From an uncultured Acidobacteriota bacterium (GTDB lineage Bacteria; Acidobacteriota; Vicinamibacteria; Fen-336), in assembly GCA_963720545.1 (NCBI GenBank), contig OY970399.1:2368001-2432000 (forward strand): DNA of 64,000 bases, given 5' to 3'. Shown here one piece after another: positions 1-64,000 of this stretch. The position numbers were made by a program, and so were the translations under genes. The first letter of the stretch is position 1; each line of letters begins with the position of its first letter. Below the pieces are notes generated by a model. That model did not search any database, had not been told where the DNA came from, and saw nothing but the letters and a program-made list of their open reading frames with translations.

Positions 1-1
1 C

Positions 2-1213
2 GACATCGGCACCCACAAGGTGTCGGCGATCGTCGCCGAGATCAGCGACGACTCGCGCCTCGACGTCATCGGCACCGGCCAGGCCGAGTCGAAGGGCCTG
101 CGCAAGGGCGTCGTCATCAACCTCGAGGCCACCGTCGACTCGATCAAGCGCGTGGTCGAGGAAGCGGAGCTGATGGCCGGTGTCGAGATCGGTTCGGCCT
201 ACGTCGGCATCGCCGGCACCCACATCCGCGGCTTCAACTCGCGCGGCGTGGTGGCGGTGAACAGCAAGAACCGCATCATCACCATGGACGACGTGCGCCG
301 TTCGATCGAGGCCGCCAAGGCGGTGTCGATCCCGGTGGACCGCGAGATCCTGCACGTGCTGCCGCAGGAGTTCGTGGTCGACGACCAGGACGGCATCGGC
401 GACCCCACCGGCATGACCGGCACGCGCCTCGAGGTGAACGTGCACATCGTCACCTGCTCGCAGACCGCGGCGCAGAACACCATCACCTGCGTCAACCGCG
501 CCGGCCTCGAGGTGATCGACACCGTGCTCACCCAGATCGCCGCGGCCGAGGCGTGCATCACCGCGGACGAGAAGGAGCTGGGTGTGGCGCTCGTCGACAT
601 CGGCGGCGGCACCACCGACATCGCCATCTTCGAGAAGGGCTCGCTGTGGCACACCGCGGTGCTGCAGGTGGGCGGCGAGCACTTCACCAACGACGTGGCG
701 GTGGCGCTGCGCACGCCGGTGAGCGAGGCCGAGAAGATCAAGAAGAAGCACGGCTGCGCGCTCACCTCGATGGTCAGCGAGGAGGACTCGATCGAGGTGC
801 CGACGGTCGGCGGCCGCAAGCCGCGCATCATGGCGCGCCAGGTGCTGGGCGACGTCATCCAGGCGCGCGCCGAGGAGCTGTGCCAGATGATCCTCACCGA
901 GATCCGCCGTGCCGGCTTCGACCGCTCGCTGAACAGCGGTGTGGTGCTGACCGGCGGCGGCGCCATCCTCGACGGCCTGCCGGAACTGGCCGAGCAGATC
1001 TTCGACATGCCGGTGCGGCGCGGCACGCCGTCCGGGGTCGGCGGCCTGCTCGACATCGTCTCGAACCCCACCTGTTCGACGGCCGTCGGGCTGGTGCTGA
1101 GCGGCTATCGCAACCGCCTCGGCCGCAGCCTGCAGTCGAGCCGCCCGGCCGCCACCGGCACTTTCGGCAAGATGACCGGGCGCATCAAAGAACTGCTCGC
1201 GGACTTTTTCTGA
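2..1213 (+). CDS. ftsA: Cell division protein FtsA (5' end truncated by window)
   Basis: Frame reads DIGTHKV from base 2; [29 protein letters not shown] actin-like motifs; C-terminal amphipathic helix ([10 protein letters not shown]); upstream of ftsZ. Confidence 0.97.
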
Positions 1214-1419
1214 TGAGGAGAGCAATCGACAGCCGCCGCAGCGAAGGCGTGGCGTTCCCGCCGCTGCCTGCCGTTCTCGCTTCAACCAGCCGCAAGACGC
1301 CGCTCGGGCGCGCCGTTGCCCGCCTGTGCGCGTGCTGCGGCCAGTCGCTTCTGACGTCCCATCGCGGCGGTTTCTGCCCGCGATGCGGTTTCATGACGGA
1401 TTCAGTGGAGGGCGCCTAG
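1213..1419 (+). CDS. Putative 68-aa zinc-ribbon small protein
   Basis: ATG overlaps ftsA stop (TGATG); CACC...CPRC motif; TAG ends 2 nt before the ftsZ ATG; mostly G/C-ending codons. Confidence 0.5.
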
Positions 1420-1421
1420 AG

Positions 1422-2630
1422 ATGAAGATGCATGAAGACAATCCCAACCGGATCACTTTCGCCGACGATCCCGAAACCCGCGGCGCCAAGATCAAGGTGG
1501 TGGGCGTGGGCGGTGGCGGCGGCAACGCCGTGAGCCGCATGATCGCCTCCGGCCTGCAGGGGGTCGAGTTCCTGGTGGTCAACTCCGACCTGCAGGCGCT
1601 GCACGGCAACAAGGCGCCGCAGAAGATCCAGATCGGCAGCAAGCTGACCAAGGGCCTCGGCGCCGGCGCCAACCCCGAGGTCGGCCGGCAGTCGGCGATC
1701 GAGGACACCGAGAAGATCTGCGACGCGCTCGAGGGCTCCGACATGGTGTTCATCACCGCGGGCCTCGGCGGCGGCACCGGCACCGGCGCCGCGCCGGTGA
1801 TCGCTTCCATCGCCTCGCAGCTCGGCGGCGACAACGGCGGCGCGCTGACGGTGGCGGTGGTGACGCTGCCCTTCGCCCTCGAAGGCAAGCGCCGCATGAC
1901 CCAGGCGCTCGACGGCCTGGCGGCGCTCAAGGAGTGCGTCGACTCGGTGATCGCGATCCCGAACGACCGCCTGCTGCAGACGGTCGCGCGCAACACGCCG
2001 GTGACCGAGGCGTTCCGCGTCGCCGACGACGTGCTGCGCCAGGCGGTGCAGGGCATCAGCGACATCATCACCGTGCCCGGCCAGATCAACCTCGACTTCG
2101 CCGACGTGCGCGCGGTGATGAAGGGCATGGGCCAGGCGGTGATGGGCACCGGCATCGGCGAGGGCGAGAACCGGGCGCTCGAGGCGGCGCAGCGCGCCAT
2201 CTCGAACCCGCTCCTCGAAGACAGCTCGATCGAGGGCGCGCGCGGCATCATCGTCAACATCACCGGCGGTCCGGACCTGTCGCTGTCCGAAGCCGCCGAT
2301 GCCACCGCGCTCATCACCAAGGTGGCCGACCCCGAGGCCAACATCATTTACGGCATCGTCACCGACGAAGCCATGGGCGATGCGGTCAAGGTGACGGTGA
2401 TCGCCACCGGCTTCAGCAAGAGCGTGCGCCGCGTGCCGTCTACGCCCGTGGACCTCACCAACTTCGTCGGCGCCGCGGCGGCCGCCGCCGCTGCGGACTT
2501 GCCGGCGGCCGATCCCGCCGGGTTCTACCGCAAGACCCCGCAGCCGCAGGCGGCCGCGGGCGGCGGCGGCCGCTTCGACCTCAACGTGCCCGCATTCCTG
2601 CGCAAGCAGGGCGGCGGCAGCGGCGAGTAG
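1422..2630 (+). CDS. ftsZ: Cell division protein FtsZ
   Basis: [21 protein letters not shown] tubulin signature, INLDFAD, C-terminal LNVPAFLRK tail; GGAG upstream of ATG 1422. Confidence 0.98.
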
Positions 2631-4028
2631 CTACTTCCCGGTCTTCGCGGGTGCCTGCGGCAGGCGCTCCGGCAGCTCGGCGATCACGTAGGCCATGACG
2701 GCCATGGTGGCTGCGGAAGCGGCCACCTCCGCCGGGTCGAGCTGGTTGAGCGTGTCGGCCTGCGTGTGGTGCAGGAGAAAGTAGCGCGCGCCGTCCACGT
2801 CGAGCGACAGCGACGGCAGGTTCTGCTCCTTCACGATCGGGCCGATGTCGGCGCCGCCGCCCTGCACCGCGACCTCGGTGGCGGCGATCGGTGCCAAAAG
2901 CGCCGCGATCTCGCGCACCGTTGCGCGCGCGGCATCGCTGCCGGTGAAGCCGACGCCCACCGGCTTGAAGACGCCGGAGTCCGACTCGAGTGCCGCGACG
3001 TGGGTTTCGCCCTGGTGCGCATCCTTGTAGGCGGTGCCGCCGCGCAGGCCGTTCTCCTCGTTCGTGAACAGCACCACGCGGATCGTGCGGCGCGGGCGCA
3101 GGTTGAGCGACTTCAGGACGCGCACCGCTTCCCAGGCGGCCATGCTGCCGCCGCCATCGTCCATGGCGCCGACGCCGACGTCCCACGAATCGATGTGGCC
3201 GCCGATCACCACCACCTCGTCCGGCTTCTCGCGGCCGCGCCATTCCGCCACCACGTTCGCCGACTCCGAATCGGGCAGGAACTTCGCTTCCATCTTCAGG
3301 GTCACCACGACCTTCTGCTTGCGGTCGAGGATGCGCTGGATGCGGTCGGCATCCTCCACGGGAATCGCCGCCGCCGGAATCTGCGGCTGGTCCTTGTCGT
3401 AGTTCATGCCGCCGGTGTGCGCGGTGCGCAGGCCGGGCAGCCCCACCGAGCGCAGCAGCATGGCAACGGCGCCCTTTTGCGCCGCTTGCGAAGCGCCGCC
3501 GCCGCGATACTTCACGGTTTCGCCGTAGTTCGTGAACGGCACGTTGAAGAGCACGATGCGGCCCTTGACCTCGGCCGCGCGCGCCTCGAGCTCCTCGTAG
3601 CTGCGCACCGCGACGACCTCTCCGGTGATGCCCGCTGCCGGCGTGCCGATGCTGTTGCCAAGACCCAGGAGCACGAGCGGCCCGCCCGCCGGCTCCACCA
3701 GTTCCAGGCTTTCCGCGCCGCGCACCCACGCCGGCACCATCACCGGCTCGAGGCGCACGTTCTCGAGCCCGTCCTTCTTCATCTGGTCCGCGCACCAGCG
3801 AATCGCCGCCTCGAGCCGCGCCGAACCGGACAGCCGGTTGCCGAAGGTGTCGGTCAGCTCGGCGAGCCGTTGCCACGCCTTGCCGTCCTTTGCCGCGGCG
3901 ATGATGCGCCCGGCCGCGTCACGATAGGACGCGACGTCCTGTGCCTGCGCACCGGATGCGAAGAGGCCCAGTGCGCAAGCCGTGGCAACCGCGCCGCGTC
4001 CGTGTCGTTCCCAAGACGTGTGGCTCAT
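2631..4028 (-). CDS. M28 family metallopeptidase (carboxypeptidase Q-like, PA domain), exported
   Basis: GGHIDSWD, GAMDDGGG, FTNEENGLRG, LESDSG, HHTQADT motifs; signal peptide ending AQA. Confidence 0.88.
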   Translation of the reverse strand: MSHTSWERHGRGAVATACALGLFASGAQAQDVASYRDAAGRIIAAAKDGKAWQRLAELTDTFGNRLSGSARLEAAIRWCADQMKKDGLENVRLEPVMVPAWVRGAESLELVEPAGGPLVLLGLGNSIGTPAAGITGEVVAVRSYEELEARAAEVKGRIVLFNVPFTNYGETVKYRGGGASQAAQKGAVAMLLRSVGLPGLRTAHTGGMNYDKDQPQIPAAAIPVEDADRIQRILDRKQKVVVTLKMEAKFLPDSESANVVAEWRGREKPDEVVVIGGHIDSWDVGVGAMDDGGGSMAAWEAVRVLKSLNLRPRRTIRVVLFTNEENGLRGGTAYKDAHQGETHVAALESDSGVFKPVGVGFTGSDAARATVREIAALLAPIAATEVAVQGGGADIGPIVKEQNLPSLSLDVDGARYFLLHHTQADTLNQLDPAEVAASAATMAVMAYVIAELPERLPQAPAKTGK

Positions 4029-5089
4029 CCTTGCCCTCTGATTCCTTTCCAGGCCCGTTCGACGATGGTCGTAATGGTGAAGACCCAATCTTCATCCATT
4101 TGTGGGTTTCGTTCCGCCCAGGGTCCGGTGCGCAGGTCGTCGAACGTAAGGTTCTTCTGGATCCAGTCGAGCGGCCGGCCCTCACGGACGCTCGCTTCCA
4201 CGCTCGTCACCACCGCCTCCAGCAACGCGCGCACCTGCCGCACGTAGGAGTGGTCGCGCATCACCGGACCATGGCCGGGGACGAGGGCGCTCACCGGGAT
4301 CGCCTCCAGCGACCGCAGCACGGAGATCCAGGGCAGCGGCCACGAGGCGCCGGTGTAGGGGAATGGCGATTGCACCACGATGTCGCCGGTGAACAGGATC
4401 TTCTCGGCCGGCAGGTAGACGGTGGCATCGTGCGGGCTGTTGGCCGGCCCCCAATCCTTGACGAGCACCGTCCGCCCGCCGAGGTCGAGCGTCAGTTCCT
4501 GGTCAAGGACGCGCTCGGGCCGCACCACCGTCAGATGCGCCAACTCGTCGAGCTCGCCCCGCCGCTGCACGGCGAACGCAGCCTTTTTCGCATCCTTGCC
4601 CGCTGCCGCCTCGGCTTCGAGCGCCGCCAGGGAAGCGCGCCGCGATGAGCCGTCTGCCGTGCTGAAGCGGCTCCAGTAGCGGCTGTTGATGTCGATGAAG
4701 CGCGCGGTGTCGCGCTGCGCCACCACTTCGATGCCGGGGAAGGCCTCGCGATACGCGATCGTGCCGTTGTTGTGATCCATGTGCCAGTGGGTGATGACCA
4801 GGTAGTCCACGGGCTTCTGCGTGACCTGGCGGATGAGCGCGATGTCTTTCACCGCCCGCGAAGGCAGGTAGCACGAGTCGATTACCAGCACTGCGTGCGT
4901 GCCGATGACGACACCGGTGTTGCCGTGCGGCCACTCGTCGGTGGCATCGTCGTGCAGCACCGCGTAAACGCCGTCGGCGAGGCGCTGCATGCGCGCGCCG
5001 CTGTCCTTCACCTCCGGCTCCGCCCAGGCGGCGGTGGCGACGAACGCCGTGGCAAGAAACGCGAGCGGCAGGCTTCTCTTGATTTTCAT
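4025..5089 (-). CDS. MBL-fold metallo-hydrolase, exported
   Basis: THWHMDH, FTGD, VPGHG motifs; signal peptide ending AWA; ATGA overlap with the peptidase gene. Confidence 0.85.
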   Translation of the reverse strand: MKIKRSLPLAFLATAFVATAAWAEPEVKDSGARMQRLADGVYAVLHDDATDEWPHGNTGVVIGTHAVLVIDSCYLPSRAVKDIALIRQVTQKPVDYLVITHWHMDHNNGTIAYREAFPGIEVVAQRDTARFIDINSRYWSRFSTADGSSRRASLAALEAEAAAGKDAKKAAFAVQRRGELDELAHLTVVRPERVLDQELTLDLGGRTVLVKDWGPANSPHDATVYLPAEKILFTGDIVVQSPFPYTGASWPLPWISVLRSLEAIPVSALVPGHGPVMRDHSYVRQVRALLEAVVTSVEASVREGRPLDWIQKNLTFDDLRTGPWAERNPQMDEDWVFTITTIVERAWKGIRGQG

Positions 5090-5130
5090 TGCGGCGATGC
5101 TAGCTGCGCCGGCCCTGCGCGCCGCATGGT

Positions 5131-5434
5131 TCAATGCGCTGAAGCGCGCGCGCTGCCGCCGAACGCCGCGAGCAGTTCGTCACGGGTCGGACCGGTGGGG
5201 CCGATATGAGCGGCGAAGCGCTCGAACCCGGCGCGGTCGCCTTGCTGCAGGGCCCGCACCGCGGCCACAAGATGGGCCGTCTCGCCCAACCGGCACGGCA
5301 GTTGCGGCGGCTTCGCCCAGCGCCGATGTCAGCTGCGCCACGTAGAAGGCATCGTCCCAACCCGTCAGCGTCGGCTGCCGGCAGATCGTGAACATCGCCA
5401 GGACTGCGATGAGAAAGACCGAATGCCGCCGCAT
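5131..5434 (-). pseudogene. Probable remnant of a membrane protein gene (internal deletion or frameshift)
   Basis: N-terminus is a TM helix followed by GWDDAFY (GT-C-like); after ~5300 a coding-like frame continues out of frame (LGETAHLVAAVRALQQGDRAGFERFAAH...) to TGA at 5131. Confidence 0.35.
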
Positions 5435-5479
5435 GGCTCCTGAGCCCATGGGCCCTCCTATGACATCATTATGCCGCCC

Positions 5480-5932
5480 ATGTCAGAGCCGCTGGTAGAC
5501 GTCGTCAAGGTCATGGACGAGATCCGCGCGGCGATCCGCCGCAAGCGCGAGGCGGGCTATTACAGCGACGAGGAAGTCGAGGACCTCGCCAACCTGCGCG
5601 CCCGCTCGTGGGGCGAGGCGGCCGGCATCGATGCGGCACTCCTCGGCCAGATCCTGCACCCGAGCCACGACTGGAACGTGTCGCCCGCCTACAAGGTCGA
5701 GTCGCATCGCGGCGGCGCCTTTGGCGCGCTCAGCGTGGCGCTGAAGAAGCTGGTCAGCCCGTTCGTGCGGCTCTACACCGACCATGTCACGAGCCGCCAG
5801 GCGCAGATCAACCTCTACCTCTTTTACGTCCTCAAGAACACCCTGCTGGAGCAGACCCGCCTGCAGTTCGAGGTGCGCGCGCTGCGCGCTCAGCTGGAAG
5901 CGCGCGACAGCCGGCAGCCGCCGCGGCCTTAA
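5480..5932 (+). CDS. Hypothetical protein, probably co-transcribed with the glycosyltransferase
   Basis: Strong codon bias; VDVVKVMDEIR N-terminus and coiled-coil C-terminus; 7 nt before the GT4 gene. Confidence 0.75.
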   Translation: MSEPLVDVVKVMDEIRAAIRRKREAGYYSDEEVEDLANLRARSWGEAAGIDAALLGQILHPSHDWNVSPAYKVESHRGGAFGALSVALKKLVSPFVRLYTDHVTSRQAQINLYLFYVLKNTLLEQTRLQFEVRALRAQLEARDSRQPPRP

Positions 5933-5939
5933 GAAGAAG

Positions 5940-7109
5940 ATGAAGATCGCGATCGTCGTACAGAGGTACGGCGAAGAGGTGGTGGGCGGCGCGGAGCTGC
6001 ACGCGCGCTGGATCGCCGAACACCTCGCCGAGCGCCACGACGTCGAGGTGCTGACCACTTGTGCCCTCGACTACCTCACCTGGGCGAACGAGTACGACGC
6101 GGGGCTCAGCAGCGTGCGCGAGGTGGCGGTGCGGCGCTTCGCGGTGGCGGAGCAGCGGGTTGCCGCACGCTTCGACCCGCTCACCGCGCGCGTGCATCTC
6201 GGCGCCCACAGCGATGCCGACGAGCGCGCCTGGATGGACGAGCACGGCCCGCGCACGCCGGCGCTGCTCGAGCACATTCGCAGGCACGGTACCGACTACG
6301 CCGCGTTCTTGTTCTTTTCCTACCGGTACTGGACTACTTTCCACGGCCTGCCGATCGTCGCCAGGAACGCCATCCTGGCACCCACCGCGGAAGCGGACCA
6401 GACCGTCCATCTGCGCCTCTTCAAGCCGTTCTTTCGCCTGCCCGCGGCCTACGCCTTCAACACCCCCGAAGAACGCGAGCTGCTGCTGAGCGCCGCCGCC
6501 GAGAAGTCGCTGCCCGGCGAGGTGGTGGGCGTCGGCATCGACGAGGCGCGTGCCACCCCGGAAGCCGACCTGCGCCGCCGCCTCGACCTGCCGAAGCAGT
6601 TCATCGCCTACGTCGGCCGCATCGAGAAGGCGAAGGGCTGCGACCGCCTGTTCGCCGACTACATCCGCTTCGCGCACGAGGAGACGAACGCGCCCGCGCT
6701 GGTGCTCGTCGGCAAGCCGGTCCTGCCCATACCGAACCACCGCGGCATCGTCCACCTCGGCGTGCTGAGCGACGCCGACAAGCTCGGGATCATCCGCGCG
6801 AGCCGGCTGCTGGTGCAGCCGAGCCCCTTCGAGAGCCTGTCGATGGTGTTGCTCGAGGCGTGGAAGATGGGCCGGCCCGCCCTCGTGAACGGCCGCTGCG
6901 ACGTCATGCGCGGCCAGGCCCAGCGCGCCAACGGCGGGCTTTACTACTCCTCTTATATGGAGTTCGCCGAGTGCCTGCGCTACCTCTTGGCAAACCCCCA
7001 AGCCGCTGAATCGATGGGGTTTGCTGGCGAGGCGTACATGAACGCCAACTACGACTGGGGCGTCGTCATGGCGAAGTACGAGAGGCTGCTCGAGATCGCC
7101 GCCCGCTAG
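5940..7109 (+). CDS. Glycosyltransferase family 4
   Basis: MKIAIV..GGAE, YVGRIEKAKG, PSPFESLSMVLLEAW (EX7E). Confidence 0.92.
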   Translation: MKIAIVVQRYGEEVVGGAELHARWIAEHLAERHDVEVLTTCALDYLTWANEYDAGLSSVREVAVRRFAVAEQRVAARFDPLTARVHLGAHSDADERAWMDEHGPRTPALLEHIRRHGTDYAAFLFFSYRYWTTFHGLPIVARNAILAPTAEADQTVHLRLFKPFFRLPAAYAFNTPEERELLLSAAAEKSLPGEVVGVGIDEARATPEADLRRRLDLPKQFIAYVGRIEKAKGCDRLFADYIRFAHEETNAPALVLVGKPVLPIPNHRGIVHLGVLSDADKLGIIRASRLLVQPSPFESLSMVLLEAWKMGRPALVNGRCDVMRGQAQRANGGLYYSSYMEFAECLRYLLANPQAAESMGFAGEAYMNANYDWGVVMAKYERLLEIAAR

Positions 7110-7161
7110 AGACACCGCGGGCAATCGCGTCCTTGCCGCTAAACTGTTGAGTGGCAAGCCA

Positions 7162-8964
7162 ATGTCCGCAACCCCCGATGACGCGCGCGACCTGCGCAGC
7201 GCCGAGATTCCGCTTCGAGGCGAAAAGCACGCCGGATCTTTCCGCGTTTGCGTCATCTACCCGAATCTCTATTTCGTCGGCATGTCGAACCTCGGCTTCC
7301 AGGGTGTGCAGGCTCTCTTCAACGAAGCGCCCGACGTCGTCTGCGAGCGGGCCTTCCTGCCGAGCGACGCCGCGCGCGCGGCGCTCGAGAAGAGCGGCAA
7401 GCCGCTCGCAAGCCTCGAGACCGGCACCGACCTGCGCCGCTTCGACATGCTCGCCTTCTCGATCTCGTTCGAGAACGACTACCTGCACGTGCTGCAGATC
7501 CTGCGCATGGCCGGCATCGCGCTGCGCCCGGAACAGCGCACCGACCGCGACCCCGTCATCGTCTTCGGCGGCGCCGCTGTCTTCCTGAATCCCGAGCCGC
7601 TCGCACCGTTTGCCGACGTCGTTGCCGTAGGCGAGGGCGAGAACCTGGTGCCGAAGCTGATGAACGCCTTCGCCGGCACCTCCAACCGCCAGGCCGCGAT
7701 CGATTCACTGCAGCCGAAGGAAGGCTTCTACATCCCGTCGCGGTACACCGTCTCTTACCACCAAGACGGCACCGTCGCGCGCTATGACGGGCCAGGCACC
7801 GTCATCAGGCAGCGCGCCTGGGCGGGCAAGATGGGCCTGCCGCAGACCACCATCCTCACGCCGCACACCGAGATGTCGATGAAGTTCCTGGTCGAGATCT
7901 CGCGCGGCTGTCCGTGCATGTGCCGCTTCTGCTGGGCGGGCTACAACTACCTGCCGGTGCGCGGCTTCTCGCGCGCCGAGATCGTCGGGCGGGCGAAGGA
8001 AGTGCGCGGCTTCACCAACAAGATCGGCCTGGTCTCGACCGCAGTCTGCGACCATCCCGAGATCAACGACATCGTCGACGACCTCGCGGCCATGGACTAC
8101 GAGGTGTCGGTCGCGTCGCTGCGCCTCGACGACCTCACGCCCGAGTTCGTGTTCAAGCTCGCCGACACAGGGGTGCAGGGACTGACGCTGGCACCCGAGT
8201 GCGGTTCGGACCGCATGCGCAAGATCATCAACAAGCAGTTCACCAACGAGGAGATCCTCGACAAGGCCACCTGGATCTTCGAGAACGGCATCAGGAACCT
8301 GAAGCTCTACTTCATGGTCGGGCTGCCGTTCGAGGAGCATTCGGACGTCGAGGCGATCGTCGACCTGACCGCGCAGATCCGCGAGCGCATGCTCGCCGTC
8401 GGCCGCAAGCGCGGCAGCGTCGGCCGCCTGCACCCCTCGGTCAACCCGTTCGTCCCCAAGCCGGGGACGCCCTATCAGTGGCTGCCCATGGAAGCGCCGA
8501 AGGAGAGCGACCGCAAGCTGCAGTACCTGCGCAAGGCGTTCGGCAAGATGCCGAACGTGAACGCGATCTGCAAGAGCGTCCGTTCCGGTGTGCACCAGTC
8601 GATCCTGGCGCTCGCCGACCGCCGCGTCGCCGACGCCCTCGAGATGGCGGTTGTCGAGGGCATCGACCTGAAGCGCGCGATGAAGGAACTGGGCCTCGAC
8701 CCGGCTTTCTACCTGTTCCGCGAACGCTCAAAGGACGAGATCCTGCCCTGGGACATCATCGACAACGGCGTCGCCAAGTCTTACTACTGGAGGGAACTCG
8801 AGCGCAGCCGCGCCGAGCGCCTCTCGCCGCACTGCCCCGAAATCCAGGGCTGCATCCGCTGCGGCGTCTGCGTCGAAACGCCGAACCCGTCCTACAAATT
8901 GCCGGACAAGTGGAAGGAACTGGGCACGTCGCCTCGCTACCTGCGAATGGCGCCGACAGCCTGA
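7162..8964 (+). CDS. Radical SAM protein with B12-binding-like N-terminus (TIGR03960-like)
   Basis: VGMSNLGF, EISRGCPCMCRFC (CxxxCxxC), TLAPE, LYFMVGLP, PFVPKPGTP, LPWD, C-terminal CxxCGVC. Confidence 0.88.
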   Translation: MSATPDDARDLRSAEIPLRGEKHAGSFRVCVIYPNLYFVGMSNLGFQGVQALFNEAPDVVCERAFLPSDAARAALEKSGKPLASLETGTDLRRFDMLAFSISFENDYLHVLQILRMAGIALRPEQRTDRDPVIVFGGAAVFLNPEPLAPFADVVAVGEGENLVPKLMNAFAGTSNRQAAIDSLQPKEGFYIPSRYTVSYHQDGTVARYDGPGTVIRQRAWAGKMGLPQTTILTPHTEMSMKFLVEISRGCPCMCRFCWAGYNYLPVRGFSRAEIVGRAKEVRGFTNKIGLVSTAVCDHPEINDIVDDLAAMDYEVSVASLRLDDLTPEFVFKLADTGVQGLTLAPECGSDRMRKIINKQFTNEEILDKATWIFENGIRNLKLYFMVGLPFEEHSDVEAIVDLTAQIRERMLAVGRKRGSVGRLHPSVNPFVPKPGTPYQWLPMEAPKESDRKLQYLRKAFGKMPNVNAICKSVRSGVHQSILALADRRVADALEMAVVEGIDLKRAMKELGLDPAFYLFRERSKDEILPWDIIDNGVAKSYYWRELERSRAERLSPHCPEIQGCIRCGVCVETPNPSYKLPDKWKELGTSPRYLRMAPTA

Positions 8965-8966
8965 AG

Positions 8967-9009
8967 GGGTCGCGGGCGGCCGTTTTCGAAAACTGGAACC
9001 GCCTGGCCC
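8967..9009 (+). terminator. GC-rich hairpin after the radical SAM gene
   Basis: Imperfect inverted repeat GGGCGG...CCGCCT around the palindrome GTTTTCGAAAAC; no U-tract. Confidence 0.3.
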
Positions 9010-9045
9010 GCCAACCGTAATAAATTCGGGATGAGGAGATCGTTC

Positions 9046-9441
9046 ATGCGGGCATGGCTGGGCTTTGCCTTCCTGGCGCTCACGGCTTGCGGCAGCGAGC
9101 CGTCTGCGGTGGCGGTGGGGCAGACGTTCGAACTCGGGGTTGCCAAGAGCCAGACGGTGGACAACAGGCTGCGGGTCACCCTGAACAGCGTCACTTCCGA
9201 CTCGCGGTGTCCCACCGACGTCACTTGCATCTGGGCGGGAGACGCGACGCTGCAGCTCACCGTTTCGGCACCCGGGGCTCCTGCGCGGAACGGCGAGCTG
9301 CATGCCGCGAAGCTCGACGAGAGCCTGAGCATCGGCGGATTCCTGATCCACCTGCGCGAGTTGCGTCCTGCGCCGCTCTCGACCCGGCCCATCGCCCCTG
9401 CCGACTACGTCGCGGTGCTGGTCGCCACCGAGGCAAAGTAG
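9046..9441 (+). CDS. Lipoprotein of unknown function
   Basis: Lipobox LTAC; DSRCPTDVTCIWAG motif. Confidence 0.8.
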   Translation: MRAWLGFAFLALTACGSEPSAVAVGQTFELGVAKSQTVDNRLRVTLNSVTSDSRCPTDVTCIWAGDATLQLTVSAPGAPARNGELHAAKLDESLSIGGFLIHLRELRPAPLSTRPIAPADYVAVLVATEAK

Positions 9442-11169
9442 TTGCTCGGCGCGCTGCTGCTCGCGGGCGTCGTGCTGGCACCAGCGGCCGATTCGGCGCT
9501 GAGCATCAAGCCTTGCGAATGGCCGGGCGTCAACGGCAAGGCGCGCTGCGGCACCTTCCGTGTTTTCGAGGATCGGGAGGCGAAGCAGGGTCGCACGCTC
9601 GAACTTGGCTTCGTCATTCTCGATGCCACCGCGCCGACGCACGCTCCCGACGCGTTCGTCTTCATCAACGGCGGTCCGGGCGGGGCCAGCACCAATGCGG
9701 CGGCGGGCCTTGCGATGATGATGGGCGAGGTGCGTGAGAAGCGGGACATGCTGTTTCTCGACCTGCGCGGCACCGGGCTCTCGGGTGCCCTCAAATGCCC
9801 GCTGTACGGCGATCCCCTCGACCTTGACAAGGTTCTCGGCGACTACTTTCCGGTTGCGGCGGTGCAGGAGTGCCGCAAGGCGCTCGAAGTGCGCGCCGAC
9901 CTGACGAAGTACACCACCGAAGCGTCGGTCGACGATCTCGACGACCTGCGCGCAGCGCTTGGCTACTCGCAACTCGATCTCTACGGCGGTTCCTACGGCA
10001 GCCGCGTGGCGCTCGTGTACATGCGCCGTCATCCCCAGCACGTGCGTGCCGCTGTCCTGCACGGCGTCGTGCCCACGCAGGTGCCGTTGCCGCTGCGCTT
10101 TGCCCGTGACGCCCAGGCCGCACTCGACGGCGTCCTCGGCGAGTGCGCGGCTGAAGGCTCCTGCAACGCCGCATTCCCGGCGCTGCGCGCCGAGCTTGCT
10201 CAGGTTCTCGCGACCGTGCAAAAGGCGCCGGTCACCGCCACCGTGATGCATCCCGTGACCGGCACGGTGGCCACGGTCTCGCTTGGATACGATCTCACGG
10301 CCGAAGCCTTGCGCCAGATGCTCTACGAGCCGTCCAGCTCATCGACCATTCCCCTGGTCGTGCACGAGGCGGCGGCGGGTCGATGGACCCGCCTTGCCGA
10401 AGCTGCGATCGCCGCGCGGCGCAGCCTCATCGGCGGCGATGTCGCCCAGGGGCTCTACCTCTCCGTCACCTGCGCGGAGGACCTGCCCTTCATCGAAACG
10501 GGCGCGGGGGAGGCTGCCGCGCGCGGCACGTTCCTCGGCGACTACCGCCTGCAGCAGCAGCGGCGCGCGTGCTCCTTCTGGCCCCGCGGGCAGGCGAGCG
10601 CCTCGTTCCGCGAGCCGGTGCAATCCAACCTGCCGGTGCTGACATTCTCGGGCCAATGGGATCCGGTGACGCCGCCTTCACAAGCCGCTGAAGCCTTGCG
10701 CACGCTGCCGCACGGCGTCGCGGCGGTGGTTCCGAGCGGCGGCCATGTCTTCATGGGCCTGACGAACGCCGACTGCGGCGAGCACCTGATCGCTTCCTTC
10801 GTCGCGGCCGGTAGCGCCGACCGGCTCGACATGGGTTGCCTCGCCACCATGCATCGCCCGCCGTTTCCGACGTCGCTGCCCGACCTGACGCCGGTTGTCC
10901 TGTCGGAGGCCGCGCTGCAGCGGCTGGCGGGCCACTACGCGGATCCAAAGTCGGGGTTTGCCGCCGAGGTGGCGCTCGCGAACGGCGCGCTGCAGGTGAG
11001 CATCCCGCAGCAGCCGCCGGTGCGCCTCGTGCCCGTTGGCGGCAACCGTCTGCGCTGCGTCGACGACCCCGCGATGACCGTGCGCTTCGACGAAGAAGCC
11101 GGCGCAGTTACCGGGCTTTCGATCGAACTGGGCGGCGCCGTCGTCATGGCGTTGCCGCGCGCCAATTGA
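9442..11169 (+). CDS. Alpha/beta hydrolase (tripeptidyl aminopeptidase/TAP-like) with extra C-terminal domain
   Basis: GGPG, DLRGTG, GGSYG nucleophile elbow, DPVTP, GGH; TTG start and signal peptide. Confidence 0.88.
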   Translation: MLGALLLAGVVLAPAADSALSIKPCEWPGVNGKARCGTFRVFEDREAKQGRTLELGFVILDATAPTHAPDAFVFINGGPGGASTNAAAGLAMMMGEVREKRDMLFLDLRGTGLSGALKCPLYGDPLDLDKVLGDYFPVAAVQECRKALEVRADLTKYTTEASVDDLDDLRAALGYSQLDLYGGSYGSRVALVYMRRHPQHVRAAVLHGVVPTQVPLPLRFARDAQAALDGVLGECAAEGSCNAAFPALRAELAQVLATVQKAPVTATVMHPVTGTVATVSLGYDLTAEALRQMLYEPSSSSTIPLVVHEAAAGRWTRLAEAAIAARRSLIGGDVAQGLYLSVTCAEDLPFIETGAGEAAARGTFLGDYRLQQQRRACSFWPRGQASASFREPVQSNLPVLTFSGQWDPVTPPSQAAEALRTLPHGVAAVVPSGGHVFMGLTNADCGEHLIASFVAAGSADRLDMGCLATMHRPPFPTSLPDLTPVVLSEAALQRLAGHYADPKSGFAAEVALANGALQVSIPQQPPVRLVPVGGNRLRCVDDPAMTVRFDEEAGAVTGLSIELGGAVVMALPRAN

Positions 11170-11173
11170 TCCG

Positions 11174-12178
11174 TTACTCGCGCTGACCTCGCCACAGCCG
11201 GTCGTAGGCCGACCACTCGGCGTCGGTCGTGGTCCACTCGGCATAGAGCGCGACGCCCTCGAAGGTGCCGCCGCCGCCGACGCCGCGTAATCCAGCGACA
11301 ATCCCGAGCAGCGCGTTGTCGAGCGTTTCGACGTCCTTGCGGTGCATGATGCCGCGCGCCTCGTAGGTGGGCACGCCCATCAGCACCCTGGCCCCCGTGC
11401 GGTCGGCCGGCAGCGCCGTGGTCGTGGATTTCGCCGCGTACGCGAGATACCGGCGGTAGAGCATTGCGGTGGGCAGGGCGGTGTCGTACGCCATAACCAC
11501 CAGCTGGTCGGCTGCGGCCGCCACCCTGGCGTAGTACCCGGTCGTCCACAGGAAATTGGGTGCGAACGGCAGAGCGAATGGTCCCGGCCGCGTCGCCGAC
11601 ACCGACAGGATCGCCTGCTCGCCGATCGCCGCCTTCAGCGCGCGCAACAGCGCGATGTAGTCGTCGTTGCCGTTGTCGATCGGCTCGATGTTGAGGTGCA
11701 CGCCGTCGAAGCCTTCGTCGATGAGCCCGCGGCACTCGGTGACGAGCATCTGGCGCTGCAGCATGTTGCCAAGATCGATGGTGCCGGGGCGCTGGCGCTT
11801 GTAGCCGACGCGCAGGCCGCCGACCCACGGCACGATGCGCATCTGCGGCGCCACCTCGCGCGCCGTCTGCAGGAAGGCGCGCAGCTGCTGGCGGTCGTGC
11901 GGCGGCAGCCGCCCGTTCGCATCGAAGGGAATGATGTGCGGGAAGACGTATTGCACGCCGCGCTCGTGCAGGCCGCGGAACAGCGCTGCCATGTCGTCGG
12001 CCGTCTGCGTCTTCTCGAGCCACTTGTGCTCGAGCCAGGTGGCGTTGCGGTCGTGGTTGAAGGGATGGGGCGCCGCATCCCCGGAAGGCGATACCGACAG
12101 GTAGATGAAGAGGACGAGCGCCACGACCGCGGCGGTGATCAGGGAGATCCGCAGCAGCCGGGCCAGCAGGCGCCTCAT
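11174..12178 (-). CDS. Membrane-anchored GH18-like TIM-barrel protein
   Basis: N-terminal TM helix; GFDGVHLNIEP, VMAYD, MGVPTY, GVALYAEW resemble GH18 motifs. Confidence 0.7.
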   Translation of the reverse strand: MRRLLARLLRISLITAAVVALVLFIYLSVSPSGDAAPHPFNHDRNATWLEHKWLEKTQTADDMAALFRGLHERGVQYVFPHIIPFDANGRLPPHDRQQLRAFLQTAREVAPQMRIVPWVGGLRVGYKRQRPGTIDLGNMLQRQMLVTECRGLIDEGFDGVHLNIEPIDNGNDDYIALLRALKAAIGEQAILSVSATRPGPFALPFAPNFLWTTGYYARVAAAADQLVVMAYDTALPTAMLYRRYLAYAAKSTTTALPADRTGARVLMGVPTYEARGIMHRKDVETLDNALLGIVAGLRGVGGGGTFEGVALYAEWTTTDAEWSAYDRLWRGQRE

Positions 12179-12549
12179 GTCTGGTCGCCGCCAAGGAGCA
12201 GGACCAGCGCCGCCGCGTGGCGGCGCGAGTGCGTGAGGCTCACGATCGGCCGGCCGCCGAGGCGCTCGAGCGCCGCGCGCGCCGCACCGTGCATCTGCAG
12301 CTGCGGGGCGCGGCCTGGCTGGCGCACCACCTCGATCTCGAGCAGCGACTGTCCCGCGCCGAGCAGGCTGGTGGCGGCGAGCTTGGCGGCATACCGCGCG
12401 GCCAGCCGGCGAGCCGGGTCGCTCTTGGCGTGGGCGAAATCCCACTCGCCCGCGGTGAACACTTCGCGGCCACGCCCGGCGGCGAGGATCGCCTCGACCG
12501 CCGCGATGGCGACGATCTCGAGCGCGCGGCGCATCCCCGGTGCGGACAT
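12175..12549 (-). CDS. AcpS-like 4'-phosphopantetheinyl transferase, atypical active site
   Basis: FTAGE, LAARYAAK, EIEV...GRAP, VSLTHS...AAALV; 124 aa. Confidence 0.75.
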   Translation of the reverse strand: MSAPGMRRALEIVAIAAVEAILAAGRGREVFTAGEWDFAHAKSDPARRLAARYAAKLAATSLLGAGQSLLEIEVVRQPGRAPQLQMHGAARAALERLGGRPIVSLTHSRRHAAALVLLLGGDQT

Positions 12550-12588
12550 GGCGAGAGTGTACTAGGCGGATCGCGTACGATCGTGCTG

Positions 12589-13287
12589 GTGAGAAACTCG
12601 CGGCGGCGCATCGCGGCATTCGATGCCGTGCCCGGCCTGGTCCACGGATTCGACCCCGGCGGCCATCCCATTCCAGCGAGCCGTGACGAGGAGCGCACGC
12701 GGCTCGCAGCGCGGCTGCTGCCGCACGGCCGGCTCAACCTGCTGGCGCAGGTGCACGGCGCGGTGGTGCAGGATGCACCGTGGGAGGGCCGGCCGCAGGG
12801 CGATGCGTCGTTTGCGGCTCGGCCTGGCGAACTGCTCGGCATCGAATCGGCCGACTGCCAGCCCGTCTTCATCGTCGACGTGCGGGCGGGCCGTGTTGCT
12901 GCGGCGCACGCCGGATGGCGCGGCACGGTGGCGCGGGTGGCGGCGGCGGCTCTGTCACGGCTGGTCGCTGCCGGCTCGGATCCGCGCGACCTCATCGCCG
13001 GCCTCGGCCCGGCGATCGGCGCGTGCTGCTACGAAGTCGGCGACGAGGTGGTGGCTGCGTTCGGCGCCGGCAGCGAGCGCTTCTTTTCGCCGGGGAAGGG
13101 AGAACGCCCCCATCTCGACGTGCGCGCGGCGAACGTGGCGCAGCTCGTCGCCGGCGGCATCGCCGCGGAGCGCATCCATCACATCCTCGACTGCACGCGC
13201 TGCGGCGCCGGCTTTCCTTCCTATCGCCGCGACGGCGGCAGCGCCGGGCGCATCCTCAGCTACGCGGGCTTCGCGCGCCAGGCCTAG
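12589..13287 (+). CDS. pgeF: PgeF/YfiH laccase-domain purine nucleoside phosphorylase
   Basis: QVHG, ADCQPV, AHAGWRG, GPAIGACCYEVG, SYRR; GTG start inferred from TACGAT 7 nt upstream. Confidence 0.9.
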   Translation: MRNSRRRIAAFDAVPGLVHGFDPGGHPIPASRDEERTRLAARLLPHGRLNLLAQVHGAVVQDAPWEGRPQGDASFAARPGELLGIESADCQPVFIVDVRAGRVAAAHAGWRGTVARVAAAALSRLVAAGSDPRDLIAGLGPAIGACCYEVGDEVVAAFGAGSERFFSPGKGERPHLDVRAANVAQLVAGGIAAERIHHILDCTRCGAGFPSYRRDGGSAGRILSYAGFARQA

Positions 13288-13703
13288 GGCTCGGCGCCGT
13301 CCAGCGCCTGGTTCGCGAGCGCGTCCGCTTCCTTGTTCTGTTCGCGCCGCACGTGGCGCAGCGAGGCGCTCTCGAACTGGCGCATCAGGCCCCGGGCCTC
13401 GCGAAACAGCGGCACCATGTTGGGGTGCTTCACCTTGAAGCGCCCCGCCATCTGCTCGACGACCAGCAGCGAGTCGGAGAAGACCGCCACGCGCCGTGCG
13501 CCGTGGTCGAGCGCGTAGCGCAGCGCGTTGATGAGCGCGTGGTACTCGGCAACGTTGTTGGTGGTGTGGCCGAGGCAGCCGCACAGGCCGGCGACGGTGG
13601 TGCCGTCGGGCCGCGCCACGTGCACGCCCCAGGACGCCTTGCCGGGGTTGCCGCGCGAGGCGCCGTCGATGTGGATGCGCAGCTCGGGAGGGGCGGCGGT
13701 CAT
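13284..13703 (-). CDS. rnhA: Ribonuclease HI (archaeal/actinobacterial-like)
   Basis: DGASRGNPG, TNNVAEY, DSLLVVEQ, HVRREQNKEADALAN. Confidence 0.93.
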   Translation of the reverse strand: MTAAPPELRIHIDGASRGNPGKASWGVHVARPDGTTVAGLCGCLGHTTNNVAEYHALINALRYALDHGARRVAVFSDSLLVVEQMAGRFKVKHPNMVPLFREARGLMRQFESASLRHVRREQNKEADALANQALDGAEP

Positions 13704-14449
13704 TTCCCGCTGGTTGCGGGAGCGGCGACCGGCGCGGGCGCTTCGGCTTCTATGTAATAAAGGATGCGGTTGCACGACGGGCACTGCATGACGACGTCGT
13801 CGTGCATCTTGAGGTCGACGAACATCTGCGGCCGCAGCTTCACGCGGCAGGCGCTGCACGCACCGTCCTTGGCCTCGCTGATGCCGCTGCCGCGGTGGCG
13901 GGAGATGCGGGTGAAGAGCTCGAGCAGCGACTCGGGCACCGTGGCTGCGGCCGCCGTGCGCTCGCCGCGAAGCGCCGCGGCGCGCTCGCCAAGCGCCCTG
14001 GCCTGGGCGTCGAGCTTCGCGGCCTCGGCCTTGCCCTCGTCCTCATGGCCCTTGAAGGTCGCTTCCTCGGCGCGGACCGCCGCGGCCCGGCTTTCGGCCG
14101 ATTCCATGTCGACGAGGATCTTGTCCTCGACCCCGCGGATCTCGCGCTCGACCCCTTCAATTTCGTGGAGGACGGCCGTGTATTCCTTGTTGGTCTTCAC
14201 GTCCATCAACTGGCCCTTGTACTTGGCCCTCTTGGTCTCGAAATCCTGAAGGCTCGCCTCGAGGGCCCGCCGGCTCTTCTGGCTCTCGGCCAGGGACTCG
14301 CGGGCGGCATCCAGGGCCCGGCGCTCGTCGGCGACGCGCTTTTCAAGCGCCTGCTTTGCCCTGGGAATCTCGGCCAACTGGGCCTCATTGGCCCGCTGGT
14401 CGCTCTCGACACGCTGGAGGAGGACGAGCTTTGCGAGGTCGGCGTTCAT
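13700..14449 (-). CDS. Coiled-coil protein with C4-type zinc ribbon (DUF164/CT398-like)
   Basis: Long coiled coil with NKEY; CSAC...CPSCNRIL; ATGA overlap with rnhA. Confidence 0.9.
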   Translation of the reverse strand: MNADLAKLVLLQRVESDQRANEAQLAEIPRAKQALEKRVADERRALDAARESLAESQKSRRALEASLQDFETKRAKYKGQLMDVKTNKEYTAVLHEIEGVEREIRGVEDKILVDMESAESRAAAVRAEEATFKGHEDEGKAEAAKLDAQARALGERAAALRGERTAAAATVPESLLELFTRISRHRGSGISEAKDGACSACRVKLRPQMFVDLKMHDDVVMQCPSCNRILYYIEAEAPAPVAAPATSGK

Positions 14450-14464
14450 GAAGCGAAGATCCGA

Positions 14465-14473
14465 ATCTTAGCA
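14465..14473 (-). promoter_or_regulatory. Extended -10 element (TGCTAAGAT) for the zinc-ribbon/rnhA operon
   Basis: TGnTAnnnT match 15 nt upstream of ATG 14449. Confidence 0.5.
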
Positions 14474-14636
14474 CTCGGGGCCGATTTTGCTGTTTTTTGG
14501 AATGGACAGCCGCCTGCGCGGCGTTACAATTTCCGGGCGTTCCGAAAAGCCGTTAGCCGCTCGCCGCGCGTACTCATATGGGAAAGCGGCTGTTGGACGC
14601 TCGTCTTGGGACAGAACCTTAAGGAGTCGATAATCC

Positions 14637-14987
14637 ATGGAACGTCGCGAATTCAGCAAGATCATGGGCGCAGTTGTCGGCGGCATGGTTGCGGGCTCGA
14701 AGTTGGCCCCTTCCGTCTTTGCCGGCGACGAGCATGCGAAGCACACCTGTAAAGGCAAGAACGAATGTAAGGGCCAGGGCGGATGCAAGACTGGCGACGG
14801 CGGATGCGCCGGGAAGAATTCCTGCAAGGGCAAGGGTGGCTGCGCCACGACTGCCAAGCACGATTGCAAGGGCAAGAACGACTGCAAGGGCCAGGGCGGA
14901 TGCTCCACCGGCGACGGCGGCTGCGCCGGCAAGAACTCTTGCAAGGGCAAGGGCGGCTGCGCGGTTCCGGCGAAGAAGAAGGAGTAG
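14637..14987 (+). CDS. Cys/Gly/Lys-rich RiPP precursor with Tat signal (bufferin BufA2-like metallophore candidate)
   Basis: AAGGAG RBS; MERREF twin-Arg motif, hydrophobic stretch, VFA cleavage site; 12 Cys in four CxGKNxCKGxGGC units; directly upstream of DUF692. Confidence 0.88.
   Translation: MERREFSKIMGAVVGGMVAGSKLAPSVFAGDEHAKHTCKGKNECKGQGGCKTGDGGCAGKNSCKGKGGCATTAKHDCKGKNDCKGQGGCSTGDGGCAGKNSCKGKGGCAVPAKKKE
14736..14969 (+). repeat. Two tandem 117-bp (39-aa) repeats in the precursor gene
   Basis: AKHTCKGKNECKGQGGCKTGDGGCAGKNSCKGKGGCATT versus AKHDCKGKNDCKGQGGCSTGDGGCAGKNSCKGKGGCAVP. Confidence 0.92.
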
Positions 14988-15000
14988 TTTCTACACCTTC

Positions 15001-15062
15001 GGCGGAAGGTCGGCGCCGGCGCTCCTCACGGGTGCCGGCCGGGCCTTCCGCCTTTTCTTTTT
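15001..15062 (+). terminator. Intrinsic terminator-like hairpin between precursor and MNIO genes
   Basis: GGCGGAAGG...CCTTCCGCC outer stem, GCCGGCGC/GTGCCGGC inner stem, then TTTTCTTTTT. Confidence 0.75.
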
Positions 15063-15063
15063 C

Positions 15064-15921
15064 ATGACGAATCGCTTCGCCTTTCGCGATCTTGGCGTCG
15101 GCATCGGCCTGCGCACCGCCCATTTCGCGCACATCCTCGCGAAGTGGCCGAAGGTCGACTGGTTCGAGGTTCTCTCGGAGAACTTCATGGACACAGGCGG
15201 CCGCCCCTTGCAGGTGCTCGACGAGGTGGCCGAGCGCTATCCGGTGGTGCTGCACGGCGTCAGCCTCGGCATCGGCAACACCGATCCGCTGAACCGCGAC
15301 TACCTGCGCAAGCTCAAGAACCTGGCCACGCGCACCAGGGCGCATTGGGTCTCCGACCACCTCTGCTGGACCGGCATCCTCGGCCGCAACACCCACGACC
15401 TGCTGCCGATGCCGTATACCGAAGACGCGCTGGCGCACACCACCGAGCGCGCGCGCGCCGTCAGCGACATCCTCGAGCGGCCGCTGGTGCTCGAGAACCC
15501 CTCGTCCTATGTGGAGTTCGCCGGCTCCTCGATGCCGGAGTGGGAATTCCTGGCGCGCCTCGCCGAAGACGCGAACTGCGGGCTGCTCCTCGACGTGAAC
15601 AACGTCTACGTCAGCTCGTTCAACCACCGTTTCGACCCGCGCACCTACATCGACGCGATCCCCGCCGACCGGGTGGTGCAGTACCACCTCGCGGGCCACA
15701 CCAACAAGGGCACGCACATCCTCGACACGCACTCCGATCACGCCGTGCCCGAGGTGTGGGAGCTGTATCGCCGCGCGTGGGCGCGCACCGGCCGCACTTC
15801 GACCCTCTACGAGTGGGACGAGAACATCCCGCAGTTCGACGTGGTCCACCGGGAAGCCCTGAAGGCGCGCGAGTTCCAGACAGCACCCGTGCCGCAAGCC
15901 GCGGACGCCATCACCGCGTGA
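15064..15921 (+). CDS. DUF692 multinuclear non-heme iron oxidative enzyme (MNIO)
   Basis: GIGLR, WFEVLSENF, LHGVSL, SDHLCW, LENPS, LLDVNN, HLAGH, DTH, EWD. Confidence 0.95.
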   Translation: MTNRFAFRDLGVGIGLRTAHFAHILAKWPKVDWFEVLSENFMDTGGRPLQVLDEVAERYPVVLHGVSLGIGNTDPLNRDYLRKLKNLATRTRAHWVSDHLCWTGILGRNTHDLLPMPYTEDALAHTTERARAVSDILERPLVLENPSSYVEFAGSSMPEWEFLARLAEDANCGLLLDVNNVYVSSFNHRFDPRTYIDAIPADRVVQYHLAGHTNKGTHILDTHSDHAVPEVWELYRRAWARTGRTSTLYEWDENIPQFDVVHREALKAREFQTAPVPQAADAITA

Positions 15922-16739
15922 GCGGGGGCGAGGCCCGGGACGGGCAGCCGCGCGCCGCGCTCGCCGATCTCCAGCGCTGGTTCCAGTCGGCCGTGGTTGC
16001 CGCCGAACCGCCGCAGGATGCCGAGGCAGCGCGGGTGATCCTGCCGTCGCCGACGCTGCGCGCCGCGGAACGGCTGGCGATCTATCACGGCATGTACCCG
16101 CTGCGCATGCACGACGCGCTCGCGAGCGACTACCCGGCACTGCAGCATTTCCTCGGCGACCACGGCTTCGAACACTTCGTCGCCGACTACGTGGAGCAGT
16201 TCCCGTCGCGCGCCTACACCCTGAACCGGCTCGGCGACCATGTGCCCGAATTCATCGCCGCATCGAGCACCTTGCAAAAGCGCGACTTCCTCCACGACCT
16301 CGCGCGCCTCGAACTCGCCATCACGGAAGTGTTCGATGCCGAGGAAGTCGCGACCCTCGGCACCGCCGAGATCGAGGCGCTGCCGCCCGAAGCCTGGGAG
16401 TCGGCGCGCCTGCAGGCGGTGCCGGCCTTTCGCCTGCTGGCGCTGCGCTATCCCGTGAACGACTACCTGCAGTCGGTGAAAGACGACAACCACGACCATC
16501 CGAAGACGAAGCGCAAGGACACCTGGGTCGCGATCCATCGCCGCGCCTACTCGATGTACCGTCTCGACCTGGTGCGGCCGGCATACGACCTGCTCAGGGA
16601 CATCACCGGCGGCGCCACGCTCGGCGAGGCGCTCGACCACGCCCTGGCCCGCCGCGGCCGCAACAAGCCGTCGGCCGAAGAACTGTCCGGCTGGTTCCGG
16701 GACTGGGTCGGTGGCGGCATCTTCCGCGCGGCATCGTAG
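15918..16739 (+). CDS. DUF2063 MNIO partner (RiPP-recognition) protein
   Basis: LADLQRWF, RLAIY...L...YP, DLARLE; GTGA overlap with the MNIO gene. Confidence 0.88.
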   Translation: MSGGEARDGQPRAALADLQRWFQSAVVAAEPPQDAEAARVILPSPTLRAAERLAIYHGMYPLRMHDALASDYPALQHFLGDHGFEHFVADYVEQFPSRAYTLNRLGDHVPEFIAASSTLQKRDFLHDLARLELAITEVFDAEEVATLGTAEIEALPPEAWESARLQAVPAFRLLALRYPVNDYLQSVKDDNHDHPKTKRKDTWVAIHRRAYSMYRLDLVRPAYDLLRDITGGATLGEALDHALARRGRNKPSAEELSGWFRDWVGGGIFRAAS

Positions 16740-16785
16740 GCCTGCGGTGCGGGCAAATGCCCGCCCCTTCGCTTACGCTTTCGAG

Positions 16786-17757
16786 ATGAGGCTCCTTGCC
16801 GCGCTGCTCGTGTCTTCCGGCGTCCTTGCGGCGCCGTTGTTCGCGCAAACCGGCCGCATCCTGGTGTCGCTGCGCGGCGACGGCCGCGTCAGGGTTGTTT
16901 CTCCCGAGGACGGTACCGCGGGTGCGGCTTTCACCGTGGGCGCGGAACCTGGTGAGATCGCGGTGAGCGCCAGCGGGCAGACCGCCTATGTCGCTGTCTC
17001 CGGCACGCCGGACGGGGACGCCGGCGGCACGGTTGCGGTGCTCGACCTGGCGGGGAAGTCGGTGCGTCGCACCTTCGAGCTGGCGGGCTTCACGTCACCG
17101 GGCGGCGTGCGCCTCGACGGTTCCGGCACCACGTTGTTCGTCGCATGCGCGCCGCAAAACGCGCTCCTCGAACTGGACGCGGAGACCGGGACGCTCGAGA
17201 AGTCGTGGAAGACCGACACCGAAGGCGCGGCCTTCGTGGCGGTCACGCCCGACGGCGGCAAGCTGTACGTGCCGCACCTTGCGGGCCGGAAGCTGGTCGG
17301 CATCGACCGCAAGGCGAACAACGTCCGCACGATCCTGTCCGGCGATCCGCTCAGCGATGTGGACCTCTCGCCCGACGGACGCGAGGCCTGGGTGCTCGAT
17401 CACGAGCGGCGCAGCATCCAGGTGATCGCGGCGAAGAGCGACGTGGTGGTGGCCAGCGTCGCTCTCGACGATTCGGCACCGGGCCGCCTGCGGTTTACAC
17501 CGGACGGCAGGCGCGTGGTGGTGGTCCAGGGCCGGCGCGCGGTGCTCATAGACACCGCGGAGCGCAAGATCCTCTCGGCGCTGCAGATGCCGCTGCGCGG
17601 CGCCGCCCTCGCCATCGCCCCCGACGGCAACCACGCGGTGATCGCCAACCAGGACGACGACAGGCTGACGATCGTCGCGCTGGCGGATCCGCTGCGCATC
17701 GTGCGCACGTTCGCGGCACCCGGCAAGACTCCCGCCGGCGTGGCGTGGCTGCGCTAG
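16786..17757 (+). CDS. YncE/YVTN-type beta-propeller protein, exported
   Basis: Signal peptide; repeated xPDG-x3-(Y/W)V blades. Confidence 0.8.
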   Translation: MRLLAALLVSSGVLAAPLFAQTGRILVSLRGDGRVRVVSPEDGTAGAAFTVGAEPGEIAVSASGQTAYVAVSGTPDGDAGGTVAVLDLAGKSVRRTFELAGFTSPGGVRLDGSGTTLFVACAPQNALLELDAETGTLEKSWKTDTEGAAFVAVTPDGGKLYVPHLAGRKLVGIDRKANNVRTILSGDPLSDVDLSPDGREAWVLDHERRSIQVIAAKSDVVVASVALDDSAPGRLRFTPDGRRVVVVQGRRAVLIDTAERKILSALQMPLRGAALAIAPDGNHAVIANQDDDRLTIVALADPLRIVRTFAAPGKTPAGVAWLR

Positions 17758-17773
17758 GGCTTCACCTGGCGGC

Positions 17774-18238
17774 CTAGAGCCGCGAGACGAGGAACAGGCC
17801 GGCGCCGATCGTGACGAGGTCCTCGAGGACGGCGATCAGCAGGTCGGAATAGCCGGCCTGAGCCACGAGAGCGTGGCGCGCCCGATAGCCGGTGAACGAC
17901 CCGACCACTGCGCCTGCCGCACCCGCGATCGCGCCCGTGAGGAGCGGCGCCCCGGCCGAAGCCTGCACCACGACGCCGCAGAGGGCGCCCGACAACAGGC
18001 GCGCGGCGAGCGGACCGGTTGTGAGCCGGCTGGGAGTGAACGGCAGCTTGTCGGTGCACAGCTCGACCACCGCGAACACGGCCAGCACCCACTTCGCCGG
18101 CACCGACGCCATGAACGCGACAGCCGACTGCGCCACGGCCGGCAGCCGGTCGTGCGCGGTCCAGGCCAAAAGCGCCAGCGGCGTCATCGAGCGCAGGCCG
18201 GCGGTTACGCCAAGGGCAAAGGCGATGAACAAGAGCAT
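17774..18238 (-). CDS. DUF4126-like membrane protein
   Basis: AGLRSMTP, ELCTDKLP.TPSR, AVLED motifs; hydrophobic. Confidence 0.75.
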   Translation of the reverse strand: MLLFIAFALGVTAGLRSMTPLALLAWTAHDRLPAVAQSAVAFMASVPAKWVLAVFAVVELCTDKLPFTPSRLTTGPLAARLLSGALCGVVVQASAGAPLLTGAIAGAAGAVVGSFTGYRARHALVAQAGYSDLLIAVLEDLVTIGAGLFLVSRL

Positions 18239-18243
18239 GGCCG

Positions 18244-19104
18244 CTACCTTAAACCCTGCGCTGCCAGCCACGATGCGACGTCGCTCCAGAACAGGGAGCT
18301 GCCGCCCAGTTCGTGGCCGATATCCGGGTAGGTGCGCGACTGCTGCAGCGAGCCGCCCAGGGTAGCGAGGCGCGGCGCGGCGACCCGCGTCGGCACCAGG
18401 CGGTCGTCCTCGGCGAGCAGCCACAGCCCGCGCGCCGTGGTCTCTCGCAGCGCCGGCAGCGGATCCCAGCCCGGCGGGCCGTCGTAGGTGGCGAGCCGCG
18501 CATACGCTTCGTCGATGGGCAGGGCGCGCTGGTCCTCGTAGTAGACATTGGTGCCGACCGGCATCGCCGAGCCGACCACCGCGACGAGGAAGCGCACGCG
18601 GTCGGAGCGCTGCGCTGCATCGGCCATGATCCATCCGGCCTGGCTCACGCCCATGAGGCCGATGCGGGCGCCGTCGACGTCGCTGCGCGCGCGCAGGAAC
18701 TCGACACCGGCGAGCATGTCGGATGCGAGTTCCGCGACTTTCGATTCGCTGTTGCGACCCGACAGTTCCTGGAAAGTTCCGGTCGACTGCCCAACGCCGC
18801 GCTTGTCGTAGCGCAGCGTCGCAAAGCCGAGGCCGAGCCAGTGCGGAACGTGCGCCGCGCCTTCCTGTTTCGTGACCCTGCCGGAACCATGGCCGATGAC
18901 AACCGCCGGAAACGGACCGCGTCCCGACGGCAGGTCGAGCGCGAAGTGGAGACGAGCGCCGCTACTTTCGAGGAAGCCTTCCTCGTGCCCTGCGGCCATC
19001 CCGGTCGGCGAGGTCGGCGCCACGCCGCCATCGCCCGAACAGGCGCCGGCGACGAGGCCGCACGACAGGACCGCTGTGCCGAACAACCGCTGCCGGCTGG
19101 TCAT
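18244..19104 (-). CDS. Alpha/beta hydrolase (S9/S15-like), probable lipoprotein
   Basis: HGSG, YDKRGVG, GVSQAG, DRLVP, GH; VAGAC lipobox-like motif. Confidence 0.85.
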   Translation of the reverse strand: MTSRQRLFGTAVLSCGLVAGACSGDGGVAPTSPTGMAAGHEEGFLESSGARLHFALDLPSGRGPFPAVVIGHGSGRVTKQEGAAHVPHWLGLGFATLRYDKRGVGQSTGTFQELSGRNSESKVAELASDMLAGVEFLRARSDVDGARIGLMGVSQAGWIMADAAQRSDRVRFLVAVVGSAMPVGTNVYYEDQRALPIDEAYARLATYDGPPGWDPLPALRETTARGLWLLAEDDRLVPTRVAAPRLATLGGSLQQSRTYPDIGHELGGSSLFWSDVASWLAAQGLR

Positions 19105-19161
19105 GAGCTGCGCCGAAGATACGCTTCTTCGTGCCCGCGCACGACGAGTCATTTTCTTGAA

Positions 19162-20250
19162 CTAGGCGGAGCCCTTGTTGTCGATCCAGTAGCGGCGGTT
19201 GGGCTTCTTGAGGTCGGGCCCGGTGGCCACGTCCTCCAGAACGCCGCCGTTCTTCTCGATCGTGCGGATCGATCCAGCATTGTCGTCGTCGCACGTCACC
19301 AGCACCCGTTCGAGGCCAAGCTCGGCGCGCGCGAGCTGCAGCGCGAGCCGCAGGATTTCGGTGGCGTAGCCTCGGCGACGAAACTCGGGGACGACGACGT
19401 AGCCGATGTGCCCGCCGAAGCGCAGCAGTGGCGCGCTGAGGATGTGCCTGATCGAGGCGCGCCCGACGATGCGCTGGCCGGCGAACGCGAACAGGAAAGT
19501 GGCGGGCACGTGCTCGGGCGACAGGTTCACGCCTTGTTCCTGCTCGGCAAGCACCTCGAGGTACCGCCGGAACGGCATGCCCTCGTGGTAGTAGTGGAGG
19601 AACGACGGGTATACGGGCGACGTCGCGCGATGCGCCGCGAGGAACTCCGCCTCGTCTGCCTCGCGAAGACGTCGCAACAGCAGCCCGGTCCCCGTCTTTT
19701 CGCGCTTGAAAAAGACCAGGCTCCAGAGTGGCCCGAAGAGGAACCAGAAAAAAGCCATGCCCCAGGGGAGCACGTACCAGGCTTCGAGCGCCCGGGTCGC
19801 GTCCGGCCTCGCGACGAACGCGATGACGGCGAGCAGCAAAAGGTCCGTGATCGCCACGGCCACCAGGCAGCGCGCCCAGAGCTTCAGTTCGTAGCGCACA
19901 GCCGCCCAGCCGCGAGAAGGAGGGGGGGACGGCGGCGGGCCGCCCGCGAACCGGTGCGCGAATCGCTGGTCTGCCCAGCGGATCAAGATCGGGCCGAACG
20001 CGACGGTGAACCCCACATACGCCGTCGCCAGGCCGTGCGCGAGCGTCGCGCGCGTGCCGCCGCGCAGGTCGAGCACGGTGAATGCGAGCAGCGCCACGTC
20101 GATGAGCGGCACGCAGAGCAGGCACAACGAACTGAAGCGCCGCTGATGCCAGATGTAGCGCAGCGCCAAGCCGGTGAAGAGCACCACCCAGAAGGCGGCC
20201 TCGCACCCCACGATCAACAAATACAGCGTGCCTGCCCCGGGAGTTATCAT
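19162..20250 (-). CDS. Fusion of a YmcC-like membrane domain and a GNAT acetyltransferase
   Basis: N-terminal CEAAFW..GL..RY, HGLATAYVG, WADQRF; C-terminal GGHIGY.V.PEFRRRGYA, VTCDDDN.GS...IEKNGG. Confidence 0.8.
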   Translation of the reverse strand: MITPGAGTLYLLIVGCEAAFWVVLFTGLALRYIWHQRRFSSLCLLCVPLIDVALLAFTVLDLRGGTRATLAHGLATAYVGFTVAFGPILIRWADQRFAHRFAGGPPPSPPPSRGWAAVRYELKLWARCLVAVAITDLLLLAVIAFVARPDATRALEAWYVLPWGMAFFWFLFGPLWSLVFFKREKTGTGLLLRRLREADEAEFLAAHRATSPVYPSFLHYYHEGMPFRRYLEVLAEQEQGVNLSPEHVPATFLFAFAGQRIVGRASIRHILSAPLLRFGGHIGYVVVPEFRRRGYATEILRLALQLARAELGLERVLVTCDDDNAGSIRTIEKNGGVLEDVATGPDLKKPNRRYWIDNKGSA

Positions 20251-20297
20251 CCTTGCTCCCGATATACTGCGGCCCACTCGAACTGACTGAGGTGCAC

Positions 20298-20729
20298 ATG
20301 TCCGGCAGGAACAAGGCTCGGGTCGGTGAATTCCTTGACCGTGTCCTCACCGGTGGCGACATCGAGGCGACCGGCGACTACTTCGAGCGCGACATGGTTG
20401 AGGAGGTGCCCTTCCCAGGGCAGGGTCCCGGACTCGATGGTCTCAAGGAATTGTTGATCCGCATTCGCTCCGCGTTTCCGGATTCGAACTGGACTCTCGA
20501 AGAACAGATCGCGGAGGGCGACAAAGTATTGAGCCGGTTCGTCTGGTCCGGCACGCATCAAGGCGAGTTCCTGGGCATTCCGGCGACCGAGCGCCCGATT
20601 CGCGTGTGGGGCATGGTGATCGACCGATTCGCTGGAGAGAAGATCGTCTCGACGCGAATCCTGTTGGACATGTTCGGCATGATGATGCAGTTGGGGGTCA
20701 TTCCGAATCCCGCACAGCAGGCGAGATAA
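20298..20729 (+). CDS. SnoaL-like ester cyclase family protein
   Basis: AFPD, IAEGDKV, GTHQGEFLGIPAT; GAGG RBS. Confidence 0.88.
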   Translation: MSGRNKARVGEFLDRVLTGGDIEATGDYFERDMVEEVPFPGQGPGLDGLKELLIRIRSAFPDSNWTLEEQIAEGDKVLSRFVWSGTHQGEFLGIPATERPIRVWGMVIDRFAGEKIVSTRILLDMFGMMMQLGVIPNPAQQAR

Positions 20730-20744
20730 CGATTCAAGACGGTT

Positions 20745-20819
20745 TGGTGGGCCCGCCAGGATTCGAACCTGGGACTGGCCGGTTATGAGCCGGATGTTCT
20801 ACCGCTGAACTACGGGCCC
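20745..20819 (-). tRNA. tRNA with CAT anticodon, likely tRNA-Ile2 (lysidine); elongator Met not excluded
   Basis: GGGCCCG acceptor stem, CCGG-CTCATAA-CCGG anticodon arm, GTTCGAATC T-loop, encoded ACCA end. Confidence 0.93.
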
Positions 20820-20852
20820 GACGGCGAGGCTACCAGACGCGGCCGCGGCGCC

Positions 20853-22094
20853 TCAGTGGCGTAGGCGAGCGGCAGCCTGCTCCACCTGTTCCATGACGCG
20901 CAGCATGTTGCCGCCGAGGATCTTTTCCACATCGGCTTCGGAATAGCCCTTCGCGAGCAGCGCCGCCGTCAGCTTCGGCAGCTGCGAGGCGTCTTCCATG
21001 CCGAACGGCATGGTGGCGCCGTCGAAGTCCGAGCCGAGGCCGACGTGGTCGACGCCCGCCACCTTCACCGCGTGGTCGATGTGCTCGACGATCGCTTCCC
21101 AGGTGACCTTCGGCAGGCTGCCCTTCTCCATCGCCTCACGCGTGAGGCGCGCCATGGTGAGGGTCGCGCACGCTTCGTCGCCGCCGCACTGCTTCGACAT
21201 CCGGTCCAGTGAGGCCACCACGCCGCCTTGCTTCTCGCCTGCCAGGCGCAGCTCCTCGGAGAGGAAGCTCACCTCGTAGTTGATGTTGATGACGCCGCCG
21301 TTCTTCGCGAGCGCTTTCAACATGTCGTCGCTCATGTTGCGCGGATGGTGCGAGATGGCGCGGCACGACGAGTGCGAGGCGATCACCGGCGCGGTCGTCA
21401 GGGCCAGCACGTCGGCGAAGGTCTTGTCGGCCACATGCGAGATGTCCACCATGACGCCGAGCGTGTTCAGCTCGCGCACCACGTCCTTGCCGAAGGCGGT
21501 GAGGCCGTTGTGCTTCGGCTTGTCGGTCGAGGAGTCGGCCCAGTTGTTGCTCTTGAAGTGCGTGAGCGTCAGGTAGCGCACGCCCTGGCCGGCGAAGTTG
21601 CGCAGGTTGGCGAGGTCGTCGTCGATCATGTGGCCGCCCTCGACGCCGATGAGCGCCGCGATCTTGTGCTCGGCAGCTGCCTTGCGGACGTCGGCCGCGG
21701 TGGTCGCGAGCATCAGGTCCTGCGGGTGGCGGCGGATCGCCTCGTGCACGGCATCGATCTGCTGCAGTGCGCGCTCGACCGCCGGCTTGCCGGTCATGTC
21801 GCTCGGCACCCAGATCGAGAAGAACAGCGCGTCGAGCCCGCCCTCGCGCATGCGCGGGATGTCGATGTTGCCGTCCGTGTGCCTCGCGCCAATGTCGAAG
21901 GTCTTGTCGAAGTACATCCGCTGGGTGGTGTCGTCGTGGGTGTCGATGACGATCGCCCGCTCGTGCAAGGTCGCGGCCGGTGCTGTAGCCGTCGCGGTCG
22001 CGGCCGGCGGGGGTGCTGCCGCCGGTTTCGAGCAGGCGGCGCAGGACAAGGCGAGCGGGGCAGCGGCAACGAAAACGGCGAGGAGATCGCGCAT
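20853..22094 (-). CDS. Membrane dipeptidase (M19), probable lipoprotein
   Basis: IDTHDD, GVEGGH, LTLTH, VDISH, ASHS, RN, GLGSDFDG, ILGGN. Confidence 0.93.
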   Translation of the reverse strand: MRDLLAVFVAAAPLALSCAACSKPAAAPPPAATATATAPAATLHERAIVIDTHDDTTQRMYFDKTFDIGARHTDGNIDIPRMREGGLDALFFSIWVPSDMTGKPAVERALQQIDAVHEAIRRHPQDLMLATTAADVRKAAAEHKIAALIGVEGGHMIDDDLANLRNFAGQGVRYLTLTHFKSNNWADSSTDKPKHNGLTAFGKDVVRELNTLGVMVDISHVADKTFADVLALTTAPVIASHSSCRAISHHPRNMSDDMLKALAKNGGVININYEVSFLSEELRLAGEKQGGVVASLDRMSKQCGGDEACATLTMARLTREAMEKGSLPKVTWEAIVEHIDHAVKVAGVDHVGLGSDFDGATMPFGMEDASQLPKLTAALLAKGYSEADVEKILGGNMLRVMEQVEQAAARLRH

Positions 22095-22117
22095 GGGCGC
22101 GATTGTACCGGCGCGTG

Positions 22118-24733
22118 CTAGTCCCTGAGGCAGAGCGCTGGATCGACACGCACGGCCGTGCGGCACGGTGCCGCGCTCGCCGCCAATACCACCAGCGCGA
22201 CGACCGCGATTCCAAAAGCCACCACCGCTGGCTCGAGGGAATGATTGCCGGCAATCGAAGAGCGCGTCACCGCGACCAGGGCGCCGCCAAGAGCCAGGCC
22301 CGCGACCATGCCGGGGGCCGCGGTTGCAATGGCCTGCCCGACGACCAGGCGCACAACGCTCGAGCGCGGCGCGCCGAGCGCGAGCCGCACGCCTATCTCG
22401 GTACGCCGGACTTCGACGAACCAAGCCACCATGCCATAGAGCCCTGAGGCGCTCAGCAACAGGGCAAACCCGCCCAGCAGGCTCGCCGCGGCGGCAGCAG
22501 CCCGTCCGGGCAGGAGCTCGAGGGCCAGGTGGTCGTCGATCGTCCGCGGGAAAAACCCGACGACGCCGGGCCCGACGCGGTAAAGCGTGCGCTGGATGAC
22601 CTCGAGCGCGCGGCGTGAGTCCGACCTGGTCCGCGCCAGGAGGCAAAGGCCGAACTCCGGCTGCGTGGTGATGTACACGTGCGCGCCTGCGGGTTCTGTC
22701 AAGCTCAGGTACTTGGCATCGCGCGCGACGCCAATGATCTCGAAGCTCCTTTCGAGGCCGTCGAGAACGATGGTGCGCCCGAGCGGATCCTGACCCGGGA
22801 ACAATCGGCCCGCCAGGGTGGCGTTCACGATGGCGAGGTGTCGGTCGGCGTCGTCGCGGCTGAACTCACGGCCACGAAGCAGGTGCAGCCCGGTCGTCTC
22901 GAAGTAGCCATCGGTGACCGCGAGATAGGTGGCCTGCCCGAAGGGCTGCTGATCGCCTGGCCGCCGCACCTGGGACAGGGGCGTCGAGGCATCGACCGGG
23001 GCGCGGCTCGCCATGGCGGCAGCGCTGATCTGCGACAGGCCACGCACCTGATCCAACGCCTGGCGCGCCAGGACCGAGGCTCCGGCGCCGGTCCCATGAG
23101 CGGGCTCGATGTCGAAGTCGAGGGCGACCAGGCCGGACCGGTCGAAGCCAGCGTCGGCCACGCTGAGCGCGGCCGTGCTGCGCACGAAAAGCGCGGCGGC
23201 CATGACGAGGGCAAGGGAGAAGGCGACCTGAGCCGACACGAGAAAGCGGCGCATGGTCGGCACGACTGCCGACCCGGCGCGCAGGGTGCCGCGACGCAGT
23301 GCTGTCGCCATTTCGATCCGCCACGACCAGGCAGCCGGGGCGAGCGCCAGGATCACACCGCACACGCTGCCGGCCCCCAGGATGGCTGCGACGAGCCGCA
23401 GACTCCACGGCAGGTCGACTCGCAGGATCAGCGTCGGTTGCAAGGCCACCTCGGCCATCCGCGCCCGGGCGATGGCGTAGAGCGCGAGCGACGTCAGCCC
23501 GGCGAGCAACCCAATCAGTCCGCCCTCGAGGACCCGTCGCCGCACCAGCGTCGCGCGCCCCGCGCCGAGGGCGAGATGAACGGCCGTCTGCCGCGCCTCG
23601 GCTGCGGCTCGCGCCAGCACCAGGCCGCTCGCGTTGGCGATCGCCGCGCCGAGGATGAGGGCCGCCAGCGCGGACAACACGATGATGAAGCCGCGTGCCG
23701 GAGCGCGCTGCGCGCCGCGCAGCAGCAACCCCGGCTCGTGCAGCAGGCGGCGCTCGCGCCAGGTGTTGGACATGGTGTGCTGCAGGGTCGCGGTGGCGGC
23801 GAGCAGGCCACGTTCGAGGGCTTCGGTACCGTTCGTCGCGATAGCCATGGCCAGCCAGGACCGATCGTCCCCGCTGCTGCGCCATCCCGGATTGAGCATG
23901 GCGTCTCCCGCCGCAACCGGGATCCAGACGTCGACGCTGGCACCGAAGTATGCAGCCGAGCCGCGGGCTCTCGACACTCCGACGATGGTCACCGGTGTGG
24001 TGTTGAGAATCAGCGTGCGGCCGACGATGCCGGGGTCGCCACCCAGGCGACGGCGCCACAAGCGTTCGCCCAGCACGGCGACCGGCGGCGCTCCCGGGTC
24101 GTCGTCGCCAGCGCTCAGCGCCCGTCCCAGCAGCATTCCGCGGCTGTCGAGATCGGTGTAGGAAGGAGTCACCACTTCACCCAGCGTCTGGAAATCTGGC
24201 GCGCCGTGCGCGCGGATCGCGACCGGTTGAAGGTTGACCGCCACAACAGTGGCCGCGGGCGTCAGGGCCGCGCGCAGCGTCTCCATCTCGCGGTGGGAGA
24301 AGGCCGCGCTCACTCGGCCGGTACGATCGACATGGGCGATCCGCCGCAGGCCGGCCCCGTGGCGGGGGCTGACCGGCTGCAGTAGCAGTGCATCGATGAG
24401 CCCGACAGTGAGGGCCACCGAAGCCAGTCCGCAGGCGAGCATCGCCACCGCCGTCACGGTCCCGACGGGTCGCCGTCGTATCGAGCGCAGCGCCTGCTGG
24501 AGATCGCGAACCAGCACTGGACGACCCCGGGCGAAGCGCCTGAGGCTGGCGCCAACGTAGGCGCGCACCAGGGATCCGGTCTCGCGCACCAGCCAGATGC
24601 GGCTCGCCGCGGTGCCGCGGCCGGCAAGCACCGCGGCGTAGTCGTCGTTCAGGTCATCGAGCACGGCGTGCGCTCGCGACAGCGGCAGGAGGCGTCCGAC
24701 AAGCCAGGTGACGAGGCGGGGCAGACTCGTCAC
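22118..24733 (-). CDS. Duplicated MacB/FtsX-type permease (acidobacterial ADOP family)
   Basis: Two MacB-periplasmic/FtsX halves; LVSAQVAFSL, EIGVRLALGA, RVDP; follows padR. Confidence 0.88.
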   Translation of the reverse strand: MTSLPRLVTWLVGRLLPLSRAHAVLDDLNDDYAAVLAGRGTAASRIWLVRETGSLVRAYVGASLRRFARGRPVLVRDLQQALRSIRRRPVGTVTAVAMLACGLASVALTVGLIDALLLQPVSPRHGAGLRRIAHVDRTGRVSAAFSHREMETLRAALTPAATVVAVNLQPVAIRAHGAPDFQTLGEVVTPSYTDLDSRGMLLGRALSAGDDDPGAPPVAVLGERLWRRRLGGDPGIVGRTLILNTTPVTIVGVSRARGSAAYFGASVDVWIPVAAGDAMLNPGWRSSGDDRSWLAMAIATNGTEALERGLLAATATLQHTMSNTWRERRLLHEPGLLLRGAQRAPARGFIIVLSALAALILGAAIANASGLVLARAAAEARQTAVHLALGAGRATLVRRRVLEGGLIGLLAGLTSLALYAIARARMAEVALQPTLILRVDLPWSLRLVAAILGAGSVCGVILALAPAAWSWRIEMATALRRGTLRAGSAVVPTMRRFLVSAQVAFSLALVMAAALFVRSTAALSVADAGFDRSGLVALDFDIEPAHGTGAGASVLARQALDQVRGLSQISAAAMASRAPVDASTPLSQVRRPGDQQPFGQATYLAVTDGYFETTGLHLLRGREFSRDDADRHLAIVNATLAGRLFPGQDPLGRTIVLDGLERSFEIIGVARDAKYLSLTEPAGAHVYITTQPEFGLCLLARTRSDSRRALEVIQRTLYRVGPGVVGFFPRTIDDHLALELLPGRAAAAAASLLGGFALLLSASGLYGMVAWFVEVRRTEIGVRLALGAPRSSVVRLVVGQAIATAAPGMVAGLALGGALVAVTRSSIAGNHSLEPAVVAFGIAVVALVVLAASAAPCRTAVRVDPALCLRD

Positions 24734-25053
24734 CTGTCGCCCAGTGCCAGTTCGAGCCCCTTGCGCATCCGTTCGACGGAGCGCAGGGCCGCGCGCAACG
24801 CCAACAGGCCGCGGGCGGCAACCTGGTAGTAGCGACGGGGCCGCCCGGGACTGGCGGCGTCGCCGTCGACACGCGAGCTCAAGTAGCGCTTCCCCTCGAG
24901 CCGGTCGAGCGTGACGTAGATGCTGCCGCGCGACACCGAGCGGCCAGTGCGCTCGGCAATCGCCGCGCGAATCACCGGTGCATAGGCCTGCTCGCCACCG
25001 TGCAGGACGGCAAGCAGCACCAGGACCTCGAACTCACCGAGCGCAGCGGCCAT
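24730..25053 (-). CDS. PadR family transcriptional regulator
   Basis: LGEFEVLVL, GSIYVTLDRLE, GRPRRYY. Confidence 0.92.
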   Translation of the reverse strand: MAAALGEFEVLVLLAVLHGGEQAYAPVIRAAIAERTGRSVSRGSIYVTLDRLEGKRYLSSRVDGDAASPGRPRRYYQVAARGLLALRAALRSVERMRKGLELALGDR

Positions 25054-25055
25054 GC

Positions 25056-25090
25056 GCCTACAATGTTGGCACAGAGCCTACATTGTAGGC
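25056..25090. promoter_or_regulatory. Tandem palindromic operators, putative PadR autoregulation
   Basis: GCCTACA-A-TGTTGGC (25056-25070) and perfect GCCTACA-T-TGTAGGC (25076-25090), 20 bp apart. Confidence 0.75.
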
Positions 25091-25095
25091 AACAG

Positions 25096-26241
25096 CTATT
25101 GCCAACTCTCCCAGATCGCGACGGCCACCAGCACCGCGGTGACCGCGGCGCCGAGGCCGAGCGGGCTCAGGTACGGGCCGGCGGGCGCCAGCAGCACGAG
25201 TGCCACGGTGGCGCAGACGACGCCCGGTGAGTATTCGCGCGCCACGGTCCAGCAGAAGAGGATGTTGCCGAGCATGAACAGCACCGGGCCGCCGACCATC
25301 ACGGCGATGGTTCCTGGGCTCGTGTGGCCGAGTGGATGCGCGAGCAGCTTCTCGTCCGCGACCGCGGTGACGATGATGCCGACGACCAGCAGCGCGTGGC
25401 TATAGGTGTAGGCGGAGCGAGCCAGCCTTCCGGGATCGCCGGAGCGGCCGATGATGGTCGCCGCCGCTTCGGCGGCCTGGTCGAAGTAGATCCACCACAT
25501 CGCGGCACTCGAGAGAAACGCGCAGCAGAATGCGGCCACGTTTATGGCGGTGGGCTCGAGCGCTGCGAAGGTGGCGCCGATGACCACGATCGACTCGCCC
25601 AGCGCGATGATGATGAAAAGGCCACAGCGTTCCGCCATGTGGTGGCCGTCGATGTCCCACTCGGCGGTCGCCGAGCGTCCCAGCCCCGGGACCCAGAAAG
25701 CGGCGAGCGGCGCGGCATACTCGATGGCGAGCGCCGCGAGCCAGAAGCCGAGGCGGGCCTGTCCGGAGGCGGAGCCGCCGGCGAGCCAGAGGACGCCCGC
25801 CACAGCGAGCCAGATGAGGATGCGGCGGAAGTTGCGCACGTGCGCCGCGTGGCCGCGCATGCACCACAGCACGAAGGCGGTGCGGCCCACCTGGATTGCC
25901 GCGTAGGCGGCGCCGAACGCCATGCCTCTCTCTTCGAACGCGTGCGGGATGGCGGCGGACATCACCAGGCTCGCGAGCATCGCGGCGAGCAGCATCAGGC
26001 GCACCGGCAGGCGCTCGGGATCGAGCCAGTTGGTGCTCCACGACGTGTACACCCAGACCCACCAGACGGCGAGGGTCAGGAGCCCCGTGCGCAGGGCGCC
26101 GCCCAGGCTGAAATGCTCGAGCAGCAGGTGCGAGAGCTGCGTGATCGCGAAGACGAACACCAGGTCGAAGAACAGCTCGAGGTTCGTGACCTTGTTGCCG
26201 CCGTGCGGGCTGCGCGCGCGCAGCAGGCTCTTTGCGGGCAC
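25096..26241 (-). CDS. ltrA: Low temperature requirement protein A family membrane protein
   Basis: LELFFDLVFVFAITQ, HMAERCGLFIIIALGES, MWWIYF. Confidence 0.9.
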   Translation of the reverse strand: MPAKSLLRARSPHGGNKVTNLELFFDLVFVFAITQLSHLLLEHFSLGGALRTGLLTLAVWWVWVYTSWSTNWLDPERLPVRLMLLAAMLASLVMSAAIPHAFEERGMAFGAAYAAIQVGRTAFVLWCMRGHAAHVRNFRRILIWLAVAGVLWLAGGSASGQARLGFWLAALAIEYAAPLAAFWVPGLGRSATAEWDIDGHHMAERCGLFIIIALGESIVVIGATFAALEPTAINVAAFCCAFLSSAAMWWIYFDQAAEAAATIIGRSGDPGRLARSAYTYSHALLVVGIIVTAVADEKLLAHPLGHTSPGTIAVMVGGPVLFMLGNILFCWTVAREYSPGVVCATVALVLLAPAGPYLSPLGLGAAVTAVLVAVAIWESWQ

Positions 26242-26242
26242 G

Positions 26243-27226
26243 TCAGTCGACGGGGTAGATGCCGTCTGCGTAGGCGACAGCGTGGTAGCCCTTCGCGCCG
26301 ATCTGATCGGCCAGCGGGCCCAGCACGTTCTCGCCGCGGCGCAGGCGCGCCACCGCTTCGGTGAAATCGGCGCGGGGCTGCCAGCCGAGGTCGCGCCGCG
26401 CCCGCGCGTTGTCGTAAACGCGATCGATCGACGCGAACATCCGGAAGCCGCGCCTTTGGTACTCGTTCTCCCATCCGGGAGCACGTCGCGACACCACCGC
26501 CGCGGCACCGATGCGCAGCTGGGCCGCGTCCTCGCGCAGAAACGGCGTCGTGGCGCTCACGATGTAGCGGCCGAAGCCGATCTGCGGCGCCTTTGCGATC
26601 GCGAGCAGGTGCGCGTCCACGATGTCGGCGACGTCGACGCGCCGGTGCAGGAGCTCGTTGGCCTTGAGGTTCTGGTCCGCGTAGTCCGAGCGCCGCGCGG
26701 CGCTGTCGTCCGGTTCGGGAAAGAATCGCGACGTCCGCAGCACCAGGCAGGGCAGCCGCTCGCGGCGCTGGAACAGCTGGCACAGGTCTTCCGCCGCGGT
26801 CTTGGTGACGCCGTAGATGTTCTTCGGCACCGGCACCACGTCTTCGTCAATCCACGCCGCGGGCGCCCCGGCCGGTGGCGTGAGCGCATCGCCGAAGGCG
26901 CTGGTGGTGCTCGTGAAGATGAATGACGAGACGCCCTCCGCAACCGCCGCCTCCAGCAGGTTGAGGGTGCCGGTGATGTTGGTGTCGACGAATTCCTGGC
27001 GGGTGTGGGTGGCGACGTGCGGCTTGTGGAGCGTCGCCGCGTGCAGCACGGCAAAGGCGCCGCGCACCGCTTCCTTCGCGAACGCCGGGTCGGCGATGGA
27101 GCCGATGCGGTCGGTGAACGGCGAGGCGAGCCGGTCGATGCCCTGCGCCTCGCGGCCCTGGGCGCGCAGCGTGCGCATCAGGGCCTCGCCCAGGTGCCCG
27201 GCGCTGCCGGTGACGAGAATCCTCAT
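26243..27226 (-). CDS. NAD-dependent epimerase/dehydratase
   Basis: TGSAGHLG, TSTTS, YGVTK (YxxxK). Confidence 0.9.
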   Translation of the reverse strand: MRILVTGSAGHLGEALMRTLRAQGREAQGIDRLASPFTDRIGSIADPAFAKEAVRGAFAVLHAATLHKPHVATHTRQEFVDTNITGTLNLLEAAVAEGVSSFIFTSTTSAFGDALTPPAGAPAAWIDEDVVPVPKNIYGVTKTAAEDLCQLFQRRERLPCLVLRTSRFFPEPDDSAARRSDYADQNLKANELLHRRVDVADIVDAHLLAIAKAPQIGFGRYIVSATTPFLREDAAQLRIGAAAVVSRRAPGWENEYQRRGFRMFASIDRVYDNARARRDLGWQPRADFTEAVARLRRGENVLGPLADQIGAKGYHAVAYADGIYPVD

Positions 27227-27325
27227 GGTCTGGGCCTGATTCTAGACGGCGCACCGGAACAGGCACCCGGCGGCTGGTGTAGCCTGCGCCGCAATCGCGC
27301 GCATCCTTTTCTGCAGAGGTCTGCC

Positions 27326-29113
<1,788 letters not shown>

Positions 29114-29151
29114 TAGCGGCGCCGGCCGCGGCGGCCCCTAGCGGACCGGCT

Positions 29152-30819
<1,668 letters not shown>

Positions 30820-30864
30820 TTAGAAGGTCACCCCGTGGCCAAACATGCTATTTTCCCCCATAAG

Positions 30865-32640
30865 TCACAGATTCGCCAAACGTTGCCCCAATTCGACCTT
30901 CTCCCGGAGGAGGCGATCGAGCGCTTCCCCCGAGGCCGATGCGAGGCTTTTCTGGATTTCCGCCATGCGCGCCTTGAGCGGGCCGAGGCGCAATTCGCGC
31001 ACGCAGCCGGCAGGCGTCGCGTCGCCGAGCGGCGGCGGATCGACCGCGAGTTCGCGCACGAAACGCTGCATGCCTTCCGAAGGTAAGACCGCCAGCACGG
31101 CTTCGAAGTTGACGGCGCCGCCGTCCGCCAGCGAGTCGCGGACGGCGCGCAGGATTTCACCGGTCGCGAGCCGGCCCAGTTCTTCGCTCGTCAGCCCGCG
31201 CAGCGCCTCGAGCGCGCCCTCGGTGTCTGGCTGCAGCACCAGCGCCACGAGCCACCGCTCCGCGCGCGACACTCGCGTGGCAGGGGGGCGCGTGGCGGCC
31301 GGAGTCGGATCGGTCGCCGGCGCTGCCGGTCCGGCACTGGTGGCGGCGGCCGAAGCCACGCGCCGCAGTTCGGCTTCGGTGGCCGCGGCATCCACGGCGC
31401 CGCGGCTCGCCACCTGCGCCACCCACGCCGCGCGCTCCACGCGGTCGGGCACCTTCTGGAGCGCCGGCAGGATGCCGCGCACGAACGCTGCCTTGCCCGG
31501 CGGCGTCTGCGTGTCGTTCTCCTCCAGCCCGCGGCGGATGAGCCACTCGATCGCCTCGGGCGCTGCGTCGAGGCGCTTGCGATAGGCCTCGGCGCCCTCG
31601 GCCTTCAGGTAGCTGTCGGGATCGTGGCCTTCGGGAAGCTCCACGACCGCCACGCGCACCTGCTCCTCGAGCAGGATCTCGATGCTCTTGCGCGCCGCCT
31701 TCTGGCCGGCCGCATCCTGGTCGAAGTTCAGCACCACGCGCCCGGCGAAGCGCTTGAGGAAGCGCGCGTGCTGCGTGGTGAGCGCGGTGCCGCAGGTGGC
31801 GAGCGCCTCGCCGATGCCGCATTCGATGGCGCGCGCCACGTCGAGGTAGCCCTCCATCAGCACCACCTGGTCGCGGCGCCGGATCTCGTCGCGCGCCCAC
31901 GACAGGCCGTAGAGCGTGCGGCTCTTCTGGTAGACGAGCGTCTCGGGCGAGTTCAGGTACTTCGGTTCGCTCGAGTCGAGCGCACGCGCGCCGAACGCCA
32001 CCACCCGGTTCGACTCGTTGAGGATGGGGAAGACGGCGCGGTTGCGGAAGCGGTCGTAGAAAGAGCCGCCGCCTTCCTTCTCCACCACCAGGCCCGCCGC
32101 CTGCAGCACCGTCATCGGGAACGCCTTGCCGAGGCTCTGGATGAGGTGGTCCCACGACTCGAGCGCGGCGCCCGCGCCGATGCGCTCGAGCGTCTCCTTG
32201 CGGAAGCCGCGCTTTTCCAGGTACTCGCGCGCGCGGGTGCCGCCGGGCGACCACAGGGTCTTCGTGAACAGCTCCGCGGCGGCGGCCATTGCGGCGAACA
32301 CCTGTTCGCGCTCGCGGCGTTCGCGCGCCTCGTTGTCGGGATCGACCGCGGTGCGCGCCGGCACCGCCACGCCGAAGCGCCGCGCCAGCGCCTCGACCGC
32401 CTCCGGAAAGGTGAGCTTCTCGTGCAGCATCGCGAACTTGAAGATGTCGCCGCCTTCGCCGCAGCCGAAGCAATGGAAGAAGTCGCCGCGCACGTTGAAG
32501 GACGGCGTCTTCTCCTGGTGGAAGGGGCACAGGCCCTTCCACGAGCCGCCCATCTTCTTGAGGCGCACGAAGTCGGAGATGTAGGCCGCGATGTCGGCGG
32601 TGCGCTTCACTTCCTCCTTGAACGAATCGGGCCAGGCCAT
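30865..32640 (-). CDS. dnaG: DNA primase
   Basis: CPFHQEKTPSF...CFGC zinc finger, KYLNSPET, EGYLD, FDQDAAG TOPRIM motif. Confidence 0.97.
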   Translation of the reverse strand: MAWPDSFKEEVKRTADIAAYISDFVRLKKMGGSWKGLCPFHQEKTPSFNVRGDFFHCFGCGEGGDIFKFAMLHEKLTFPEAVEALARRFGVAVPARTAVDPDNEARERREREQVFAAMAAAAELFTKTLWSPGGTRAREYLEKRGFRKETLERIGAGAALESWDHLIQSLGKAFPMTVLQAAGLVVEKEGGGSFYDRFRNRAVFPILNESNRVVAFGARALDSSEPKYLNSPETLVYQKSRTLYGLSWARDEIRRRDQVVLMEGYLDVARAIECGIGEALATCGTALTTQHARFLKRFAGRVVLNFDQDAAGQKAARKSIEILLEEQVRVAVVELPEGHDPDSYLKAEGAEAYRKRLDAAPEAIEWLIRRGLEENDTQTPPGKAAFVRGILPALQKVPDRVERAAWVAQVASRGAVDAAATEAELRRVASAAATSAGPAAPATDPTPAATRPPATRVSRAERWLVALVLQPDTEGALEALRGLTSEELGRLATGEILRAVRDSLADGGAVNFEAVLAVLPSEGMQRFVRELAVDPPPLGDATPAGCVRELRLGPLKARMAEIQKSLASASGEALDRLLREKVELGQRLANL

Positions 32641-35115
32641 CTACTTCAGCTCCACGATGGTGGCGCCGCCGCCGCCTTCGTGCGCGCGCCCTTCACGGAA
32701 CGAGGCGACGTGCGGGTGGCCTTCGAGGAGCGAAGCCACCGCCGCGCGCAGGCGGCCGGCGCCGAAGCCGTGGATGACGCGCAGCTCGTCACGGTCGCCC
32801 ATCGCCGCCTGGTCGAGCAGCTTGTCGAGCCTGGGCAGCGCTTCGTCGACGGTGAGCCCGATGAGGTTGATCTCCGGCGCCGCTTCTTCAGCGCTCTGGC
32901 GCACCCGCGACGGCACAGGGACAGTCCGGGGCTTCTCGGGCGCCGCCGGGAGGCGCGTGACATCGGCTTGCCGCACCTTGAGGCGCTTGCCGGAGACCGC
33001 GACTTCGACGAAGGCGCCGCTCACGTCCAGCACCTGGCCGCTGACGCCCAGTTCCTTGAGCTTCACCCTGTCGCCGACGCGCGGCTCCCCGGCGAGCTCC
33101 TGCTCGCGCTCCGGCACCGCGACCGGCAGGTCGGCGACGGCTTCCTGCTGCGCCTGGCGGATCGCCTCGACGGCGGCGCTGCGCGCGCGCGCCGCTTCGG
33201 CGTGCGTCGACTTGCGCGACGACTCTAACTGCTGCACCGCTGCGCGGATGGCATCGGCCGCCTTGCGCGCCGCTTCGTCGGAACGGCGGCGCAGCTCCTG
33301 CGCGAACGCCTCGGCGGCGCCGCTGCGCGCGGCTGCCACCTCCTTTTCGGCGAGGCGCTGGCGCGCGAGCGACATCTCGGCATCGGCGCGCAGCGCCTGC
33401 GCCTGTTCGCGCTCGGCCGCGGCGCTGGCGCGCTCGGCGGTGAGCTTCTTCAGCAGGTCGTCCACTTCGAGCTGGTTCTTGTCGACGCGAGCGCGCGCGT
33501 CGGCCACCAGCGCGTGCGGCAGGCCGAGCCGCTCCGCCATCTCGAGCGCCAGGCTGCGACCGGCTTCGCCCGGCTGCAGGACGTAGGTTGGCGCGTAGGT
33601 TTGCGGGTCGTAGCCGAAGGACGCGCAGGCAACGCCTTCTGTCTGCTGCGCCCAGGTCTTCATCAGGCCGTGATGCGTGGTGGCGGCGACGGTGGCGCCG
33701 CGCTCCTTGAACGCGGCGACGATGGCGACGCCGAGGGCGCCGCCTTCGGTGGGATCGGTGCCGGCGCCGACCTCGTCGAGCAGCACCAGCGACGGCAGCG
33801 CCAGGCCGTCGAGCATGGCGACGATGGTGGCGAGGTGCGCGGAGAAGGTGGACAGGTTGGCGGCGATCGACTGCTCGTCGCCGATGTCGGCGAACACCGA
33901 GGCGTAGACCGGCAGCGTGCTGCCGGCAGCCGCGGGAATGAACAGACCGCTCTGCGCCATCAGCACCGACAGCCCGAGCGTCTTGAGCGCCACCGTCTTG
34001 CCGCCGGTGTTGGGACCGCTGATGACGAGCACCGGGAACTCGCCGCCGAGGCCGATGGTCACCGGCACCGGGCCGTTCGTGCGCGTCGCGGATGCGCCTG
34101 CGTCTGAAGGCGCCGCGCCCTCGGCCAGCCGCCGGCGCAGGTTGGGCATGAGCATCGGGTGGCGCGCGTCCACCAGGAGCAGCTCATGTCCGCGACCCAC
34201 GACCTGCGGCTCGCTCGCCGCCATCTCCCGGGCGAGGAGCGCCTTGGCCTGCAGCGCGTCGAGTTCGGCGAGGATCAGGAACGCTTCCGCCATCTCGCGC
34301 GCGCGGGCGCGCACGCCGTCTGTCAGCTGGGCGAGGATGCGGATCACTTCGGCCCGTTCTTCCTCGGTGCGCGCCACGATGTCGTTGTTGAGCTCCACCG
34401 CGGCCATCGGCTCGACGAACAGGCTTGCCCCCGAGCCCGACGAGCCGTGGACGATGCCCGGCAGCGTCTGGCGATGCTCGGCCTTGATGAGCAGCACGAA
34501 GCGGTCGTTGCGGGTGGTGACCACCTTGTCCTGCAGCACGCGCGCTGCGTCGCGGTCCTTGAGGAACGAGTCCATCACCGAGCCGAGCGATTCGCGCATC
34601 CGCAGGAGCGAGCGGCGGATGTCGGCGAGCCGCGGCGAGGCGTTGTCGGCCACCTCGCCCGAGGGCAGTATGGCGCGCCTGATGGCGGCCGCGAGCGCCG
34701 TGCCGTCGAGGATGCGTGAGGCGCTCCGCGCGAGGTTCGGCGCTTCTTCCACCCGCGCCACAGAAACCGAGATTTCCCGCGCGCCGTCGAGGAAGGACGC
34801 GACCTGCGACAGCTCGGCCGGTTCCAGGTGGGCCCCCGCCACCCGGGCGACGCCCACCGCCTCCTCCACTTCCGGCAGGTCGTTATAGGGCTGACGGCCA
34901 GCCACGCGGAGGAGTGCAACCGCCTCCCGGCACTGCAAAAGGCTGGCACGGACTTCGCTCTCATCTGTCGACGGGGAAAGCGATGCCATGGCCTGCCGGC
35001 CGCGCACGGAACCAGCGAATCCCGCCAGAAGAGCCCGGATGGCGGGGAACTCGAGGGTGCGGTAGAACCGTTCGTAGAGGCGGTTTTTCGACGCGAAATC
35101 GCCCGTGCCGGACAC
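32641..35115 (-). CDS. mutS2: Endonuclease MutS2
   Basis: TLEF N-terminus, SGPNTGGKT, DIGDEQSI, LSTFS, LDEVGAGTDP, Smr domain IHGFGAGRLR; GTG start inferred from a GAGG RBS. Confidence 0.93.
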   Translation of the reverse strand: MSGTGDFASKNRLYERFYRTLEFPAIRALLAGFAGSVRGRQAMASLSPSTDESEVRASLLQCREAVALLRVAGRQPYNDLPEVEEAVGVARVAGAHLEPAELSQVASFLDGAREISVSVARVEEAPNLARSASRILDGTALAAAIRRAILPSGEVADNASPRLADIRRSLLRMRESLGSVMDSFLKDRDAARVLQDKVVTTRNDRFVLLIKAEHRQTLPGIVHGSSGSGASLFVEPMAAVELNNDIVARTEEERAEVIRILAQLTDGVRARAREMAEAFLILAELDALQAKALLAREMAASEPQVVGRGHELLLVDARHPMLMPNLRRRLAEGAAPSDAGASATRTNGPVPVTIGLGGEFPVLVISGPNTGGKTVALKTLGLSVLMAQSGLFIPAAAGSTLPVYASVFADIGDEQSIAANLSTFSAHLATIVAMLDGLALPSLVLLDEVGAGTDPTEGGALGVAIVAAFKERGATVAATTHHGLMKTWAQQTEGVACASFGYDPQTYAPTYVLQPGEAGRSLALEMAERLGLPHALVADARARVDKNQLEVDDLLKKLTAERASAAAEREQAQALRADAEMSLARQRLAEKEVAAARSGAAEAFAQELRRRSDEAARKAADAIRAAVQQLESSRKSTHAEAARARSAAVEAIRQAQQEAVADLPVAVPEREQELAGEPRVGDRVKLKELGVSGQVLDVSGAFVEVAVSGKRLKVRQADVTRLPAAPEKPRTVPVPSRVRQSAEEAAPEINLIGLTVDEALPRLDKLLDQAAMGDRDELRVIHGFGAGRLRAAVASLLEGHPHVASFREGRAHEGGGGATIVELK

Positions 35116-35244
35116 GCCTGGTGCCTCGGTCGGTACGTACGAAGGTGTTGTATTCAGGTTAAGAGGTGCTTGAACAGGGGCTTGAAGCTCGGCTCGAGGG
35201 CCAAGGTATGCACTAAAGATCGGAAGGGAACGCTCTTTTGTCAA
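35105..35244 (-). promoter_or_regulatory. Putative sigma70 promoter (TTGACA at 35244-35239) and structured 5' leader of mutS2-dnaG-rpoD
   Basis: Perfect -35 hexamer; long imperfect hairpin 35105-35213 covering the RBS and start codon. Confidence 0.45.
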
Positions 35245-35341
35245 GAACGCCCGTCGTGTAACATTCTCTTTTTTTCAAACAACATAGCCGTGGTTTTGCA
35301 CGCCGCGGCGCTTTCATAAGCAGGGGTAGCCAAAAAAGGCC

Positions 35342-36832
<1,491 letters not shown>

Positions 36833-36842
36833 GGCCAGCCGC

Positions 36843-37733
36843 CTGACCGCCGCCGCGAGCGCCGCGGGCGTACGCCGCGTCCTGCTCGTCACCCTCGTGC
36901 TGAACGCGGGGGTGAGCCTCTCGAAGATCGTCGTCGGCCACCTGTCGGGAAGCCTGTCGATGGTGGCCGACGGCTACCATTCGCTGGTTGACGGCCTCAA
37001 CAACGTCCTCGGCCTGATCGTCATCGGCGTGGCGCTGCGGCCGCCGGACGCCGACCATCACTACGGCCACCGCAAGTTCGAGACGGCAGCCACGCTCGCG
37101 ATCGGCGTGGCGCTCGCCCTGCTCGCCTATCGCCTCGTCGCCGGTTCGTTCGGGCACTTCGGCGGCGGCCAGCAGGTGGCGGCGATCGGCACGCTCAACT
37201 TCGTGGTGATGATCGTGACCCTGACGATCAACATCTTCGTCGCGCGCTATGAGGCGCGCGAAGGCCGGCGCCTCGGCAGCGAGTACCTGGTGGCCGATGC
37301 CGCGCACACCAGTTCCGACGTCTACGTCACCTGCGGCGTGCTGGCCTCGTTCCTCGGCACGCGCGCCGGGCTTGCATGGTTCGACCCGGCGATGGCGGTG
37401 GTCATCGGCGGCTTCATCGCATTCCAGGCGGCGAAGCTGCTACGCGCCTCGTTCGACATCCTCACCGACAAGGCGCCATTCGATCCGGTCGCGATCGAGC
37501 GGGTGGTGAGCGGCGTGCCGGGAGTGCGCGCGGTGCGCGACGTGCGCTCGCGCGGCGGCGGCGACTCGGTGTACGTGGACCTGGTCGCCGACGTGGACGG
37601 CGCGATGACCCTGTACGCCGCGCACGAGATCTGCGACGTCATCGAGGCGGCCGTGAAGGAGAAGTTTCCGGGCGTCATCGACGTCATCGTCCACCTCGAG
37701 CCCGCGCGCGTGCCGGCGCGCGGCGGCGGCTAG
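36843..37733 (+). CDS. Cation diffusion facilitator transporter
   Basis: ADGYHS..D, HHYGHRKFE, ADAAHTSSD, C-terminal dimerisation domain with VHLEP; start probably CTG at 36843 (first GTG at 36897). Confidence 0.9.
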   Translation: MTAAASAAGVRRVLLVTLVLNAGVSLSKIVVGHLSGSLSMVADGYHSLVDGLNNVLGLIVIGVALRPPDADHHYGHRKFETAATLAIGVALALLAYRLVAGSFGHFGGGQQVAAIGTLNFVVMIVTLTINIFVARYEAREGRRLGSEYLVADAAHTSSDVYVTCGVLASFLGTRAGLAWFDPAMAVVIGGFIAFQAAKLLRASFDILTDKAPFDPVAIERVVSGVPGVRAVRDVRSRGGGDSVYVDLVADVDGAMTLYAAHEICDVIEAAVKEKFPGVIDVIVHLEPARVPARGGG

Positions 37734-38059
37734 CGGCGTTCGCCGCCGCAGGCTTCGCAAGGGCAGAGGGCGCGCAGCATGCGGAAGCTGTAGATGCCGG
37801 TGCTGTGCCCGTCGCCCCAGGTGAGCCCGAGCGCGTAGTTGCCGACGGGCTCGGCGTGCGCCAGGGTTTCGTCATGGCGGTCGAGGTAGCGCGCCGCCGC
37901 GGCGTGTCCCTGGCACATCGCGCACGGGCACCAGCTGCGCAGGTAGTCCCAGCCGAACGCGGACACGTGGCCGTCGTCCCAGGTGAGCATGAGGCGTCGC
38001 GAAGCCTGCTCGTTGCGAGCCTCTACGGGTTCGGGCGGCGGGACGTATGGAGTCGTCAG
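37730..38059 (-). CDS. DUF971 (GBBH-like) zinc-binding protein
   Basis: WDDGH, LRSWCPCAMC, VGNYAL, WGDGHSTGIY; start probably CTG at 38059 (first ATG at 37990). Confidence 0.85.
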   Translation of the reverse strand: MTTPYVPPPEPVEARNEQASRRLMLTWDDGHVSAFGWDYLRSWCPCAMCQGHAAAARYLDRHDETLAHAEPVGNYALGLTWGDGHSTGIYSFRMLRALCPCEACGGERR

Positions 38060-38094
38060 ATCAGAAGGGCGAAGAGCTGCTGATGAACTGGATG

Positions 38095-39066
38095 TTACGT
38101 TACTCTCCAGGTGCCAGCGTCCTTCGTCAGGCTGATGCTGATTGGTTCCTTGGTGCCTGACTGCGTCGTCACAAAACCCGAGAGGGTCGCAGTTTGATCG
38201 GTCAGGTTGCTCTTCCGGAACCAGAAACTCGACTCCTTGAAGTCCGCCAACCCCGGATGCTCCTGGACGAGGGCTTGGAACGATTCGAGTGTCATCCGAT
38301 CGCGATACGACTGGTCCAGTTCGGCATAGACGCGGTCGACTTCGCCATGTCCGAGTTGAGATAACGCGCTGTTCGCGGCTGCTGTCGGCTGTTGCGCCTC
38401 ACGCCAGACGTAGATGCCGAAGAGGAAGGCGACGAGTACTAGCAACGACAAGCATCCGCAACAACCGGAGACTATCCAGAAGAGCGGTCCCTTGCCCTTC
38501 CTGGCCGGCGCCGACACGGCAACGGAGCTGGCCGCGGGCCGGGGGATGGCCGCGCGCGGCGGTGGCGGTGGTGCGGCAGGGCGCGGCGGCGGAGGCGGTG
38601 CGGGTGCCGGAGGTGGTGGAATCGTGGCGCGCGATGCCGGCGGGGGCGGCGGTGGCGGTGCCGCCTGCACCGGAGGCGGCGCCGGCGGTGCCGGTGGTGG
38701 CGGCGGCGGTGTCGAGTCGCGCATCACCGTGCGTTCCGAGGATGCCGGTGCGGCCACCGTCTGTGTCAGGTCGGGAACCGCCGGCTCGTCGACCTCCACG
38801 CGGTAGACCATGCCGCCGAGGCGCAGCTCCTGGCCGTTCTTCAGAAAGCTGCCGGTGATTCTCTGGCTGTCGAGAAAGGTGCCGTTGGCGCTGCCCTGGT
38901 CGGTGATCTTGAAGGCGCCTTCGATGCGCTCGATCTTCGCGTGCCGCCGGGACACCGAACCATCGTTCAGAACCACGTCGCAAGTGAGTTCGCGCCCGAT
39001 CAGGGCTGAATCCTTGTCGATCTCTATGGGCTTTCCGAGCGGCGGTACGAGCCGGAGTTTCACCAT
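38095..39066 (-). CDS. FHA-domain membrane protein with Pro-rich linker
   Basis: IGR, SVSRRHA, DQGSANGTF FHA motifs; poly-Pro linker; GCCGC then TM helix; extracytoplasmic domain. Confidence 0.88.
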   Translation of the reverse strand: MVKLRLVPPLGKPIEIDKDSALIGRELTCDVVLNDGSVSRRHAKIERIEGAFKITDQGSANGTFLDSQRITGSFLKNGQELRLGGMVYRVEVDEPAVPDLTQTVAAPASSERTVMRDSTPPPPPPAPPAPPPVQAAPPPPPPPASRATIPPPPAPAPPPPPRPAAPPPPPRAAIPRPAASSVAVSAPARKGKGPLFWIVSGCCGCLSLLVLVAFLFGIYVWREAQQPTAAANSALSQLGHGEVDRVYAELDQSYRDRMTLESFQALVQEHPGLADFKESSFWFRKSNLTDQTATLSGFVTTQSGTKEPISISLTKDAGTWRVT

Positions 39067-39148
39067 TAAATGCACTCCCTCAATTCCACGGTGGAAGTTG
39101 GTCGGATGTTAGCACCAAGGCAGAAAAGGGGCTGTAGCATCCATATTC

Positions 39149-39796
39149 GTGCCTGAAGCAGCCATTTCCGTCCGTGGATTGTGCAGGCGCTTCGGAGCGC
39201 GATGGGCGCTCGCGGAAATCTCCTTTGCAGTGCCGCACGGCGCGCGCGCTCTCGTCCTCGGGCCGAACGGCTCCGGAAAGTCGACGCTGCTGCGGGTGCT
39301 TGCGACGGCGCTGCGCGCCGACCGCGGCACGGCGCTCGTGGCCGGACACGACCTGGCGCGGGCCCGGGAGGAAATCCGGCGCGTCTCGGCGCTCGTCGCC
39401 CACGCGAGCTTCCTCTACGAGAGCCTCTCGGCGCTGCAGAACCTCGAGGTGGCGGCGCGCTTCCTCTCGCGCCCGGCGGCGCGCACCGACCTGCTGGCGG
39501 TGCTCGAGCGGGTGGGACTCGCCGAGCGCGCCGACGACGCCCCCGCCACCTTCTCCGCCGGCATGAAAAGGCGGCTGAGCCTCGCCCGGCTGCTCCTGCA
39601 GCGCCCGGCGATCGCCTTTCTCGACGAGCCCTACGCCCAGCTCGACAGCGACGGCGCCGCGTTCGTCGACTCGTTGCTCGACGACTTCCGGCGCGACGGC
39701 GTCACCGTGCTGATGGCGACCCACCAGGGCGACCATGCCCGCGGCGCCGCCGACCTCACGCTGACGCTCGCCGCGGGCCGGCTCGCCTCACGATGA
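39149..39796 (+). CDS. ccmA: Heme ABC exporter ATP-binding protein CcmA
   Basis: GPNGSGKST, FSAGM, LDEP; first gene of the ccm operon. Confidence 0.92.
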   Translation: MPEAAISVRGLCRRFGARWALAEISFAVPHGARALVLGPNGSGKSTLLRVLATALRADRGTALVAGHDLARAREEIRRVSALVAHASFLYESLSALQNLEVAARFLSRPAARTDLLAVLERVGLAERADDAPATFSAGMKRRLSLARLLLQRPAIAFLDEPYAQLDSDGAAFVDSLLDDFRRDGVTVLMATHQGDHARGAADLTLTLAAGRLASR

Positions 39797-40458
39797 GCGC
39801 GCTGTTCGTGGCGCTGCGCAAGGATCGCGCTCTCATGTGGGCGAACCGCACGGCGCTCGCCGCGGTCTTCATGTTTGGCGTGACGACGCTCCTGCTCCTG
39901 AGCTTCGCCATCGGGCCGCGCGCCGACCTGCTGCGTCCCTACGCCGCGAGCTTCCTGTGGCTCGCGCTCCTCCTGTGCTCGACGCTGGCCCTCGCCGACA
40001 GCTTCAGCGACGAGATGCGCGAGCAGGCGCTCACCGGCCTGCTGCTCCTGCCGGTGTCGCCACGCATCCTCTACTACGCGAAGGCGCTCGCGAACACCGC
40101 GCAGCTGACGCTCCTCGGCGTGGCGCTCGCCCCGGTGGTGGTGGTCCTCTACGACGCGCCCATCCGCAACCTGCCGGCGCTCCTTGCCGTGATCGTGCTG
40201 GGCGCTGCCGGTCTGTCGGCGCCGGGTACCCTCTACGGCGCGATGACCGCGCAGCTGCGCTCGCGGCAGACGCTGCTGCCGCTGTTGCTGTTCCCGCTGG
40301 TGGTGCCGGTGCTGCTCGCCGCGGTGCGCGCCAGCGGCCTGCTGCTCGAGGGCGATCCGATGGGCCAGGTGCCGTCGTGGATCATGCTCCTGGCCTGCTT
40401 CGACGCGATACACTGGTCCCTTGCCGGCCTGCTGTTCGGCCGCGTGGTGGAAGATTGA
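39793..40458 (+). CDS. ccmB: Heme exporter protein CcmB
   Basis: Hydrophobic; LLPLLLFPLVVPVL; operon position. Confidence 0.9.
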   Translation: MSALFVALRKDRALMWANRTALAAVFMFGVTTLLLLSFAIGPRADLLRPYAASFLWLALLLCSTLALADSFSDEMREQALTGLLLLPVSPRILYYAKALANTAQLTLLGVALAPVVVVLYDAPIRNLPALLAVIVLGAAGLSAPGTLYGAMTAQLRSRQTLLPLLLFPLVVPVLLAAVRASGLLLEGDPMGQVPSWIMLLACFDAIHWSLAGLLFGRVVED

Positions 40459-41156
40459 CAGACCCCCGGAAAGACAACGCCGCGCCCTATCTCTTCGCCG
40501 CGGCGGGAGCGGCGTTTCTCGCCTGGGGCACCACCTGGGGGCTCGCCGTGGCGCCGCGCGAAACCTACATGGGCGACGTGCAGCGCATCATGTACGTGCA
40601 CGTGCCGACCGCGTGGAACGCGATGCTGGCGCTCACCTTCGCCTTCGTCTGCGCGGTCTTGTCCCTGTGGCGCGGCGGCCTGTTGTGGGACGCGCGCCTC
40701 GAGGCGGCGATGGAAGTGGGCACGGTGCTCGCGGCGCTCCTCTGCTGCCAGGGCGCCTTGTGGGCAAAACCGACCTGGGGCGTCTACTGGGACTGGGATC
40801 CGCGGCTCACCACCACCGCGATCCTCGTCTGTGCCTTTGCCGGCATCCTGGCGCTGCGCAGCTTCATCGACGACACCGTGAAGCGCGCCACCTGGTCGGC
40901 GGTCGCTGCCATCATCGCTTCCGCCGATGTCCCGGTCGTCTATTTCTCGGTGCGCTGGTGGAACTCGCTGCACCAGGTGCAGTCGAGCCCGGCGACCGTG
41001 TCGCGCGCCTTCCACTGGCCGCTGCGCCTCAACGCCATCGGCATCCTGCTGCTGATGATCGGCATGATCATGCTGCGCCGGCGCATCGCCTCGTGCCGCC
41101 TCGAATCCGAGATGGCGCCGCCGCTCGCAAGCGGCGCCGCCGTGGCGGGCGCCTGA
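40455..41156 (+). CDS. ccmC: Heme chaperone-loading protein CcmC
   Basis: YVHVP, WAKPTWGVYWDWDPRL (WWD domain), WWNSLHQ; TTG start overlapping the ccmB stop. Confidence 0.92.
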   Translation: MTDPRKDNAAPYLFAAAGAAFLAWGTTWGLAVAPRETYMGDVQRIMYVHVPTAWNAMLALTFAFVCAVLSLWRGGLLWDARLEAAMEVGTVLAALLCCQGALWAKPTWGVYWDWDPRLTTTAILVCAFAGILALRSFIDDTVKRATWSAVAAIIASADVPVVYFSVRWWNSLHQVQSSPATVSRAFHWPLRLNAIGILLLMIGMIMLRRRIASCRLESEMAPPLASGAAVAGA

Positions 41157-41302
41157 TGGAGAGCGCAGGCAGCGGCGTCATCAGCGGCGGCTACGGTTAC
41201 GTAATCGCCGCCTACACGCTCAGTGCCTTCGTCTACGGCGGCTACTGGCTGTACCTGGTGCGCTCGTGGCGCGCGGCGCGGCGCTCGCGGGGTGCGCGCT
41301 GA
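41156..41302 (+). CDS. ccmD: Heme exporter protein CcmD
   Basis: 48 aa, YVIAAY, single TM plus basic tail, between ccmC and ccmE. Confidence 0.75.
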   Translation: MESAGSGVISGGYGYVIAAYTLSAFVYGGYWLYLVRSWRAARRSRGAR

Positions 41303-41745
41303 AGCGGCCGCGGCTGTTCGCGGTGGCAGCGCTCGCGGTCGCGGGTGCTGCGCTCCTGGCGCTGACGCTCGGCGGCATCGGCAAGAATCTCGTCTACTAC
41401 TGGGGGCCCACGGAACTGCGCGCCGCCGGCGACAAGGCGTACGGCGCTTCCATCCGCCTCGGCGGGCTGGTGGCCGACGGCTCGATCGTCCATGGCGAAG
41501 GACCGTCGGCGCTCGCCTTCGACGTCGTCGACCGCAAGGGCGGCCGCGTCCACGTGCAGTGCACCGGCGTACCGCCGCAGATGTTCCGCGAGCGCATCGG
41601 CGTCGTCATCGAGGGCACCATGACCCGCTCCGGCTATTTTCAGGGCAACCGCCTGCTCGTCTCCCATGGCAACGACTACCGGGCACCGGGGGACACGGAG
41701 CAGAAGGCGATCGAGGACCTGATGAAGAGCACCCAGGGTCTGTGA
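41299..41745 (+). CDS. ccmE: Heme chaperone CcmE
   Basis: NLVYY, IRLGGLV, GVPPQMFRE, HGNDY (HxxxY); probable CTG start. Confidence 0.9.
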   Translation: MKRPRLFAVAALAVAGAALLALTLGGIGKNLVYYWGPTELRAAGDKAYGASIRLGGLVADGSIVHGEGPSALAFDVVDRKGGRVHVQCTGVPPQMFRERIGVVIEGTMTRSGYFQGNRLLVSHGNDYRAPGDTEQKAIEDLMKSTQGL

Positions 41746-43709
41746 CCGCGTCCCTCGGCCGCGGCCTGATCCTGGTCGCGCTGTTCGCGGCGACCGCCGG
41801 CTCGATCCTCGGCTTCGTCACCGGCCACACCGACAACCAGGCCGCGCGGCGCTGGCTGCAGCGCCTGCTGCAGCTTTTCTGCGCCGCGATCGCCGCCGCC
41901 AACCTCGTCATGGTGAAGGCGCTCCTGAGCCACGACTTCTCGGTGAGCTACGTCGCGCAGCTCGGCTCGCGCTCCGTGCCCACGTGGGTGACGATCGTCA
42001 GCCTGTGGGCGTCGCTCGAAGGCTCCGTCCTCTTCTGGGGACTGGTGCTCGGCGTGTACGTCTATGCGGCCAGCCGCGCGTTGTTTGCAGCGCATCCCGA
42101 GTACGCCTCGTACGCTGCCGCCACCTGGCTCTTCTGCGGCGCTTTCTTCGCCTTCCTGCTCGCCGGACCGGCGCAGCCGTTTCGCGACGTGTTTCCGGTG
42201 CCTCTCGACGGTCCCGGGCCCAACCCGCTGCTGCAGAACCATGTCCTCATGGCGATCCATCCACCGTTCCTCTATCTCGGCTATGTCGGCATGACGATTC
42301 CGTTCGGCCTCGCGTGCGCCGCGCTGTTGCGCGGGCGGCTCGGCCCCGCCTACCTGCGGCCGCTGCGCACCTGGCTGCTGCTGCCATGGTGTTTCCTCAC
42401 GGTCGCCATCATGCTCGGCGGCTGGTGGGCGTACGAGGTGCTGGGCTGGGGCGGCTACTGGGCGTGGGATCCGGTCGAGAACGCATCCTTCCTGCCGTGG
42501 CTCGCAGCCACCGCGGCGCTGCACTCGGCGATCCTGTCCGAAAGAAAAGGCGTGCTGCGCGGCTGGACCGCGACACTGGTGCTGGCCACCTTCGTCCTCA
42601 CCATCCTCGGCACGTTCATGACGCGCTCCGGCGTCTTCAACTCGGTGCACTCGTTCACGCAGAGCGACATCGGCCCCACCATCCTGGTGTTTCTCGCCCT
42701 GGTGCTCGCCGCCAGCGTGCTGCTGCTCGCGTTGCGCATCGACGCGCTGGCGCCCGAGGGCAGGCTGCACCGAGGCCTGAGCCGTGACGCGTTCTTCCTC
42801 GTCAACAACCTGCTGTTCGTCCTGTTCACGTTCACGATCCTCATCGGCACCGTGTTCCCGCTGGTGGTCGAGGCGTGGAACGGCGTGCAGATGAGCGTCG
42901 GCCGGCCGTACTTCGACCGCATGGCGGTGCCGATCGGCACGGCGCTGCTCTTCATCATGGGTGTCGGCCCGGCGCTGCCCTGGGGGCGCACCACCGGCGG
43001 CGGCGCCCTGGCGGCGCTGCGCCTGCCGATCGCCGCGGGCGTCGCGGCGGCGGCCATCGGCGCCGCGGCTTCGGTGCGCAACGGCTGGACGCTCATCACC
43101 TTGCTGTTTGCCGGCTTCACCGCGTGCGTGACCTTGCGCGAGATGCTGGCGCCGGCGCTGGCGCGCACCCGCGGGCGCGGCGAATCGGCGTGGGCGGCGC
43201 TCGGCGCGTCGCTCCACGGCGGCGGACGGCGACGCTTCGCCTCCTACGTGGTGCACGCGGGCGCCATCGTCGTGATCCTCGCGATCGCCATCAGCAGCAC
43301 GCAGGGGGCGTCTGCCGAAGTGCAGCTGCGGCGCGGCGAATCGGTGTCGCTGCACGGCTACACGCTCACTTATCTCGGCGCCGAGGAAACGAGCGAGCCG
43401 CACCGCACCGCCGTGATCGCCCGCATCGGCATCAGCCGCGGCGGCCGCGACGCCGGCACGCTCGCGCCGCGCATGAACCACTACGAGACGCAGCGCGAGC
43501 CGATCGGCACGCCGGCGGTGCGCACCTCGCTTTTCTCCGACCTCTACGTCTCGCTGATGAACATCCAGCCGGGCGCCGAGAGCATCGGCATCCTGGCGCG
43601 CTTCAACCCGATGGTCGCGTGGATCTGGGCCGCGGCCATCCTCATGGCCCTGGGCGGTCTGGCAGCGCTGATCCCGGCGCGGCGCGGCACCCGGGACGCG
43701 GGGGCATAG
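41742..43709 (+). CDS. ccmF: Cytochrome c heme lyase CcmF
   Basis: NPLLQN, HPPFLYLGY, LGWGGYWAWDPVENAS, TRSG..SVHSF. Confidence 0.96.
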   Translation: MTASLGRGLILVALFAATAGSILGFVTGHTDNQAARRWLQRLLQLFCAAIAAANLVMVKALLSHDFSVSYVAQLGSRSVPTWVTIVSLWASLEGSVLFWGLVLGVYVYAASRALFAAHPEYASYAAATWLFCGAFFAFLLAGPAQPFRDVFPVPLDGPGPNPLLQNHVLMAIHPPFLYLGYVGMTIPFGLACAALLRGRLGPAYLRPLRTWLLLPWCFLTVAIMLGGWWAYEVLGWGGYWAWDPVENASFLPWLAATAALHSAILSERKGVLRGWTATLVLATFVLTILGTFMTRSGVFNSVHSFTQSDIGPTILVFLALVLAASVLLLALRIDALAPEGRLHRGLSRDAFFLVNNLLFVLFTFTILIGTVFPLVVEAWNGVQMSVGRPYFDRMAVPIGTALLFIMGVGPALPWGRTTGGGALAALRLPIAAGVAAAAIGAAASVRNGWTLITLLFAGFTACVTLREMLAPALARTRGRGESAWAALGASLHGGGRRRFASYVVHAGAIVVILAIAISSTQGASAEVQLRRGESVSLHGYTLTYLGAEETSEPHRTAVIARIGISRGGRDAGTLAPRMNHYETQREPIGTPAVRTSLFSDLYVSLMNIQPGAESIGILARFNPMVAWIWAAAILMALGGLAALIPARRGTRDAGA

Positions 43710-44237
43710 GTGGCGGTCAACAAGCGGGTGCTCGGCGTCGGCCTCGTGGTCGTGGTGCCGCTGGTCGCGGTGCTGGTCGCGAATCTCGGCCGCGACCCGC
43801 ACGCGATCGCGACGCCGCTCGTCGGCAAGCAGGCGCCGCCGTTCGACCTCGGCACGCTCGACAGCGGCGGCAAGGTTTCGCTGCGCTCGCTCGCCGGCCG
43901 TCCCGTGGTCCTCAACTTCTGGGCCAGCTGGTGCGTGCCGTGCCAGGCCGAGAACCCGGTGTTGCTCGAAGCGGCACGCGCAAACCCGGATGTCGCGTTC
44001 CTTGGCATCGTCTATGAAGACGAGCCGGCGCGCGCGGCGGCGTTCCTGCGCGAGCTGGGCGCCGCGTATCCGTCGCTGCTCGATCCGCAAGCCACGACCG
44101 CGGTTGCGTACGGCGTCGCCGGCGTTCCCGAGACCTACTTCATCGACCGCGCCGGCCGCATCGTCGGCAAGTACGCGGCACCGCTCGAAGGCGAGGTCCT
44201 CGCGCGCGGCATCGCCCTCGCAAGGGACGGCTCGTGA
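43710..44237 (+). CDS. ccmG: Thiol-disulfide oxidoreductase CcmG/DsbE
   Basis: NFWASWCVPC, GVPETYFID; N-terminal anchor. Confidence 0.92.
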   Translation: MAVNKRVLGVGLVVVVPLVAVLVANLGRDPHAIATPLVGKQAPPFDLGTLDSGGKVSLRSLAGRPVVLNFWASWCVPCQAENPVLLEAARANPDVAFLGIVYEDEPARAAAFLRELGAAYPSLLDPQATTAVAYGVAGVPETYFIDRAGRIVGKYAAPLEGEVLARGIALARDGS

Positions 44238-44776
44238 AGGCGCTGCTGCCGGCGATCGCGATCGCCGCTCTGGTGAGCGCGGCGCCCGTGCGTGCCGCGG
44301 ACCAGACGCCGCACTACCGCGAGGTGCTCGGTGCTCCGGCCGGGCCCGCGCTCTTCGGCCCGGCGCTCGAGCGCGCCAGCAAGGACGTGTCGTCGGTGCT
44401 GCGCTGTCCGGTGTGCCAGGGCCTCTCGGTCGAGGACTCGCCCTCGGGAATGGCGCAGGCGATGCGCGCGCAGGTGCGCGAGATGACGGCGCAAGGCTAC
44501 GGTGAGGAGCAGATCCTCACGTACTTCGAGCGCTCCTACGGCGAGTTCGTGCGGCTCGAGCCGCGCCGCGAAGGCATCAACTGGTTCGTCTGGCTGGCGC
44601 CGATCGGCGCGCTCGCGATCGGCGCGGCGGTGATCTTCGCGGTGCTGCGCCGCGGCGACGCCGGCGCGGGCGACACGGAAGCCGCTGCGACCGGGTCGGA
44701 CGATCCCGAGCTCGAGAGGTACCTTGGGCAAGTCCGCGACGCGACGCGGAACCGCGACCAGCAGAGAGCACCTTGA
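44234..44776 (+). CDS. ccmH: Cytochrome c biogenesis protein CcmH
   Basis: LRCPVCQG, YGEFV, C-terminal TM. Confidence 0.92.
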   Translation: MKALLPAIAIAALVSAAPVRAADQTPHYREVLGAPAGPALFGPALERASKDVSSVLRCPVCQGLSVEDSPSGMAQAMRAQVREMTAQGYGEEQILTYFERSYGEFVRLEPRREGINWFVWLAPIGALAIGAAVIFAVLRRGDAGAGDTEAAATGSDDPELERYLGQVRDATRNRDQQRAP

Positions 44777-46056
44777 CAGGCGCCGCGACCGACTGGAATC
44801 CGGGCATCGTCGCAGCCGTCCTCGGCGTACTGCTCGGCATCGGCGTCTTGTGGCTGGTGCGGAGGCGGCGCGGCACCGCCGAGGTCCTGAAGGGAGCGGA
44901 CGCCGTACAGATGCGCGACCTCGAAGCGCGCCGCGACGTCCTCTACGAGCAGCTCAACGAACTGCGCCGCCGGCCCGGCGACCTCAACCCCGCGGACGCC
45001 GCCGGGGAACAGTTCCGCCTCGAGATGGAGGCGGCGCGCACGCTGAAGGCGATCGAGGAGCTGCGCACAAGGACGACGCGCCCGGGAGCGGCGGATGCAG
45101 CGGGTGCCGCGGCACCGCCGCGAGCCTCCGCGGTCGCGGGCTTCATCTGGGGCGTCTCGAGCATGGCCGTCCTCGGTGCTCTGGTCTTTTTCGTGTCGCA
45201 GCGGACCACCGAGCGCGATTCCGGCGCGGGCGCCACCGGTACCGTCGGCGGCGCGCCGCAGGGTGGCCGCACGCCGGGCCCCGAGCCGCGGGAGATCACC
45301 GCGATGCGTGAAGCCGTGGCGCACGCGCCGCAGGACGTCGCCGCGCGCTTGGCATTGGTGCGCGCGCTGCTCAACACCCGCGACCTCGTCGGCGTCTTCG
45401 AACAGACCGAAGCGGTGCTGCAGGTTTCGCCGGGGCAGCCCGAGGCGCTCTCGTACCAGGCCCTGGTGCGCATCGCCATGGGCCAGCCGGAAATGGCGCG
45501 CGACATGCTGCAGCAGGCGCTCAAGACCGATCCCGACCTCGTGGACGGCTACCTGCACCTGGCGCTAGCACAGGTGCGCCTCGGCGAGGCCGAAGCCGCA
45601 AAGACGACGATCGCCACGGCGGTGAAGCGCTTCCCGCAGCAGCAGGACCTCTTCCGCCGCGCTTACGCCGAGATGACCGCCGAGCGCGCCGCGCCACCGC
45701 CGCCCCAGGCCGCTGCCGCGCACGGCACGGCGATCGCCGGCACCATCGCGCTCGACCCTGCGCTCGCCGGCAGCGTCGCGCGCGGAGCGCTGGTGTTCAT
45801 CGTGGTGCGCCCTGCCGGCACGGCACAGGGTCCGCCGGCCGCCGCCAAGCGCCTCGTGGTGGACGCCTTTCCGGTCGCGTTTGCGATCAGCGACGCGGAC
45901 TCGATGGCTGGCGCCAGCCTGCCGCAGTCGCTGCGCATCGACGTGCGCATCGACAAAGACGGCAACCCGCTGACGCGCGAACCCGATGCGCCGCACGCTT
46001 CGCTCGACGCGGTAGCCGCCGGGCAGCGCGACCTGCGCCTGGTGCTGAGGCGCTAG
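44773..46056 (+). CDS. ccmI: CcmI/CycH-like TPR protein
   Basis: Two TM segments, TPR helices, C-terminal domain (GPPAAAKR, FPVAF.ISDADSM). Confidence 0.82.
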   Translation: MTGAATDWNPGIVAAVLGVLLGIGVLWLVRRRRGTAEVLKGADAVQMRDLEARRDVLYEQLNELRRRPGDLNPADAAGEQFRLEMEAARTLKAIEELRTRTTRPGAADAAGAAAPPRASAVAGFIWGVSSMAVLGALVFFVSQRTTERDSGAGATGTVGGAPQGGRTPGPEPREITAMREAVAHAPQDVAARLALVRALLNTRDLVGVFEQTEAVLQVSPGQPEALSYQALVRIAMGQPEMARDMLQQALKTDPDLVDGYLHLALAQVRLGEAEAAKTTIATAVKRFPQQQDLFRRAYAEMTAERAAPPPPQAAAAHGTAIAGTIALDPALAGSVARGALVFIVVRPAGTAQGPPAAAKRLVVDAFPVAFAISDADSMAGASLPQSLRIDVRIDKDGNPLTREPDAPHASLDAVAAGQRDLRLVLRR

Positions 46057-46097
46057 GCTGGCGTGCAGGGCAATCTTTCTTCTGAAGAGGTGAATCC

Positions 46098-46859
46098 ATG
46101 TCCGTGTCGAAGTCGAGATTCCTGAGCGCGGCGCTCGCCGCGCTGCTGTTGACAGCTCCCGCCGCATTCGCCGCCGACAAGGCGGTGACCTTCCCAAGCG
46201 GCGACGAGAAGGTGAGTGCCTTCCTCGCGACCCCGGCAAGCACCGCTCCCGCGCCCGCGATCGTGGTGGTGCACGAATGGTGGGGGCTCGACGAATGGGT
46301 CAAGAGCCAGGCGCGCGCGCTCGCGAAGGAGGGCTACGTGGTGCTTGCGGTGGACCTCTACCGCGGCAAGGTGACTGACAAGGAGGCGGTGGCGCACCAG
46401 CTGATGAGCGGCCTGCCGGCCGACCGCGCGATGCGCGACCTGCACGCGGCCGTCGCTTATCTCGCGGGGCTGCCGCAGGTGCGCAAGGACCGCATCGGCG
46501 CGCTCGGCTGGTGCATGGGCGGGCGCTATTCGTATGCGCTCAGCACCGAGGAAAAGGCGATCGTCGCGGTGGCCGCGTACTACGGCGCGCCGCCGACCGA
46601 TCCGGCGGCGATCGCGCGCATCAACGGGCCGGTGCTCGGCAATTTCGGCGCCGACGACCAGGGCCCCTCGCCCGAGCAGGTGAAGGCGTTCGCCCAGGCC
46701 CTGGAAGCCTCCGGCAAGAAGGCCGACATCAAGCTCTACGAAGGCGCCGGCCACGCGTTCGCCAACCCGAACAATCCCTGGCACGGCTACCGCGAGGCGG
46801 CCGCACAGGATGCCTGGACGCGCACCGTTGCGTTCTTCGCCGCCAACCTGAAGCAGTAA
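46098..46859 (+). CDS. Dienelactone hydrolase family protein, exported
   Basis: HEWWGL, GWCMGG, YYG, AGHAF; signal peptide. Confidence 0.92.
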   Translation: MSVSKSRFLSAALAALLLTAPAAFAADKAVTFPSGDEKVSAFLATPASTAPAPAIVVVHEWWGLDEWVKSQARALAKEGYVVLAVDLYRGKVTDKEAVAHQLMSGLPADRAMRDLHAAVAYLAGLPQVRKDRIGALGWCMGGRYSYALSTEEKAIVAVAAYYGAPPTDPAAIARINGPVLGNFGADDQGPSPEQVKAFAQALEASGKKADIKLYEGAGHAFANPNNPWHGYREAAAQDAWTRTVAFFAANLKQ

Positions 46860-46880
46860 CGCGCCCCGCAGGAGCACCGC

Positions 46881-47207
46881 ATGGCCCTCGCCTTCGACCT
46901 GCGCCGCCTCGTCGCCGAACACGAGCGCGGCGCGCAGCGCTATCTCGAGTTCCTGCGCGTTCCGGCGATGAGCCTCGGCCTCTACAAGCTCGCGAAAGGC
47001 GCCGTCGATCCGCAGAAGCCGCATACCGAAGACGAGCTCTACTACGTGATCAAGGGCCGCGCGGTCCTGACGATCGGCGTCGAAGAGGTGCCGGTCGAGA
47101 CCGGGTCGCTCGCGTTCGTCGCAGCGAACGTGGTGCACCGCTTCCACGACATCGCCGAGGACCTCGAAGTGCTGGTGCTGTTCGCACCGGCGGAGCAGGA
47201 ACCCTAG
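46881..47207 (+). CDS. Cupin domain protein
   Basis: PHTEDELYYV, HRFH; AGGAG RBS. Confidence 0.88.
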   Translation: MALAFDLRRLVAEHERGAQRYLEFLRVPAMSLGLYKLAKGAVDPQKPHTEDELYYVIKGRAVLTIGVEEVPVETGSLAFVAANVVHRFHDIAEDLEVLVLFAPAEQEP

Positions 47208-47220
47208 GCCTGGAAAGCGC

Positions 47221-47252
47221 TTGACAATAGTTTAGTAATAACTAAACTATTG
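47221..47252 (+). promoter_or_regulatory. Sigma70 promoter overlapped by a perfect 12-4-12 inverted repeat (putative ArsR operator)
   Basis: TTGACA-16-TAAACT; CAATAGTTTAGT-AATA-ACTAAACTATTG. Confidence 0.85.
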
Positions 47253-47254
47253 CC

Positions 47255-47554
47255 ATGTCAGCCCTGCTGAAGGCGCTCGCGGAGCCCCGCCGCCAGCAGA
47301 TCGTCTGCCTGGTCCTCGACCAGGAGCTGGCGGCCGGTGTCATCCACCGCTCGCTCGGAGAGGTCACGTTCGGTGCCGTGTCGCAGCACCTGAAAATCCT
47401 CACGGAAGCGGGTGCGCTCGGCATGCGGCGCGCGGGGCGCAACCGTTATTACCGGGCCGATCGCCGCACCATCGCGCCGTTCCGTAAGCACCTCGAAGCG
47501 CAGTGGGGAAGCGCCCTGCAGCGGCTGAAGCGCTTGGCCGAGGCGGCGGAATGA
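47255..47554 (+). CDS. ArsR/SmtB family transcriptional regulator
   Basis: ALAEPRRQQI, AVSQHLKIL, GRNRYY. Confidence 0.9.
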   Translation: MSALLKALAEPRRQQIVCLVLDQELAAGVIHRSLGEVTFGAVSQHLKILTEAGALGMRRAGRNRYYRADRRTIAPFRKHLEAQWGSALQRLKRLAEAAE

Positions 47555-48330
47555 GCAAGCACCCGCATGACGACGAGATCGCTGTCGTCCGCGAGATCGT
47601 GATCGCGGCGCGCAAGGCGACGGTGTTCCGCTTCTTCACCGACTCCGCCCTGTGGGCGCAGTGGTGGGGGGCTGGTTCCACTGTCGAGCCGGTCGCGGGC
47701 GGCCGGGTCGTCATCGTGCATCCCGGCGACGTCCACGCCACGGGCGTAGTGCGCGAGCTGGTCGCAGGCGAACGTTTCGCCTTCACGTACGGCTACGAAG
47801 GCGAAGGCAAGCCCATTCCTCCCGGCGGCTCGCTCATCACCATCGAACTCGCGGAAGCGCCGGGCGGCACGCTCGTGACGCTGCGGCATTCGGGCCTGCC
47901 GAGCCGTGCCGTGGCCAGCGAGCACGAGCAGGGCTGGCGCTTCCAGATGTCTCGGTTCTCCGCGGCCGCCAGCAGCACCGAACAGGGCGACCTGGCTGCG
48001 AAGGCCGACCTGTGGATGAGCCTCTGGGGCGAGAGCGACGCCGGCAAGCGGGCGGCGGCTCTCGACGCCGCGAGTGACGACGTCACCTTTCACGACCGCT
48101 ACAGCGCGCTCTTCGGCAAGGCCGACGTAGACGCGCACGCCGCCGCGGCGGCAGTCCACATGCCGGGCGTGCGCCTGTTCCGCGCCGGCGATGTCCTTGC
48201 GAGCCACGGCACGGCGCTGGTGCGCTTCGAAGCGCGCAAGGACGGCGCGGTCGTCGGCAAGGGCACGAACGTGATGAGGTTCGCACCGGACGGCCGCATC
48301 GCCGCGGTCACCGGCTTCTGGGAAGCCTGA
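47551..48330 (+). CDS. SRPBCC (AHSA1-like) domain fused to a SnoaL-like domain
   Basis: VREIVIAA...VF, QWW, GT.VTLRH, HEQGW; C-terminal DGRIAAVTGF. Confidence 0.82.
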   Translation: MSKHPHDDEIAVVREIVIAARKATVFRFFTDSALWAQWWGAGSTVEPVAGGRVVIVHPGDVHATGVVRELVAGERFAFTYGYEGEGKPIPPGGSLITIELAEAPGGTLVTLRHSGLPSRAVASEHEQGWRFQMSRFSAAASSTEQGDLAAKADLWMSLWGESDAGKRAAALDAASDDVTFHDRYSALFGKADVDAHAAAAAVHMPGVRLFRAGDVLASHGTALVRFEARKDGAVVGKGTNVMRFAPDGRIAAVTGFWEA

Positions 48331-48460
48331 AAAGCAGCGGCGCGCTTTTTCGTGGCTGGCGCTGCGGAGCCGGGCTTACAATCGCCGCGTCCGCCCTGCA
48401 GCGTGAGGCGTCAGGGGGGACGCCATCCCTTCCTTATTTATCTCGTCAGAGGTGCCCCCG

Positions 48461-50116
48461 ATGAAGATTCCAGCAAGCCGCACCGTCGCGGCGGCTCTCG
48501 TTTGCCTCGCCGCCGCCGCCACGGCATTCGCCAAGGCGCCGCGCGTGGACCCGCAGGCGCAGAAAACCGTCGGCGTCCTGCGGCCCGTAGACCAGTTCGA
48601 ACGCGCCGACGGCGTCTACAACGCCGACGGCTCCGCCGCGATCCTGTACCGTCCCGATTTCGCGCTGCGCGGCGCGGCGTCGCCCAAGGCCGCGGCCGAC
48701 GCCTTCATCGGCGCGCGCCAGCAGGACCTCGGCCTCGATCCCGAGACCGCTGCGAGCCTGGTTGCGGGCACGGTGCGACCGTCTGGTCCGCTCGCGGTGG
48801 TTCGCTACACGCAGAAATTCGCCGGGCTGCCGGTCTGGGGCAGCGACCTCGCCATCAGCGTGGTGGACGGCGCGGTCGTGTTCGTGAACAACGACACCGT
48901 GCGCGGGCTGCAGCTGCCCGCCGCATCTCCGGGGCGCGGCAAGGCCAGCGCCGCGGCCGCGGCGCGCGCCCATCTCGGCTCGGTGGACGGTGCCGTCGAA
49001 GCGCTGCAGCGGATGATCTATCGCGGCGGCGACGGCGCGACGAGGATCGTCTGGCAGGTGGCTGCGGGCAGCTGGGAAGTGCTGGTGGACGACGCGACCG
49101 GCGCCGTGGTGCGCGCCGAGAGCAAGTCGCACAACGCCGACGGCCAGGGCCGCATCCACGTTCCCGATCCGTTGTCCAAGGCAAAGGCGCAGTACGGCGA
49201 CCCCGGCTTCGTGGACGGCAACGGCGCCAACACCGCGGAGCTCGGCAAGGCGCGCAAGCTGGTGACGCTGCGCGACGTCGAGGGCGCCGCGGGCAAGTTC
49301 GACCTCGACGGCCCGTGGGCCGCGTGCCGCGAGCTCGAGGCGCCGAACGACGCGGCCTGCCCGGTGCGCAACACCAGCACCTTCACGTTCGTGCGCAGCA
49401 ACAAGTTCTTCGACGCGGTGAACACGTACTACCACATCGACACTTACATGCGCTACGTGAACCTCACGCTCGGCGTCGCGGCGCGGCCCACGTACGCGGG
49501 CGGCGTGCACTACGACCCGCACGGATTCAGCGGCGCCGACAACTCGCACTTCGTCGATTCGCAGGGCGGCTTCGTCACCTTCGGCCAGGGCGGCGTGGAC
49601 GACGCGGAAGACGCCGACGTGGTGGTGCACGAGCTCGGCCACGGGCTGCACAGCTGGGCGACCGCCGGGCACCTCTCGCAGGTCGAGGGCCTCTCCGAAG
49701 GCGTTGGCGACTATGCCGCGAACAGCTACAGCCGCGACATCCCGAAGCAGTGGAAGCCGACCGACCCGGAATACTTCTGGGTGTTCAACTGGGACGGCCA
49801 CAACCCGTTCTGGCCCGGACGCGTCACCAACTGGAACATCGGCCACACCTACCCTGGCAACATCGGCTCCGAGATTCACGACCAGGGCCAGTACTGGGCT
49901 TCTTGCAACATGCTCGCGCGCCAGGCGATCGGCGCGGTGGCCATGGACCGCGCCTTCTGGACCGGCCTGTCGATGACCGGCGCCAACACCAGCCAGAAGA
50001 GCGCGGCGCAGGCGGTCCTGAACGCAGCGAACGCGCTCGGCTACACGACCGCGCAGAAGAACGCGATCGGCGCCGCCTACAACCAGAGCTGCACCTACAA
50101 CGTCACGGTGCCCTAG
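48461..50116 (+). CDS. Secreted zinc metallopeptidase (M36/M4-like) with FTP-type propeptide
   Basis: Signal peptide; Q..GLPVWG propeptide; DADVVVHELGHG, GLSEG.GDY, EIHDQG. Confidence 0.88.
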   Translation: MKIPASRTVAAALVCLAAAATAFAKAPRVDPQAQKTVGVLRPVDQFERADGVYNADGSAAILYRPDFALRGAASPKAAADAFIGARQQDLGLDPETAASLVAGTVRPSGPLAVVRYTQKFAGLPVWGSDLAISVVDGAVVFVNNDTVRGLQLPAASPGRGKASAAAAARAHLGSVDGAVEALQRMIYRGGDGATRIVWQVAAGSWEVLVDDATGAVVRAESKSHNADGQGRIHVPDPLSKAKAQYGDPGFVDGNGANTAELGKARKLVTLRDVEGAAGKFDLDGPWAACRELEAPNDAACPVRNTSTFTFVRSNKFFDAVNTYYHIDTYMRYVNLTLGVAARPTYAGGVHYDPHGFSGADNSHFVDSQGGFVTFGQGGVDDAEDADVVVHELGHGLHSWATAGHLSQVEGLSEGVGDYAANSYSRDIPKQWKPTDPEYFWVFNWDGHNPFWPGRVTNWNIGHTYPGNIGSEIHDQGQYWASCNMLARQAIGAVAMDRAFWTGLSMTGANTSQKSAAQAVLNAANALGYTTAQKNAIGAAYNQSCTYNVTVP

Positions 50117-50135
50117 GAGAACGACGACGAAGCGG

Positions 50136-50160
50136 GCCCGGCCGGGAGCAGCGGCCGGGC
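50136..50160. terminator. Hairpin between convergent genes
   Basis: Perfect 9-bp stem GCCCGGCCG / CGGCCGGGC with 7-nt loop. Confidence 0.55.
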
Positions 50161-51102
50161 TCAGACGGCGATGGGCGGCGCCGCCTCGGCCTCGGTCAGG
50201 GCACGCGGAAAGCACAGGCGGCGAAAGTTGCAGCGCTTGCACATCTGCGGGCGGTCGACCATCGCGAAGTCTTCGAGCCGCGCGAGGTTCTGGACGGGGT
50301 CGGTGAGCAGCCGGCGCATGCTCGCGGCGCTCTTCTCGACGAACGCGCGCGCCGCTTCGAGGCGCTTCGCGTCGACCGAGCGGCGCACGTACTTGGGCAC
50401 CGCGAGATACGCGAGCTCGGTGACGATTTCTTCGGGCGACTCGACCCAGCCCTGTTCCTTCGCGTAGAGCGCGTAGCCGGCGAGCTGCACCTCGTTGAAG
50501 CGTCCCTCGGAGCGGCCGGTCTTCCAGTCGACGATGATGACGCGGCCGTTGGCATCGCGGTAGGCGAGGTCCATGCGCAGGAAGATCGGCACGTCGCCGA
50601 CGCGGAACGAGATGAGGTCCTCGACCGTGAGCCAGCGCTCGCGCGAGGCGGCGAAGGCCTCGACCAGCGTCGGGCTGCGGAAGAAGTTGCGCATCGAGCG
50701 CATCACCGTGCCCACCAGGATCTTCTTGTCTTCCTGGTCGACAGGCGAGGAATACTCGTGCTCGAACAGGCGGAAGCGGGCGCTGCCGGCCTCGCTCTCG
50801 CGCCAGTCGGTGAGCATGCGGTTGTGGACGATGGCGCGGATCAGCGCTTCCTGATCCGCGGGCGGCGGGATCGCGTCGTGCGTCTTCAGGAACTCCTCGA
50901 TCGCCTCGTGCACCACGCTGCCGGCCCACAGCGGCAGCGCCGAAAGCTTCTTGAGGCGGTAGATCTCGGCGTCGGTGAGCGAGGCGTAGTACGAGTAGTA
51001 GTAGCGGCGCCGGCAGCTGTGAAAACAGTCGTGGCGCGACACCGACCACGAGAACTCCGACTTGTCCCGCTCGAGGAGCGGATCGACCGTGACTGCTACC
51101 AC
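50161..51102 (-). CDS. Stand-alone PD-(D/E)XK (RecB-family) nuclease with 4-Cys Fe-S motif
   Basis: SWS..R...SCRRRYY, GSVVH, E...RMDL...IVDWKTG, QLAGYA, CKRCNFRRLC. Confidence 0.85.
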   Translation of the reverse strand: MVAVTVDPLLERDKSEFSWSVSRHDCFHSCRRRYYYSYYASLTDAEIYRLKKLSALPLWAGSVVHEAIEEFLKTHDAIPPPADQEALIRAIVHNRMLTDWRESEAGSARFRLFEHEYSSPVDQEDKKILVGTVMRSMRNFFRSPTLVEAFAASRERWLTVEDLISFRVGDVPIFLRMDLAYRDANGRVIIVDWKTGRSEGRFNEVQLAGYALYAKEQGWVESPEEIVTELAYLAVPKYVRRSVDAKRLEAARAFVEKSAASMRRLLTDPVQNLARLEDFAMVDRPQMCKRCNFRRLCFPRALTEAEAAPPIAV

Positions 51103-51187
51103 TGCCAAGGACGCTAGCACGCACCGGCGCCGCGGCAGGGCCAAACGCCGGGCACGCGCGGCCCGGGCCCTTTGTTAACGTTTCGGG

Positions 51188-52177
51188 ATGCGCATCGTGT
51201 TCCACGGGGAAGCCGCGTCCGCCTTCGGCGCCGATTTCGCGGCGCTCCTCGACGTGCCCGCTGAGGTGACGCTGCTGCCGGACGCGCTGCGCTCGGATGC
51301 GGAGCGCGCCGCCTATGCCGCGGCCGAGGTGATCGTCAGCTTCCGCTTCGACGCGTCGCTGCCGCATCCGGCGGGGCTGCGCCTCCTGCACATGCCGGGT
51401 GCCGGGCTCGACAAGGTCGACTTCGCCGCATTGCCAGCAGGCGCCATCGTCTGCAACTGCTTCGGCCACGAGCAGCCGATCGCCGAGTACGTGCTGGCGG
51501 CGATGCTCAACCACGCGATCCCCTTCGCGCGTGCCGATGCCGACCTGCGGCGCGGCGACTGGACGCTGCGCGGCGGAGTCGCGCGCAGCGTCCACGGCGA
51601 GCTCGCCGGGCGCAGCATCGGCATCCTCGGCTACGGGCACATCGGCAAGGCGGTGGCGCTACGCGCCAAGGCGTTCGCCATGACCGTGCACGTCGCAAAC
51701 CGCACTGCGATTGCGCCCGGGGCGGTGGTTGACCGCTACCACAGCCTCGCCCCGGGAGCCCTCGCCGGCTTCTGGGCCGCTTGCGAATTCTTCGCCGTGA
51801 CGCTGCCGCTCGCTCCCGAGACCACAGGCATCGTCTCGGCCGCGGCGCTCGCGGCGATGCCGCGCTCGGCGCTGGTCGTCAACGTCGGGCGCGGCGCGCT
51901 CATCGACGAGACGGCGCTCTACGCGGCGCTGCGCGAGCGGCGCATCGCCGGTGCTGTCATCGACACCTGGTATCGCTATCCGTCCGCCGCACAGCCCGAC
52001 ACGCTGCCCGCATCGCAACCGTTCCACGAGCTCGACAACGTGGTGATGACGCCGCACCTTTCGGGCTGGACCCAGGGGACGATCGACCGGCGCCGGCGCG
52101 CGATCGCCGCGAACGTCCGCCGCCGCTTCGCGGGCGAGCCCTGCGTGAACGTCGCGTCGCCGCCTGCTACACCGTGA
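51188..52177 (+). CDS. D-isomer-specific 2-hydroxyacid dehydrogenase
   Basis: GILGYGHIG, VNVGRG, IDTW, TPHLSG. Confidence 0.92.
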   Translation: MRIVFHGEAASAFGADFAALLDVPAEVTLLPDALRSDAERAAYAAAEVIVSFRFDASLPHPAGLRLLHMPGAGLDKVDFAALPAGAIVCNCFGHEQPIAEYVLAAMLNHAIPFARADADLRRGDWTLRGGVARSVHGELAGRSIGILGYGHIGKAVALRAKAFAMTVHVANRTAIAPGAVVDRYHSLAPGALAGFWAACEFFAVTLPLAPETTGIVSAAALAAMPRSALVVNVGRGALIDETALYAALRERRIAGAVIDTWYRYPSAAQPDTLPASQPFHELDNVVMTPHLSGWTQGTIDRRRRAIAANVRRRFAGEPCVNVASPPATP

Positions 52178-55100
52178 CGGCGATGCCGGGCGAGGTGAAG
52201 AGCACGACCCGTTCGCGAATCTCCATGCCGGTCGCCTGCGCGAGGCCGCGGCCGTAGATCTGCAGCTGCGCCGCATGGTGCGCGGCCTGCGCCAGCGCCT
52301 GCTCGGCAACGATGGCGTCGGTCTTGTAGTCGACCACCACCAGGCCGTTGGCTTCGACGAACAGCAGGTCGACGACACCCTCCACCAGCACGCCTTCGTC
52401 GGGGAACCACAGGGGCAGCTCGCGCCAGACGGCGCTCGCCTGCCGCGCGCGCTCCATCACCGGCAGCGCCAGCGCCCGCGTCACCGCCTCGGCGGCGCGG
52501 CCGGCCGCGGCCGCGTCGAGCAGGAACGACGGCGCGAGGCTGGCAGCCATTGCGTGCGCGCGCTCCCGTGCGCCGGGGCCGAAGTCGATGCGCTCGAGGA
52601 TGCGGTGGACCAGCCGGCCAAAGTCGCGCCCGCCGGTGCCGCGAGGCGCCTCCAGCACCGAGGCGGCGGCGGTATCGGCGACCAGGCGGGTGGCGGCGGT
52701 GGGTGCAAAGGGCCGGTACGAGCCGGCTTCGAGGCGCGCCGTGCGTTCGCCGAGCCAGCGCGCGGCCAGCGCATCCTCGCGCACCAGCGTCGGCTCGGGC
52801 GGATGCGCCTGCGGCGGCGGACCTTGGAACAGGCTCTCGGCCTCGAGCACCTGCACGACGTCGTCGCCGCGCTGCGGCAGGTGCGCGATGAGGTCCTTGA
52901 GGAAGTCGCCGGGGCGGGCGCCGCGCGGTGCGGGAATCATCAGCAGGTCGCGCGCCCGGGTGCAGGCGACGTACAGCAGCCGCCGGCTCTCGGCGGCGGC
53001 GCGTGCCCCGTCGGCCTTCGCCAGCTGATCCCAGCCGGGCGGCTGGCAGTTGCGGCGAAAGCCGATCGCGATCTTGTGCTGGTCCCAGAGCGGGATGGCG
53101 TCGGAGCGGCGCTGGCTGTCGGCGGCACAGTCGTAGAGCACCACGATCGGCGCCTCGAGCCCCTTGGCGCGATGGATCGTGAGGACGCGGACCGTGTCGG
53201 GATCGCCGGGGCGAGTGGCCGGCAGGTCGGGCTCTTCGCGCGCGGTGCGGATGCGCTCCTGCAGGAACGCGATGAAACCGCGCAGCGTCAGCACTCCGAG
53301 CGCGGCCGCGCCGCGCGCCAAAGCCGCAACCTTCTCGAGGTTCGCGATCTGCGCCTCGCCGCGCTTCGCGCCGGTGAGCGCCGCGAGCACGCGGGTTTCG
53401 TCGTAGAGCTCGTCGAGCAGGCGCGCCACGGTGAGCTCGCGCCGCCGCTCGTGCAGCGCGCCGAGCGCCGCCATGGCCGGACCCAGCGCGGCAGCGCCCT
53501 GCTTCTCGACGTCGACCTTGCCGCCGAGGTAACCGCCCTCGAGGACGTAGGCGGCGAGGTCGCGGTCGCTGACGCCGAAGAAGGAGGAGCGCAGGGCAGC
53601 CACCAGCGCCACCCGGTCGGACGGGTCGTCGATCGCGCGCAGCACGCTGAGCGTTTCGTGCACCTCCCAGCGATCGAAGAACGACTTGCCGCCCTCGACC
53701 GTGAACCGCAGCCCGGCCGCGTCCATCGCCTCCTCGAGGTGGCGCAGCTGCGTGAGGCGCGAAGCCAGCACCATGACGTCGCCCGCGCGGCTGCCGCGGC
53801 TCGTGCCCGTAGCGGGATCGCGCACCGTGAAGCCTCCGGCCGCGGCGCGCCCGATGAAGGCCGCGGTGGCCGGCGCTTCGAGCCGCAGCAGGTCTTCGCC
53901 CGATGAGAAGGCGCCCTCGAAGCCGAGCGCCATCACCGATGGCGACGGGTCGAGTCCTGGCGGCGGCTCGATGGCCTCGTAGGCCGGCTGTCCCGCGGCA
54001 TCGGAAGCCTGGATCAACTCGGCGAACACGCGATTGGCGAAGCTCAGGATCGCAGGCCGCGAGCGAAAGTTCTGCGTCAGGTGCAGCACGGCGCGGCGCG
54101 GCGCGGCTTCGTACTCCTTGGAAATGCGGCGGAAGAGATCCACGTCGGCGCGGCGGAAGCGGTAGATCGACTGCTTGGCATCGCCCACCACCACGAGCGC
54201 GCCGGGCCGGTCGCCGGCGAGCAAGGCCGCGATCTCGCCCTGCAAGGGGTCCGTGTCCTGGAACTCGTCGATGATGAGATACGGGAAGCGTGCGCGGAAA
54301 TAGCGGCGCAGCGATTCGCGGTCGCGCAGCGCGTCGCGCGCCAGCACCAGCAGGTCGAGGAAGTCGAGGGCGCCGCGCGCGCGCTTCTTCTTCTGGTAAA
54401 GGGAGACGACGCCGAGCAGCGCCGCGACGATGCGCGCGTGAAACGCCGCGGAGCGGCCCGCCTGCCACGAGGCGATCGCGGAGTTGATCTCCTCGCGCAG
54501 CACCCGCCCCTGCTCGAGCGCCTCCGCGGACGCCCACTTCTCCTTGTTGCCGCGCACGTCGAGCGGCGCGAAGCCCTCCAGGTGTTGTGCCAGCTCGGCT
54601 TCATCGACCTCCTGCACCACCGTCGCGAAACCGCCGAAGGCGTGGAGCCGGGCGCGCAGCGTGTCGGCGGCCTCCGCCTGCGCGCAGAGCGCCTGCGCTT
54701 TCTTGCCGAGCGCCAGCAGCTGCACGCGGATGTCGGGGCCGCCCGAAACGGCGCCTACCAGCGGTTCCAGGTCGCGCTCTTCAACCAGGCGGCGGGCGAG
54801 GCCGCGCAGCGAGGAGCGCTCGGCCCAGCTCTCGGCTTCGAGGGCGATGCCGGCGTCCACCGCGGCCAGCACGATGTCGTCGCCCTCCATGAGGCGGGTG
54901 CTGAGCCACTCGTCCCACGCCGCGCCGAACAGCAGGTCGATCTCGGCCTCGTCGGCCATGCGGAAGCCGGGGATCACCGAGCACTCGAGGGGCCGCTCCT
55001 GCAGCATCGCCGCGCACAGGGCATGGATCGTCGAGATCGGCGCGCGCTCGAGGATGTCGAGGGCGGCCGCGGCGCGCTCCCGCGCGATTGCGCTCTGGGC

Positions 55101-55361
55101 GGGGTCTGTGCGCCGGCGCTCGAGGCGCTCGCGCAGCCGCAGCTTCATGGTGGCGGCGGCATTCTCGGTGAAGGTCACCGCCGCGATCTGGTCGAGCGTG
55201 GCGCGGCCGCCGAGAACCAGCGCCTCGATGCGGTCGATGATCAGCGTCGTCTTGCCGGTGCCGGCGCCCGCCTCGATGACCAGGCTCGTGTCGAGGTCGG
55301 TGCGCGCCCGCTCGCGCGCCGCCTGGTCCACCGGAACGAAGGCTGCCCGCGTCGTCGTCAT
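52167..55361 (-). CDS. addA: AddA-type UvrD helicase/nuclease
   Basis: EAGAGTGKT, IDEFQDT, VGDAKQSIYRFR, TIHRAKGLE, LYVACTRA, EGVVD...DYKT. Confidence 0.9.
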   Translation of the reverse strand: MTTTRAAFVPVDQAARERARTDLDTSLVIEAGAGTGKTTLIIDRIEALVLGGRATLDQIAAVTFTENAAATMKLRLRERLERRRTDPAQSAIARERAAAALDILERAPISTIHALCAAMLQERPLECSVIPGFRMADEAEIDLLFGAAWDEWLSTRLMEGDDIVLAAVDAGIALEAESWAERSSLRGLARRLVEERDLEPLVGAVSGGPDIRVQLLALGKKAQALCAQAEAADTLRARLHAFGGFATVVQEVDEAELAQHLEGFAPLDVRGNKEKWASAEALEQGRVLREEINSAIASWQAGRSAAFHARIVAALLGVVSLYQKKKRARGALDFLDLLVLARDALRDRESLRRYFRARFPYLIIDEFQDTDPLQGEIAALLAGDRPGALVVVGDAKQSIYRFRRADVDLFRRISKEYEAAPRRAVLHLTQNFRSRPAILSFANRVFAELIQASDAAGQPAYEAIEPPPGLDPSPSVMALGFEGAFSSGEDLLRLEAPATAAFIGRAAAGGFTVRDPATGTSRGSRAGDVMVLASRLTQLRHLEEAMDAAGLRFTVEGGKSFFDRWEVHETLSVLRAIDDPSDRVALVAALRSSFFGVSDRDLAAYVLEGGYLGGKVDVEKQGAAALGPAMAALGALHERRRELTVARLLDELYDETRVLAALTGAKRGEAQIANLEKVAALARGAAALGVLTLRGFIAFLQERIRTAREEPDLPATRPGDPDTVRVLTIHRAKGLEAPIVVLYDCAADSQRRSDAIPLWDQHKIAIGFRRNCQPPGWDQLAKADGARAAAESRRLLYVACTRARDLLMIPAPRGARPGDFLKDLIAHLPQRGDDVVQVLEAESLFQGPPPQAHPPEPTLVREDALAARWLGERTARLEAGSYRPFAPTAATRLVADTAAASVLEAPRGTGGRDFGRLVHRILERIDFGPGARERAHAMAASLAPSFLLDAAAAGRAAEAVTRALALPVMERARQASAVWRELPLWFPDEGVLVEGVVDLLFVEANGLVVVDYKTDAIVAEQALAQAAHHAAQLQIYGRGLAQATGMEIRERVVLFTSPGIAVTV

Positions 55362-58300
55362 CGCGAGTCACGCAGACGCAGGACGCTGCGCACCCGCGGA
55401 TCGTTGAGCTTGTAGATGCGGCGCAGTTCGAGGTGCGGCTGCGGCCCGCACACCGCCTTGAAGTCGCACCAGGTGCAGGCCGCCGGTTCCTGGACGAAGT
55501 GCCCCGAGGCGATGGCGTCGACCATGTCGCGCAGCCGCGTCGTGAACGCCTCGTCGCCCAGCGCCTTCAGGTCGAAGACCACGTCGCGGCCGCCGTCCAC
55601 GTAGTCGAGGAACGCGCGCGAGACCTTTTCGCCCGGAAACAGCTGCCCCGCGGCCAGCACGTAGAACGGGATCTGCAGCTGCGAGCCGCTGCGGAAGATG
55701 CGGTTGTCGTCTTTGGGCGCGCGGCCTGTCTTGTAGTCGCGCAGCACCAGGGTGCCGTCCTGCGCGCGGTCGATGCGGTCGATCTTGCCGCCGACACGCA
55801 GCACGCGCCCGTCCCTGAGGTCGATCGCGAGCGGTTCCTTCAGGTGCGGCTCGCCCGGGCTCGGCGCGACGCTCGGACCGAAGCCGACCTCGAAGTGGAT
55901 GGGCGTCGTGCTGTTGGCGGTGCGGAGTTCGCGTCGCAGCCACGCAAGGGTCAGCTCGCGAAACGCCTGGCACTCGCGCTCCCACAGCGCGGTGAAGAGC
56001 GGCGGGCTCCTGGCGGCGAGATCGTCGAGCGCCTGGTCGGCGGCCCGGCGCAGTCGTGCGCGGGTTGCGACATCGTCCGTGAGCGGCAGCCGGCCCGCGT
56101 CGCGCTCCATGCGCAGGAACTTCTCGGCGACGCGGTGGAACAAGTCGCCGCGCTCGAGCGGCGAGAGCCGCAGGCGCTCTTCGGGCTCGAGCGTTGGCGA
56201 CAGCTTCAGGACGTACTGCAGCATGTAGCGAAAGCCGCACTGCGAGAACGTTGCCAGGCGGCTCGCCGACACCGGCGTGCCGCCGGTCGTCGGGTCGAGG
56301 CGCAGCGCCAGGTCGGCGGGCAGCGGGCTCACCAGGCCGTCGTACATCGTGAGGTCTTTCGACCAGCGCCGCTCGGCGGCGTGGCGCGAACGGCGGAAGT
56401 GCGGCGACGACGCGGCGATGGCATCGGCAGCGCCGTCCTCGCCGCGGCGCATGCGTGCACGGTCGCGCTCGGAGGCGTCGAGCGTCTCGAGGATGGGGAG
56501 CGCGTCGAGCGAATCCTCGGCGACCAGCGCCTCGAGGTCGGATGCCGCCAGGACGCGGCCGTGAAGCGCCGAGGCCGCGGCGGCGAAGAACAAGGACGGC
56601 AGGCGTTCGCGGCCGGTGCGCGGATCGGCGCGCGGATAGGAGAGGCACAGGCTTTCGGTCGCTTGCGCGAGTGCACGCCGGAAGCGGCGGCGCGCAGCGA
56701 GCAGCCGGTCCTGGCTCGTCGGCAGCGGATCGATGCCCGCGACGCGCGGCACAGGCGTTGCCGGATCCTCGAAGAGGCCCAGCTGCCTGCCGGTTGCCGC
56801 AGGCGTCGCGGGAGCAGCGCCGGCAGGTGCCGCGCCGTCCTGCGCTTTCGACAAGGCCTCGCGCTCGGCATCGAGGAGGAATGGGTCGGGACGCAGCAGC
56901 CCGGGAAAGCCGCCCTCGACGAGGCCCGGAATGGCGACGAAGCGGAACGGCACGCCCGCGAGCGCATCGAAGACGCCGACATGCACCGCCGAGCCCTCGG
57001 CGCGCACCATCGGCATGCGCTCCCATTCGAAGCGCGCTGCGACGACGCGCTCCACTTCCTCGAAGCGCGCCAGAGGCGCCGCGAACTCGAGCCCGCCCAG
57101 GTCCTTCACGACCGCGCACACGGTATCGCGGTCGTGTTCGGGGCCCAGCCACTCGTCGATCGCAGCGAGGAGGCGCTCCGACCAGTCGCGCCACGACGCG
57201 GTGCCCGCGAGCCGTTCGAGCGTGGCGGCGAGGCGCTCCACCACCGCCGCCAGGCTCTCGGCGTTCTGCGCGCGCGCCGCGCGCCGCCGCTGCGCCGCCT
57301 CGTCGCTCGGGCGCTGCGCCTCGCGCCGCTGTTCCTCGGCGTAGTGCGCAAGCCCGGCGCGGAAGCGCTCGCGGCCCGACACGATCGCCGCGTCGCGGCT
57401 GATGTCGTCCCATTGCGACGCGGGCCAGGGGCCCGTGCCTTCGGGCGGCGTCACGAACGTGAGGAACTCCATGACCGCCGCGCGCTCGAGTTCGCGGCAG
57501 CGGAACAGCAGCAGCAGCGTGCGCGCCGCGCGGCCGAAGCGCAGCGGCAGGGACGGATGCAGGCGGTAGGGGATTCCGAGGCGCTCGAACAGGTCGGAGA
57601 AGAGCGCCGCGTAGTCTTCGGCGCGCGGCAGCAGCACGCCCATGTCTTCGAAGGGCATGCCGGCCTGCGCGTTCTGCAGGATGCGCCGCGCGATGGCGCG
57701 CACCTCGTTGGCCTCGGACGACGCGGTGAGGAAAGTGACTCCGCCGCGGGCCGCCGGAGTCTCCCGGGATTGCGTTGGTGGCGCAGGCGGCGCGAACAAC
57801 CGCGCAACCACCGCCTCGAGGTCCGGCGGCATTGGCGGCGGGGCGAGCGGTTCCAGGAGGGTGCCGGCGTAGCCTTCGTCGAGGTGGCGCAGCGGCACGG
57901 TCCGCGCGAGTGCTTCGAAAAAGAGCCGTTCATGCCCGTGAACGTCGAGGCGTTCCACCACCAACCCCGCCACGCCGCGGAGCCACGGCGTCTCCGCAAC
58001 GCGCGCTGCCGCTTCCTTATATATGGCGGCGGGATCGAGGAAGCCGGCCATGTCCGCGTCGAAGCGCCGGTACAAGGCGGCGAGCGCGGCGAGCCGGTCG
58101 GCATCGTCGCCGCTGCCGCCGCCGCGCGCCGCGAATGCCGCGACCTCATCCGGCGTGAAGCCGCGGGCACGCAGGTCGCGCAGCGTGCGGGCGAGCGCCG
58201 CGGCCACCGGTCCGCTCGGCAGGTTGACGTCGAGGCGCAGCTGCGGCACCTCGCCCAGGTGCCGGCCCGCCAGGAGCGCCGCGAGGCCGCTGTCCCAGAG

Positions 58301-58468
58301 GCGGCGGCCGCCGCCGAGCAGCGCCGGCTCGGCCACGGCTGTCGCTAGTTCCTGGAGGCGAAAGGGCAGGAGACCGGCGACCGCCCGGCCGGTCGAGGCG
58401 AGGCGCCTGGGCCACAGCGAGGCCGCGGCCAGGGACGGCACGATCAGCAGCGTCGCCTGCAGCACCAT
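55358..58468 (-). CDS. addB: AddB-type nuclease subunit
   Basis: Helicase-like N-terminus without Walker A; SASRL..FSQC, GKIDRID, DYKTG, QIPFY, CTWCDFKAVC; ATGA overlap with addA. Confidence 0.87.
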   Translation of the reverse strand: MVLQATLLIVPSLAAASLWPRRLASTGRAVAGLLPFRLQELATAVAEPALLGGGRRLWDSGLAALLAGRHLGEVPQLRLDVNLPSGPVAAALARTLRDLRARGFTPDEVAAFAARGGGSGDDADRLAALAALYRRFDADMAGFLDPAAIYKEAAARVAETPWLRGVAGLVVERLDVHGHERLFFEALARTVPLRHLDEGYAGTLLEPLAPPPMPPDLEAVVARLFAPPAPPTQSRETPAARGGVTFLTASSEANEVRAIARRILQNAQAGMPFEDMGVLLPRAEDYAALFSDLFERLGIPYRLHPSLPLRFGRAARTLLLLFRCRELERAAVMEFLTFVTPPEGTGPWPASQWDDISRDAAIVSGRERFRAGLAHYAEEQRREAQRPSDEAAQRRRAARAQNAESLAAVVERLAATLERLAGTASWRDWSERLLAAIDEWLGPEHDRDTVCAVVKDLGGLEFAAPLARFEEVERVVAARFEWERMPMVRAEGSAVHVGVFDALAGVPFRFVAIPGLVEGGFPGLLRPDPFLLDAEREALSKAQDGAAPAGAAPATPAATGRQLGLFEDPATPVPRVAGIDPLPTSQDRLLAARRRFRRALAQATESLCLSYPRADPRTGRERLPSLFFAAAASALHGRVLAASDLEALVAEDSLDALPILETLDASERDRARMRRGEDGAADAIAASSPHFRRSRHAAERRWSKDLTMYDGLVSPLPADLALRLDPTTGGTPVSASRLATFSQCGFRYMLQYVLKLSPTLEPEERLRLSPLERGDLFHRVAEKFLRMERDAGRLPLTDDVATRARLRRAADQALDDLAARSPPLFTALWERECQAFRELTLAWLRRELRTANSTTPIHFEVGFGPSVAPSPGEPHLKEPLAIDLRDGRVLRVGGKIDRIDRAQDGTLVLRDYKTGRAPKDDNRIFRSGSQLQIPFYVLAAGQLFPGEKVSRAFLDYVDGGRDVVFDLKALGDEAFTTRLRDMVDAIASGHFVQEPAACTWCDFKAVCGPQPHLELRRIYKLNDPRVRSVLRLRDSR

Positions 58469-58553
58469 GTGCCGCGATGATAGCGTCGCCTGCTGGCCCC
58501 TCGGGTCCCGTGTAGTATTCTGGACTTTCGTCAGGAACACTTCCAAACACCTA

Positions 58554-61190
58554 ATGGCCCTACTCGACAAGCTGCGCTCCAAGCCCGCCTGGCAGCATGC
58601 CGACGCGGTGATCCGGGCGAGCGCGGTGCGCCAGCTCGGCAGCGAGCACCAGGAGCTCTTCACCACCATCGCCACCACCGACGCCGACCCGCACGTGCGC
58701 AAGGTGGCGGTGTCGAAGATCGACTCGGTCGAGACGCTGGCGCGCATCGGCGGCGACGAGGCCGACGCGATCGTCAAGGGCGAGGCTGCCGCGCGGCTCG
58801 CGAAGATCGCGGCCGAGGACAGCGACGAGGAGCGCGCGCGCGCCGCCTCCGCCGTGCTCACCGACCCGAAGGCGCTGCTGCTGCTCGCCAAGACGGCGCG
58901 CCTCGGCAGCGTGCGCCGTGCGGCGCTCGAGCGCATCAGCGACCCGCGCGGGCTTGCCACGCTCGCGAAGAACGCCGAGGAGGGCGTGCTGCGCCTCGAG
59001 GCGCTGGCGCGCATCGACGACCAGGCGCTGCTCGCCGAGGTGGCCGGCAAGGCCGAGTCGCGCGATGTGGCGGTTGCCGCCGTCGACCGTCTCGACGACC
59101 GCGAGGCGCTGGCGAAGCTCGCCGAGAAGTCGCGCAACAAGGCCGCCTCGCGGCGTGCAGCCGTGCGCCTCTCCGGGCTGCGCGCCGCCGACGCCGTGCC
59201 GGCGCCGAAGGACGACGCAAGCGAAGACGAGATCGCGCGCTACGAGGAAGCCAAGGCGGCGATGATCCGCGAAGCGGAAGCGCTCGAGACCGCCAGGCGC
59301 AGCCGCGAGGCGCTGGTGGAGCGCGTGCAGAAGCTGCGCGGCGAAACCATTCCTGCGAGCCTGATGGCGATTCGCGGCGAGTGGGCCGAGCTGCCCGCCT
59401 TCGACAGCGACGAGGGCCGTGCCCTGCAGGCGCGTTTCGATACCGCTGGCGGGAACGCGCAGGCGCGCTTCGACGCGCTCGGCCCTTCGGAAGAGCGGCG
59501 CACCGCCGCCGAGGCGATTTGCGCCGAGGCCGAAGAGATCGCCGCCACCGACGCCGAGCCCGGCGAGGGCAGGAAGCGCCTCGCCGAGTTGCGCGCCTCG
59601 CTGCCGGCGTTCGCGGAGTACGACGACTGGAAGGACGCGCTCCTCGAGCGCTTCGCCAGGGCCGAGGCGCTGTTCGCCGCGCACGACAAGCTGTCGCGCG
59701 AGGAGCGCGAACAGCAGGTGCGCGCCAACCAGGCGCGCCTCAACGCGCTGATCGAGAAGATCGAGGCGCTGGCGAAGGCCGAGACGGTGGCGCTCAAGGA
59801 CGCGGCGCTCGCCCTGCGCGAAACCAAGGAAGCGCTCGACCAGACCGGCCCGCTGCCGACGAAGAAGGAGCGCGAAGAGCTGGTAGCGCGCCTCAAGGCG
59901 GCGCGCGGCCTCCTCTACCCGCGCGTGCAGGAGCTGCGCGAGGCCGACGACTGGACCCGCTGGGCGAACGTCGCCAAGCAGGAAGAGCTGATCGTGCGCA
60001 TGGAGGCGCTCAAGGAGCCGATCGCCGGCGACCGCCTGGTGCGCAGCTACCGCGAAATCCAGGAGGAGTGGAAGCAGTACAGCCAGGTGCCGAAGAACCA
60101 GGCGCAGCTCCTCTGGCAGCGCTACAAGGCAGCCCGCGACCAGGTGTCGGGCAAGGTGCGCGACTTCCTGGTGGCACGGCGCTCGGTGTGGGCCGAGAGC
60201 CTGGCGAAAAAGGAAGCGCTGTGCGTGCGCGCGGAGGCGCTCGCGGAATCGACCAACTGGGTCGAGACCGCGAAAGAGCTGCAGAAGCTGCAGAACGAGT
60301 GGAAAGCTTCCGGGCCGGTGTCGCGCAAGCATTCGGAGAAGATCTGGCAGCGTTTCCGCACCGCCTGCGACGTGTTCTTCAAGAAGCGCAAGGAAGACCT
60401 CGACAAGCGCAAGGGCGTCTGGGACGAGAACCTCGCGAAGAAGGAAGCGCTCTGCGTCCAGGCCGAGGCGCTCTCGCAGTCGCTCGAGTGGGAGAAGACG
60501 GCGAAGGAGCTGCAGCGGCTGCAGGCCGAGTGGAAGAAGGTCGGGCCGGTACGCAAGAGCAAGTCGGAAGTGCTGTGGAAGCGCTTCCGCACCGCCTGCG
60601 ACGGGTTCTTCGAGCGCTTCAAGAAGCGCTACCAGATCGCAAGCGACGAGCGCGGCACCGAAGCCGTGGCGCTTTGCGCCGAGCTCGAGGGCCTGCTGCC
60701 GCCCGAAGGCGAAGCGCTCGCCGAGGACTTCAAGACCAGGGTGCAGGACGTGCTTTCGCGCTGGAAGACCTTGTCCGCCAAGGGCCCGCTGCCCAAGGAT
60801 CACGTCGACCGCTTCTTCGCGGCACGCGCCGCCGTGGCCGCGCGCGACCCCGGCTCGTTCGCCGGCACCGAACTCGATCCGCAGATGTCGAAGAAGCGCC
60901 TCGAGAAGCTGGTGAAGAAGGTCGAAAGCCTGATCCCGCGCAGCGAGGCGGCGCCGGCCGCGGATTCGGTCGCCTCGCTCGCACAGAAGCTGCAGGCCGC
61001 GATGTCGGGCAGCGCCATCGGCGGCCGCGCCGAGGCCGAAGCCCGCAAGCGCGCCGCGGTCGAGGAAGTGAAGGCGGCACAGGCCGCCTTGAAGCGGCTC
61101 GGCGCGCTGCCCGCGGACGATTCGTCGGCGGCGCTGCAAAAGCGCTTCCGCGACGCCTGCGACCGTTTCTTCGCCGCCCAGCGGGCGTGA
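58554..61190 (+). CDS. DUF349 repeat protein with N-terminal HEAT-like repeats
   Basis: VR.AA helical repeats; repeated KEALC..AE.L / LQ.EWK..GPV / W.RFR.ACD.FF. Confidence 0.88.
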   Translation: MALLDKLRSKPAWQHADAVIRASAVRQLGSEHQELFTTIATTDADPHVRKVAVSKIDSVETLARIGGDEADAIVKGEAAARLAKIAAEDSDEERARAASAVLTDPKALLLLAKTARLGSVRRAALERISDPRGLATLAKNAEEGVLRLEALARIDDQALLAEVAGKAESRDVAVAAVDRLDDREALAKLAEKSRNKAASRRAAVRLSGLRAADAVPAPKDDASEDEIARYEEAKAAMIREAEALETARRSREALVERVQKLRGETIPASLMAIRGEWAELPAFDSDEGRALQARFDTAGGNAQARFDALGPSEERRTAAEAICAEAEEIAATDAEPGEGRKRLAELRASLPAFAEYDDWKDALLERFARAEALFAAHDKLSREEREQQVRANQARLNALIEKIEALAKAETVALKDAALALRETKEALDQTGPLPTKKEREELVARLKAARGLLYPRVQELREADDWTRWANVAKQEELIVRMEALKEPIAGDRLVRSYREIQEEWKQYSQVPKNQAQLLWQRYKAARDQVSGKVRDFLVARRSVWAESLAKKEALCVRAEALAESTNWVETAKELQKLQNEWKASGPVSRKHSEKIWQRFRTACDVFFKKRKEDLDKRKGVWDENLAKKEALCVQAEALSQSLEWEKTAKELQRLQAEWKKVGPVRKSKSEVLWKRFRTACDGFFERFKKRYQIASDERGTEAVALCAELEGLLPPEGEALAEDFKTRVQDVLSRWKTLSAKGPLPKDHVDRFFAARAAVAARDPGSFAGTELDPQMSKKRLEKLVKKVESLIPRSEAAPAADSVASLAQKLQAAMSGSAIGGRAEAEARKRAAVEEVKAAQAALKRLGALPADDSSAALQKRFRDACDRFFAAQRA
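60200..60611 (+). repeat. Internal 231-bp-period (77-aa) DUF349 repeat
   Basis: Segments starting at 60200 and 60431 align (LAKKEALCV...FRTACD.FF). Confidence 0.8.
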
Positions 61191-61205
61191 CGGCGTAAGG
61201 GCGCC

Positions 61206-62177
61206 TTGCCCCGCCCGTCGCCGCCGCCGCTGGGCACGTCGTTCCGGGCCGCCGCCCTCGCCCGCTACATCGCCTTCGACCGCGCCGAGTGGGCGCGCCT
61301 GCGCGGCGCGACGCCGCTGACGCTCACCGAGGCCGACCTCGAGCGCCTGCGCGGCATCAACGTCAGCTTGTCGCTTCGCGAGGTCGAGGAGGTGTACCTG
61401 CCGCTGTCGCGGCTCCTCAACCTCTATGTCGCGGCCGCCCAGGAGCTGTACCGTGTCAGCGACGTGTTCCTCGGCCGGCCGGCGTCGAAGGTGCCCTACG
61501 TCATCGGCATCGGCGGCAGCGTGGCGGTGGGCAAGAGCACCACGGCGCGCGTGCTGCACGAACTGCTCGCCCGCTGGCCCAACCACCCGCGCGTCGACCT
61601 CGTCACCACCGACGGCTTCCTGTTCCCGAACGCCGAACTCGAGGCGCGCGGGCTGATGACGCGCAAGGGCTTTCCCGAGAGCTACGACACCCGCCGCCTG
61701 GTGCACTTCCTCGGCGACGTCAAGGCCGGCCGCGCGCACGTTGAGGCGCCGGTCTACTCGCACCAGGTCTACGACATCGTTCCCGACCAGCACCAGGTGG
61801 TGAACGAGCCCGACATCCTCATCATCGAGGGGCTGAACGTGCTGCAGTCGGGCAGCTCGAAGCGCGCGCAGGTGTTCGTCTCCGACTTCTTCGACTTCTC
61901 GATCTACGTCGACGCCGACGAGGGCGACATCCGCTCGTGGTACGTCGAGCGCTTCCTGAAGCTGCGCGAGACCGTGTTTCGCGACCCCGCCTCCTACTTC
62001 CGCCGCTACGCCGACCTCACGATCGACGCCGCGCGCGCCGAGGCGCTGCGCATCTGGGAGGAGATCAACGGGCCGAACCTGCGCCAGAACATTGAACCCA
62101 CCCGCGAGCGCGCTCACCTGCTGCTGCGCAAGGGCCCGCGCCACGTGGTCAGCGAGATCAAGCTGCGCAAGATTTAA
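61206..62177 (+). CDS. coaA: Type I pantothenate kinase
   Basis: [44 protein letters not shown]; exact start uncertain. Confidence 0.96.
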
Positions 62178-62188
62178 CGTAGTCAGCA

Positions 62189-62198
62189 GTTACGTAAC
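62189..62198. promoter_or_regulatory. Palindrome GTTACGTAAC upstream of the second padR
   Basis: Perfect 10-bp palindrome in an AT-rich 37-bp gap. Confidence 0.45.
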
Positions 62199-62214
62199 GT
62201 GGCATTATTCAGCT

Positions 62215-62541
62215 GTGCCGCCGCCGCCGAAGCTGCCGCAACCGAGCCACCTGCAGATCGCCGTGCTCGGCATCCTGTCCGGCGGGGAGTGCAAGGGCGC
62301 AGCGATCCGCGCCGAACTGGCGGCACTTTCGGTGCGCCACTCCGGGCCGGCCTTCTACCAGATGATGGCGCGGCTCGAAGACGCGGGCCTCGCCGAGGGC
62401 TGGTACGACCAGCGGTTGGTGGCGGGGCAGATGCTGAAGGAGCGCCGCTACCGCATCACGCCGGCGGGCAAGCGCGCGCTGCGCGCCGCCGAGGAATTCT
62501 ATGGGCGCCTGTTCCGCGCCCGCCGCGAGGCGCATGCCTGA
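62215..62541 (+). CDS. PadR family transcriptional regulator
   Basis: LQIAVLGIL, PAFYQMMARLE..GL, RRYRITPAG; GTG start inferred. Confidence 0.85.
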   Translation: MPPPPKLPQPSHLQIAVLGILSGGECKGAAIRAELAALSVRHSGPAFYQMMARLEDAGLAEGWYDQRLVAGQMLKERRYRITPAGKRALRAAEEFYGRLFRARREAHA

Positions 62542-64000
62542 TTACGCGCGCCGGCTGCGCCGCCCGTTCTACTCGGGCCTCCTCGGCAGGGCGCGCCGCG
62601 AGCGCTGCTTCGAGCCGGCCTTTTCCGACCTCCTCGACGAGTCGCTCCCGGCCTACGCTGCGGCTGCCTCGCCGCTGCGGAGGCTGGCGCTGCGGCTGCG
62701 GTTCGAGGTCCTGGCCTTCTCGCTCTTCTGCCAGTCGGCCTTGCTGGAAGCGCCCGCCGTAAGCATCGTCGCCACCGCGCCCTCTGCCGGCGGTCCGCTC
62801 CTGGGCGCCCACGACCTCACGCAGGCGCTGCGCGGGCTGTTGCGCCGGCCGGGTTTCCTCGCTCTCGTGGTCGCCATCCTCGCCCTCAGCATCGGCGCCA
62901 ACACCGCCGTCTTCAGTGCCGTGCGCGCGGTCGCCTTCCGGCCACTGCCTTATCCGCAGGCCGACCGTCTGGTCCACATCTGGAGCACCTGGCCCGGCGG
63001 CTCGGGCAACATGTCGTTCCCCGACTACCGCGCCATCCTTGAAAACTCCCGCTCCTTCGAGACGGTGGGCGCCTATGAGACGTGGGGCACGGTATCGCTC
63101 ACCGGTGATCGCGACACCGCACCGGTGCCGCTGAAGCCGAGCTTCGTCACGCCGTCCTATTTCGAAATGCTGCAGCCGCCGCTCGTGGCCGGGCGGACAT
63201 TTCGCCCCGACGAGGACCTGAAGCCGGGCGGCCATCCGGTGGTGCTTCTCTCGCAGGCGCTGTGGACGCGGCAGTTCGGCGCCGACCCAGGCCTCGTGGG
63301 TCGCACCATCGTGCTGAACCGCGCCGCCTACACGGTGGTCGGCATCGTGGACCAGCGCTTTGCCGACCTGGCCGCGGCCGAGGTGCCGATGCCCGACCTG
63401 TGGCTGCCGACGTCGATGGCCGAGAGCCTCCTGGGCCAGGCGCCGCTCTCGAACGTCTACCGTATCTTCTGGGGGCTCGGGCGGCTGCGGCCTGGCGTGA
63501 GTGTGGCGCAGGCACAGGCCGATCTCGACGCCATCGCCGCGCGCCTCGCCGAGGAGCGCCCGCAGACCCACATGGGCTCGCACCTGCAGACCGTCCCGCT
63601 CGTGCAATACCTGCGCGGTCCATTTCGTTCGGCCACGCGGTTGCTCGCCGCCGGCGCGCTGCTGGTGCTGCTCATCGGCTGCGCCAACGTCGCGAACCTG
63701 CTGCTGCTGCGCACCGCCGACCGGCGCGCGGAGTTCGCGATCCGCCGCAGCCTCGGCGCTTCGGACGGCGCCTTGTTCCGCCAGCTGCTCGCCGAGGCGC
63801 TGTGGTTCGCGGCGCTCGGCGGCGTGCTCGGGGCCCTGCTCGCGTTCGGCGCCACCACGGTGCTGCGCGCCTGGGTGCAGCAGCACGTCTCGGCGTACCT
63901 CGACGTGGCGCTCGATCGCAGCGCGCTTGCGGCGGCCTTGTTGCTCAGCCTGCTCACCGCCGCCGTCTTCGGCGTGGCGCCGGCGCTCGCCGCGCGGCGC
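62534..64000 (+). CDS. MacB/FtsX-type (ADOP-like) permease, runs off the window
   Basis: Open frame from ATG 62534 (MPDYARR...) with LSIGANTAVFS, LIGCANVANLLL, EFAIRRSLGA; no stop before the end, so absent from the ORF track. Confidence 0.88.
   Translation, partial: MPDYARRLRRPFYSGLLGRARRERCFEPAFSDLLDESLPAYAAAASPLRRLALRLRFEVLAFSLFCQSALLEAPAVSIVATAPSAGGPLLGAHDLTQALRGLLRRPGFLALVVAILALSIGANTAVFSAVRAVAFRPLPYPQADRLVHIWSTWPGGSGNMSFPDYRAILENSRSFETVGAYETWGTVSLTGDRDTAPVPLKPSFVTPSYFEMLQPPLVAGRTFRPDEDLKPGGHPVVLLSQALWTRQFGADPGLVGRTIVLNRAAYTVVGIVDQRFADLAAAEVPMPDLWLPTSMAESLLGQAPLSNVYRIFWGLGRLRPGVSVAQAQADLDAIAARLAEERPQTHMGSHLQTVPLVQYLRGPFRSATRLLAAGALLVLLIGCANVANLLLLRTADRRAEFAIRRSLGASDGALFRQLLAEALWFAALGGVLGALLAFGATTVLRAWVQQHVSAYLDVALDRSALAAALLLSLLTAAVFGVAPALAARR

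What the first reader, a model, noticed from the sequence alone, without database searches (positions are those of the whole stretch)
14637..16739. Compact MNIO RiPP locus: 12-Cys repeat precursor + DUF692 + DUF2063
Seen: three same-strand genes, a Cys/Gly/Lys-rich precursor with four CxGKNxCKGxGGC units, a DUF692 enzyme with intact-looking His/Asp/Glu motifs and an overlapping DUF2063 partner. Known: DUF692/MNIO enzymes (MbnB, TglH, ChrH, bufferin and HvfB maturases) oxidatively modify Cys in ribosomal peptides, often giving copper-binding products. Inference: a multivalent metal-binding RiPP related to BufA2-type bufferins. No DoxX, ECF sigma/anti-sigma, protease or transporter gene is adjacent. 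Whether this precursor type is already characterised cannot be judged without a search.
Basis: partly seen in the sequence, partly recalled or inferred. Interest (0 to 1): 0.82.

Follow-up and report, generated by a model that had tools for sequence, protein, structure and literature searches.

The report
Bufferin-2 operon with twin-arginine signal
Three genes of the known bufferin kind, in which an iron enzyme likely turns the cysteines of a small exported protein into copper-binding rings; the unusual trait is a conserved twin-arginine start that likely sends the protein out by the Tat route instead of the Sec route described for this family.

Summary
The 116-aa, 12-Cys precursor passes the NCBIfam BufA2 cut-off (61.8 vs 60), the enzyme passes BufB (350 vs 310) and the partner passes DUF2063. 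Leprevost 2024 and Antoine 2025 named this family BUF_6/12Cys: about 10% have 12 Cys, C. vibrioides buf2 has no DoxX, and Buf2 clusters carry no sigma genes. Likely mechanism: BufBC oxidises most Cys to 5-thiooxazoles and the exported product binds periplasmic copper. (1) An RRxFxK leader with Tat hallmarks (F in 66 of 66, weaker h-region, basic c-region; TatA/B/C present); the papers searched mention only Sec. (2) A compact Cys spacing (5-5-6-5-5, twice) on its own enzyme branch, whose 6-Cys Sec forms are already in published datasets. (3) A sigma-70-like promoter. (4) A strong hairpin plus U-tract after the precursor. Near-identical precursor pieces occur in soil RNA contigs of four studies. 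This scan already noted the Tat trait on at least 15 other genomes. Tat export, modification and copper binding are untested.

The parts
14503..14530 (+). Sigma-70-like promoter (TGGACA, 16 nt, TACAAT; 10 of 12)
   Evidence: 2 sites found vs 0.2 in shuffles; CTTGACA occurs in 12 of 67 upstream regions of RR-type precursors vs 0.6 shuffled; the near-identical RNA contigs of two studies begin at 14548 and 14558. Function inferred.
14620..14626 (+). Ribosome-binding site of the precursor gene
   Evidence: sequence
14637..14987 (+). bufA2-type precursor, 116 aa, 12 Cys
   Evidence: NF050166 61.8 bits, cut-off 60; only copy in the genome
14637..14723 (+). Predicted twin-arginine signal peptide (residues 1-29): RRxFxK n-region, Gly-rich h-region, Lys in c-region, signal peptidase I site predicted by eye after Ala29
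   Evidence: R3/R4 invariant and F6 at least 90% in alignment A1; feature comparison; genome-wide control. The precursor itself has no TIGR01409/PF10518 hit.
14748..14843 (+). 6-Cys domain 1 (Cys38-Cys69), spacing 5-5-6-5-5, preceded by a conserved His
14865..14960 (+). 6-Cys domain 2 (Cys77-Cys108), duplicate of domain 1
   Evidence: 33 of 39 aa and 92 of 117 nt identical
15001..15062 (+). Strong hairpin (15001-15052) followed by a U-tract, directly before the enzyme's ATG; likely a leaky terminator or mRNA-stabilising stem
   Evidence: -46.1 kcal/mol, z -5.2; hairpins with z < -2 in 44 of 64 GTDB, 15 of 18 relative and 11 of 17 canonical intergenic regions. The tool's terminator scan did not list it.
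15064..15921 (+). bufB: MNIO (DUF692) bufferin maturase, 285 aa
   Evidence: NF050167 350 bits, cut-off 310; PF05114 E 6e-106; only MNIO in the genome; nearest solved relative 3BWW
15918..16739 (+). bufC: DUF2063/RRE partner (PME-type 1), 273 aa; 4-nt overlap with bufB suggests translational coupling
   Evidence: PF09836 70 bits, cut-off 27; weak HvfC hit

Best explanation
This is a three-gene Buf2 bufferin (Cys-Lys captophorin) operon whose enzyme pair likely oxidises most of the precursor's 12 cysteines to 5-thiooxazoles, after which the product is likely exported, probably by Tat, and likely binds copper in the periplasm. Shown here: gene content, family membership, intact enzyme motifs, the duplicated 6-Cys domain, the RRxFxK leader and a Tat machine in the genome. 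Inferred steps: (1) a sigma-70-type promoter drives the operon and the hairpin/U-tract after bufA keeps precursor mRNA in excess over enzyme mRNA; (2) BufB and BufC form an iron-loaded heterodimer in the cytoplasm; (3) by analogy with C. vibrioides Buf2 (four central Cys each -4 Da, CysI-CysVI disulfide), each domain would gain four thiooxazoles, giving 8 rings plus 2 disulfides, about -36.3 Da on the predicted 87-aa mature core (8416.8 Da); (4) the twin-arginine leader would keep the precursor away from Sec and hand it to Tat after modification, avoiding premature export of a substrate with many sites; (5) signal peptidase I would release a soluble periplasmic product binding more than one Cu ion.
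For: Family cut-offs passed for all three proteins. The A-B-C arrangement is conserved: MNIO in 73 of 80 and partner in 67 of 80 GTDB loci, with several misses at contig ends. Enzyme residues H64, D98, H99, E144, D177, N180, H208, D221, H223, E250 and D252 are invariant in 94 of 94 rows tallied (their roles as Fe ligands are recalled, not from a call). E253 is acidic at the site where 3BWW has Phe, fitting the Cys-Lys specificity site of PMC13097082 (mapping inferred). All characterised MNIO-PME1 systems install 5-thiooxazole and generally bind Cu; C. vibrioides buf2ABC alone protects against copper. For Tat: F at RR+3 in 66 of 66 and K/R at +5 in 57 of 66 RR-type leaders. The h-region is weaker (mean KD 1.93, n=51) than in non-RR members of the same subtype (2.16, n=11) or canonical BufA2 (2.15, n=22). 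A basic c-region residue occurs in 42 of 51 vs 4 of 11 and 1 of 22. Only 19 of 3160 RBS-preceded ORF starts in the genome show such a leader. TatA/B and TatC are present. Pieces of 94-289 nt with 0-1 differences cover only the precursor and its leader in RNA contigs of 4 of 4 laid studies, across a 19.9-kb stretch.
Against: No modification, export or copper binding was tested for this or any GGC-spaced member. The precursor passes NF050166 by only 1.8 bits. It has no Tat-HMM hit itself; only 5 of 50 alignment members hit TIGR01409 weakly (best E 0.027) and 3 of 50 hit PF10518. RR and non-RR leaders share one h-region pattern and interchange on the enzyme tree (7 changes, at least 3 forced; quick tree) with the same 12-Cys core, so Tat is not required for this architecture. 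The homolog searches were biased toward the RR leader because the query contained it, and the sequences are kin, so the p-values overstate. CysVI sits 5 residues after CysV rather than 12-13 as in 24 of 24 canonical precursors, so the disulfide pattern may not carry over. No conserved metal operator or regulator gene was found. The RNA runs were found with this stretch, are contigs only, and may contain DNA.
Confidence: 0.62

Rival explanations
1. Ordinary Sec-exported Buf2 bufferin. The RRxF motif is simply a basic n-region, or part of the site that BufC recognises, and export goes by Sec as described in print.
For: RR and KK leaders are homologous and switch repeatedly. The query has no Tat-HMM hit. 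Antoine et al. report preliminary evidence that the signal peptide is part of the BufBC recognition site. GGC-type 6-Cys precursors of cultured Acidobacteriota and other RefSeq genomes have non-RR leaders in 41 of 41 rows holding the motif searched.
Against: The full RRxFxK consensus, the weaker h-region and the basic c-region all co-occur with RR; a mere basic n-region would not fix Phe at +3 in 66 of 66.
Confidence: 0.25
2. Same chemistry, but a housekeeping copper store or buffer rather than a stress-induced detoxifier: a constitutive sigma-70 promoter keeps a periplasmic Cu reserve for cuproenzymes such as heme-copper oxidases.
For: Sigma-70-like promoter here and TTGACA enrichment in relatives, with no ECF sigma or operator seen. 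The locus is near-core in the lineage: 28 of 36 same-family and 18 of 18 genomes of a sister family. The precursor is seen in RNA contigs of four soil or biocrust studies. Two COX1 genes are in the genome.
Against: No copper-enzyme genes are conserved beside the locus in the 80 loci. The copper status of the RNA samples is unknown. The characterised buf2 is copper-induced and protective.
Confidence: 0.25
3. The compact GGC-spaced core is only partly modified, or all 12 Cys are modified with no disulfide. The product would then be an unstructured, metallothionein-like multivalent binder of soft metals (Cu, Ag, Au, Hg) rather than a folded Buf2 mini-protein.
For: The CysV-to-CysVI segment that carries strand and helix in canonical BufA2 is missing. 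CysI is in a Cys-Lys context here (76 of 86 in the top three contexts) but usually not in canonical members. Two AlphaFold2 runs gave no confident fold (pLDDT 46 and 43).
Against: Low pLDDT is common for Gly/Cys-rich low-complexity sequences, and no canonical control was folded. Published HMMs place GGC-type members inside Buf_6/12Cys.
Confidence: 0.15

Closest known systems
Buf2 bufferin system of Caulobacter vibrioides (bufA2B2C2; BUF_6/12Cys family; NCBIfam NF050166/NF050167) (PMC11626156, bioRxiv 10.1101/2024.03.18.585515, PMC12452194)
   Same: Gene order A-B-C, no DoxX or sigma gene in the cluster, 6-Cys domain with Cys-Lys motifs, N-terminal export signal, curated models passed; 12-Cys duplication described for about 10% of the family.
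   Different: RRxFxK leader instead of a Sec leader; CysV-CysVI spacing 5 instead of the 12-13 seen in canonical Pseudomonadota members (the C. vibrioides sequence itself was not seen); enzyme on a separate branch (support 99); sigma-70-like promoter rather than SigF control.
Cys-Lys group of captophorins (PMC13097082)
   Same: MNIO-PME1 pair, multiple Cys-Lys motifs, acidic residue after the catalytic Asp; GGC-spaced precursors are listed in its Data set S2.
   Different: The 41 rows holding the searched motif carry single-domain-type cores with non-RR leaders. One row found with another motif has a twin-arginine-like leader, without comment. The main text never mentions Tat or signal peptides.
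Oxazolin/HvfA, fontiphorin (EGKCG, Lys-Cys repeats)
   Same: Repeat-rich, multi-Cys, exported MNIO substrates that bind Cu.
   Different: No EGKCG repeat; HvfB model below cut-off (248 vs 360) and HvfC far below (39 vs 142).
Methanobactin (MbnABC), TglH, ChrH, ApyH systems
   Same: DUF692 fold enzyme acting on a ribosomal peptide.
   Different: MbnB, ChrH and ApyH models score far below cut-off and the TglH-like PDB hit is distant; these systems use different partners and chemistry.

Membership tests
Buf2 / BUF_6/12Cys bufferins | Precursor matches the curated BufA2 model | tested here: met
   NF050166 61.8 vs cut-off 60; 50 of 50 alignment members match at E <= 1
Buf2 / BUF_6/12Cys bufferins | 6 or 12 conserved Cys; 12-Cys forms are duplicated 6-Cys domains | tested here: met
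   12 Cys invariant in 86 aligned cores; domains 33 of 39 identical. Spacing differs from canonical members, but a GGC-spaced Koribacter precursor is counted as Buf_6-12Cys in print (linked by the same partner accession).
Buf2 / BUF_6/12Cys bufferins | MNIO of the bufferin cluster directly downstream | tested here: met
   NF050167 350 vs 310
Buf2 / BUF_6/12Cys bufferins | DUF2063 (PME-type 1) partner after the MNIO, order A-B-C | tested here: met
   PF09836 70 vs 27
Buf2 / BUF_6/12Cys bufferins | Cleavable N-terminal export signal | tested here: met
   n/h/c regions visible in the sequence and conserved; no SignalP available, cleavage site by eye
Buf2 / BUF_6/12Cys bufferins | Signal is of the Sec type | tested here: inconclusive
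   Sequence features lean Tat; Tat HMMs do not hit the query; the route needs an experiment
Buf2 / BUF_6/12Cys bufferins | Small folded protein with a CysI-CysVI disulfide | tested here: inconclusive
   AlphaFold2 pLDDT 46 and 43; no canonical control was folded
Captophorins (5-thiooxazole RiPPs) | Cys converted to 5-thiooxazole (-4 Da, about 305 nm) | not testable with these tools
   Inferred from the MNIO-PME1 class and intact motifs
Captophorins (5-thiooxazole RiPPs) | Copper binding, copper induction or protection | not testable with these tools
   No operator or regulator found
Buf1 (DUF2282) bufferins | DUF2282 domain with 4 Cys | tested here: not met
   No PF10048 hit
Oxazolin / Buf_EGKCG | EGKCG repeats and HvfB/HvfC models | tested here: not met
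   Sequence; models below cut-off
Tat substrates | RRxFLK-type motif, weakly hydrophobic h-region, basic c-region (hallmarks recalled from general knowledge), Tat machine in the host | tested here: met
   meeting the pattern does not show Tat use

The most novel reading that the evidence does not exclude
A large, mostly uncultured branch of Buf2 bufferins (Vicinamibacteria, Bryobacteraceae, Steroidobacteraceae, some Planctomycetota) has repeatedly switched to Tat export. These would be natively Tat-exported RiPPs in which the translocase waits for, or proofreads, complete multi-site thiooxazole formation, and possibly carries copper already bound in the cytoplasm out of the cell.
Probability: 0.3. 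Interest if true: 0.65.

Novelty: new variant of a known kind. Interest (0 to 1): 0.35.

Why it matters
The locus itself is one of tens of thousands of captophorin clusters. What could matter is the export route. Antoine et al. name as an open problem how a signal-bearing precursor avoids Sec export before it is modified. Natural RR and KK versions of nearly the same 12-Cys core give a direct test of whether Tat routing solves this. If true, abundant soil Acidobacteriota would use an overlooked Tat-dependent copper-handling peptide, which surveys filtered for Sec signals or limited to cultured genomes would under-count.

Tried and rejected
Structure: two AlphaFold2 jobs (full precursor with 50 rows; mature core with 86 rows) gave pLDDT 46 and 43, so no fold search was run. 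No PDB sequence relative was found for the precursor or the partner. No plasmid match. The downstream beta-propeller gene (16786-17757) was rejected as part of the system: the genes after bufC differ across the 55 loci with a listed downstream ORF, and no neighbour family recurs in more than 9 of 80 loci. The nearby PF02578 'laccase' label is PgeF/YfiH, not a copper-oxidase partner. No conserved metal-regulator operator appeared in a k-mer scan of 67 upstream regions; only a -35 box was enriched. Homologs of one DoxX were found in 4 of 80 loci (one query only, so others could be missed). Lack of near-identical RNA cover over bufB/bufC is not taken as evidence of lower expression, since contigs cannot rank genes. 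The careful tree did not finish; the quick tree was used. The lipoprotein label for RR-type rows is inflated by core Cys residues and was not used.

Full report
Observation. The three genes are real and lie as described: precursor 14637-14987, MNIO 15064-15921 and DUF2063 partner 15918-16739, with a 4-nt stop/start overlap between the last two. The precursor has 12 Cys spaced 5-5-6-5-5-7-5-5-6-5-5, that is two copies of a 6-Cys domain (33 of 39 aa identical). Its four CxGxNxCKG units are the only ones in the six-frame genome. The genome holds one MNIO and one BufA2. The enzyme tree places the host among Vicinamibacteria (Acidobacteriota) sequences.

Family. All three proteins pass curated cut-offs: NF050166 BufA2 61.8/60, NF050167 BufB 350/310, PF09836 70/27. 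HvfB, ApyH, MbnB and ChrH models fall below theirs. Antoine et al. 2025 (PMC12452194; read parts 2-4 of 8, the Discussion, passages and rows of the genome table; the supplementary PDF with alignments was too large to read and may bear on the Tat claim) state that Buf2 precursors have 6 Cys in 90% of cases and 12 in the rest as duplicated domains, that 16% are lipoproteins, and that sigma/anti-sigma genes are absent from Buf2 clusters. Leprevost et al. 2024 (bioRxiv 10.1101/2024.03.18.585515, passages and part 2 of 4; PMC11626156, passages) show that C. vibrioides buf2 has no DoxX, is Cu-induced and protective, and yields a -18 Da product with four modified central Cys and a CysI-CysVI disulfide. 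The ring structure was solved for Buf1, not Buf2. The captophorin paper (PMC13097082; passages, section 14, Data set S2 rows; its PDF supplement was not held) groups these as Cys-Lys precursors and finds 5-thiooxazole in all characterised MNIO-PME1 systems. Waschulin et al. (PMC8692599, passages) first noted six-Cys precursors beside DUF692/DUF2063.

Subtype. The query had 5847 hits among 7998 scored candidates, of which 120 were listed. A GTDB scan estimated about 3500 matching stretches and returned 80 loci from Acidobacteriota, Planctomycetota, Steroidobacteraceae/Woeseiaceae and a few others. An MNIO lay in 73 of 80 and a partner in 67 of 80. No other neighbour is general; DoxX homologs were seen in 4 of 80. 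The precursor is present in 28 of 36 same-family genomes and 18 of 18 genomes of a sister family. As a control I took the 21 loci over the NF050166 cut-off from 401 Pseudomonadota genomes and dropped the 9 fetched loci below it. Their 24 precursors all have CysV-CysVI spacing 12-13, one of them duplicated; 23 have non-RR leaders. MNIOs of the compact GGC-spaced type sit on a branch apart from the canonical ones (support 99; one exception, L077; quick tree of 101 rows), and gammaproteobacterial GGC members go with them, so the split is not only taxonomic. The compact domain is in published datasets: 41 rows of Data set S2 hold the motif searched, none with an RRxF leader, and the Koribacter member is counted as Buf_6-12Cys.

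Twin-arginine leader. The precursor begins with an RRxFxK motif, a Gly-rich h-region, a c-region Lys and a likely cleavage site after Ala29. RRx[FLVI] occurs before the core in 117 of 120 listed homologs and in 30 of 30 relative loci including our own; both searches favour it because the query holds the leader. In the GTDB set, found with core-only patterns but ranked against the whole query, 42 of 76 scored loci were called RR automatically. Two more (L030, L041) are RR by eye, four have uncertain starts, the remaining 28 have Sec or lipoprotein leaders, and 4 loci were unscored. After dropping six mis-called starts and one spurious ORF, RR leaders have Phe at +3 in 66 of 66 and Lys/Arg at +5 in 57 of 66. 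They also have a weaker h-region (1.93 vs 2.16 and 2.15) and a basic c-region in 42 of 51 vs 4 of 11 and 1 of 22. These are the textbook Tat hallmarks (recalled); kinship inflates the statistics. Only 19 of 3160 RBS-preceded starts in the genome show this pattern, and tatA/B and tatC are present. Against: the query has no Tat-HMM hit and only 5 of 50 and 3 of 50 relatives hit weakly. RR and non-RR leaders interchange on the tree (7 changes, at least 3 forced) with the same core, so Tat is optional for this architecture. I put Tat use at about 0.65. Not found in print: 'Tat' has 0 occurrences in the main texts of the five papers read. Library searches for MNIO + twin-arginine, thiooxazole + Tat + signal peptide, twin-arginine + RiPP + precursor peptide, and bufferin + export gave nothing relevant by their listings; subscription journals are not covered. 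One twin-arginine-like precursor stands uncommented in Data set S2.

Enzyme. Eleven His/Asp/Glu/Asn positions are invariant in the 94 rows tallied; calling them iron ligands rests on recall of MbnB/TglH structures. D252-E253 aligns with Asp-Phe of 3BWW. This fits the catalytic Asp followed by an acidic residue reported for Cys-Lys MNIOs, though the site is Ala in 15 of 51 RR-type enzymes.

Regulation and expression. A sigma-70-like promoter lies at 14503-14530 and CTTGACA is enriched upstream of relatives (12 of 67 vs 0.6); no operator was seen. A -46 kcal/mol hairpin (z -5.2) with a U-tract separates bufA from bufB. Hairpins with z < -2 occur in 44 of 64, 15 of 18 and 11 of 17 intergenic regions, canonical ones included, so this is a family-wide trait. 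One 178-nt piece with 4 differences covers the bufB/bufC junction; other listed hits are under about 40 nt. This is a hint of transcription in soil or biocrust, not a measure of level, since the runs were found with this stretch.

Mechanism. Most likely BufBC converts about eight Cys to 5-thiooxazoles in the cytoplasm, the leader routes the modified precursor through Tat, signal peptidase releases an 87-aa basic product, and this binds several Cu ions in the periplasm. Every chemical and transport step is inferred. The rivals are Sec export, a constitutive copper-store role, and a non-canonical modification pattern or fold; two structure predictions were uninformative.

Earlier notes of this scan. 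After forming my reading I found 17 notes in at least 15 other genomes reporting the same Tat-type Buf2 trait. They are not independent support. One led me to the captophorin paper, which I then read.

Verdict. A genuine member of a known, well-described class, with one unpublished (as far as searched) but already repeatedly noted variant trait. New variant of a known kind; interest 0.35.

Noticed in passing
window 12217-14449: Divergent housekeeping neighbours: PgeF/YfiH, RNase HI and a CT398-like zinc-ribbon protein; the same block lies upstream of the precursor in 8 of 80 loci, marking a fixed chromosomal site in one Vicinamibacteria lineage.
   Followed up: partly
window 16786-17757: YVTN-type beta-propeller protein with a signal-like N-terminus, 46 bp after bufC on the same strand; not conserved beside the locus in relatives.
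   Followed up: partly
L019:4333-4803, L021:2438-2782, L049:2809-3426: A second MNIO cluster with a 7-Cys, canonical-spaced precursor lies directly upstream of the GGC-type cluster, so two Buf2 subtypes stand in tandem.
   Followed up: no
L022, L031, L040, L064, L071: Two precursor genes per locus, with 6-12 Cys each; L040, L071 and L080 carry twin-arginine plus lipobox leaders.
   Followed up: partly
L075:4737-5375, P0002, L015: Expanded precursors with 16-18 Cys (three domains or extra half-domains).
   Followed up: no
G038-G055 (family f3); L009, L030: Genomes of the sister family give 2-4 precursor matches each (some are split hits), and some GTDB loci have a precursor with no adjacent MNIO, suggesting modification in trans.
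   Followed up: no
L023:4165-4920, L048:4155-4688, L067:4177-4755: DoxX gene placed upstream of the precursor rather than after bufC.
   Followed up: no
window 14742-14744 and 14859-14861: A His two residues before the first Cys of each domain is at least 90% conserved; a candidate extra metal ligand.
   Followed up: no
window 7147-8964: B12-binding radical SAM protein (TIGR03960-like, below cut-off), about 5.7 kb upstream; no sign of a link to the locus.
   Followed up: no
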